A stretch of DNA of 64,000 nt from Macrostomum lignano (lineage: Eukaryota), in the NCBI GenBank assembly GCA_002269645.1, contig NIVC01001087.1, positions 62,001 to 126,000 on the forward strand. Direction: 5' to 3'. Under the pieces are notes generated by a model. That model was not told the DNA's origin, searched no databases, and was given only the letters and a program-made list of their open reading frames with translations. Shown piece after piece: positions 1 to 64,000 of the stretch. The translations under genes were made by a program, and so were the position numbers. Position 1 is the stretch's first letter, and each line of letters starts with the position of its first letter.

Positions 1-3000
1 AGATCCCACACAGAGGTTAGAGAGGCAGATCACACGCAGAGATAGAGAGGCAGATCACACACAGAGGTTAGAGAGGCAGATCACACGCAGAGATAGAGAG
101 GCAGATCACACACAGAGATAGAGAAGCAGATCACACACAGAGATTAGAGAAGCAGATCACACAGAGATAGAGAGGCAGATCACACACAGAGATTAGAGAA
201 GCAGATCACACAGAGATTAGAAAAGCAGATCACACACAGAGATAGAGAAGCAGATCACACACAGAGATTAGAGAAGCAGATCACACAGAGATAGAGAGGC
301 AGATCACACACAGAGATAGAGAAGCAGATCACATACAGAGATAGAGAGGCAGATCACACACAGAGATAGAGAAGCAGATCACATACAGAGATAGAGAGGC
401 AGATCACACACAGAGATAGAGAAGCAGATCACACACAGAGATAGAGAAGCAGATCACACAGAGATTAGAGAAGCAGATCACACAGAGATTAGAAAAGCAG
501 ATCACACACAGAGATAGAGAAGCAGATCACACACAGAGATTAGAGAAGCAGATCACACAGAGATAGAGAGGCAGATCACATACAGAGATTAGAGAAGCAG
601 ATCACACAGAGATAGAGAGGCAGATCACACACAGAGATAGAGAGGCAGATCACACACAGAGATAGAGAAGCAGATCACACAGAGATAGAGAGGCAGATCA
701 CACACAGAGATAGAGAGGCAGATCACACACAGAGATAGAGAGGCAGATCACACAGAGATAGAGAGGCAGATCACACACAGAGATAGAGAAGCAGATCACA
801 CACAGAGATAGAGAAGCAGATCACACAGAGATAGAGAGGCAGATCACACACAGAGATAGAGAGGCAGATCACACACAGAGATAGAGAGGCAGATCACACA
901 GAGATAGAGAGGCAGATCACACACAGAGATAGAGAAGCAGATCACACAGAGATAGAGAAGCAGATCACACAGAGATAGAGAGGCAGATCACACACAGAGA
1001 TAGAGAAGCAGATCACACAGAGATAGAGAAGCAGATCACACAGAGATAGAGAGGCAGATCACACAGAGATTAGAGAGATAGAGAGGCAGATCACATACAG
1101 AGATAGAGAGGCAGATCACACAGAGATTAGAGAGATAGAGAGGCAGATCACATACAGAGATAGAGAGGCAGATCACATACAGAGATAGAGAAGCAGATCA
1201 CACAGAGATAGAGAGGCAGATCACACACAGAGATAGAGAAGCAGATCACACAGAGATAGAGAGGCAGATCACACAGAGATTAGAGAGATAGAGAGGCAGA
1301 TCACATACAGAGATAGAGAGGCAGATCACACACAGAGATAGAGAAGCAGATCACACACAGAGATAGAGAAGCAGATCACACACAGAGATTAGAGAAGCAG
1401 ATCACACAGAGATTAGAAAAGCAGATCACACACAGAGATAGAGAAGCAGATCACACACAGAGATTAGAGAAGCAGATCACACAGAGATAGAGAGGCAGAT
1501 CACACACAGAGATAGAGAAGCAGATCACATACAGAGATAGAGAGGCAGATCACACACAGAGATAGGGAGGCAGATCACACACAGAGATAGAGAAGCAGAT
1601 CACATACAGAGATAGAGAGGCAGATCACACACAGAGATAGAGAAGCAGATCACACACAGAGATAGAGAAGCAGATCACACAGAGATTAGAGAAGCAGATC
1701 ACACAGAGATTAGAAAAGCAGATCACACACAGAGATAGAGAAGCAGATCACACACAGAGATTAGAGAAGCAGATCACACAGAGATAGAGAGGCAGATCAC
1801 ATACAGAGATTAGAGAAGCAGATCACACAGAGATAGAGAGGCAGATCACATACAGAGATAGAGAGGCAGATCACACACAGAGATAGAGAGGCAGATCACA
1901 CACAGAGATAGAGAAGCAGATCACATACAGAGATAGAGAGGCAGATCACACACAGAGATAGAGAAGCAGATCACACACAGAGATAGAGAAGCAGATCACA
2001 CAGAGATTAGAGAAGCAGATCACACAGAGATTAGAAAAGCAGATCACACACAGAGATAGAGAAGCAGATCACACACAGAGATTAGAGAAGCAGATCACAC
2101 AGAGATAGAGAGGCAGATCACACACAGAGATAGAGAAGCAGATCACATACAGAGATAGAGAGGCAGATCACACACAGAGATAGAGAAGCAGATCACATAC
2201 AGAGATAGAGAGGCAGATCACACACAGAGATAGAGAAGCAGATCACACACAGAGATAGAGAAGCAGATCACACAGAGATTAGAGAAGCAGATCACACAGA
2301 GATTAGAAAAGCAGATCACACACAGAGATAGAGAAGCAGATCACACACAGAGATTAGAGAAGCAGATCACACAGAGATAGAGAGGCAGATCACATACAGA
2401 GATTAGAGAAGCAGATCACACAGAGATAGAGAGGCAGATCACACACAGAGATAGAGAGGCAGATCACACACAGAGATAGAGAAGCAGATCACACAGAGAT
2501 AGAGAGGCAGATCACACACAGAGATAGAGAGGCAGATCACACACAGAGATAGAGAGGCAGATCACACAGAGATAGAGAGGCAGATCACACACAGAGATAG
2601 AGAAGCAGATCACACACAGAGATAGAGAAGCAGATCACACAGAGATAGAGAGGCAGATCACACACAGAGATAGAGAGGCAGATCACACACAGAGATAGAG
2701 AGGCAGATCACACAGAGATAGAGAGGCAGATCACACACAGAGATAGAGAAGCAGATCACACAGAGATAGAGAAGCAGATCACACAGAGATAGAGAGGCAG
2801 ATCACACACAGAGATAGAGAAGCAGATCACACAGAGATAGAGAAGCAGATCACACAGAGATAGAGAGGCAGATCACACAGAGATTAGAGAGATAGAGAGG
2901 CAGATCACATACAGAGATAGAGAGGCAGATCACACAGAGATTAGAGAGATAGAGAGGCAGATCACATACAGAGATAGAGAGGCAGATCACATACAGAGAT

Positions 3001-4575
3001 AGAGAAGCAGATCACACAGAGATAGAGAGGCAGATCACACACAGAGATAGAGAAGCAGATCACACAGAGATAGAGAGGCAGATCACACAGAGATTAGAGA
3101 GATAGAGAGGCAGATCACATACAGAGATAGAGAGGCAGATCACACACAGAGATAGAGAAGCAGATCACACACAGAGATAGAGAAGCAGATCACACACAGA
3201 GATTAGAGAAGCAGATCACACAGAGATTAGAAAAGCAGATCACACACAGAGATAGAGAAGCAGATCACACACAGAGATTAGAGAAGCAGATCACACAGAG
3301 ATAGAGAGGCAGATCACACACAGAGATAGAGAAGCAGATCACATACAGAGATAGAGAGGCAGATCACACACAGAGATAGAGAGGCAGATCACACACAGAG
3401 ATAGAGAAGCAGATCACATACAGAGATAGAGAGGCAGATCACACACAGAGATAGAGAAGCAGATCACACAGAGATAGAGAAGCAGATCACACAGAGATTA
3501 GAGAAGCAGATCACACAGAGATTAGAAAAGCAGATCACACACAGAGATAGAGAAGCAGATCACACACAGAGATTAGAGAAGCAGATCACACAGAGATAGA
3601 GAGGCAGATCACATACAGAGATTAGAGAAGCAGATCACACAGAGATAGAGAGGCAGATCACATACAGAGATAGAGAGGCAGATCACACACAGAGATAGAG
3701 AGGCAGATCACACACAGAGATAGAGAAGCAGATCACATACAGAGATAGAGAGGCAGATCACACACAGAGATAGAGAAGCAGATCACACACAGAGATAGAG
3801 AAGCAGATCACACAGAGATTAGAGAAGCAGATCACACAGAGATTAGAAAAGCAGATCACACACAGAGATAGAGAAGCAGATCACACACAGAGATTAGAGA
3901 AGCAGATCACACAGAGATAGAGAGGCAGATCACACAGAGATTAGAGAGATAGAGAGGCAGATCACATACAGAGATAGAGAGGCAGATCACACAGAGATTA
4001 GAGAGATAGAGAGGCAGATCACATACAGAGATAGAGAGGCAGATCACATACAGAGATAGAGAAGCAGATCACACAGAGATAGAGAGGCAGATCACACACA
4101 GAGATAGAGAAGCAGATCACACAGAGATAGAGAGGCAGATCACACAGAGATTAGAGAGATAGAGAGGCAGATCACATACAGAGATAGAGAGGCAGATCAC
4201 ACAGAGATTAGAGAGATAGAGAGGCAGATCACATACAGAGATAGAGAGGCAGATCACATACAGAGATAGAGAAGCAGATCACACAGAGATAGAGAGGCAG
4301 ATCACATACAGAGATAGAGAAGCAGATCACACAGAGACAGAGAGGCAGATCACACACAGAGATAGAGAAGCAGATCACACAGAGATAGAAGCAGATCACA
4401 CAGAGATAGAGAGGCAGATCACACAGAGATTAGAGAGATAGAGAGGCAGATCACATACAGAGATAGAGAGGCAGATCACACAGAGATTAGAGAGATAGAG
4501 AGGCAGATCACATACAGAGATAGAGAGGCAGATCACATGCAGAGATAGAGAGGCAGATCACACAGAGATAGACAG
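1..4575. repeat. Intronic minisatellite, 23-25 bp unit (AGATCACAC(AC)AGAGATAGAGARGC), with a ~1814-bp higher-order duplication
   Basis: Continuous tandem array read directly; the rare variant GATTAGAAAA recurs at 215/2029, 487/2301 and 1411/3225 (offset 1814). Confidence 0.97.
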
Positions 4576-4618
4576 AATATCTTTGGCATCGAATACAAAT
4601 GCTGCCAAACTCCTTCAG

Positions 4619-11300
<6,682 letters not shown>

Positions 11301-12437
11301 ATGAACTGGCTTCACTGGGCATCTGTTTGAAACAATATTGATGTCGTTTTTACACAATTTACATTGACTAGCTTCACATACATTCATTCATAGCGTTTAT
11401 CTGCGTTTTGAAGGCTTGAAGAGTGCAGTATTGAAGGGGGGGGGGTGCTTCGAGTTAAGCTGAGTTGACCGCGGTTAGATACTATATGTAAGTGCTGTAT
11501 GTGCTCAGAGTCCGCGGATTGGGGCAGAATTTCCACAGCGCTGGTGTGTCACAATGTCGACGAAGACATTGCACCCGAGTGTCCACCGCCCGAATTAACA
11601 TTACTACAAGTATAATTAAGCAGTCGCTTTAGGCTGCTATGTTAGCTGCCGTAGATATACAAGATAGGAGCTGCGATCCCTCACATGGCGAGCACTGTAC
11701 GACCCGGAATATATCAGGCCTGCTTATCGGTACTTAAAGTAGAGTAGTTTGCGTGTTGTCGTATTTTCGTCGTTTTCCCGATAAGAATTATAGTAGCTAG
11801 TAAAAGTAATTTTAGTGTCTCGTATAGCTGTTAATTAGAAGAAGTTGCAACTTTTGTATTTTTATCAATCCTTGTGTCTACAGCGGTAATTGACAGTTGC
11901 AGTAGAAGGATTTTCTTAGAAATGAGACTGAAGCCTGTAAGGAACGTCATATTTGTCGTGTCGCTGGTGTATTTAGTATGCTCTAATAGAGAACGCTGTC
12001 TAGCTAGGGTTTAGCCATAGACGATTTCAGTCGAGAAAAAATCTGATAGTTGGTTTCTCTGGCCAAAATATGTCTATGGCCACTCGTGCGTGAAGGACAT
12101 CGCATTCATTTCTAAGAAAATCCACGGCTGAAGCATGCTTGTACTGCAGCTGTCTATGCAGACAGTATACCTGAAGACTTTAACAATAATCAATGTTGTT
12201 TTCATTTCGAAGTAGATGAACCTCAATATTTACTAGTTTTCTTCTCTGTACTTATGTATTCCCACTAGCTGTTAAAACACTTGCATTGTTGAGATTTAGT
12301 TTAATCTTGTTGGGTAATTATTGACGCCGGCTACTCTTCAAAATATATCATAATGTGATTTTTTATTTGATCGATCTTTAGTATCAAATTCACAGTTGTC
12401 TTTATTTTTATTATAATTAATACTTAAGACTTACCTT

Positions 12438-12460
12438 ATTAAAAGTTACTACTCATTAAA
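12438..12460 (+). terminator. Candidate PKC polyadenylation signals (ATTAAA x2)
   Basis: ATTAAA at 12438 and 12455, closing ~1.1 kb of unique AT-rich sequence after the stop and followed by a T-rich stretch. Confidence 0.4.
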
Positions 12461-12639
12461 AATATTGCCGATGAACTATACTCTGTAGTTACTCTGTAGT
12501 TAGTAACTCGTAGGAATTGTTTTAGAAAAAAATTATAAATCAAAATCTGTTATAGTATTTATAGTAGTGTGGGATTGTGAAAATGATAAATAGCAGGAAA
12601 CGTCAATAGATAGGAGTGTGATGGTGGGTAATGCTAAGG

Positions 12640-13495
12640 AATCAGGGAGGCTGATGAGGAATCGGGGAGGCTGAAGAGGAATCAGGGAGGCTGATGAGGA
12701 ATTTGGGAGGGCAATGATTAATCAATGAGGCTGATGAGGAATCGGGGAGGCTGAAGAGGAATCAGGGAGGCTGATGAGGAATTTGGGAGGGCAATGATTA
12801 ATCAATGAGGCTGATGAGGAATCAGGGAGGCTAATTAAGGATCAGGGAGGCTGAGGAGGAATCAGGGAGGCTGAGGAAGAGTCAACGAGGTTGGGGAAGA
12901 GTCAAGGAGGCTGAGGAGGAGTCAGGGAGGCTGATGAGGAGTCAGGTAGGCTGATGAGGAGTCAGGGAGGCTGATGAGGAGTCAGGGAGGCTGATGAGGA
13001 GTCAGGTAGGCTGATGAGGAATCAGGAAGGCTGATTGGGGATCAGGGAGGCTGATGAGGAGTCAGGGAGGCTGATGAGGAATCATGAAGGCTGATGAGGA
13101 ATCAGGGAGGCTGATGAGGAGTCAGGTAGGCTGATGAGGAATCAGGAAGGCTGATTGGGGATCAGGGAGGCTGATGAGGAATCAGGGAGGCTGATTAGGG
13201 ATCAGGGAGGCTGATAGGAATCAGGGAGGCTGATTAGGGATCAGGGAGGCTGATAGGAATCAGGGAGGCTGATGAGGAGTCAGGGAGGCTGATGAGGAAT
13301 CAGGAAGGCTGATTGGGGATCAGGGAGGCTGATGAGGAATCATGAAGGCTGATGAGGAATCAGGAAGGCTGATTGGGGATCAGGGAGGCTGATGAGGAGT
13401 CAGGGAGGCTGATGAGGAATCATGAAGGCTGATGAGGAATCAGGGAGGCTGATGAGGAATCAGGGAGGCTGATGAGGAATCATGAAGGCTGAGGA
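12640..13495. repeat. 20-bp minisatellite GAGGAATCAGGGAGGCTGAT
   Basis: Read directly. Confidence 0.95.
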
Positions 13496-14409
13496 AGTGT
13501 GACGGGACAGCGATGACATGTATAAAAGCTTGAATATTAATGCCAGCAATGGAGCAAGATCAAGCAACACTTTTAGTTTCAAAAACAGACCGAGCTCAGT
13601 CTCCAGCTTGCATAACACATCGCAGCTGAACTAACTATCAAGAATCAAGGATGCAAGTTGTCAGAACCAACCCTAATAGAAACAGGGAGCCGGGGCACTC
13701 AGCTCATCCGCGGAGCTGTGGCGGATAACCCAGCCTAATTGAATATCCTCATCGCGCAATCATCCAGAACCCTTAATAGCCCCTCGGCAACGCGTGTTGA
13801 TGAAGTATTAAATAAATTTTGCAAAGAAAAAATCGCTTTAAAAGGCCATTATCAGCTCAGCCTGTGTTGTCAACGCTGGATGGCCCGTGAGATGAGAGGA
13901 GAGAAATGACTTTTTAACTAAATGCTGTTTCACATGGCGGCTCCCTCCGCTGCGTCCCAGCATCCCCGACGCCCATCAGCCTGGTTCCCCCCGCCCCCGA
14001 TCAATGCTAACCAGTTTATCTCTCTGTGGCCGGCAATTTTCATTTTTAACGTGTCATTCGAGATTACATCGAAATGGCTAGCGGCGCTTGGCTGAAGAAA
14101 CGGTTTTATAATTTCATTATTGGAAAGAGGGTTTTGAGGGGGGGGGGGCGGGGTTTCTGGCGGCCCTGCACCCTGTTACTATAATATACCGCTCATCTTC
14201 TTAACACTGATTATTCTCTTCTACCCCACGGTCATGGCCAAGGACCCTTGGAACTGAAGCATTGGACTGGGCGGGAAGATGTCCTAAATTTATAAATTGA
14301 AAAGGTGCTCCGTTCCAAATGAAATTTTGGCAGAACCTTTTTGATGAAATGTAATAAAGTTACCAATAGAGGTTTTGGAAAGTGTCCATGTGTTTTTGAC
14401 GTGCGGTGT

Positions 14410-15180
14410 TGAGGTGTCAAGATAGGATAGAGATGTCAAGAACAGAATCGAGGTGTCAGGGGCGAAATCGAGGTGTCAGGAACAGAATCGAGGTGTCAGG
14501 GGCGAAATCGAGGTGTCAGGAACAGAATCGAGGTGTCAGGGGCGAAATCGAGGTGTCAGGGGCGAAATCGAGGTGTCAGGAACAGAATCAAGGTGTCAGG
14601 GGCGAAATCGAGGTGTCAGGAACAGAATCAAGGTGTCAGGAACAGAATCGAGGTGTCAAGGGCGAAATCGAGGTGTCAGGGGCGAAATCGAAGTGTCAGG
14701 GGCAGAATCGAGATGTCAGGGGCGGAATCGAGATGTCAGGGGCGGAATCGAGGTGTCAGGGGCGGAATCGAGGTGTCAGGGGCGAAATCGAGGTGTCAAG
14801 ATAGGATAGAGATGTCAGGAACAGAATCGAGGTGTCAGGAACAGAATCGAGGTGTCAGGAACAGAATCGAGGTGTCAGGAACAGAATCGAGGTGTCAGGA
14901 ACAGAATCGAGGTGTCAGGAACAGAATCGAGGTGTCAGGAACAGAATCGAGGTGTCAGGAACAGAATCGAGGTGTCAGGAACAGAATCGAGGTGTCAGGA
15001 ACAGAATCGAGGTGTCAGGAACAGAATCGAGGTGTCAGGAGCGAAATCGAGGTGTCAGGGGCGGAATCGAGGTGTCAGGAACAGAATCGAGGTGTCAGGG
15101 GCGGAATCGAGGTGTCAGCGGCGAAATCGAGGTGTCAGGAGCGGAATCCAGATGTCAGGAACAAAATCGAGGTGTCAGAA
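14410..15180. repeat. 20-bp minisatellite GAATCGAGGTGTCAGGRRCR
   Basis: Read directly; explains ORFs 14406-15286. Confidence 0.95.
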
Positions 15181-15589
15181 GGTGTATTTTTGCATAAACT
15201 ACTTTATCCCTCCAGTGAGGGCTTCCAATCCACGAAGGAGACCTCCGAGGGGTCCCTGGCCAATGGCTTATAGCCCCCAACCCTAGGGCGGTCTTTCAGT
15301 TAATCTCCCCAAGCTCTCCGCCTCCATCTTAATGTTGATGGGGGCCCAGGCCTCAGATCGTTCAATTCACTCAAATTCAATGGAGAGTTAATTTCTCACC
15401 CATAAGCTGCCGCTTGCCGGCCACGTCAAATTCTATCTGTTCTATAAAAGATGTTTTGAGAGCTATTAAATTGCTTTTGGTAATCCATCATTGAATGACA
15501 ATTCCCATGATTCTGGATTATGGACTGCTAGTCTTCTTTTCTCTTGAACTTCATCTCATTATCTTTGACCATTTCTTTAATGTGTTCTT

Positions 15590-16405
15590 TTGTTTTCTGT
15601 CTGTTTTCTGTCTGCTTCTGTCTGTTTCTGTCTGCTTCTGTCTGTTTCTGTCTGTTTTCTGTCTGTTTCTGTTTGTTTCTGTCTGTTTTCTGTCTGCTTC
15701 TGTCTGTTTCTGTCTGTTTCTGTCTGTTTTCTGTCTGCTTCTGTCTGTTTCTGTCTGTTTTCTGTCTGCTTCTGTCTGTTTCTGTCTGTTTCTGTCTGTT
15801 TCTGTCTGCTTCTGTCTGTTTCTGTCTGTTTTCTGTCTGCTTCTGTCTGTTTCTGTCTGTTTTCTGTCTGTTTCTGTTTGTTTCTGTCTGTTTTCTGTCT
15901 GCTTCTGTCTGTTTCTGTCTGTTTCTGTCTGTTTTCTGTCTGCTTCTGTCTGTTTCTGTCTGTTTTCTGTCTGCTTCTGTCTGTTTCTGTCTGTTTTTTG
16001 TCTGTTTCTGTCTGTTTCTGTCTGTTTTCTGTCTGTTTCTGTCTGTTTCTGTCTGTTTTCTGTCTGCTTCTGTCTGTTTCTGTCTGTTTTCTGTCTGCTT
16101 CTGTCTGTTTCTGTCTGTTTCTGTCTGTTTCTGTCTGCTTCTGTCTGTTTCTGTCTGTTTTCTGTCTGCTTCTGTCTGTTTCTGTCTGTTTTCTGTCTGC
16201 TTCTGTCTGTTTCTGTCTGTTTCTGTCTGTTTTCTGTCTGCTTCTGTCTGTTTCTGTCTGTTTTCTGTCTGCTTCTGTCTGTTTCTGTCTGTTTTCTGTC
16301 TGTTTCTGTCTGTTTCTTTCTGTTTTCTGTCTGTTTCTGTCTGTTTCTGTCTGTTCTTTCTGTTTCTGTCTGTTACTGTCTGTTTCTGTCTGTTTTCTGT
16401 CTGTG
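15590..16405. repeat. (TCTGTCTGTT)n-type microsatellite
   Basis: Read directly. Confidence 0.95.
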
Positions 16406-16678
16406 AGTGGAGAGAATGTACAGAAAACATATTATTTTCAATAAACACACTTAAATAGACATGTATTAGTGTTATCGACTGAAATGAACCATGTTGAGCA
16501 GAGTTAAATCTGACCCAGTAATCAATATACAATATACAATATAATTGAAGCCTTAATAGTAGATATAGGAGCATTTTTGGTGCCATTTAGTACAATTTTA
16601 GAAGCGTACAAAATTTCTGCGAAGTTGTAAATGACTAAGAACACACAAAATTTAAATTCGGCTTGCTCAAAGACCAGT

Positions 16679-19600
16679 TTATTCCTCATCAAGGCCGCAG
16701 CCGTCATGGGCGTTTTGCCCATCCTCGCCAGCGCTGTCCTCTCCGCCAGCGCTGTCATCGTCTTGCAGACTTCCGTCGACAACTTCCGACCAACTTGTCG
16801 GCATTGGCGGCGGCGGCGGCGGCTGCTGCTGCGGATTGACGGAGGCCGCAGCGGCGGCCGCGGCGGCGGCTTGGATGCCCAACAGGTAGCGGCTGGCAGC
16901 CTGGCGTTCTGCCTCGCGCTCCTCAGTGGTCTGCCGTCTGTGGCCGGACGGTGAGGGAGAGGGAGAGCGGTGTGAGGAAGAGGGAGAGCGGTGTGAGGGA
17001 GAGGGAGAGCGGTGTGAGGAAGAGGGAGAGCGGTGTGAGGGAGAGGGAGAGCGGTGTGAGGGAGAGGGAGAGCGGTGTGAGGAAGAGGGAGAGCGGTGAG
17101 AGGGAGAGGGAGAGCGGTGTGAGGGAGAGGGAGAGCGGTGTGAGGGAGAGGGAGAGCGGTGAGAGGGAGAGGGAGAGCGGTGTGAGGGAGAGGGAGAGCG
17201 GTGTGAGGAAGAGGGAGAGCGGTGAGAGGGATAGGGAGAGCGGTGTGAGGAAGAGGGAGAGCGGTGTGAGGGAGAGGGAGAGCGGTGTGAGGGAGAGGGA
17301 GAGCGGTGAGAGGGAGAGGGAGAGCGGTGAGAGGGAGAGGGAGAGCGGTGAGAGGGAGAGGGAGAGCGGTGAGAGGGAGAGGGAGAGCGGTGTGAGGGAT
17401 AGGGAGAGCGGTGTGAGGGAGAGGGAGAGCGGTGAGAGGGAGAGGGAGAGCGGTGTGAGGAAGAGGGAGAGCGGTGTGAGGGAGAGGGAGAGCGGTGTGA
17501 GGGAGAGGGAGAGCGGTGTGAGGGAGAGGGAGAGCGGTGAGAGGGAGAGGGAGAGCGGTGAGAGGGAGAGGGAGAGCGGTGTGAGGGATAGGGAGAGCGG
17601 TGTGAGGGATAGGGAGAGCGGTGTGAGGAAGAGGGAGAGCGGTGTGAGGGAGAGGGAGAGCGGTGTGAGGGAGAGGGAGAGCGGTGAGAGGGAGAGGGAG
17701 AGCGGTGTGAGGGAGAGGGAGAGCGGTGTGAGGGAGAGGGAGAGCGGTGTGAGGGAGAGGGAGAGCGGTGAGAGGGAGGGGGAGAGCGGTGAGAGGGAGA
17801 GGGAGAGCGGTGAGAGGGAGAGGGAGAGCGGTGTGAGGGAGAGGGAGAGCGGTGTGAGGGAGAGGGAGAGCGGTGAGAGGGAGGGGGAGAGCGGTGAGAG
17901 GTAGGGGGAGAGCGGTGAGGGACAGCAGCCAGCAAGCAGTCATGTGAATTCTGCTGATCACTGATCACGCATGCACTCGGTTACTGTACGCAGGCACACG
18001 ATCACACAGGGTGCACAGTGGTCCTGACTTTCACAACGCCAGACATGTACACTCGCTGTGAATCGCAAGACAATCGCAATGGTTGCGGGAGAGTCAGAGA
18101 TACGTTCCCCTTGGACAATATTTTATTATCCAGATTTCAGTCGAGAAAGATTCAACTCACCGCCATTTAGTCCGGCGATTTTGAAACCAAGTTTTCACCT
18201 GCGCGTCAGTCATTTTGAGGCCTTTGGCCAGGGTGGCCCGTTCAGACGAAGCCAAATATTTTTGCTGATGAAATCGCTTTTCAAGCTCCATCACCTGCAA
18301 TTAGGGTATTTGCATGTACAATTGTTTATATTTTAACATATAGGACTAGTAATTTTGCCACCCACCCACGGGGAGAGATAAGAGAGCGTATGTCTACAAT
18401 GGGGTTACCTGAAATCTGGAGAACGATGTACGGGGCTTCTTTCGCTTCGGCGGTGACCGATTTTGATAGGGATGACCGATTCGTCTGGGATCTGAAAAGA
18501 TTTTTATTGATTTTTTTCGGGAAAATTTAGTAGCGAAAACAGCAAATCAACAACAGCAACAACATCATCAGCAACAGCAACAACATCATCAGCAACAGCA
18601 ACAACATCATCAGCAACAGCAACAACATCATCAACAACAGCAACAACATCATCAGCAACAGCAACAACATCATCAGCAACAGCAACAACATAATCAACAA
18701 CAGCAACAACATCATCAGCAACAGCAACAACATCATCAGCAACAGCAACAACATCATCAGCAACAGCAACAACATCATCGACAACAGCAACATCATCAAC
18801 AACAGCAACAACATCATCAACAACAGCAACAACATCATCAGCAACAGCAACAACATCATCAGCAACAGCAACAACATCATCAGCAACAGCAACAACATCA
18901 TCAGCAACAGCAACAACATCATCGACAACAGCAACAACATCATCAGCAACAGCAACAACATCATCGACAACAGCAACAAAATCATCAGCAACAGCAACAA
19001 CATCATCGACAACAGCAACAACATCAATAGCAGCAAGATCATCAACAATAAACAAAATCATCACCAACGACAACATAATCAACAACAGCAGCAAAAACAT
19101 CATCAACAACGGCAACATCATCAACAACATCATCACCAACGACAACATAATCAACAACAGCAGCAACAACATCAACAACAACATCATCACCAACGACAAC
19201 ATAAATCAACAACAGCAGCAACATCATCAACAACAACATCATCACCAACGACAACATAATCAACAACAGCAGCAACATCATCAACAACAACATCATCACC
19301 AACGACAACATAATCAACAACAGCAGCTGCAACAACATCAACAGCAAATTGCACGCGTAACTGCATAAATTAGACACATGACACGAAATGAAGTTAGAGA
19401 ATGATTTAATAATACGAGGACTTTCTTACACAGCAGGCGTTCCTTACGCAGAGCCTCCAGCCACTGGGCCTGCAAGCCAGACAGACTGGGCTGCTGTTGC
19501 TGCGACTGCGGAGGCGGTCGCGGAGGCGGTGGAGGCGGCGGTGGTGGCTGCTGCTGCAGCTGCTGCTGCGGTGTCGCTTGACCTGAAGGCTGCTGCTGCT

Positions 19601-19859
19601 GCTGCCTGAGCAGACTCCAGATAAACAGATTAGCAGCTCCAAAATCTCCAGATGGCATCAGGGGCCCTACAGCCGCGGCGCAAGGATTGTAGAACAGCCG
19701 GTGGTGATTGTGCAACGGCAGGTGCTGCTGCACAGGCAACTGCGCTGACTCGACATCGTCCTCATTATTATTTTTGTTATTGTTGCTGTTGCCAAGCAAT
19801 TGATCGATTCGAAATCCATTGGACTTGGTAGTCCCCGAGCTTGCTGCCATTTGGGACAT
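16679..19859 (-). CDS. TLX: Tlx/Hox11 (NK-class) homeobox transcription factor, 4 coding exons, ~301 aa
   Basis: Exons 19859-19430, 18491-18409, 18294-18161, 16937-16679, GT-AG and phase-consistent. Motifs: eh1-like [33 protein letters not shown], homeodomain [45 protein letters not shown], and the Tlx-diagnostic extension [12 protein letters not shown]. Confidence 0.96.
16951..17915. repeat. 21-bp minisatellite GAGGGAGAGGGAGAGCGGTGT in Tlx intron 3
   Basis: Read directly. Confidence 0.96.
18540..19340. repeat. Triplet-phased 21-bp repeat CAACAGCAACAACATCATCAG in Tlx intron 1
   Basis: Read directly; stop-free in several frames. Confidence 0.95.
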
Positions 19860-20182
19860 GTTTTTAGTATTTTCTAAGATACTAAGATCTAAGATCTCTT
19901 TGTGTGGATATTTTTTAAAGGATTTGTTTGTTTTCGTTGGTGACTATTCAGACTTGTCCGGAGTATATAAGTAAGCTAAGCCCAGTTCTTCCGGTGCGGC
20001 AGGATCCCAGTGGGAGAGGTTGGGGATGGGAGTCTGCGGCACCGATTCCCCATTCGGGCAGCCAATCCGATTCAATCTGTGAACTCGCTCCCCTCCCGCT
20101 ATTCTACCCCTCATTAGGGGGGGGACAGCCAGGGACACTTCGAACCAGAATTGGGTGTGCCAACTCTTTAGGGGTTGTTGGT

Positions 20183-20325
20183 CCCCTTGCTGCTCATGGC
20201 GTCCCTTTGGTGCTCATGGCGCCCCTTTGGTGCTCATGGCGCCCATTGGTTGCTCATGGCGCCCATTGGTGCTCATGGCGCCCCTTTGGTGCTCATGGCG
20301 CCCATTGGTGCTCATGGCGCCCCTT
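20183..20325. repeat. Short ~19-20-bp array GGTGCTCATGGCGCCCATT
   Basis: About 7 copies upstream of Tlx. Confidence 0.85.
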
Positions 20326-21414
20326 GCTGCACCCTTGCAGCTTTCTTAGCTGCACCGTTTTTTTTCTTTTGTTCATTTATTTAAGACTTCTGCCGAAATC
20401 TTCTTAGCTTTTAGATGAGGCGAAGTTCTCCTCATAATGAAGATTCTTGGGAGGAGCTGGGCGCTCCAGATTCTGGTTTAAAGATCTCATTGGCTAGAAC
20501 CCTCAACTTGCTGTCAAAATTTCTCCCGTCCAAGTCTTTTTTAATATTGGCTCAAAGCATCTGTTTGTCAGCCCTTAAGGACTACTGGAAATTGTAGGAA
20601 ACCTGGAATCAAAACTGTACATCAGTGTCCTCGAACTTTTAGCGAGATACAACCAATACGATTTTTACTGTTTTTCCCAGTACAAATTTTAGAAGCTAAC
20701 GAAAAAATGACTTTTTAGAAATTTTCTAATATAATTAGACGCGCTAAATTTTGAAGCAGTTTTGAAGCAGTTTTGAAGCTGTTTTTAAAGTTGTTTTGAG
20801 GATGTTTTGAAATTCTTGTAAAGCTACTTTGAAGTTGTTTTGAAACTGTTTTTGAAGCTGTTTTGAAACTTATTCGGAAGTCACTAATCGTGTTAAACCC
20901 TCAATGCATCTTTTTCAGTTTAGCCCAATTATTATTTTTGCAAAGGTCCTCCGCGGGCCTGGCAACTCCAAGGCAAAAGAAAGCCGGCACTAAAACAAAA
21001 CTGCACAATTCTACACTGACCGGTAGTCCCCAGTAACCCGTGAGGAAATTTATATATTAGCTATCAGTAGTAGCTGTCATCTATCCTCATCCTTGGGGTT
21101 ATTGCCGCTTGGCGTTGGCCTGACTGTTGCTTTAATTAGATTCCTCCCGTCAGTATGAAGGAAAGATTGTCAGAAAATTAGTGGGAGATTATCGCCGGGG
21201 GTGCAGGTGCTGGGGGTTGGGGCAGCCTCATTAGCCAATTCAATAGCGGCAGAGTTTTTAGGGGAGATTTGCCAAGCTTTGACTGCATGGGCCTGATACT
21301 GATCTCTGTGTGTTTAGCTCGACCGTGGCGTTCTAGATACAATATCTGGATTGAACGGGGTAGTTAGAGAGAAACTCTTTCCCTAATTCGAGTTTTGAGT
21401 GTAATAAGTAGGGT

Positions 21415-21790
21415 TTGCGGCGCCAAAATGAGTGCCTATTGTGCTAAAATGAGTGCCTGCGGCGCTAAAATGAGTGCCAGCGATGCTAAAATGAGTGCCT
21501 GCGATGCTAAAATGAGTGCCTGCGATGCTAAAATGAGTGCCAGCGATGCTAAAATGAGTGCCCGCGGCGCTAAAATGAGTGCCCGCGGCGCTAAAATGAG
21601 TGACTGGTGTGCTAAAATGAGTGCCCGCGGCGCTAAAATGAGTGACTGGTGTGCTAAAATGAGTGCCTGCGGCGCCAAAATGGGTACCTGCGGTGCCAAA
21701 ATGAGTGCCTGCAGCGCTAAAATGAGTGCCTGCGGCGCTAAAATGAGTGCCTGCAGCGCTAAAATGAGTGCCTGCGGCGCTAAAATGGTA
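21415..21790. repeat. 21-bp minisatellite GCTAAAATGAGTGCCTGCGGC
   Basis: Read directly. Confidence 0.93.
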
Positions 21791-22744
21791 AAACGCATCT
21801 GGTAATCTGGTAAAACGCGGTGCATCTTGGATGGAAAACCGAAGAGGCAGACAGGTTTCCAAACCGGATTGCTAGGTTTTTGGAGCCATCTGGCGGTATA
21901 GGAACTTGCAGGGGAAAGCATATTATGGGCCTGGGGTTTTTCAGCTTGACTTTCGTTTGCAGTGAAGTCTTCGACTCTTCGTTTTTACAGCTTGTAGGCT
22001 TAGGGCCGTGGGGGGGGGGACTCGTGCCTCGGTAGTCATGTTTGGTTAATTTCTTGTGTGGGTATAGATGGGCAATAACCAGAAACTGATACACCCCACT
22101 AGCCCCCTGTTGCCAGGGAAAATGCCATTTCAGCTAATCATGATATCTATTCCCTATACTCCTAACCCTCAGCGCCCCCCCCAGCGACGAGAAATAAGGG
22201 AGCCGAGGGGGAGTGGAGTTGGGGGTCCAGTTAGTTAAACAAATTAACACCCATTTTCTAGTTGGCCCATAATTCGACAGCAAGGCTGACAGAAGGGCCA
22301 AAGCGCGGTGCGCGGTTGCAGGCAGACAGTTAACTCCAATTAGGGGTCGGTTTGTTAGAACTCGCTGCGGTTGCCTAAGTGGCTTGGCTTGTTGTCTGCC
22401 GAAGCTTACAGTTAGCACTGGCTTAACTAACCCCCTCAGCAAGGGAATTCTCTGAAAAATGGCTCCTAAATTCTATATAATTTCTACCTTTTTCCGATCA
22501 AAGATTCCTCTCTCCCAGGAGAGGCGGGTGACTTTTGCTGAGCAAAGCAATAAAACATTGCCGCCCCCAGTCACCCAGCTGGGAGATCGACTCAAGCGAA
22601 ACGCTTTTCGAAGAAATACCCTTGGGAATTCAATTTTTCATGCGAGTAGCGGCAGTTAGGAGAGGCATAAAAAGTGGAGTCAACCCATGTCTCTCAAAAT
22701 GCATTATTATAACATACGCTCGTATGATCATCTTCAATTGAGAG

Positions 22745-22754
22745 ATCTGAGAGA

Positions 22755-22819
<65 letters not shown>

Positions 22820-23350
22820 AGAGTGATCAGAGTGATCAGAGAGATCAAAGTGATTAGAGAGAACAGAGTGATTAGAGAGATCAGCGAGAGATCAGAGTGA
22901 TTAGAGAGAACAGAGTGATTAGAGAGATCAGCGAGAGATCAGAGTGATCAGAGAGATCAGAGTGATTAGAGAGAGATCAGAGAGATCAGAGAGAGAGAGA
23001 TCAGAGAGATCAGAGTGATCAGAGAGATCAGAGAGATCAGAGAGATCAGAGTGATCAGAGAGATCAGAGTGATTAGAGAGAGATCAGAGTGATTAGAGAG
23101 AGATCAGAGTGATGAGAGTAATGAGAGTGATCAGAGAGATCAGAGAGATCAGAGAGATCAGAGAGATCAGAGTGATTAGAGAGAGATCAGAGTGATTAGA
23201 GAGAGATCAGAGAGATCAGAGAGAGAGATCAGAGAGATCAGAGAGATCAGAGAGATCAGAGAGATCAGAGAGATCAGAGAGGTCAGAGAGATCAGAGAGA
23301 TCAGAGAGATCAGAGAGAGATCAGAGTGATGAGAGTAATGAGAGTGATCA
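22745..23350. repeat. (GA)n followed by a GAGATCA/GAGTGAT compound array
   Basis: Read directly. Confidence 0.93.
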
Positions 23351-23921
23351 GATCAGATATGGGCATGGCTGTTCAATAAGGAGTGAAACTGAAAGCAGGA
23401 GGGTGAACTAATCGTCATGCACACTAATTCTGAAATCAAATCAAATCGTCATGCACACTAATTCTGAAATCAAATCAACACATAAAACCCTGTTTCAAAC
23501 ACAAATGAATAAAAATAAAAGCTCATTTTTAAAGAAAAAATGCGGAAACAAAAATCTCGATTAAAAAGCGCCAGAAAATAGAAATTAATAATAGTATAAA
23601 TTTGTACTTCAATAAATTTATTTTTTGCACCCATACACTCTAGACTCTGCTTCTTTTACAGAACAGGTGAACAGGGCTTCAGTTTGATATTTTGTTAGTC
23701 GGTAACATATTGGTGAAATAACAAAGGAGAGCGAGATAAACAGCTTAAGCCAATTTTTATTCGGTTTCGACACAGGAACCTTTGGTCATGGACATTTACA
23801 ATAAAGAAACTGGTTTAAAAGTCCATGGCCAATCAGTTTACTCTCAGTAGTATATAAAGCAAAAAATGAAGTTGATTTCGCCTCTAAAACAGTCCAAATG
23901 AAGAAATTCTGCAGCGAGTCG

Positions 23922-26900
23922 CTAATTCTTGGCTTTGCCCTTGGCCTTGGGCACGGGAGCCATGATGTACACCAGCTCGGAGGCCTTCTGGTACAGCTGG
24001 TCCAGATCCTCCTCGTCCTGCAGGGCCGCGATGCGAGCCGACTGAGGCCGGGTGTACTTGCCCAGGGGGGTCGGCTCTGCCCGTCTGGATGTGCCGCCGC
24101 CGCCGCCATCCCGACTATCCTCGCCGTTGGGAGCGGCGCCTCCGGTTTCAGCGTCGTCGCCTTCGGCGGTGCCGTCGCCGTCGGCTTCTTGCTGACCTCG
24201 TCGACCCTCCCCTGCGGCAGCCTGGGGCAGGTTGTTGTTCGGATGTTTTAAGTCTTATTTAATTATTCCGGCATTTTCACCTATTAATAGTAGTGATAAA
24301 CAATTAAATATCGCTAAACAAACCCCAAGCTCCCACAAACCCCACACTCCCACAAACCCCACACTCTCACAAAACCCAATCTCCCACAAACCCCAAGCTC
24401 CCACAAACCCCACACTCTCACAAAACCCAATCTCCCACAAACCCCAAGCTCCCACAAACCCCACACTCTCACAAAACCCAATCTCCCACAAACCCCACAC
24501 TCCCACAAACCCCACACTCTCACAAAACCCAATCTCCCACAAACCCCAAGCTCCCACAAACCCCACACTCTCACAAAACCCAATCTCCCACAAACCCCAC
24601 ACTCCCACAAACCCCACACTCTCACAAACGCCAATCTCCCACAAACCCCACACTCCCATAAACCCCACATTCTCACAAACCCCAAACTTCTACAAAGCCT
24701 AAAAATTTCACAAACCCTGATAATACCCATACTAATTGATTACATCTGCCCTAATTGGGCCAGATGTGCAACCGACAGCTCAGCCGCAGCTATTGCGCGG
24801 CGCAACTGAAGGCTGCGTACGGCTGTTCAGTCCAAGGACTGGGGGGTCGCCACACACAGCCTCAATTACCCCAGCTAATGCTGGCACCCATTTTACAGCT
24901 GGATGAACTGAAGCAATGCAGAGTTAAGTGTCTTGCTCAAGGACATAAATTGTTCCGAGTGGGTCGAGAATCGAACCCCCGATCTTCAAGGCACGAGTCC
25001 GACCACTTGGCTACAAACCCTAAACTTTACCAAAATCTAACTACCGGGAACCTCAAACTCGGAGAACAACAAACTTCACAAAGCCTAAACTCAAAGGCAG
25101 GCAAAACACAAAATCATAGAATTTAAAAATTCATCAGTTTTTTATTGCCTTTTTACTAGACGACCGCTTGAAACGTTTTCTCAAAATGACGGTGATATTT
25201 CTGCGTGTTACCGAAAAGTTTTTTAATCGGTATATAGGTATATCGGTTACTAACCTCTTTTTGCTGTTTCTCCTCGGCCCTGCGCTTCTCCTCCTCGTAT
25301 TCTTCGAGCTGAAGAGTGAAGGAATAGTCTGGTAAATAATCAGTCCCGTTTCGATGTGTGTTCAGCTGACTAAGAAGCTTTGAAAGCTGAGATGTCTGTT
25401 TACTATTGGAGTGTGGCTATCAGTTAACAGTATTGCTACTTCTATCCAACCTCTCATACGCAGCGTGAAGTGGAAGTTTGTCCATCTTATATATGTACAC
25501 TATGAATGTACCTTCGCAACCCCCCCCCCAACCAACGAGAGGATGGCTGCTGGTCTGTCTAGAGCCAGTATGTACATTTCTTCACCACCCCCAAGGCGAT
25601 AAGAGAATGGCTGCTGGTCTGTCGTATGTATATTTCTTAACCTCCCCCAAGGCGATAAGAGAATGGCTGCTGGTCTGTCGTATGTATATTTCTTAACCTC
25701 CCCCAAGGCGATAAGAGAATGGCTGCTGGTCTGTCGTATGTACATTTCTTCACCTCCCCCAAGGCGATAAGAGAATGGCTGCTGGTCTGTCGTATGTATA
25801 TTTCTTAACCTCCCCCAAGGCGATAAGAGAATGGCTGCTGGTCTGTCGTATGTACATTTCTTCACCTCCCCCAAGGCGATAAGAGAATGGCTGCTGGTCT
25901 GTCGTATGTACATTTCTTCACCTCCCCCAAGGCGATAAGAGAATGGCTGCTGGTCTGTCGTATGTACATTTCTTCACCTCCCCCAAGGCGATAAGAGAAT
26001 GGCTGCTGGTCTGTCGTATGTACATTTCTTCACCTCCCCCAAGGCGATAAGAGAATGGCTGCTGGTCTGTCGTATGTACATTTCTTCACCTCCCCCAAGG
26101 CGATAAGAGAATGGCTGCTGGTCTGTCGTATGTACATTTCTTCACCTCCCCCAAGGCGATAAGAGAATGGCTGCTGGTCTGTCGTATGTACATTTCTTCA
26201 CCTCCCCCAAGGCGATAAGAGAATGGCTGCTGGTCTGTCGTATGTACATTTCTTCACCTCCCCCAAGGCGATAAGAGAATGGCTGCTGGTCTGTCTAGGG
26301 CCAGTCAGTGCACACTCTCAGTGTACATTCTTAACCCCTCAACGTGACGGTGTCGGTATATTTTACTAACCGTTTTATTAGGATTCGGCGGCCAAAATTC
26401 TTTCCACTCGGTGTCTTGCTGAATGTCTTCGGATTTTTCCTGCCGCTTGTCCTCGCTCTCCACAACGCCTTCCATAACCAGCTTGCGCATTCGCTTCTTC
26501 TCATACTCAGCTAGCTGTTTCTCTTTGGCCTGCTGGCTCTCCTGGAAAGTTGAAGTTGATGGAAATAGTTTGATGTACAATAATCTTCTGAAATCTTGTG
26601 TTTAGGTTTAGGTAAGGTCAGATTTCTATCTCTAATACAGAAACGACTAACTCAGTGCTCACATAATACTTAATCTCAAGTCGATTTTTCAGCTCGTGCA
26701 CAAATTTCTTGTCGGTGACATCGGGCTCTCGATCGCCCATGACTTGGTCGTAGCGACGCTGTCGTTGAGTGGCCGGCATTTTGGCTGCTGCTGCTGCCGC
26801 CTTGGCTGCTGGAGATGGTCCTAAATGAGCGGTTCGACAGAGGGAAGAGTCAAGAAACCAGCATGGTCCATCAGAATAAGAAGGCCTATGATATTTGCGT

Positions 26901-27414
26901 TATCAATCTTGAGGGTTTATAATCCATGGTTTATCAACTAGTAAGGGTTTATAATCCATGGTTTATCAACTAGTAAGGGTTTATAATCCATGGTTTGTCA
27001 AATCCTGAGGGTTTATAATCCATGGTTTGTCAAATCCTGAGGGTTTATAATCCATGGTTTGTCAAATCCTGAGGGTTTATAATCCATGGTTTATCAGACC
27101 ATAAAGGTTTATGACCAATCTAATATGAAAGTATGAGGGTTCTATGGAATTATGACTGATTGATATTGTATATCAAAACGTGAATGAAAGGTAGAGTTTG
27201 TTTAAATTCAGAGTTCTATAATCGTAACGGTTTTTTTCGAGCCCCAAGTTTTATAATGAGATCTCCAAATTTGGCTGCTAGGAGTTTTGGGGCTAGGATT
27301 AGGGCTGGGGTTGATGCAGCGTTGATGACAGAGTTTCTCAGAGCCTTATGCTTATTATAGTGGGTTTTCTACTTTGTATTTGCATTGGAACTTACCTCCC
27401 TCACCCGGAGACAT
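23922..27414 (-). CDS. Uncharacterised 233-aa charged, coiled-coil-rich protein, 5 coding exons
   Basis: Exons 27414-27396, 26820-26663, 26541-26371, 25308-25255, 24221-23922 total 702 nt, GT-AG, phase-consistent, with an in-frame stop upstream of the ATG. Reads MSPGEGGPSPAAKAAAAAAKMPATQRQRRYDQ...FVHELKNRLEIKYYESQQAKEKQLAEYEKKRMRK...WKEFWPPNPNKTLEEYEEEKRR...LGKYTRPQSARIAALQDEEDLDQLYQKASELVYIMAPVPKAKGKAKN. No family recognised. Confidence 0.8.
24320..24720. repeat. 51-bp (3 x 17-bp) C/A-rich minisatellite
   Basis: Period 51 between 24364 and 24415. Confidence 0.92.
24765..25020 (-). mobile_element. tRNA-derived CORE-type SINE, copy 1
   Basis: Minus strand: A box TAGCCAAGTGG (25013-25003), B box GGTTCGATTC (24977-24968), then GTCCTTGAGCAAGACACTTAAC...CAGCTGTAAAATGGG resembling the MIR/CORE domain. 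Second copy at ~58184-58350. Confidence 0.8.
25535..26300. repeat. 56-bp minisatellite (GGCGATAAGAGAATGGCTGCTGGTCTGTCGTATGTACATTTCTTCACCTCCCCCAA)
   Basis: Period 56 (25931/25987), near-identical copies. Confidence 0.96.
26905..27105. repeat. 32-bp minisatellite GAGGGTTTATAATCCATGGTTTGTCAAATCCT
   Basis: Period 32 (27007/27039), about 6 copies. Confidence 0.9.
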
Positions 27415-28039
27415 ATTTAGCGGTCAAGGGTCAGGTACCTGACTTCAATTTGCTTTAAATATTATATTTATCAGTCTCCAAGCTTCCACTGCTCAAGGAA
27501 ACTGGTTCCTGCTGCTTTCGGCTTCTTTATTTGCTTTTTCTTTTTTGAATGTACAGCTTTGAGGGGAAATTTAGCCAGACCCTGCTTAAGGGTGGAAGGA
27601 AAACTATAAGGAAGGCTTTATCACTAATTGTACGCGCGGCGTTGTCATAGCAACAGCGACGCCCTCCACGCTTCTCCCCCTTATACAGAGAGGTCTCAGA
27701 ACAATTTTCATCTCTGCGAGATCCGCAGCCTCCGCCCCCCCCCACTGTCACGCACAGCGGTTTTAAAAATATTAGGAGACACAGCTATGGGCATAGCTAA
27801 GGCCTCATAAAACTACTATTGCTGCGCCAATGCTCAGCTGGGAAGATAGACTAGGGGGGATTTTTAGCGGGCTGGAAGAAAGGGAAGAGGTTAGGGTGCA
27901 GGGCGAGAGCGAGACGGGAATGCGTGGAGACTGGAACATGCGCACAGCCCCATCTATGAAAGCTGCATTCTGACCTGATAACGGGACGCTAAGAGTTGTT
28001 GTCAACGGCAACAGACAGTTTTAAGATACGAGATGGAAG

Positions 28040-28375
28040 AGAAATGGAGAAGGATAGTATGAAATGGAAGCAACGAGAGGAGAAAGGAGAAAGAGAGGAG
28101 AGGAGGAGAAAGAGAGGAAGAGATGGGAGAGGAATAAAGGGTAGAGGGAGAGAGGGAGAGATGAGAGAAGAGAGGGGAGAGAGAGGAAGAGAGGAGAGAG
28201 GGAGACGGAGTTGGGAGGAGCGGGAGAAAGGGTAGAGAGAGAAGGAAGAGGGAGAGAGTGGAGGGGGAAGGGGAGAGAGGGGAGAGTGAGGGAAAGAAGA
28301 GAAGAGTGGGAGTAGAGAGGGTGAGAAGAAAGCTAAATATAGAGATAGAGAAAGAAGATTTGAAGAGAGAGATTA
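28040..28375. repeat. GA-rich purine low-complexity tract
   Basis: Read directly. Confidence 0.85.
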
Positions 28376-29114
28376 TATAGCAAGGAAAAGTATATTTTTT
28401 CTTTAATAAAATATTTTTTCTTTAATGTGATTTAAAAATCATAACAAGCAAACAGTTAAGAACGGAGACTTACCAACAACAAAAGTGCCTTGGTTACTCG
28501 GAACGCAGATTTGGTTACGAAGGAGAGGAGGGTGGAGAGGCAGACAGGTCGAGCTTTTAGCAAGCGAGACGAGACGAGAAGGTAAGACAGAAAGCAACAC
28601 GGTAACTACAAGCCTTAGCGACAGCCACAGCAACCCCCCTCCTGCCGCCATTCTCAGTCTTATCTTGCGCCGATTTAAACTACATTACAAATAATATTCG
28701 AACCGGACTACTAGTGCACAGCGTGTCTGTGTACACTGACTAGACGAGAGGCAGTGGGGGTGTAGTCAAATAACTTAATGGGTTCATAATAGCCAGCCGC
28801 TAGCTGGGCAGTTGAAAGAAATGGAAAGGGTTGTGTTTTTAGGAGAGCTCAAACAAGATTGTTTCCACGAAGAGTGCGCAGTGCAGTGGACGGAGTTTTA
28901 CACAATAGCGAATGAGGCACAGCGAGAGGCGGAGAGACAGAATAAATAAATGCTCTGATGGAGAGAATTTACTATCCATCCATATTCCGCCTGATGGAGC
29001 ACTGAAATTTTCAGTTGAGAGTAAATTGGAAAGAAATTGAATGCTCTGTAACTGGGCCAGGTGCTTTGAAATAGCAACTGCCACCAATTTACATGTAAAC
29101 ATGATTATTATGCA

Positions 29115-29390
29115 CTCCCTGACCCCATCTAGCACACCCTGACCCCATCAAGCACCCCCTGACCCCATCTAGCACCTCTGACCCCATCTAGCACACCCTG
29201 ACCCCATCTAGCACACCCTGACCCCATCTAGCACCCCTGACCCCATCTAGCACCCCTGACCCCATCTAGCACCCCTGATCCCATCTAGCACCTCTGACTC
29301 CATCTAGCACCCCCTGACCTCATCTAGTACCCCTGACCCCATGTAGCGACCCCTGACCCCATGTAGCGACCCCTGACCCCATGTAGCATC
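29115..29390. repeat. 19-20-bp minisatellite CCCTGACCCCATCTAGCAC
   Basis: Read directly. Confidence 0.9.
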
Positions 29391-29989
29391 ACTTAACCTA
29401 TCTGATTATTCTGATTAGCTGATGGCCCAGCAACTTAGGATCTTGGAGGCTGGCCCTAGCAACTGACAAGCAGCAAGAGAGGTTCGTAATAGTTTTTAGT
29501 GACTTTCACGAAACCGCATATACGCTGACAGACACAGTGGCAGCTTAGCTTTCATTAGATAGTGTATTTTAGTAACAAGTTCAGATTAGTGAGCCAATAT
29601 GTTAAGCGTTATTGAAAACGCACGCGGCTATAAAACAGATAAAACTAATTATTGATTTTTTCAGAGGTTGCTTAAGAATTATAGCTAACTAGCCATGCAT
29701 TAGATGCTTTTTATACAGGTATCGGCATTATAGAACAATAGCAACAGTGCAAACACGCATAGAAAATGCTAGTTCGAACGTCAAAATCTAACTAGTGTGC
29801 GAAACTTTACACCTGCACAGGAGCAATTCACAATTTATTGTTAAGAAGAAAAATATAGGAATAAAATGTTTAGTCCACAATAAACAAGTAGTATAATAAT
29901 CGTTTGAGTTATTTACAGATACAAAGATTTTTCAACAGGATGAATTATAAAAAATAGGAGCTAAGATTTCCGAGATATGGCGAAAATAA

Positions 29990-30620
29990 TGGGATTTGGG
30001 AATGGGGAAAAGTAATGGGATTTAGGATTTGGGAAAATTAATGGGATTTAAGAATGGGGAAAATTGATGGGTTTTGGGAATGGGGAGAATTAATGGGATT
30101 TGGGAATGGGGAGAATTAATGGGATTTGGGAATAAGGAGAATTAATGGGATTTGGGAATGGGGAAAATTAATGGGATTTGGGAATGGGGAGAATTAATGG
30201 GATTTGGGAATGGGGAGAATTAATGGGATTTGGGAATGGGGAGAATTAATGCAATTTGGGAATGGGGAGAATTAATGCAATTTGGAAATGGGGAGAATTA
30301 ATCCAATTTGGGAATGGGGAGAATTAATGCGATTTGGGAATGGGGAGAATTAATGGGATTTGGGAATGGGGAGAATTAATGGGATTTAGAAATGGGGAGA
30401 ATTAATGCAATTTGGGAATGGGGAGAATTAATGCGATTTGGGAATGGGGAGAATTAATGCAATTTGGAAATGGGGAGAATTAATCCAATTTGGGAATGGG
30501 GAGAATTAATGCGATTTGGGAATGGGGAGAATTAATGGGATTTAGAAATGGGGAAAATTGGTTGGATTTAGGATTTGGGAAAAGTAATTGGACGTAGGAA
30601 TGGGAACACTATGGGACTTA
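29990..30620. repeat. 26-bp minisatellite GGGATTTGGGAATGGGGAGAATTAAT
   Basis: Period 26 (30181/30207), just 3' of the MAD1 stop. Confidence 0.93.
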
Positions 30621-30686
30621 GAAATGAAGAAACTATGAGAATTTACACAAAAAAACAAACTGGAGGACTATGACTGGGAAAGCAGG

Positions 30687-31148
30687 TTAATTTATAGTGG
30701 TGGCACCCATGACAGACGATGACACCAGGGTGGTACTGGAGCCGAAATAGTTCAGCGTCACGGTGGCCAGAAAAGCGGGCACAGAGTTGCGCTCCTGGAC
30801 GTAGTGCCGCACATCCGACTGCCACTCGGACACGTAGTCGGTGGTCAGCAGGTCCACGTTGTCGTCGTTCAGTCGAAACAGAAACGAAGTCTTATCGGAA
30901 TCCTGCTCATCAAAATCCACGTAGGTTGACGAGATACGAAACAGCCGCTCGGAGGGATTATCCGACTCCAGCTGGACTCGGTAGCCAAGCAGGCGGTGGA
31001 CGGCCTCGCGCATTTTCTCCGTGTTGGTTCTGAACGCTTCGCGCTGGCGCTGCTTCTGCAGATCCTTGCGATCCAGCTCGGTTTTGAGACGCTCGATCTG
31101 CAAATAATTGCGTTGGCTGTCATGACGGCAGGGCTGCACTAGAGCTGC

Positions 31149-31197
<49 letters not shown>

Positions 31198-31373
31198 CAC
31201 AGACAGGCAGACAGACAGACAGGCAGACAGACAGACAGACAGGCAGACAGGCAGACAGACAGACAGACAGGCAGACAGACAGACAGACAGACAGACAGAC
31301 AGGCAGACTGACAGACAGACAGGCAGACAGACAGACAGACAGACAGGCAGACAGACAGACAGACAGGCAGACT

Positions 31374-31405
<32 letters not shown>

Positions 31406-32693
31406 CACAGACAGACAGACACAGACAGACGGATTAAACACACTAATCCTAACTAACCTCAGCCAGCAGGTCCCCCCGTCCAACAATCATGGACACATCC
31501 CGGGTCATATCGCCAATAACGGAGGTTGCAGCAGCCGACGACCCGGCGGTGGCGGCTGCCGCTTCCCCGTCAGCCGGGCCGGAAGCCGCCCGATTCCTCA
31601 ATTTCTCCTCCAGTTTCTCGCACCTGGTCAGCGCTTTTTCAAGCTTCTTCCGCAGCTCGGCAAGCTCGTTCTCGCGCGCCTCTTCGGCCTCTTGGGCGGG
31701 GTTCTGGACCAGGTGGAGCACCCGGGTGAACCGGGGATCCGCGTCTCCCTGGAGTTCGAAGGGGGGAGGGGGGTGCGGCGCTTGCGTGTTGCTGACTAGA
31801 GGGAATTAATTATAAGAGAAAATCGAGCAGGGAATCGTGGGATATGGGGAATGGGAGAGGGGATCTTGGGATATGGGAATGGAAGGGGAATATTGGGATA
31901 TGGGGAATGGAAATCTTGGGATATGGGGATGGGAGGGGAATCTTGGGATATGGGAATGGTAGGGGAATTTTGGGATATGGGAATGATAGGGGAATCTTGG
32001 GACATGGGGAATCGAAGGGGAATCTTAGGATATGGGGAATCGAAGGGGAATCTTGGGATATGGGGAATGGAAGGGGAATCTTGGGATATGGGGAATCGAA
32101 GGGGAATCTTGGGATATGGGGAATCGAAGGGGAATCTTGGGATATGGGGAATGGAAGGGGAATCTTGGGATATGGGGAATCGAAGGGGAATCTTGGGATA
32201 TGGGTAATGGGAGGGGAATCTTGGGATATGGGGAATGGGAGGGGAATCTTGGGATATAGGGAATCGAAGGGGAATCTTGGGATATGGGGAATGGGAGGGG
32301 AATCTTGGGATATGGGGAATGGAAGGGCAATCTTGGGATATGGGGAATGGGAGGGGAATCTTGGGATATGGGGAATGGGAGGGGAATCTTGGCATATGGG
32401 GAATGGAAGGGGAATCTCGGTATAAGGGGAATTCTTACCAAATCGCTGAGCCGAGCCTCCCTAGCAGCGAGCATTTCTTTGTCCTCCTCAGCAGCGGCCA
32501 GCCGTTTGTGCAGCTCGGTAATTTGCTGACTGTAATTTTCAGAAAACTGTACGCATATACCACTATCGCTACTTATTTAGCCAGTAGTTAGTAGGAAGAA
32601 TTCATGTAAAGAACGCATTTGTTTACCGCAATTCAATAACAAGGGAAGCCTCCTGTTTTGACGCCAGCTCGCCCAAAGACAGTCTGGAGGATG

Positions 32694-32725
<32 letters not shown>

Positions 32726-35700
32726 GACTCGACTGGCAGCGACAGCCTGCTGGGCGCTGCGGACGCCGTAGATGATTTCTCGGCCAACGCCTCGTCTAGT
32801 TGACGCTTGTAATCGTCCAATAAGGATTCCATGTTGCTGATGCGCTGCAGGTAGGCCTAGGAAGATAAAAATGTAATGGATTTTTGGTTTGTCAAGAAAG
32901 TCAAGTTTGTTTTTTGGTTTGCCTCCCAAACTGAGCAGGATGGGAATAAATTCCCTTAAACTGAACAGGATGGGAATAAACTCCCCCAAACTGAACAGGA
33001 TGGGAATAAACTCCCCCAAACTGAACAGGATGGGAATAAACTCCCCCAAACTGAACAGGATGGGAATAAACTCCCCCAAACTGAACAGGATGGGAATGAA
33101 TTCCCCCAAACCGAACAGGATGGGAATGAATTCCCCCAAACCGAACAGGGTGGCAGTTAATTCCCCCAAACTGGACAGGATGGGAATAAACTTCCCCAAA
33201 CCGAACAGGATGGGAATAAACTCCCCCAAACCGAACAGGATGGGAATAAACTCCCCCAAACCGAACAGGATGGGAATAAACTCCCCCAAACCGAACAGGA
33301 TGGGAATAAACTCCCCCAAACTAAACAGAATGGGAATAAAATCCCACAGTCCGAGAGAAGACAGGAAAAAGATAACTCACCTGCTCACTTCCGGAGCCGC
33401 CCAACGTGCAGTCCAATCGATAGGAAGCGACAAACTCCTTGAGCATATCCCGCTCCCTACTCAACAGCCGCAAACGCCGTTTCAACTCGCCAAGCTCAGT
33501 CTCCAGCCGTTGAACTTTGACTTCAGCTTCAGACTGAGCAGCGGCAGACTCTGACAGGCTGCGCTCGGCGGCAGAGACAGCAATCTGCAGTTCCGCTCGA
33601 CCAGCCGTGGCCAGCGCCAGTTCGCGTTGAGCAGACGCCAGCCGAGCTGATTCCGAAGAGCAATGGTCAGCTGTTAGAGATTGATTGGCGCTTCTATCAG
33701 ACTGCTTGGCTTCGACCGTCTGTGCCGCGGCCAGATCGGCGGCCAGAGTAGCGGCCCGGGTCTCTGCGGATTCCAGCCGGCCTCGCAGAGACCGGTTCTC
33801 CTCTTCTAGGACTAGCCGATCGTCTCGGATCTGCTTGGCCGCGGCGAGCTGCTCTTTTAGTCGGGCATTCTGCTGGCGCACCTGCTCGTAGCTGTGAGAG
33901 AGTGAGTTCAAGGTGTTTTACTTAAGCCTGAGTTAGTTTACGAAATCTTTAAACAATTGACAGATTCCCCATCAAAGAACTGAAAGATTCCCCATCAAAG
34001 AACTGAAAGATTCCCCATCAAAGAACTGAAAGATTCCCCATCAAAGAACTGAAAGATTCCCCATCAAAGAACTGAAAGATTCCCCATCAAAGAACTGAAA
34101 GATTCCCCATTAAAGAACTGAAAGATTCCCCATCAAAGAACTGAAAGATTCCCCATCAAAGAACTGAAAGATTCCCCATCAAAGAACTGAAAGATTCCCC
34201 ATCAAAGAACTGAAAGATTCCCCATCAAAGAACTGAAAGATTCTCCATCAAAGAACTGAAAGATTCCCCATCAAAGAACTGAAAGATTCTCCATCACAGA
34301 ACTGAAAGATTCCCATCAAAGAGCTGAAAGATTCCCCATCAAAGAACTGAAAGATTCCCCATCAAAGAACTGAAAGATTCCCCATCAAAGAACTGAAAGA
34401 TTCCCCATCAAAGAACTGAAAGATTCCCCATCAAAGAACTGAAAGATTCCCCATCAAAGAACTGAAAGATTCCCCATCAAAGAACTGAAAGATTCCCCAT
34501 CAAAGAACTGAAAGATTCCCCATCAAAGAACTGAAAGATTCTCCATCAAAGAACTGAAAGATTTCCCATCAAAGAACTGAAAGATTCCCCATCAAAGAAC
34601 TGAAAGATTCCCCATCAAAGAACTGAAAGATTCCCCATCAAAGAGCTGAAAGATTCCCCATCAAAGAACTGAAAGATTCCCCATCAAAGAACTGAAAGAT
34701 TCCCCATCAAAGAACTGAAAGATTCCCATCAAAGAGCTGAAAGATTCCCCATCAAAGAACTGAAAGATTCCCCATCAAAGAACTGAAAGATTCTCCATCA
34801 CAGAACTGAAAGATTCCCATCAAAGAGCTGAAAGATTCCCCATCAAAGAACTGAAAGATTCCCCATCAAAGAACTGAAAGATTCCCCATCAAAGAACTGA
34901 AAGATTCTCCATCAAAGAACTGAAAGATTCCCCATTAAAGAACCGAAAGATTCCCAATCAAAGAACTGAGAGATTCCCTCGTCAAGCAACTGAGAGATTC
35001 CCCGTCAAGCAACTGAGAGACTCCAAGTCAAGCAACTGAGATATTCCGCGTCAAGCAACTGAGAGACTCCAAGTCAAGCAACTGAGATATTCCGCGTCAA
35101 ACAACTGAGAGATTCCTCGTCAAACAACTGAGAGATTGCCCATTAAACAACTGAGAGATTCCCCGTCAAACAACTGAGAGATTCCCCGTCAAGCAACTGA
35201 GAAATTCCCTATCAGGGAATTATTAGATTCCCCGTCAAACCACTGAGAGATTCCATGTCAAACAACTGAGAGATTCATGGCTAACGGAATCGAACCAGCG
35301 GCCATGGGTGGTGCGAGAGTCAGACCGCTTAATTGACTCACTGCTCCAACAGATAAAAGTACACTCACCGATCGATAGCTTCGTTGGCGCTCTTCAACCT
35401 GGCCCGTTCAGACTCGTGCAGCTTGGCCTGCAGCTCCAGTTCGTTGACCCGGGCTTGCAACTTGCTGGACTCTTCTAATTGGGCCTCGCGCTCGGCCAAG
35501 TGAGCCTTCCATTCCGACAGCTCCTTGGAGCGGATCTCGGCCTAAGAAGCGGGAATAAACTTTTTTTATTGTTAACACCAGGAAAATGGGTTAAAAAATA
35601 AAGGTAAAAGCCATTGATGCTAGTAGCGAATAGCGTATTGTCTATTTAATATAGACCCTACTCTACCCAAAAAACATCTACGCTACATAATAAACACCCA

Positions 35701-38700
35701 CCCTACCTAATAAACACCCACTCTACCTAATAAACATCCACCCTATCCAATATAGACCCCATCCTACTCAATAAACACCCGACCTAGCCAATATAGACCT
35801 CCAAACTTCCGAATGTAGACCCCCACCTGACCCACTAAACAACCACTCTACCCAATATACACCCACTCTACCCAATAAACACCCACCCTACCCAATAAAC
35901 ACCCACCCTACCCAATAAACACCCACACTACCGATTAAACACCCACACTACCGATTAAACACCCACTCTACCCAATAAACACCCACTCTACCCAATAAAC
36001 ACCCACCCTATCTAATAAACACCCATCCTATCCAATAAACACCCACTCTACCCAATAAACACCCACTCTACCCAATAAACACCCACCCTATCCAATAAAC
36101 ACCCACCCTACCCAATAAACACCCACACTACCGATTAAACACCCACCCTACCCAATATAGACCCCACCCTACCCCATTAGCAATCACCCTACCCAATAAA
36201 CACCCACCCTACTCAATATAGACCCCACTCTACTCAATAAACACCCACCCTACCCAATAAACACCCACCCTACCCAATATAGACCCCACCCTACCCCATT
36301 AGCAATCACCCTACCCAAAATAAACATCCCACCCTACATAACAAAGACCCACCACAAAGACCAATCCTAATTGTATCGGAATCCATAAAAACCAAGAATC
36401 TAAAACCCAAGAACAGTCAACTAATTCCAAAACATTCCCTAAAAAATTATAACAACCTGCATCCTAGCCTCCTCGGTCATTCGCAGCTCCCTCGAAGTCA
36501 ACTCAAACACCCTGTTTCGAGCCTCCTTCAACTCCAGCGCCAGTCGCTCCTTGTCAGCCGTGGCCCGCTCCTCCAGTTCGAGTTTCTCGCGATTCAGTCT
36601 GGTAACATTGCGCTGACAATCGTCCAGAGTGCGCTGGGTTTTGGATCGATAATCCTGGTATTCGTCACGAACTGTTTGCAGCTCGGCGGTGACCGTGGCG
36701 AGGCGGCTGCGCTCCTCGGTGGAACCTTCGCGCGATTGCAGGCGCTGATGAGGATAAGAGATGGGATCAGGGATGCAGTTGGGATGGGATCAGGGATGCA
36801 GTTGGGATGGGATCAGGGATGCAGTTGGGATGGGATCAGGTAGTAGTGATGCAATCAGGAAATCAGTGATGCAATCAGGGAATCAGTGATGCAATCAGGA
36901 AATCAGTGATGCAATCAGGAAATCAGTAATGCGATCAGGAAATCAGTGATGCAATCAGGAAATCAGTGATGCAATCAGGGAATCAGTGATGCAATCAGGA
37001 AATCAGTAATGCGATCAGGAAATCAGTGATGCAATCAGGGAATCAGTGATGCAATCAGTGAATCGGTGATGCAATCAGGAAATCAGTGATGCAATCAGGG
37101 AATCAGTGATGCAATCAGGGAATCAGTGATGCAATCAGGGAATCTGTGATGCAATCAGGGAATCTGTGATGCAATCAGGAAATCAGTGATGCAATCAGGG
37201 AATCAGTGATGCAATCAGGGAATCAGTGATGCAATCAGTGAATCAGTGATGCAATCAGGGAATCAGTGATGCAATCAGGGAATCAGTGATGCAATCAGGG
37301 AATCAGTGATGCAATCAGGGAATCAGTGATGCAATCAGGGAATCTGTGATGCAATCAGGAAATCAGTGATGCAATCAGGGAATCAGTGATGCAATCAGGG
37401 AATCTGTGATGCAATCAGGAAATCAGTGATGCAATCAGGAAATTAGTGATGCAATCAGGGAATCAGTGATGCAATCAGTGAATCAGTGATGCAATCAGGG
37501 AATCAGTGATGCAATCAGTGAATCGGTGATGCAATCAGGGAATCAGTGATGCAATCAGTGAATCGGTGATGCAATCAGGGAATCAGGAAATCAGTGACGC
37601 AATCAGGGATCGGTGAGGCACTCAGAGGACAGCATTCCAGCAGCTTACAATATTCTCATCCCTCAGACGGTGAATCTGTTGATCAGCTTCAATTCTCTGC
37701 CATTTCCTGGCGCTCTCCTCAGCAAGCAGTCGCATTTGAAGGCCGTTTATTTTAACATTGGATTCCACCTGTTGTTGCTGCTGCTGACGCCGGTCACCAA
37801 GTAGACCTGCGAATCGCAGAAAGAAAAATTTATTTCACTAAGTTTGGGGATAAAAAATCTGCCAGTGCCAGAAGATTTTTAGAATAAATATATAGGATTT
37901 TGAGCAAACTAAGATATTCATGAACTCTAATCGATAGAAATAATAATCCCAAATAGAAAGGGATAAAAATACTTAATAGGTAGAAATAAAAAACCCCGAT
38001 GGACAGGATAAAATCCCTGAATAGGGAAAAAAACTTACAATAAAATAGGAATGAAATTCCCCTAATAGATAGGAGGTAAAAATCCCCAATATATCGGGAT
38101 AAAATCTCCCAATAGGGATAAAAATCCCTAATAGATAGGGATGATAGATAGATAGATAGATAGGGAAAATAGGTCTAGATAGGAATATATATCCGCCAAT
38201 AAATAGGATTAAAAATCCCCAACAGTTAGGGATAAAACCCCCCATAGATAGGGATAAATCCTCATAGATAGGGATGAAAATCCCCCACCCAATAAATAGA
38301 GGGATAAAAATCCCTCAATAGATAGGGATAAAAATCCCTCAATAGATAGGGATAAAAATCCCCCAGTAGACAGCAATAAATGGAAGCTTCAGCTTCACCC
38401 CAAGCAAAACCAAACTCTCCCAACACTCACTAGGCGCCGGACTCTGCCTCGGCAGTCCAGCGGCGGCAATAAAATCAGACGATGCGGTAGTCGACGACCG
38501 ACTGTCGCCTTCAAAAGTTCCAGACTGCTGACGCCACCGATTCTGCTGCTGTTGCTGCTGCAGAGCTAGTCTATTCGACATCGCTGATGTCGGAGGCGGC
38601 GGAGGTCCCTGCGGCGGTTGAAAACTGCGCGAATAATCCCGGGAATATCGTTTCAGAACGGGATCCCGGATGCCCAACTCCATTGGAGTTGCGGCGGCGG

Positions 38701-38902
38701 AGGCGGTTGACACACCGGCAGACGCACCGAGGCCGGCAGTTTCGCCAAGAAGCGGCGTCTTCGGCGGCAGATTCTGCATGTCCTCGGAGCCGAAGCTGGA
38801 CGACAGGGACACTGAGGACGATGTCTCCTGGAAGCAGCAGCGACGCTTGGCGGCGGAAGCGGACGAAGCTTCGGCGGTTCCGGCGGCGGATTTGTTGCTC
38901 AT
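30687..38902 (-). CDS. MAD1L1: Mitotic spindle assembly checkpoint protein MAD1, 9 coding exons, ~874 aa
   Basis: Exons 38902-38431, 37806-37649, 36744-36457, 35541-35369, 33891-33381, 32856-32627, 32529-32439, 31748-31458, 31097-30687 total 2625 nt, GT-AG and phase-consistent. Long coiled coil; [17 protein letters not shown] matches the Mad2-interaction motif (human RTKVLHMSLNP); C-terminal domain LLGYRVQ...[14 protein letters not shown] matches human LTGYQID...SIPAFLSSLTLELF. Confidence 0.93.
31149..31430. repeat. (GACA)n microsatellite in MAD1 intron 8
   Basis: Read directly. Confidence 0.95.
31840..32420. repeat. 28-bp minisatellite GGGGAATCTTGGGATATGGGGAATSGAA in MAD1 intron 7
   Basis: Period 28 (32044/32072). 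Confidence 0.94.
32925..33345. repeat. 30-bp minisatellite CTCCCCCAAACTGAACAGGATGGGAATAAA in MAD1 intron 5
   Basis: Period 30. Confidence 0.95.
33960..35275. repeat. 23-bp minisatellite GATTCCCCATCAAAGAACTGAAA in MAD1 intron 4, degenerating after ~34960
   Basis: Read directly. Confidence 0.96.
35690..36350. repeat. 20-bp minisatellite AATAAACACCCACCCTACCC in MAD1 intron 3
   Basis: Read directly. Confidence 0.92.
36765..37610. repeat. Compound array in MAD1 intron 2: 23-bp GGATCAGGGATGCAGTTGGGATG then 20-bp GATGCAATCAGGGAATCAGT
   Basis: Read directly. Confidence 0.95.
37960..38365. repeat. Degenerate ~21-bp array AATAGATAGGGATAAAAATCCC in MAD1 intron 1
   Basis: Read directly; old, diverged copies. 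Confidence 0.8.
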
Positions 38903-38998
38903 TCGATCAGTTTAAGGGGGAGGGAAGCATTGGAAGGATGGTCTAATGTACTACTGATGCCAGGCTGAAAGTAGTAGTAGTAGCTGTGTATGATGCTA

Positions 38999-39200
38999 AG
39001 GGATCTGGGAAGCTGGCCCAGCAACTTAGGATCTGGAAGGCTGGCCCAGCAACTGAGGATCTGAGAGGCTGGCCCAGCAACTGAGGATCTGGGAGGCTGG
39101 CCCAGCAACTGAGGATCTGGGAGGCTGGCCCAGCAACTTAGGATCTGGGAGGCTGGCCCAGCAACTGACACTATGGGAGGCTGGCCTAGCAACTGAGGAT
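38999..39200. repeat. 28-bp array GGATCTGGGAGGCTGGCCCAGCAACTGA between EDF1 and MAD1
   Basis: Period 28 (39085/39113); a related ~50-bp piece lies at ~29422-29470. Confidence 0.92.
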
Positions 39201-39314
39201 CAGGTAGTGTGCAAAGCAAGCAACAATGAAAGCGAACTGAAGGTCAGACAATTGAAACACAAAAAGCTGCTCAGTTAACGCACCAGACCCCAGTGGAATC
39301 TCAGATCCATTCGA

Positions 39315-39320
39315 TTTATT
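39315..39320 (-). terminator. Candidate EDF1 polyadenylation signal AATAAA
   Basis: TTTATT on + at 39315-39320, with a U/GU-rich element (TTTTTGTGTTT on -) about 50 nt downstream. Confidence 0.5.
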
Positions 39321-39817
39321 GTACTAAACTGTTTAGCAAGCTTTTTCAGAATACAGAAAAGTCGAATATTGGACAACTGTAGTCTGTAAATATTGCCTCG
39401 AAATAGGAATCGAGTTTGAGGCATCAACAATTCTGTCAGTAACTGTAGTTCGGTACTTATAGTAGTATTACTTCATATGTGTAAATGTTAAAACTGAAGT
39501 CAAGCTACAGTAATAATAAGCATAATACGCAAATATAATTAAACAATGTACACTAATAATTGACACGGCAGGTAGCTGCTAAGTAATAGTAATAGTTTTA
39601 TGTCGCTTTAGTTTCTTTCTTCAAAATAAATAACCACTTAGAAGCGCAGGTGAGAACTCATACACAATTCAACCCTAACCCCGTCGATGTTGCCTACAAT
39701 TTAAATTTGGAAGATTATTATAAAAATTCCGTGAATTTTTATGGAGAAAATAAACCAAGACGGCCGAACATAAGACTCGAATATTTTTCCCGAGTTTTCA
39801 ACCCGTGTCCATATTGT

Positions 39818-42211
39818 TCACTTTTTCTTGCCTTTGCCAGTGGCTGCTGCCGGCCCAGGAGCGGCAGTCGGCTGCGACAGAGACTGGCCCTTCTCTTTGC
39901 CGCGCAATTTTATGCCAATCTGGCGTTCGATTTTGCCAAGCACCTGATTGTTGGGAATGGCTTGGCCGTTCTCGTATTCGGCTATCACCTGGGGAGCGGG
40001 CGGAGCGATGGCAGCGCACTGATTAGCTAGGTGAGATTAGATACGTAGTGGATAGACTGGGATTAGAATCATAGTGGATAGAGTGAGATTAGATACATAG
40101 TGGATAGAGTGAAATTACGATACATAGTGCAAATATTGAGATTAGATACATAGTGCACAGAGTGAGACTAGAAACTCGGGTAAACCGCGAGATTAGAGAC
40201 TCGGGGAACAGTGAGATTAGAGACTCGGGAAAACAGTGAGATTAGAGACTCGGGGAACAGTGAGATTAGAGACTCGGGGGAAACCGTGAGATTAGAGACT
40301 CGGGAAAACAGTGAGATTAGAGACTCGGGGGAAACCGTGAGATTATAGACTCGGGGAACAGTGAGATTAGAGACTCGGGAAAACAGTGAGATTAGAGACT
40401 CGGGGAACAGTGAGATTAGAGACTCGGGGAACAGTGAGATTAGAGACTCGGGGGAAACCGTGAGATTAGAGACTCGGGGGAAACCGCGAGATTAGAGACT
40501 CGGGGAAACCGTGAGATTAGAGACTCGGGGAACAGTGAGATTAGAGACTCGGGGGAAACCGTGAGATTAGAGACTCGGGAAAACAGTGAGATTAGAGACT
40601 CAGGGGAAACCGTGAGATTATAGACTCGGGGAACAGTGAGATTAGAGACTCGGGGGAAACCGTGAGATTAGAGACTCGGGAAAACAGTGAGATTAGAGAC
40701 TCGGGGGAAACCGTGAGATTAGAGACTCGGGAAAACAGTGAGATTAGAGACTCGGGGGAAACCGTGAGATTAGAGACTCGGGGGAAACCGCGAGATTAGA
40801 GACTCGGGAAAACAGTGAGATTAGAGACTCGGGGGAAACCGTGAGATTAGAGACTCGGGGAACAGTGAGATTATAGACTCGGGGAACAGTGAGATTAGAG
40901 ACTCGGGGGAAACCGTGAGATTAGAGACTCGGGGGAAACCGCGAGATTAGAGACTCGGGGAAACCGTGAGATTAGAGACTCGGGGAACAGTGAGATTAGA
41001 GACTCGGGGGAAACCGTGAGATTAGAGACTCGGGAAAACAGTGAGATTAGAGACTCGGGGGAAACCGTGAGATTATAGACTCGGGGAACAGTGAGATTAG
41101 AGACTCGGGGAACAGTGAGATTAGAGACTCGGGAAAACAGTGAGATTAGAGACTCGGGGGAAACCGTGAGATTAGAGACTCGGGAAAACAGTGAGATTAG
41201 AGACTCGGGGGAAACCGTGAGATTAGAGACTCGGGGGAAACCGCGAGATTAGCGACTCGGGGAACAGTGAGATTAGAGACTCGGGGGAAACCGTGAGATT
41301 AGAGACTCGGGAAAACAGTGAGATTAGAGACTCGGGGGAAACCGTGAGATTAGAGACTCGGGGGAAACCGTGAGATTAGAGACTCGGGGGAAACCGCGAG
41401 ATTAGAGACTCGGGGAACAGTGAGATTAGAGACTCGGGGGAAACCGCGAGATTAGAGACTCGGGGGAAACCGTGAGATTAGAGACTCGGGGGAAACCGTG
41501 AGATTAGAGACTCGGGGGAAACCGCGAGATTAGAGACTCGGGGAACAGTGAGATTAGAGACTCGGGGAAACCGCGAGATTAGAGACTCTGGGGAAACCGT
41601 GAGATTAGAGACTCGGGAAAACAGTGAGATTAGAGACTCGGGGGAAACCGTGAGATTAGAGACTCGGGGGAAACCGTGAGATTAGAGACTCGGGGGAAAC
41701 CGCGAGATTAGAGACTCGGGGAACAGTAAGATTAGACTCGAGGAAACAGTGATAACAGACTTAGGAAACAGTGAGATTAGACTATGGAGTCAGTAACACT
41801 GGAAAAGAAGTGATATTAGAGACATCACGTGAAACTAATAGTAAGATTAGATAAAGATTAGACTAGATTATAGACACACATCAATGCAATAATTAAAGTC
41901 AGAGTTATATATGGGGTATAGGCACAAACCTGCGGCTTCTCATTAATCCTTGTGGCCAAATCCTTCTGACTAAGCCCCTTTGCTTGGCGGCCCTGCTGAA
42001 TAAGCTTGCCAACGTCCATGCCAACCCTGTTGTGATGCAGATTCTCAGTCTCCTGGTCCAGCTTCCTAGCATCTTTGTCAATCTTGTGCTGTTTATTAGA
42101 GCCGGAATCAAACTTTCTGTTAGCCTCAATCTGGAGACCCTGGCGTTGGGCCGAGGACAACTGCTGGGTGGTCTTGAGGTGGACCACTCGTTGATCATCA
42201 GCCTCTGCCAT
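39818..42211 (-). CDS. EDF1: Endothelial differentiation-related factor 1 / multiprotein bridging factor 1, 2 exons, 150 aa
   Basis: Exons 42211-41930 and 39988-39818. [14 protein letters not shown]...[24 protein letters not shown]|[31 protein letters not shown] closely matches the MBF1 helix-turn-helix. An acceptor TTTGCAG lies ~35 nt before the ATG. Confidence 0.97.
40030..41835. repeat. 22-25-bp minisatellite GAGATTAGAGACTCGGGG(G)AAACCGT in the EDF1 intron
   Basis: Read directly. Confidence 0.96.
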
Positions 42212-43340
42212 TTCTTGTTTAATTAGTGAGTGTCGACAGAAAACTGCAAATCAAATAGCAAAACTGGATGGCTCACATCTAATTTAAGGTTAATTAACTG
42301 TCAATGCTAACTATGGTTACTTCGGTTTATCTGGCCTTTTTCCCTGTTCAATCTGCGTTCTCTCCATCTTCTATTCTTAACAAGAGTTCCACCATAACCA
42401 AAATTTTCCCATATCCATCTGCATCTGTAAGCTCTAATTAATTTCCTGTAACTACCCAACCCATAACTTCTAATTATGATGTTAAATCCAATGGCAACAG
42501 TTCTTCTATTATTCACTATAGTACAAGCATATATAGCGATGAAATAGAATGATAACAATAGTTTCGACTGCTACTTATTAATATAACAGGTCTTATTTAA
42601 CCATTGTATAAGAATGGCTAGAACTGCATTTATCTTAATTTTAGGCCTCACAACCCCAACAAACAATACAATGTGCATATGGTGTAGAAAATCTCTATTG
42701 CTTAAATCCCCAAACTTAGTGACTTAAGAGCTCCCCTTGCATTTATAGTGAAAACATTCATCTTAACTTTAGCCCCTATGATCTCATCTACACAATGTGC
42801 ACATGGAGGCAAAGATTTTCTTGCTATTTGAGTCTCCAACCCTAGGGACTTAAGAGTTACTCTTACAATAGCTTTGAAGCTGGAGTCTTTCATTCATTTC
42901 TATTGTTCTACCCCTCCCACCCATTACATTAAATTAAGGGCTCCAATGATCTTTTATAAGTATTCTAAGTCTCAGTTATTGTCATAATTACATGCACCAT
43001 CCACTGTGCCCACAGCCCCACATGGAGATAGATACCCTTTTCCCCCTTGCCTATACCACTAGCATATTAAATTATTATTTTTTTTATTTGCACTAATTTT
43101 TGCTGCAACACAATACAATAGTCAGGCATCCACCTGCACCAACAACAATAATTCCAACTGGTGATCTTTGACAACCAGCCAAACTTCATGATCTGGACTT
43201 TTTACACTAATAGCTTGTAAGAATTGTGCCAAACAAACATGCTTTACCATGCTAGCCAAGTACTGGCTGATACATTTGGATAACTGCAATACTTATACCA
43301 CTCCAATGAGCCTATAGCACCATAGATAGAGTACTTTCTT

Positions 43341-43569
43341 GCTAGGTTTTTTTCGTCTATAACTTGGGTGTGATTTTGCACCCTGTGCTAGATTTCAGGG
43401 TGCGATTTTCAAGACCAGGATGCGCTGCACTGCTGCAGACAAAATTGTAAAATCCACATCACATCCTCGCAAAAAATTCTGATGCACTTTTTGCACCCTG
43501 AGTCAAATCTTAGGGTGTGATTTTTAAGACCAGGATGCTATTTGCACCCATTTGCACAAAAAACCTAGC
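43341..43569. mobile_element. Possible 229-bp MITE
   Basis: 12-bp inverted ends GCTAGGTTTTTT / AAAAAACCTAGC and an internal ~55-bp direct duplication (TTTGCACCCTG...AGGGTG.GATTTT.AAGACCAGGATGC). TSD ambiguous. Confidence 0.45.
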
Positions 43570-45638
43570 TTTGTTGGAGCTGCAAGACCTGTTAGCATAA
43601 TGGTATATTCGCTTTTTGCTAGTAGTCATCTTCAATTGACCCAATTGATTGACATTGCCAGTTAGTCCAAGAGTAGAAAGATAGCTGCTACCTAGCTTAA
43701 GTGCCAGATTAGAAGCAATGAGACTGATTAGCTAGTATAATTTACTCTGTGATGTCACAATCACAACCTAATACATAATTGATCATCCAATCAAAATTAG
43801 TGGACAAAGGTACAAGGTAGAAATTGATGAGTCAATTTTTTTCTACACAAATCAGTTAAGTGAAAAAAACCAAGAGTTCTTTTAATATAGTATATAAGAT
43901 ATTGCAAGATAAATGAGATAACTCATGTTCCTAGGGGGAACAATAGGCTTTTTAAGTGTCAAAACCCTTTTATTTATGCAAGAAGATTACTGTGAAGCTA
44001 TCTTTTAAGTGCAGCAAAGTGTGTCCGATGTGAAAATCAGTGCACAATTCTGTGAATTCAGTGAAAATCAACAAAATGATGATGTTTATAAATATACTAA
44101 TCATCAGTGTAAAGACACAACTTTGGTAAAAAAATCTATCAACAAATCTAATTTTTTTGCAAATGCAAAAATATACTTTGTTTATATATGCCAAGAGTGT
44201 ATAATTGATTTCATCAAGGATGACTAAAACATGCCCCCCAAATCCAAGAATGACCAAAAACATATTGAATCAAGGAACTTTCAATGGTTCAATAAAATGG
44301 AAGCCTATAATAAATACATTAGAACAAAACATGGTTAGGCATATGCTAAATTAAAATAGCAATATAACTTTGTGTCAAATCTAAGAAAAATGCATTCAAT
44401 TCTAGTAAGTCAAAGATTGTGGAAAAGCCTATATTGGGGAACAGAAAAATCTAACTACATTGAGAGTTTTATCAAGTCAAAGTGTACTAGAATTTTATCA
44501 CTTTTAAAGTTTACCAAGGAAAGGACAAATTTAGAAAGATCTATACAAACTTTGGTCTAGACAAAAGGCACCGAAAAGCCTATTTTTATATCTATTTTCA
44601 TAATGCCAAAATTTTATTGATTCAATAAAAAACAAATAAAATTTAGTATAGGCCCTAGGCCTAGGCCTATCAAATTCAAAATAGAACTTTGGGTATCAAA
44701 ATAATATGCAAAAATGCACCTAGACTCCTAGAGCTAATGCAACATCTAAGAAAAGCAAATAAAATTTTAGGCCTACTATGGAACATTTTGCATTAGACAC
44801 TTTGCTTGCAGTTCACTTCTTAGCAAATGGGATTAAATCAGTGTTATTATAAATAGCCATTAGGCCTAATTCAATGAGTTTCTATAAGATTGATATTATA
44901 TAGCTGAGTTGCTAGAAAAGTACAATAGGTAAATATTAGAGTTCATAATATATATATATATATATACATTTTTCAATGATAATCTAATGGATAGGCCTAA
45001 TGAAGGTCTAGGAGCCTAATGGCTAGTTAGCATAGTTGCCACAGGAAAATAAAAGAATATTAGCGCAGCAGAAAAGATTTAGCGCAGCGTAAAATAATTA
45101 GTTTTAAAGTTATGTAATCATTAAAAAGCAACCACGGATTAATAAATAATAGTAAGTCAAGTCTTAGGAAACCGAAAAGCTACATTAACCTGTTTATTTG
45201 AGTAACGAAATGATAATAAAAAACTTATTTCAGTTACTGACAATTGGATTGTATTACACTTGCACAGCAAGTACACATACATGTTCATATAGCTCGAACA
45301 CATACTCCTACACAAGTATGTGAATAACTATTTTCGAGTAGCTCCTAGACGAGAAAAAGCCTAGACGATATTTGATAACTTTAGGGAAAGGCTTGACTTA
45401 CTAAAGGTAGTTTTAAAATCGTACGAATTTCTTACTTTATTATGTTCTTAACAATTATTAGTTACATTTTTTCTTCTATTGGTTCCGGAATCGCTTTGTA
45501 AAAAGCATCTGTCACTATAGTCGATTGATTTCGATTTTAAACTCATTTTTTATTTTGAAATCAAACTAAGTTAAGTTCTAACTCTCCGTCAGCTCAGTTA
45601 ACATAAAAGTCAAACTAGCAAAAATTTCAATGTTCACT

Positions 45639-48600
45639 TCACTTGTTAGAGGGTCCGGCGGCAGTAGCACCTTCGATTCGCGCAATTTTGTTACCGCCCC
45701 TAGGCTGACTGGACACGCTCTGTCGCTTAAGCCGTTTTCGGAATGCAGCTTCCGCCTTCGATGCAGCTGCCAGCATTTCTTGCGCCTTCCTTCGCATCTC
45801 GTCAACAGTCTGCTGCTGCGTCACTAAATCCTCCTCCTGCTGCTGCTGTTCCTCTTGAGCCTTCTTCGCTGCAGCTTCAATCGCGCGCTGTTCCTCCATC
45901 TTCTTCTGCAGTCTCTTCATCGCCTGCTGCCGCTGTTCTAATCGAGCGCGATCAGCCGCTTTACTTCGGGCTTCAAAGCCAATGGCAATTAGGCTTGGTT
46001 CAATTGTGACTGTATGTGCAGTGGCCAAATTTGCCTTCAGCCAGGTCTTGATAGTGAGCAGAGAGTTGAGCGTAAACTCGGAAAGCTTGTTCCGCTGCTT
46101 CGTTAAGTCGTTGGCCAACCACTTTAAAAACCGTTCGCTGTCCGCGTTGCCATGCGGAATGCAGCATGCACTGCGCCCTAGCTTTGATAGCAGCGGGTAA
46201 GTCGCAGTGGGCAGGCATGACCAGAACTTCTCAGGATTCGACTTTTCGAGCTCCGAGTTTGAGACACGCAACCTGGTGACTTCGAGACGCAGCTCATCAA
46301 GCTCATCAACTGCGATGACGGTGCTCATCGTTTTGGCGACCCTTAACACGGTTCTGTCGAAGTTGAAGTCCTCTCCGAGTAGATAGTTAGGGTCGACAAA
46401 GCGAAGAGCTCGGAGGATCTTGTTCTGCAGTGGCAGATATGAAAAAAGCCTCTGCACTAACTCACAATAGAAATCGCGAACGCTCTTGTAGAATCCAATG
46501 CGATCAATTGGCGACAGTCTGTCGACAGTCTCACGGGTCTTGCCACCAATCACCAGACTTGCGTTGTTCAACTGATTGGAGCGTTCCTTGGCACGATCGG
46601 CGAGGTCTGACAGAGAGTTGGTCTCATTAACAACGTCTTCTCGGACAAAGCACGTCAGGATGCAGCCGCAGAGATCGTCCAGTGACGATGAAAGAAGGTG
46701 GACCTGAGTAGACTCATTTTGAAATAGCTTCTCAATCTTCTCGCACCTGGGCAAAGCTTGTTCGAGAAACTGGAGGCGTGCTAGAGCTTTGTCGGTCAAG
46801 GCCTCCCTGATGCGGCGAGCTCGGTCATTCTGAATGTTCTGCTGGTTTGAGAAGAACTGCTGCAGCGCAGGCCACTGCTCGAGAATACGACGCACCACTA
46901 TTAGCACCTGGAGCCAACGGGTCTCCACTCGGCGGATAAATGCATGCTCAGTCAGATTCAGTGCTGTCTGAATCTAAAATGCAACAGTGGGTGGCAGAGC
47001 AATATGAGCGGTACTGTTTAGAATAATATGGAGAGAACTAGAAGCATTTATTCATAGAGTTCAGGGGCAACAAACTGATGATATCACTATCAGCGATAGT
47101 AATAGGTAAAAGAACATGTGCATTTTGCTATAATTTGCTCATTTGCTTTATGGTGTACTTACTATGATCTTTTTATTATCTCAATAAATTATGCCTGACA
47201 GAAGTTCAGTTAAGTTGGATAAAAGTATCGCAAAGACAGAATATATGTATTTGTAATTGTTCTTATTCTTAAAACCAGAAATAAACTTTGTTCGCACAAG
47301 AGGCATACCTGATGGAAGGCTTTGCGTCGACTTTTGAACCGAAAATTGTTATAAACATCATCCAGGAGTCCTTCTGTCTCTCCAGAAGTGTCCAAAGCCT
47401 TTACCGCATATTGGACAGCGTTGTGCACGTGGTGTAGGCTACACCCGCCAACATCGATTAGGTGCGGTAGCTCCTCCTTCAGTTTAGCAAGCAGGCCATT
47501 GTTTTGACCTTCGGAATGTTAGGATAAATAGTTTAATTCATTAAACATTCCATAAAAACTTACAAAGTTATCATGTCATTCACATGTTGTAATAAGGTTG
47601 TGAAAAAAAACTGCTAACTGTTCTAAAAGATTACTGGGCTCATTCCATATAAGATGGACATATTTGGAAAATAGAAAAAAGTCAATATTTTTGCTTGCCA
47701 TTGCCTAATTAGCCTATTTTTTTTTACCAAATGTTTATATTGTGCAATATATACAATCTAAGAATAAAGGAATGGTAAAATGTTGGATTAGTATGTTATC
47801 AATTGGCAAAAAGTCATTTTTGTAAAAATTTGGACATTTTTCGAAGCAAAAGACATCATTAAGATTTTGTACCTTTTAAAAACAAATAGAAAGCTTTTGA
47901 AGGTTGAAACAAACTATAGATAAAAGTATAGTACTTGCATCATCAGATAAAAGCATTGGTGACCAAATAATCTATTATATTTTTAATGTATTAGTACCTC
48001 AAAGTTACTGAATTGACAGAAAAAAATATGTTACGACCATAATGTTACGACCATAAGGCTGCCTTTTCTTTTGTATCTTTGTTGCCTTTTGAGTTTATAT
48101 ATTCTCATAAAAGAGTATGATTTCTAAAGATGTTCTTAGTCAAATTTTAAAAATGTATTGCAAAATATCAAAAATGAAAAATGTTATAAGACTTTTACCT
48201 TTTAGTTTCTATATGTCAAAAATCCTGTCGTTACGACCATAAGTGTCATTTAAGGTTTAATAGCATCTATACTAATGATGATATCTATATGAAACTCTAT
48301 AAATATATTCTAGACAAAATAATCTTTCATTTAAAATATTGGTTTAGTATATTCTATTATTAGATTTCATTTTATAAGTAAAAATAACCTGTCATGTTAC
48401 GACCATGCTTATATGGAATGAGCCACTGTATCACGTACGTTACTACTTACTAGTATACTATTTCTATAATATAAGACAGTTGCTACTACTCGCACGAGCG
48501 TAGTAATAGCAAATGTACATGTAGAGACATAGTAGAGACAGTAGTAGAGACATGTAAATAGTAGTGCATGTAGCAGTCACAAACTTTCATTATAAGTACA

Positions 48601-49485
48601 TACTTATTATTATAGGTAATTAGGACATTCATATAAAAGAACAAGCTAGTTCTGCAATTGCTCACCTCGCATTGCATTGCATGAGTCAGTCATCACCGAG
48701 AGAACATGCTTAACAGGTATATTCCCTTCACGAAGTAGTTCCTTAACAACTGTCTTCATTCCTTCAGCAGTGCTGTCCGTCAGCTCTTTGATGCCAATCA
48801 TTACAATTGGGACATTTTGGTGCTCAGTGGAGAATACTCTTGCAAGTACTGCCAGGTAGGAGCGATCACGTTTAGTGCCCTCATCCAGCATAATGGAGAA
48901 ATGCGACTTGCGGAGAAGGTCAAACATTTGCTCCTTTGCGAATGGTGCCAATGCCTCGTTAACAAGATAGGTCGTTTTAGTTCTGCAGCAGGCAAATTGC
49001 TGAGCGATAGCACTGTCCGGAAATGCAACCGGAAGCAGCGATGTAAACTGGTCCATTAGGTTAAATGACAGATCCTTTTGGGCCACCAGTAATGAAAAAC
49101 GCAAATTGGCCGCCATTGCTTGCTCGCTGATAGTAGTCGAACTCACAGCTTGCTTTGCTGGATCGTCGTTCATAACCGAGAAGAAACTTGTCATGGTCTT
49201 TTGTTGACCAATAGCAGATATTTGAATTTTGTGGTTTTGTCCATCAGCGTGCTGACGAATCGCGCTGATTCCATGCTGCATTATTGAGAATGACCTGGAG
49301 CAGGCCCTGCAATAGGCCTTGCCTTCAATTCTGTCTTGTTGACACCACTTAGAGATTAGAACGCCAGAGTTGTCTTTTTCTTGTAGCCAATCGTTGTCCC
49401 ATTTTGTGCCTCGTTGACTTGGCTTTGTTTTAAGAGGCATTATGCTTGTCCTTGATACAAGAACTCTATGTCTGGACTCAGACAC
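45639..49485 (-). CDS. hAT transposase, 3 exons, ~770-785 aa, open throughout
   Basis: Exons 49485 (or 49440)-48666, 47508-47309, 46973-45639, phase-consistent. BED-like finger YCRACSRSF...HADGQNH, catalytic D (MLDE), D (MTDS) and E (ADSER), CxxH (CSLH), TRW motif, hATC dimerisation region, coiled-coil tail. Confidence 0.92.
47637..48424. mobile_element. Non-autonomous MITE (788 bp) nested in transposase intron 1
   Basis: 17-bp perfect TIR GGCTCATTCCATATAAG / CTTATATGGAATGAGCC; 4-bp TSD ACTG (47633-47636 and 48425-48428); four GTTACGACCAT motifs (48030, 48044, 48230, 48396); AT-rich, no ORF. Confidence 0.88.
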
Positions 49486-52400
49486 TTTCTTGTTTATTTA
49501 GTTTAAGTTCGATAACATGTTTTGATTTTAAAGTGGAATAAAAAGCAGACCCATGGGGGTGAGTGGGATTGACTATTTGCTAAGCCAATAGGAATTGGCC
49601 ATTTTGGGGGGGGGGGTAGGGCTTGAAACTTGGGGTATCCAATCAGGGCCCCAATCAGCAACACCCCACCAGACTAAGGGATGGGTAAGGCCAAGTGGCA
49701 AGCCCCGACTGACTGCATCTTTTTAGTTCTTTCTACACAATTCTAAAGAAAGTAAAGAGTGTGCTTTGACTTAGACTTAGAGGAAGGGAAACAATGTTGA
49801 CTTAGTGTAACTATAAAACTCATTTAGCGCAGAATTGAAAGCATTTCAAAGATAATAGCGCAGTAGCGCAGCCGCAGCTGAAACAAAATAGCGCAGTAGC
49901 GCTAAAATAGCGCAGGTGTGGCAACTATGCTAGTTAGATGCTAAAATATTTTTTGCATGTTAAATGATACATATAAGTTATATTGTTATATTATATAAAT
50001 CTTTATTATATTTTTATTGTTGCTTTGGATAATATAGGCCTAATGTATTTAAATATACTAACCTTTTCCTAGGGCCTACAATTAATATATATTATCTTAG
50101 CAATTAGTAGGACCTAGGCTTAGGCCTATATTAAGGGCCTATTATAGACAAACAAGCAATCAAGCATTCAAGCAAGCATACAAACCTTAGAGATTTTATA
50201 TACTTGGATTGCAGCAATTAATGCTTCCTCTTGATAGCTAGCTACCTATTGACCTCTATTTATAGCTAATAGTAATACTTCCTCCTAACAACTAACTATT
50301 GACCCCTAGGGCCTACTTATAAAAATTATAATGGCTACAATTAATTTAGGCATATTATAGGGCCTATATTATCCAAACAATTGAATTAGGCCTATAATGC
50401 TTTATTTTAACAGCTAACTTACTAACTATTGATCTTTACTAACAGGTAGGCCTAGCCTATGAGGTAATATAATATCCCAATAATTAATGCTTTAAAGTTT
50501 ATGTTTATCTTGACAAATATTGATCTATACATATAATTAGGCCTAAATGCCTAATGCATCTTCCTGACAGATATTTTGTTGGACTACTACTTGAAAGTAT
50601 ATGATATAGGCCTATGCCTATGGCTATATAAACTAAAACAATGTCTTTAGCTTTGGTTTCATTCATAGTTTTGTTTAAAATACAAAAATGGTAACACTCA
50701 GAATATTATTGATTGCAATATTGAATTTTAATGAAAAATCGATTGGTAAATGTGACACTTGTTCAAAACAGTTATTTTTTAATAATTCAAAGTTTGCCAG
50801 GCCCTGGCCTAGCTTGCCTTAGGCGTAAAAATGGAAAAAAGTAAGAATATTACAAAATAAATAGAATAGGCCTAATACTGTACTGAATGACCTATTTTAT
50901 AAACCTATACTTGGGTTTGATAGGCTGGCTTAATCCAATAAACAGCGATAGTGATCCACCATGCTGCATGGCGCATGCATCATATTCATGCATGCTTATT
51001 GCTGCTAGCCAGCATATTTCATCATTTGAAGAAACGTATAAGCCTTATTATTGCAATAATTAAACTTAACGTAAAATTGCTTCGCAATTTCCGGATTTTT
51101 TCCGGATCAAAACTTGATTTACCTGATCTGATTTCAATAGCAAGAGGTACGTAACACTCAAAGTATTTCAATTCGACGAACATACAGATAGGCCCCTTAT
51201 GCCCAGCTGTATGTTGTCCAAAAGCCCCGAACTTGAACACGTGAAGACACTCCATTTTATAATGAAAAGTTGTTTCTCCCTAAGTTTATTTCAGCTAATA
51301 CATTTCAACAATCAATAATAACTTAGGGTATAAATATAATTTAAGCATGTTGCTGACGGTCGCTAAATTTTCCCCTTTACCCACTGTTTCCCATCCTTTT
51401 CCAACCCCTTTCCCATCCTTTTCTTATCCTTCCGGCTTTTTCTTCTTTTTGTTTTTATTTTTATCATCAAATTTGCTCGAATTCTCCGCGGTGCAGCCGC
51501 GGTGCAGTGGTAGCTGGCAGCTCCAAGGGCTACCGCTTAAGCCAGCCGCTGCCTCCCTAGGCCTGATTTTCGGTAAAAAGGTACCATTCTTTCCTTTTCT
51601 TTTTTTCTTTCCCTTTTTCCTTCTCCAGAACGCATGCGACCGAGAGTAATTACTTTCGCCGGCGCCGCGGCCATAAGGCGCCGGCCATATGTTGGTAATA
51701 TGCTACGGGGACGCGGGTACTACCGTGCCCTGAGCCCGTACTGTGATCCAACGTCAATGACAAATATGTGACTAATTATTTATTTATATGTGCCTGATTG
51801 TCGGATATATTCGTCGGCTAAAGGTAGGTGTTATGTAAAAGTGCACTGTCGTCGACTTCATCGGTGTCGACTAGACGTCGGGAACGTCGGCCAATGTCGC
51901 CGACTTCAGATCGCTATACGGGGAGACTGGCTCAGTGTCTCCCGCAGTTTCTGACAAGTGGCATACACCCCTATATCATGCTCGCCTTTACTCCACTCCC
52001 TATAGCTTGCTCACAATAGATTGTAGCGCGGGTTTTGCAGGGCACCCTAAGGGGATTTATCGTTTGTTGTGCTTTCTCTTGCCAGCGCTGCCCAGAGAGG
52101 CGATTAAAAGCCTTAATTTTACAATAACAGGTTCTTGCATTCGAGCAAACGACTCATTTTTATTTTTTAAACAAAATTTCCAAGAATTCTTGTGAATTTT
52201 TATTCAAAATCCCCTGCATTTTGCGGCTGAGGTAAAATTAACTAAAGGTAATGCAGTGATTTTTTGTACATTTGCATGCATACAGCTACGTGGATATAGA
52301 GAGTCAAGACTGTCTCATACTGTAAAATATGTGCATCTAAAATCGACACGCCGACAGTCTACTTCAGTCTTACTAAAAATTTATCTTGCTAAACAATTGC

Positions 52401-52852
52401 AAAAGCAATAAGCTTGCATTAGCTGGAAATTATTAGTTGCACAAAAGTCAAACCGTAAATATTTACTATTAACTGTAGCGAGCAACTCTAGCTGGTTGTT
52501 GCGAGTGTTACTCGTAGTTAGCCACTCAAAAAGGTGAAGAAATAGAATGTGGCTGTGCCTGTATATTTATTGTCTGGTAGAACACAGATTTCCGGTTCAT
52601 TGAGTGCGCGTTGGGATGTGCTCGAGCAGAGGGAAGTGGATAGGCTGGGTGGGGGTCACGGAGTGCAAACTAGGTGCCCGAACTACCTGCCTGCGCATGC
52701 TACATTAACCTCATTTATTTAGCATCTATTTTAATAGATTTTAGAAAGGATATTTTTTACCACAGACAGCCATGACTACTTTGGCCAACTTCGACTTCCA
52801 GACAGCATAATAGTATATTATTACCCAGGTTTTAAGGGCGATAATGGTACAT

Positions 52853-53803
52853 TTGCGTAGTAGGTATAGGGGACTGAAAAATTGGCCAAACACGAGTGCA
52901 CGAGTGCGCGTAGCGCACGAGTGTCTATGGCAATTATTTCAGCCCCTTACCTACTACGCAACGTAATTGTCTATAAGACACACAGAGGCCATTATTTCAG
53001 CATAGCGTAGTCTGGCGGCCATTATTTCAGCGTGCCGGAAGCGGTCATTATTTCACACTTTTATATCACGCTTCAATTCGCTGTTTTGAGAGTTATTTTA
53101 CCTGTAGACGACTGAGATGTTTGTCTTAGTTTGACCATAGACAAAACTGTGATGAGTGCATGATTTCGCTTGCGTCTTGCAAGAAATCAGGAAAGCGGGT
53201 AGTATACGAGTGAAAGCTATACTTTGTCTTGTCAAACAACTATGGCTGGAACATCTCGTCAAACAGTCCCGCTTATTAATTGGAAAAATCTTCTTGTCGA
53301 AGACTAAACGAACCGTGAGACCTATGCTTCAGTGGAGATGACACAGGAGATACGGGTGAAGCATGGTAAGCATAATATGTCAACATTGTTGTAAGTAAGT
53401 TAGTGGCTATACTAATGGCTATATAGAAACTGAATTTTTTACAACGTCCATTAATCTGCAGGTCGGATGGATTCGGAACGCGCAATTCGCTTCTTCGAGA
53501 ACTGCCACTTCAAGGATTGCACGTTTCAGTTTTGATGAGCAACTTCTGATGAACAGTCTATGACTACTGTATTGTTTTTGTGCTTAATGTGCGCGTTTTC
53601 CATTGTTTGGTGGCTAAAATGTCTTGACTATCCTTTTTTCAGCGTATTCCAGAATGCCATGTAGACTGTTTGCGATTATTAACCCCTTATGTCAGTTAAT
53701 AAATGCATAGTTACCTAATCGTCTATTGGTTCAAACGCCTGCTAAAGCTGAAATAATGGCCAGTTGAGTTTGTCATTACGCTAGGCTGTGTCTTATGGAC
53801 AAT
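52853..53803 (+). mobile_element. Hairpin-ended non-autonomous element, possibly Crypton (tyrosine-recombinase transposon)-derived
   Basis: 109-bp imperfect palindrome 52853-52961; inverted repeat ATTGTCTATAAGACACA (52966) / TGTGTCTTATGGACAAT (53787-53803), 16 of 17 matching; spliced remnant ending FFENCHFKDCTFQF-stop (53462-53535). The family call is recalled similarity only. Confidence 0.5.
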
Positions 53804-53876
53804 GAGAAAGTCAGAGGTTCTATACTTGATATCGATTCGTCAAGTGTGCTTTAGTTCAGACAGAGTGCAAAAAATA

Positions 53877-54526
53877 CACTCAGCAACATTTAAAAGTGTC
53901 CACCCTTGCGCCAAAGGTCCATGGGCAGCACGATCGATGGTTTCGCCAATTGGTTTTGGGCCATAGACAAATGAGCAAAAAGGGGCAGGAAAGTAAAGAC
54001 CGATGTCACAGGGAAAAGCGTTACAGTAATTAACGAGTGTACAGGAGTTTACTGAAGGCATCTGGATGCAGGCGACAACGATAGTCCGCCAAATGACTGT
54101 TTGGCCCACTTTGCGTTGGCCGTCCAGATCACCGGATATGAACCCGATTGAGCACGTGTGGGATTTCCTGAAGCGCACGATTCGGTGCAACAATCTCTAT
54201 CCCCCCAGAACATGGTCCAGCTGCGCAATGCGCTTTCAGTCGCGTGGCAACAGCTTCCACAAGACTTTCTGCGGCGCCTTGTTCGGGAATGCCTCGACGA
54301 GTGAGCGGTCTGTTGGACGCTCGTGGTTGCTATCTACCTGTTACTGACTGTGCTTTAGACACGTACACAGCGTGGAAATGGGCATGGACTTGTTTCGTTG
54401 ATCATTCTTTGTTGCCTTATTTGATTGTCTATGGCCCAAACATAGTTGAAAAACTTTTCAATCCCTAATCGTTCAGCTAGTGTAGCCTTTTGTGCAGACG
54501 TGGACACTTTTCAATGTTGCTGAGTG
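53877..54526 (+). mobile_element. Internally deleted Tc1/mariner element (650 bp)
   Basis: 27-bp TIRs CACTCAGCAACATT(T/G)AAAAGTGTCCAC, 26 of 27 matching; TA TSD on both sides; transposase C-terminal remnant WPSRSPDMNPIEHVW with a frameshift. Confidence 0.93.
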
Positions 54527-55809
54527 TAACAAGAAATTGTCCAGCGGTTGTCCAACAGTAAGATGCGCCCTTAGATAAAGGATCGCGACATGAAAGAAAC
54601 TATCACTAAATCACGAATACGATGAGTTTTTTATCGATTCACAGGTAAGAGTTACATGCAATGTATTGATCATGTTACAAGAAAGTATTTGAATATTCTT
54701 GATTTCAAGGATTCCCGAAAGTTATAATCATCTTCCTATACAGGAGCTCACGAAAGCTTTTTCACAACTATACGTCACTTGCGCTCTAGTGAACACAATC
54801 TCATTGTGCGTGTCAGGGGCGTCATAAAACTGGGTGCAAATCTATGGGGGGACATGACAACGTTTTGTCCTCCCACGTCCCCACCTTGTGAGCCGTTGTG
54901 GAAATCAATACTTTTGCTTCAGGGCGCCAAAATATAGCGCCTTTGACGCCAAAAATGACTGCTAACAACACCGTGGTTCTCAAAAAAAGCTAAACGAGAG
55001 AATTTAGTCATGTACACGATTGTGTTGCATTACGCAATCATCGGCCCACTCATCTATATTTTTCCTTCTTGGAGTCTGCAAGCTGACGAGTCGGGATGCA
55101 TTGCACATCCTCCCCCAGCCACTTGAAGCCCTCAGCTTGTTGATTTTTGTTGACCCCCAGCATGGCGACCCTAGGCATTGAGATCTGGGTCTTTATTCGC
55201 CAGAGGGTCCCAACCAGATTTCAGCATGAGAAATTGAATACATTTCAACTGATCCGCCTACTAAATTCTCGAACACCAGATCAACTATCGCCAGAGTACA
55301 ATAGGCACAACCCGCGCTTTATTTGCCGCCAAATTGTTAGCATTGATCTGCTAGCCAAGTTTGATCAACAGGACAAGCGCCATCAGCAACAAGGATCACT
55401 GAGCTTCCAATAGGTGAGCCTCCTTCATTCAGCCTCCATCAGGGAGCTCGTATAGCTACCCTGAATTAAAAGGTTTGTTCCACACTCAAATGTATTTTTC
55501 TGAATTCGCCATTAGCTTCTATTTGAATGAGTACATATTGGAAATAACAGTGAGCAATACAGAAACTAAATAAAGTTCATTCATTGCCTTTCGTACAGAT
55601 TGAAAACACAGGAGGCGTATAGTAAAGTTATTCGTGCTTCACAACATGTCGACAATAAGTACAACACATCACACAGATATCTATGAGAGCTGGGTAGAGG
55701 TTGACAATATCAGATGGGCTAGATATGGGACATTTCTCGTGGGTTACTTCAGTTGCTCTGAGTTGTGATGTACGTGTTGAATTGTGTATTTGAGAGTGAG
55801 TAAAAAACA

Positions 55810-56015
55810 CTTTGCGGTTGGGAAGTGAAGTTTCGTGTTTTTGAAGTTTCGCGTTGATCAAGTTTCGCATTTTTGAAAGTGAAAGCAAAAATTAGCGGTT
55901 GTAAAGTTTCGCGTTTGTGAAGTTTCGCGTTTGTGAAGTTTCGTGTTTATGAAAGTGAATGCAAAAATTAGCGGTTGTGAAGTTTCGCGGTTGTGAAGCT
56001 TCGCGTTTATGAAAC
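55810..56015. repeat. Short array of GTGAAGTTTCGCG(T/G)TT motifs
   Basis: About 9 copies read directly; looks like a DNA-transposon subterminal repeat, but no partner end was found. Confidence 0.6.
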
Positions 56016-56715
56016 CCACCCCTTCTTGGACCCATCATAACCAACCGGATCCGGTTTTCCCTAATACGAAAGGAGGCATTTTGTACGGTAGGCGTGTAGT
56101 GATACTATATGATAGCTATAGGGATAAAGAGTGATAAATTCTGCGAATAAAGTGATCTGAGGACAAAATTGCGGTCCGTAGAGAACTTATAAAATTGGCC
56201 TCCCATCAAAATCTGCATGAATCGCTCGTTTTCCGTCCCCGAGTATTTAGTATAGTAGTCCCTGCATGTGCCTTAAACCATGGTTAACTAGATTTGGATA
56301 AGGTGAGAACTGCTTAATTTTTTAATTCTCTCCATGCATGCGGCCTTGCACAGTCCATAAGTACTCCATTCTTCCATATGTATGTCTAAAAGCGACACTG
56401 TATAAGCTTGCTCATCTCTTCACTTGCTCATCTCTTCTCGTTCGGCATCTTTCTATTCAGTACATTTCACTGCCTCCCCTTTTGTCTCGGTACCTCTACT
56501 CAGAATGGCTCGATTAGTTTAACAAAAAAACAGAGTACAAGCAGATTCCCATAGCCGTATGCAATTGCTGTACGTAAAAAACAAGTTGAAAGTGCGCATC
56601 CCAAGTTGAGGCCTTCTCAAATCTTTCCACCACGGCAGCTAACCGTAAGAAGAGAAGCAAATAAAAGGCTATTGTAAGAGTTATTCATTTTGAGTACACG
56701 ATTTCAGGCTGAAAC

Positions 56716-57921
56716 ATGCCAGACAGTACTTCAAGCTATTCAATTGAGTCCGCAAATACTCGTACGCGTGGCAGTCCATCATCAGGTGGTTGTCTAGCAG
56801 TGAAGCGGGCGCTAAGAAAGGAGCGAGACATCAAAAAGAACCTGAGTCTAAAATACAAATACTATGAATTCTTCGTCAACTCACAGGTAAGGCCTTCTGT
56901 TGCTAAAGAATATCACTATGCTAGTTTTTCCAGTCACAGGACCTTAAAATTAAACGACCACGTGTTGTCTTTTAAGTATACCAGCTAACAATAACCAACA
57001 CTCGCGGCTAACCCACAGTGGATCCCGAACTGGCTACTTCTGCTTCTGCGCTGTCTCATGGGAGGCACCTGCATCTCGGTTTTTATTTATGTGTCTGTCC
57101 AATCTGGCAACAAAGCTTCGTCAAGCACCAGCACCGAAACAACAACAACTTCTCATTCTCCTACTGCAAGCTCAAGCACAAGCACTTCCTATTTCTACCT
57201 GACCTACCTAACGATCTGGAGCTACCTCATGATGACTCTGTACTTTACTTGTGCTCTGGTGAACACAACCTTATTGTGCGTGTGCTCGGGTCGAAAGCCA
57301 ACCAAAGGTCAGGAAGACGGCAACTCGTCAGGGTGTTGCAGCATCGCTGCTAGAGAATCTCTCAGTTTAACTGACTGTGGCTATAAAACTGCCGACCGAT
57401 TGAAAGCTGTCCGCAAACGGTCCGAATTGAAGAGAGCTCTAGACTCGGTGGCTAGACACTTGGGCTTCCGGCTTCAGTGGCTGCTGCACACGATCGCCAC
57501 GGATGCTGCTCTGCTCGTCACTGTAGCTTACTTCTCTCTGCTGTACGAAAACTCGTCTCCAATTGCCGCTTTAGATCTGTTGGAGCACGGCATCAACTCT
57601 GTGTTTATGTTCATTGAAGCCTTCTTTGGCGGCGTTCCGGTTCGCTTCGTGAATATTATCTACGCCGTTTGTTACGCAGTGATTTACGTTTTGTTCAGCG
57701 TATTCTACTGGCTATCGGATCGTAACAATGTAATCTATCTATATTTGGACTGGAACAACCCGGGCCTGACAACTGGTGTTGTGTTCGGCTTAATTCTCAT
57801 CGGGATGCCTCTGGTGCACGCAGTCTGGTGGGGCATACATCTGCTGCGCTGTTACATTGGTGGCGTATTGCTCCATCGGGAAAACAAGTGCAGTCCAACG
57901 CTTGAGACTGAGAACGCTTGA
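56716..57921 (+). CDS. Rolling-stone-like multi-pass membrane protein (Rost / FAR-17a-AIG1-like), 2 exons, ~357 aa
   Basis: Exons 56716-56886 and 57019-57921 joined at FVNSQ|W; motifs YLTYLTIWSY, LQWLLHTIA, LEHGINSV, Y...YVLFSVFYW, IYLYLDWNNP; about 6 hydrophobic segments; acceptor TTTCAG just before the ATG. Confidence 0.82.
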
Positions 57922-58183
57922 GACAGAGAAGGCTTGAGAACGAGTATGGTTGCTTTTCTTTGCTTGCCAATCGTTTTAAAATAATTGATTGACCGCACTG
58001 AAGACAGAACATTTAGTTGTTTTTTTTAAAAGCTTAGTTTTATTTACTGAAATACGTTTGAACGTGAAGTTTGTTTTGATACCCAAGCTTGTACATCCTG
58101 TCTGAGTATGCGAAATGGGTATGATGAGACTCGTAGTACATATAACAATAATATTATAATTATAATTGATTGTGCGGCACATC

Positions 58184-58350
58184 TGAAGGCTGGGGGGGGG
58201 TCGCCACACACACCCTCAATCACCCCAGCTAATGCTGCCACCCACTTCACAGCTAGGTGATCTGAAGCAATTCAGAGCTAAGTGTCTTGCCCAAGGACAC
58301 GAATTGTTCCGAGTGGGTCGAGAATCGAACCCCCGACCCTTCGGCCTTGC
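58184..58350 (-). mobile_element. CORE-type SINE, copy 2 (A box not evident)
   Basis: Aligns by eye to 24835-24985 (GGGGTCGCCACACA...CCCCAGCTAATGCTG...GTGTCTTGCCCAAGGACAC...GAGAATCGAACCCCCGA). Confidence 0.8.
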
Positions 58351-58837
58351 GCGACTGATATAAATATTTCCGCATTAGCAGTAAGAAGATCCTGCAAACA
58401 GTAGATGAGTTGCTAGTGTTAATTCTATTGCACAATGCTGAATGTAATTGTGGTACAATAAAAAGCACAATTAAAAAGGAAATTAGGGCCTGTATTATTG
58501 CTAGTAAATTGTGCGCACTATCTCTCAACAAATAAGAATCGTGTCAGAGGCCGTACACTCTAGGCTAATAAGAGTGCATATTCTTTGTTATCTAGTATGT
58601 AGTAAGCACATTCGCAGTTTTTTGTTTACAATTCATCTGTAAAAGTTTTTTGACTTAATTTCTCACTCTGGGCTTTGGTATACTGCTGCCTCCATGTCCA
58701 TTATAGCCAATGCTTTCAAGTATTGAGTACCACATGGATTGTCACTCACAATAGCTGATGCATTAAGCCATATTTCAACATAGTTACTTGCGACGTAGTA
58801 GTTGTCTACTAGACGTAGTAGTTGACGTAGCGGTACA

Positions 58838-60173
58838 TGACTTACTTGACTTAGCTGCAGGGCTGTCCCGGGGGGACACAGCGGGAAGGCGCGAGCTCCC
58901 ATTCCGCTAATCCCTGAATGGCCGACGCGTCGCTATGGACTAAGGGTTGGCGCCGCCCAGGGAGGTCACCCAGTGTCGCCAGCAGCTATAGTGCTCTCTG
59001 GAAAGGAGAGTTCAGCCCTACGGGTGGCCTGGAGGTAGCGCATGAGCTGATGAAAGTTTTCGGGTTTGCACGCTTCAGTAATAGATGTGTGTGGCCCGAG
59101 GTAAGTGAGTCTGGCTCGCGTAAAGGCGGGACAGATGCTGACGAAATGCTCAGCGGTTTCGTCACCTGAGTTACAGAAACTGCAGATGGCGTTGGTGGCG
59201 TTGCCCTGCAGGTACTGGTGCCTAGAGAAGCAGCCGTGATCTGAGAGGGTCATGGTGGCAGCCCGGATGTCTCTGCGCGAGAGGCGCAAGAGGAGCTTCC
59301 GGAGCTGGTGAGAGGGCTGAGGGACAGCGCCTCTGGATTTCCTGCAGGTAGTGCAGTTCGCTCAAGCCGAGCGGTGCTGGGTCCTGATCCACGCTTTGAT
59401 GCGCGAGTCAATGACACAGCCAGGAATTGGGACAAGAGGTTCGGGACCGAGAGAGGAGCCGGAGGCGCCAACTTTTGCAAGGGCGTCAGCCAACTCATTC
59501 CATCGGATCCCCACATGCCCCGGAACCCACTTAAGGGTGATTTTGTTGGTGGAGCCCAACACGTTGAGGAGTTTGATACAGTCGAGGACTGTAGCAGAAT
59601 TGGTACTACAGCCACTGATGGCGTGCAAGGCAGCTTGGCTGTCCGAATGGAAAATGATGTTCTTACCGGATACGCCAGTGGCGAGAAGCTCTGCAATGCA
59701 GGAGCTGATGGCGAGAACTTCATTTTGGAAGACACTGGAGTTGACCCCAGTGTACTGAGCGTGGGTTGCGATGACCCTCCCGTTCAGGAAGATTCCAACA
59801 CCAAAACCGGTGTTGGCTGACTGCTTAGAACCGTCGGTGAAGCTCACCATGGTTCCATTGGTCATTGATGGTATCGCGCGAGTCGATAGCTACGGAGTAG
59901 CGTTGTCTCAGGTTGAGCGTTGAGGCAATGCCATCGGTGAAGACGCGACTGGCCTGACACTCGTTGAGAATGTTGGGGCACAGGTCGCTATGCGGGACGA
60001 GGTTCCGCTTAGCAGGTGCCCTCATGTAAAGGAATTTGACACCGGCATCAAGTAAACGCCGCGTCGTTCTAGCCGCCTTACCCCTGACGAAGAGGTCGAG
60101 AGGCGGTAGATTAAGGAAGGCCCCCATGCCGGCAAAGGGCGTGGACCTGGTGGCGTTGCAGATAAGCCTACAC
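58838..60173 (-). mobile_element. Decayed non-LTR retrotransposon (LOA/R1/I group), 3' part: post-RT linker, RNase H, CCHC finger, 3' UTR
   Basis: NLPPLDLF linker; RNase H FTDGSK...FQNEVLAI...SDSQAAL...WVPGHVG...NELADALAK; CSFC...ETAEHF...C; two frameshifts; possible (AAGT)-type tail near 58838-58855. Confidence 0.9.
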
Positions 60174-63007
60174 TGTGACGTTGTCAGTTGAGGTGGCCCC
60201 GACGAGGGCCGTTTTAGCGAAAGCAGTGCCATTCTATAATATTGTTAATTTGATGGTCTCGTACTCTAACGTCTGCTTATAGTAATGCCCAAGGAATTTT
60301 AAACAACATTGCGTGGCGTTCGTAAAGCCAATGTACAATGCGATCGATAATTTCTGTTTTCAAGTTGGTTTTCGCGCCGGCCAATAGGAAAGCCGCGCAT
60401 ATATTATGCTAGCCTGAAATTAACTTTTGTCGCGCACCCACCCCCAGCCCGCTCGTTATCAGTACTGTCTGGCTGGGGCGCCCGGTGTTAGGGTTTCTGC
60501 TCTCCGGAGTTAAGGATCTCCGGCCCGGCGATCCAACCAAAAAAAATTACGCGATTTTACAATCGCCCTCACGGATATCAGGAACCATGACATAAGATAA
60601 GGTTACAGATCGCCGCCATGCTAGACTCTCCGGAGTATTATTATCTTAGAAAATTGGAAGATAAGAGATAAATTACATTTCTCTGATTCTAGAAAGCCCA
60701 GCTCGTGAGCAGCCTATAGCTTGCGCAACTTTTTCGATGAGTTCATCCATCTAGTACATCGTACATTTGCATGCCCTGTGAGGGCTAAATTTAGAGTTGG
60801 CCAGACTTGTGCATCATTTTTCGTCTCTGTGCATTTGTCGAGGGATTTGATTGTCATATATGGCAGTGAAATAAAACATATTGTGAGTAATTGTCTGTTT
60901 GCGGTTATCTTTACTTTCTACTTGTCAAATGGCTACTTTGAATCAAATATTCTTTTATGTACTGAACAATGACTGCGCACAAATTCCTGTCGACTTGAAC
61001 TCGAGAGAGAAAAGCAATTTGAAGAGGCGCATCAGGGAAAAGAGCAGAAATTTTAGCATTCACGATGGAGCATTGTTATTACATGGTGAAAAATCGTGCA
61101 TTAATCTACTGGTGCTTGGTGCTTACCACCCACAGGTAACCTTAACAGTAATGTTTTATGCTTCTGATATTATGTAGCAGTGGTGCATCATTTTTTAAGT
61201 ACGAGTAGATCACTAATTTTCTCCAGACAAACGGTCAAACTGAGCGCCTCAACCAAACGTGCATTAATCTACTGAGAAAGCGGTGTGATTCTGAGGAACC
61301 AACTAACTGGGATTCCATGCTGAATGATGTTCAACTCGCATACAACAGCCGCCGACATTCGGTGACAGGCTTCTCGCCGTGCAGGTAAAATATGAAAGTA
61401 ATAAAGTTTATAGAGAATCAAGTATATTTTATTAAGCATATTTCTATACTGTAGCAGACAATGTTAGTTCATATGCCTCCATTTATCTTTAGAGCCGCCT
61501 TTGGCTTTGAGCCATTGCTAGGCGATCATGCCGCAGCACTGGCTTCGGTTCCGGAGCCGATGGAAATCAACAGGCGATTGCTTGCCAACAAGGACAAGAA
61601 GCGAGCCGCAGCGCGAAAACTAATTGCGCGTAGAATCAAGATCGCTCAAGAAAAGATGCGACAGCGTCACTTGGTTTCGGCTGCTGGAGCTCAAGAGCTA
61701 AAGCGAGGAGACAGAGTTCGGCTTCGAAATCTGCGGAGGGATGATCGAAAGGGTGGCAAGATGCGATACACCTGGGGTCAGCAGGTCTACATCGTGACGA
61801 GGTGCCTCGGTCGCAACGTATATCGATTAGGAGGACTCACTAGACGGGTCAATGGCAGGCATCTCAAGAAGTGCTTTCTACAAGTACAATGGTTGAGCGA
61901 ATCTGCAGTTTTTCATTAGAATCGCATGCGGGACTCTGAACTGACGGCACTCGTACGAGTATTTATCAAAGGTTTCTAGCTCGTATTTCTGCCCTGGTAT
62001 GGTGCATCACAGCTGCAAAATATACTGGCTACAGTGAAACGTTAAACTACGATCGTGCGGAATGTAAAATGTCTTGAAATGGAAAAAATGACTGACATTG
62101 TTAGCGATTTTTACTACCTTTTATGCTTCGATGAAAATTGTTAAACGGTTAAGAGAAGGAAACTACAACAACACTCGTTGCACGATTACGATTTCGGACT
62201 TTATGTAAATGGGGAGATCGGTAACCGGAGATCCTAAACCAAACCTTAGTTATTGCACTCGTGACGGAGATCGGCAAACGGTGTAGAATCTCCGAGGGGA
62301 TAACAGAATCTGGTTTTGGATCTCCGGATAGGGAGACCTGACCATGCCCCGGAGATCCCACAACGGTTACGGATCTCCGATCGTGGAGATCCCTAACCGT
62401 TTGTATTCTCCGAAGGAGATCCTAAACCCTTTAAGATCTCCGGTCGGAGATCCCAGCCCGTTTGCAGTCTCCGGATCGGCGACCCAAAACTGACCAGAGC
62501 CCCGGAGTTTCTAAACCGTAATACCGGGGTTAGGCCCTCTTTCGTTTTCCGGCCCGCGCTCTCTCTCCCCCTCGCTCCGCCACAGTTCTAAGCCATGCCT
62601 CTGCCAAGTCTCAGTCGCGCCACCGCCATCGCCACTTCTCGATCACGCCACCACTACCGTTTGTACAGGGTTCTCGCTACGAGTACCGCCACCATTCGAT
62701 CACTGCCATCACATCATCGCCATTGCCTCAGGCTCTCAACTCGCTCTATCATCTATCTTATTGTTGCGCAGCCGCCCAGTGCATTCCTTACGGATTCAGC
62801 AAAATACTCAGGCCCATCTCTATTAACAACCCAGACGGAATTGATAACTAACGAGCCTAACTATCCACGCATACGGGTACAATAAATGAGAACTGCGGCA
62901 ATCGCCCGCATCATTCGTCACTATCATCGAGTACTACCGCTACCAAATTTGCCTCTGTTGTATTCGCCTTCGTCATTTGATCCCGAGTCTGCCATTTAAT
63001 CGTCACA
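60174..63007 (+). mobile_element. Ginger-like (Gypsy-integrase) DNA transposon, internally deleted, 2834 bp, inserted in the LINE
   Basis: Ends TGTGACG / CGTCACA; 4-bp TSD ACAC (60170-60173 and 63008-63011); removing it restores the LINE frame GRAC|RLIC; no paired LTRs, RT or gag seen; the integrase gene has spliceosomal introns. Confidence 0.85.
60929..61919 (+). CDS. Spliced Gypsy-type integrase derivative lacking the HHCC finger and both catalytic Asp, ~263 aa open frame
   Basis: Exons 60929-61135, 61227-61384, 61493-61919. GIN1-like N-terminus (EKSNLKRRIREKSRNFSIHDGALL); AYHPQ|TNGQTERLNQT; W...L..VQLAYNSRRHSVTGFSP; GPY/F-like region GGKMRYTWGQQVYIV. Confidence 0.78.
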
Positions 63008-63790
63008 ACACGCTCTGCCCTGGATCGTGTTGAGCAAATCTGCATGGCTTTTGACCTGGGTAGCGCTAACCCAGACAACCGAGGCGTACGTAATGGCAGG
63101 TCTAACTACGGAAGTGTAGATCCACCAAAGCCGCTTTGGGGATAGACCCCAAGAAGTGCCTAGTGCTCGTCGGAGCTGGGCCAGGATGGCTGAGGCACGC
63201 TTGGCTTTTGCTTTCATGTGGAAGGACCAGTTGAGCCGGTGGTCAAGTATGACCCCGAGCCATCTGGTCTGGTGCGCGAAGGCAATATCTCTGCCGTATA
63301 ACTGCAGAGGTCGTATGTTCCAGCGTATTCTGCTGGTGAACATAATGGCAAAAAGTTTTGGGCTCAGAGAGTTCCAGACCGTTGTCGTTAGCCCAGGATT
63401 CTGCTTTGCGGATAAAGCTCTGCATCAGATCCCTGAGCGTGCTGGGGAACGGCCCAGACACAATGGCAGTGACGTCGTCTGCATACCCGACTTTGAAGAC
63501 GGGATCAGGTCATGGGTTGCCCAGGAGAGCGTCCATGACCAGTTTCCAGAGCGTCGGGGTAAGGACTCCGCCTTGGGGTCCACCCTTACAGACTCTGGCG
63601 GAGGCAGTTTGCCCAAGAAGTTGGGCAGTGAGCGTACGGTTAGAGATCATGTACATGATCCACCGTATGAGGGTAGCGTGAGCTTTGCGGTTTTGAAGGG
63701 CCCTCTGAAACGCTTCAAAGACAACGTTGTCAAAGGCGCCAACAATGTGGAGAAAAAGAACCAAGCGTCTTCTCAATCTTCAAACTACTT
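63008..63790 (-). mobile_element. Decayed non-LTR retrotransposon, reverse-transcriptase part (same copy as 58838-60173)
   Basis: LFLHIVGAFDNV, GGPQGGVLTPTLW, GYADD, WLGVILDHRLNW, IYTSVVRPAITYASVVW; frameshifted and 5'-truncated. Confidence 0.92.
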
Positions 63791-64000
63791 AAGGGAGGCC
63801 TTAAGTACGATCTCAATTAAAGGTGACAGTTGACTCGCAACCAGCGATGGATCCCTAACCCTGGCTTTGTCATCTCCAGGGACGTACTCACCAAGGAGAG
63901 TCTTGCGTGCTGTTTCCCTGTCAGAATTTTAGCCTAGCCTACAATCCGATCAGTGATCCCAAATATATTTTATTTATTGATTACACCTTCCCTGATGTGG

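Follow-up and report, generated by a model that had tools for sequence, protein, structure and literature searches.

Ginger1 transposons, described by Bao, Kapitonov and Jurka in 2010, insert at CCGG and to a minor extent at CCGT/ACGG, generate 4-bp target-site duplications (TSDs) and begin with a TGTNR terminus (PMC2836005). The same paper gives them terminal inverted repeats (TIRs) of 40–270 bp, a protein of 500–800 aa carrying an OTU, Ulp1 or PHD domain, and zero to four GT-AG introns, the number varying among families; the published exception lacking an OTU/Ulp1/PHD domain is the single-copy Ginger1-1_BF (PMC2836005).

Here, we analysed a 64,000-nt stretch of Macrostomum lignano contig NIVC01001087.1 (the window, whose numbering is used throughout). 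The locus is best read as three stacked mobile elements: a decayed LINE, within it a likely Gypsy solo LTR and, inserted at a CCGG site in the latter, an internally deleted Ginger1-like transposon that probably moved by cut-and-paste with the integrase of intact sister copies. We place the probability of this reading at roughly 0.87; the nesting, both TSDs, the CCGG targeting, the introns and the deletion were demonstrated.

Layout of the locus and nature of the outer repeat

The host LINE lies on the minus strand. Its 5′-truncated reverse transcriptase (RT) region occupies 63012–63779 (Pfam RVT_1, E 3.1e-7), and its 3′ part, comprising the end of the RT region and RNase H, occupies 59362–60169 (RNase_H, E 1.9e-11). 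Excision of the intervening DNA rejoins the LINE frame (...QGRAC to RLICNAT...), in agreement with the initial annotation, and a paralogous LINE copy (L230) carries a single ACAC at the empty site. Because other frameshifts and stops are present, we consider this LINE decayed.

The ACAC duplication is present as annotated (60170–60173 and 63008–63011), and it flanks a non-coding repeat of 792 bp that is also found alone elsewhere in the genome. The 5′ 312 bp of this outer repeat (60174–60485, plus strand), probably part of the U3 of a Gypsy solo LTR, contain a CCAAT motif (60381) followed by an AT-rich box (60400) and end in the CCGG target, whereas the 3′ 480 bp (62528–63007, plus strand) contain an AATAAA at 62881 and end in CGTCACA. 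Between the two lies the Ginger1-like element (60486–62523, plus strand), 2038 bp long compared with 2534 bp in intact relatives and flanked by its own TSD, CCGG (60482–60485 and 62524–62527).

The initial annotation had treated 60170–63011 as one Ginger element. The ends and TSD at these limits are real but belong to the outer repeat, the Ginger-like element being confined to 60486–62523 with the TSD CCGG. A genome search recovered the outer and inner parts separately, TSDs and empty sites being distinct for the two, and 8 of the 17 unique outer copies contain the uninterrupted site GGCGCCCGGGGTTA. End-to-end matches to the 2834-bp composite were limited to the window and a second locus, C922, all others covering outer halves or the inner part. 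Since the C922 flanks are 99.6–100% identical to the window over 58521 to 64000, C922 is a duplicated segment, and the proposed search for full-length copies thus returned the composite at no independent site. A single Ginger element of 2.8 kb, with TIRs of 7 bp and an ACAC TSD, could draw on the genuine ACAC and ends, on the compatibility of TGTGA with TGTNR and on the second complete match at C922. That match is a duplication, however, and the empty CCGG in outer copies refutes the single-element reading, leaving it a negligible probability.

What, then, is the outer repeat? Its ends, TGTGACG and CGTCACA, are complementary over 7 bp only, as annotated, but they terminate a separate LTR-like repeat and are not the TIRs of the integrase element. 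Relatives with LTRs and RT, which the initial annotation had named as grounds for refutation, were found for these ACAC-flanked ends through homology to Gypsy LTRs. The first 40 bp are 87–88% identical to the LTRs of paired, PPT-flanked elements encoding gag-PR-RT-RH-INT, and collinearity with LTRs from full-length Gypsy elements in the same genome extends over the whole repeat, with a global alignment score of 334 versus 201+/-16 for 100 local shuffles. It shares with three such LTRs (L059, L061 and L063) the TG...CA ends, the similarity over the first 40 bp, the collinearity, a length of 769–870 bp, a short unspecific TSD and a PPT beside one variant; it differs from them as a distinct LTR subfamily for which a full-length parent was not found. 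The variant in question is joined to a Gypsy 3′ UTR and PPT segment of ∼120 bp, with 82–85% identity in five of five comparisons and 79–97% across three blocks. TSDs are mixed among the 17 unique outer copies (4 bp in seven, 5 bp in four, none in six), and clean full-length sister Gypsy elements have a 4-bp TSD. Some TSD in 11 of 17 copies, together with TG...CA ends and a short inverted repeat, fits a Gypsy solo LTR, for which an unspecific TSD of 4–6 bp is expected.

Pattern searches for the parent were negative: no PBS-flanked copy of the outer repeat was found, the sister-PBS pattern gave 0 hits, a full-length Gypsy carrying this exact LTR subfamily was not recovered, a looser LTR-parent pattern gave 24 hits (below the control of 78), none of them a 5′ LTR with pol, and no two-LTR parent was present at 16 extended loci or at C1711. 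The missing provirus, together with the mixed 4/5-bp TSDs, the non-coding length of ∼800 bp and the TGTNR ends, would suit a non-autonomous, MITE-like DNA transposon of Ginger2 type within an otherwise correct nest. We find this improbable, given an inverted repeat of only 7 bp, the collinearity with Gypsy LTRs, the variant attached to a Gypsy 3′ UTR and PPT, and TSDs without the RTATAY core that PMC2836005 ascribes to Ginger2. Judged by its sequence, the outer repeat is most likely a Gypsy solo LTR, which would have been left behind when a Gypsy element inserted (TSD ACAC) and its two LTRs recombined.

The inner transposon, its integrase and its introns

The left TIR of the inner element (60486–60507, plus strand; TGTTA...CTCCGG) matches the right TIR (62502–62523, minus strand; terminus TAATA) at 15 of 22 positions. 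In eight elements (a ninth with a misplaced end was left out), 15–19 of the first 22 bp and 19–24 of the first 40 match. The inverted repeat at 60481–60496 and 62513–62528 that was previously noted as internal does exist, but it is the terminal repeat of this separate element. All 5′ ends read TGTTA, and the 3′ end is TAATA in the window subfamily and TAACA in sister subfamilies. CCGG adjoins the element in 25 of 29 unique 5′ flanks and, on the 3′ side, in 24 of 34; among 39 insertions with both ends, 25 are flanked by CCGG on both sides. One insertion has ACGG on both sides. The cluster of GGAGATC/GATCTCC motifs reported earlier exceeds chance and consists of subterminal copies of the inner TIR motif, arrayed in both orientations at 62213–62475: ATCTCC/GGAGAT occurs 11 times within the terminal 338 bp on the right side of the element, compared with 0.32 in dimer shuffles (maximum 3 of 2000), and 0 times in the middle 1600 bp. 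These copies are likely to be transposase-binding sites.

The integrase gene of the window copy is interrupted by a deletion overlooked in the initial annotation. The exon 1 remnant (60929–61135, plus strand) encodes the N-terminal YPYY-like region, has a 1-bp insertion near 61076 and then runs into the deletion junction, where a 24-bp filler (61095–61118, plus strand), 17 bp of it copied from 61258–61274, replaces 556 bp. Exon 2 (61227–61384, plus strand) supplies the catalytic Glu (TNGQTER), and exon 3 (61493–61919, plus strand) encodes RKGGK and a putative, degenerate GPY/F module and reaches the stop codon without an OTU or Ulp1 domain. Because the missing 556 bp include the H2C2 zinc finger and both catalytic Asp, two of the three catalytic residues, the window copy is not autonomous; it can be predicted to encode an inactive protein of 263 aa. 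The catalytic core may have been lost during end-joining repair with a templated filler, and as both ends are retained, mobility would be possible only in trans.

In intact copies the gene specifies an H2C2-D,D(35)E protein of 440 aa; open frames are present in L027 and L028 (spliced) and in L119 (intronless). The zinc finger and DDE core are present in both L027 and L119, and exon 1 of L027 gives Pfam matches to rve (E 5.7e-10) and Integrase_H2C2. Reading frames end at 440–448 aa in subfamilies A, B and C, with no Pfam hit to a C-terminal OTU or Ulp1 domain. By alignment, Y..P..F..YY corresponds to the YPYY region of P0001, and the GPY/F position reads WSxxVY after RKGGK, with no Pfam hit. 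The annotation of a Ginger-type integrase without RT or gag was confirmed in these relatives, which are 2.4–2.6-kb elements with one ORF and no RT, gag or LTR pair. Copies of 5.5 kb (L021–L024) were considered as a full-length form with extra domains and rejected, since their additional 2.9 kb, which gives a QRICH1-domain hit, is an insertion that interrupts the integrase exon.

Both annotated GT-AG introns were borne out. Intron 1 (61136–61226, plus strand; 91 nt, phase 0) falls between YHPQ and TNG, and intron 2 (61385–61492, plus strand) is 108 nt long and in phase 2. The intronless L119, 64% identical, reads continuously through both sites, and contigs of run X2, guessed to be RNA, skip both introns exactly, each splice joint resting on one contig; one of these contigs runs from the window-type filler into exon 2. 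The other three of the four runs yielded no splice joints, and X1 contigs retain intron 1 unspliced. Both introns are kept in all 12 genomic subfamily-A loci checked, a weaker control for the joints than a DNA run would be, and families have 0, 2 or 3 introns. Because this pattern falls on a well-supported tree, it implies that sister families have probably lost introns precisely, repeatedly and as whole sets. The losses look as if they had passed through the element's own cDNA, which would mean that reverse transcription has left its mark on a class II element.

Relationship to Ginger1

The inner lineage resembles Ginger1 (PMC2836005) in its CCGG target with ACGG as a minor variant, its 4-bp TSD and TGTNR 5′ terminus, its single integrase-like transposase with a YPYY-like region, H2C2 and D,D(35)E, its varying number of GT-AG introns and its lack of RT and gag. 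It differs in having imperfect TIRs of ∼22 bp with a subterminal motif array rather than TIRs of 40–270 bp, a protein of 440–444 aa rather than 500–800 without an OTU/Ulp1/PHD domain, a putative, degenerate GPY/F module, a length of 2.4–2.6 kb that is at or below the published minimum and, in the window subfamily, a 3′ end reading TAATA. Ginger2/TDD, as presented in the same paper, likewise has an integrase-type transposase, TGTNR ends, a 4-bp TSD and a length of ∼2.8 kb, but its preferred target is the AT-rich RTATAY and neither YPYY nor GPY/F is present (PMC2836005), whereas the inner lineage targets CCGG and shows a recognisable YPYY-like region and a candidate GPY/F region. Neither the RTATAY target nor the combined absence of YPYY and GPY/F was found in it. 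The lineage works like Ginger1 and departs from two of its criteria, with ∼22-bp imperfect TIRs and no OTU/Ulp1. The earlier suggestion of a distinct short-TIR subfamily survives on other grounds: true TIRs matching at 15–19 of 22 positions and the lack of a C-terminal protease domain. In literature searches, a Ginger1 lineage with short TIRs and without the protease was not found described; Repbase lay outside these searches, and such families may be deposited there.

Phylogenetic trees used unnamed OTU/Ulp1 integrases as a proxy and included no named Ginger1 sequence. In a quick tree of 78 rows, one of which (L163, a D row) was poorly assembled from overlapping pieces, the branch that groups the inner clade with OTU/Ulp1 integrases to the exclusion of the LTR ones was weak (71), as it was (61/82) in a 40-row tree from which unlabelled hits and four family rows were left out. 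In the latter tree the inner clade is long-branched, fully supported alone (100/99) and placed outside the OTU/Ulp1 group (92/93). This placement, the weak link and the lack of long TIRs and a protease leave some room for a lineage without Ginger1 descent, in which a Gypsy integrase was turned independently into a DNA transposon and CCGG targeting arose by convergence. That reading is nonetheless distinctly unlikely: both groups share CCGG as main and ACGG as minor target, the top full-length homologs of the inner integrase include integrase-OTU proteins, and the RKGGK and DQGREF motifs are common to both (R[KM]GG[KWR] in 6 of 15 integrases with OTU/Ulp1 versus 0 of 25 of LTR type; DQG[RK]EF in 12 of 15 versus 3 of 25).

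Transposition and right-end scars

The inner element likely moves by cut-and-paste with the integrase of intact sister copies, transposition itself not having been observed. Spliced mRNA of the intact 2.5-kb copies would yield the 440-aa H2C2-D,D(35)E integrase, which would bind motifs of the ATCTCCGG type both within the TIRs and in the subterminal array, binding to the latter compensating for the short TIRs. It would then nick at the CA-3′ ends and join them to CCGG with a 4-nt stagger, and host gap filling would produce the TSD.

At seven independent insertions in four subfamilies, the right flank begins with CC followed by T, TG or TGTT. Among the matches listed, CCTG occurs at 9 of 100 right ends and its mirror CAGG at 0 of 92 left ends (sign test, p 0.016). 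In four scar cases paralogous or empty sites identify the original target as CCGG (L150/L149, L228/L155, L230/window LINE and L027/X1 contig). Around a palindromic 4-bp target, piggyBac at non-canonical sites shows similar one-sided TSD mismatches (PMC8717057), but there the odd side is the target, whereas here new sequence makes up the odd side of what was a CCGG target. Carry-over of CCGG overhangs in the manner of piggyBac was rejected, since CCGG stands at the empty sites and one TSD is symmetric, with ACGG on both sides.

The scars could instead reflect an asymmetric exit resembling that of IS3, with the left end attacking the right TSD at its CC/GG midpoint to give a circle junction (right end-CC-left end) and aborted events leave right-end-only CC-TG(TT) scars. 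Beyond the seven one-sided insertions and the four cases with a CCGG target, such an exit is in keeping with PMC7780238, where the asymmetric end use and short flank-derived spacer of IS3, IS256 and IS30 would account for CC-TGTT and the two-part sites at their ends are similar to the TIR with its subterminal motifs; PMC2836005 states Ginger1 excision to be unknown, and our literature searches returned no description of Ginger excision. These insertion sequences are bacterial, intronless and devoid of an H2C2 domain, and no circle or figure-eight was observed here. Moreover, the pattern was found post hoc, three of the seven scars are explicable by a single base change or insertion, only three extend to TGTT, fold-back synthesis at a broken gap would give identical letters, and TSDs are mostly clean. 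An intact end-CC-end junction was not seen in the genome or in four runs; an overly loose genome search for head-to-tail junctions gave 97 hits versus 177 in the control and yielded only known scars and one CCGG tandem. We thus regard an IS3-like exit as possible yet unlikely, and hold with the same reserve the fuller proposal of a compact, protease-less Ginger1 sister lineage leaving by an IS3-style figure-eight or circle step whose spacer, the 2 nt CC, would be excised from the CCGG duplication of the element itself.

The locus itself is an ordinary case of nesting in a repeat-rich genome. The family is useful, since it is small (2.5 kb, 440 aa), has a fixed CCGG target and includes young copies as well as open reading frames, and is simple enough to assay; the right-end scars make a specific prediction for an excision assay. 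If an IS3-style exit were true, it would provide the first mechanism by which a nick-and-join integrase of retrovirus type mobilises a eukaryotic DNA transposon, and a reason for the fixed palindromic target of Ginger1.

A nested insertion in a decayed LINE

ACAC occurs at both 60170–60173 and 63008–63011, and the 2834 bp between them start with TGTGACG and finish with CGTCACA. When this segment is taken out, a minus-strand LINE reading frame is rejoined. The host LINE shows RT and RNase H domain matches and is decayed apart from the rejoined frame; a LINE paralog represents the empty site, with a single ACAC. The ACAC duplication, the ends, the rejoined frame and a motif cluster were already described in the initial annotation and were borne out, the cluster being far in excess of chance (11 versus 0.32), but the annotation's view of the segment as a single element did not hold, since the outer and inner parts are found apart. 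A genome search with the 2834-bp query gave 74 matches (40 of 471 candidates scored). Among the matches listed, only the window and contig C922 are full-length, and C922 is a copy of the entire segment by duplication, 99.6–100% identical to 58521–64000 of the window (G000:C922; loci L035 and L196). The C922 duplicate bears two extra insertions of its own. Apart from these two, every match consisted either of the outer halves (60174–60485 and 62528–63007) joined together or of the inner part alone. The latter spans TGTTAG (60486) to TAATA (62523) with CCGG on each side, and its empty site, GGCGCCCGGGGTTA, is present in 8 of 17 unique outer-repeat copies. We conclude that three elements are nested at the locus: a LINE, a probable Gypsy solo LTR and, innermost, a dead Ginger1-like copy. 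The Ginger-type integrase with introns proposed initially is retained; its boundaries are not, as ACAC and the 7-bp ends belong to the outer repeat.

Elsewhere in the window, positions 56995–57921 (+) encode 308 aa without interruption, including a Rost (rolling stone) domain (E 2.4e-14). The same LINE family also hosts a group-B Ginger copy at L230 (G000:C2034), where the insertion CCGG corresponds to window positions 60129–60132, ∼40 bp from the window's LTR position.

The outer repeat as a probable Gypsy solo LTR

Together, the outer halves form a 792-bp repeat, whose first 16 bp occur 391 times in the genome (control, 0), often paired on the same strand with several kb between; a longer pattern specific to the subfamily was counted 23 times. 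Among the pairs examined, a polypurine tract (PPT) lies ahead of the second repeat in 8, a TGG-type primer site behind the first in 5, and 4 have clean 4-bp TSDs and LTRs of 769–870 bp. All three long ORFs scanned from paired elements encode protease, RT, RNase H and integrase in Gypsy order. The outer repeat is 87–88% identical to the paired-element LTRs over the first 40 bp and collinear overall with Gypsy LTRs (score 334 versus 201 ± 16, maximum 261, in 100 local shuffles), and one variant adjoins, on its 5′ side, ∼120 bp of the same Gypsy 3′ UTR and PPT. Pattern searches and extended loci revealed no two-LTR parent in the genome, and of 17 copies, 7 have a 4-bp TSD, 4 have a 5-bp TSD and 6 have none. 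From these sequence comparisons, the outer repeat is best read as a solo LTR, with a probability of about 90%.

Several other Gypsy loci were encountered. A young family (L061:1738–7605 on G000:C105; also L059 and L063) has LTRs up to 100% identical, and the family's gag-pol, which in L061 forms a single 1956-aa frame, has a cold-shock domain between zinc knuckle and protease. At L100:1–8550 (G000:C1288), kilobases of telomere repeat abut a Gypsy 3′ UTR, PPT and LTR, resembling a healed chromosome break. Loci L104, L105 and L106 (G000:C386, C639 and C2818) each carry two facing LTRs of different subfamilies with 2.6–3.2 kb between; these pairs recur at several loci in the same flanking sequence and could be either segmental copies or one composite unit.

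The inner element and its relation to Ginger1

The genome contains 17 exact 5′ ends of the inner element. Intact copies (L027/L028) measure 2534 bp; their first exon is uninterrupted and matches rve and Integrase_H2C2, and removal of two introns gives a predicted 440-aa D,D(35)E product. In the window copy, 556 bp of the first exon are missing and replaced by a 24-bp filler of which 17 bp are copied from 61258; polymerase-theta end joining typically leaves templated fillers of this kind. With a 1-bp insertion, its spliced frame is open for 263 aa and lacks the zinc finger and both catalytic Asp. Since shared blocks are 95–99.6% identical to other copies, the family is young. Deleted copies of 0.3–2.0 kb retaining both ends are common. 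At L021:2910–5855 (also L022–L024), a Ginger integrase exon contains a 2.9-kb insertion with a QRICH1-domain match, presumably Crypton-like, that itself contains sequence with long inverted repeats.

A protein search of the genome gave 157 matches, from which five groups of relatives, A–E (33–100% identity), were examined. All five start with TGTTA and nearly all have CCGG flanks; TIRs are short and imperfect (15–19 of 22 matched), and in groups A and B the last 300 bp hold further copies of the inner TIR motif, in both orientations. No C-terminal protease domain was found in any of the groups A–E. As proteins 42–74% identical were found in other samples (P0051, P0028, P0035, P0049 and P0172), the lineage is not confined to the M. 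lignano genome. P0172 likewise ends without a protease domain.

The best full-length match, an aphid protein, has RDDRKGG and the beginning of an OTU-like tail, and the second-best is an integrase+OTU protein; OTU or Ulp1 domains were common among 69 of the matches scanned. Motif counts are closer to the OTU/Ulp1 group than to LTR integrases. Trees put the lineage and three unnamed proteins from other samples in a single clade (100/99) that lies outside the OTU/Ulp1 group (92/93), and the branch joining it with that group against LTR integrases is weak (61/82; 71 in a second tree). As excerpted from PMC2836005, Ginger1 is defined by CCGG or CCGT/ACGG TSDs, TGTNR ends, 40–270-bp TIRs and a protein with YPYY, H2C2, DDE, GPY/F and OTU/Ulp1. 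The M. lignano lineage has this target, these ends and the core domains in common but differs in TIR length and the protease, and we file it as Ginger1-like rather than as a Ginger1 member by that published definition. We regard the family as a compact Ginger1-type variant. The portions consulted of PMC10045372, PMC6839031, PMC12863088 and PMC3424704 describe no comparable lineage.

Introns, ends and insertion

Run X2, only guessed to be RNA, contains exact 91- and 108-nt GT..AG skips, each in single contigs, and one contig (depth 9.2) joins window-type filler to exon 2. No spliced joints were seen in runs X1, X5 and X6, and X1 covers intron 1 unspliced. Both introns are kept in 12 of 12 genomic group-A loci checked, and a third intron position lies upstream of the KY/QY motif. 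Group C (L119), 64% identical, has one continuous frame of 464 codons that stays open across both intron junctions. The pattern is a + b in E, none in D and C, a + b + c in B and b + c in A, on the group tree (E,(D,(C,(A,B)))) with 98–100 bootstrap at every node. The simplest account would have a and b ancestral, precisely lost in D and in C, with a further loss of a in A and c acquired before A and B; the losses probably went via cDNA. Recombination between groups is a possible rival source of this pattern.

CCGG/CCGG flanks 25 of 39 unique both-ended insertions; 12 others have a one-base difference on one side and 2 are irregular. With search patterns that fixed the outer C and G, CCTG was the right flank at 9 of 100 listed ends, and none of 92 left ends had its mirror, CAGG. 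The CCTG right ends trace to 7 independent insertions, spread over four groups (sign test p 0.016, after the fact), and paralogs revealing the target show CCGG. Three scars reach CC-TGTT. An end-CC-end circle junction, of the type formed by copy-out/paste-in elements (PMC7780238, in part), would read like these scars. A circle route for this family would account for the scar letters, but it appears improbable: fold-back synthesis yields identical letters, and the genome search found no intact end-CC-end junction. Carried overhangs of the piggyBac-like kind (PMC8717057, in part) do not fit, as paralogs show a CCGG target; the portion consulted of PMC4786924 held nothing relevant to them.

We propose that intact copies would give spliced mRNA and integrase, which would bind the TIR and subterminal motifs and nick at CA-3′. 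The element would presumably be excised and its ends joined, with a 4-nt stagger, into CCGG, and host repair would make the TSD. As insertion restores CCGG, a later copy can insert next to an earlier one (L033, L155). At L033:2055–2064 and at L155, Ginger elements from different subfamilies lie head to tail with one CCGG in common, and L155 carries ends of three subfamilies. Deleted both-ended copies would move in trans. The family offers two leads worth a test.
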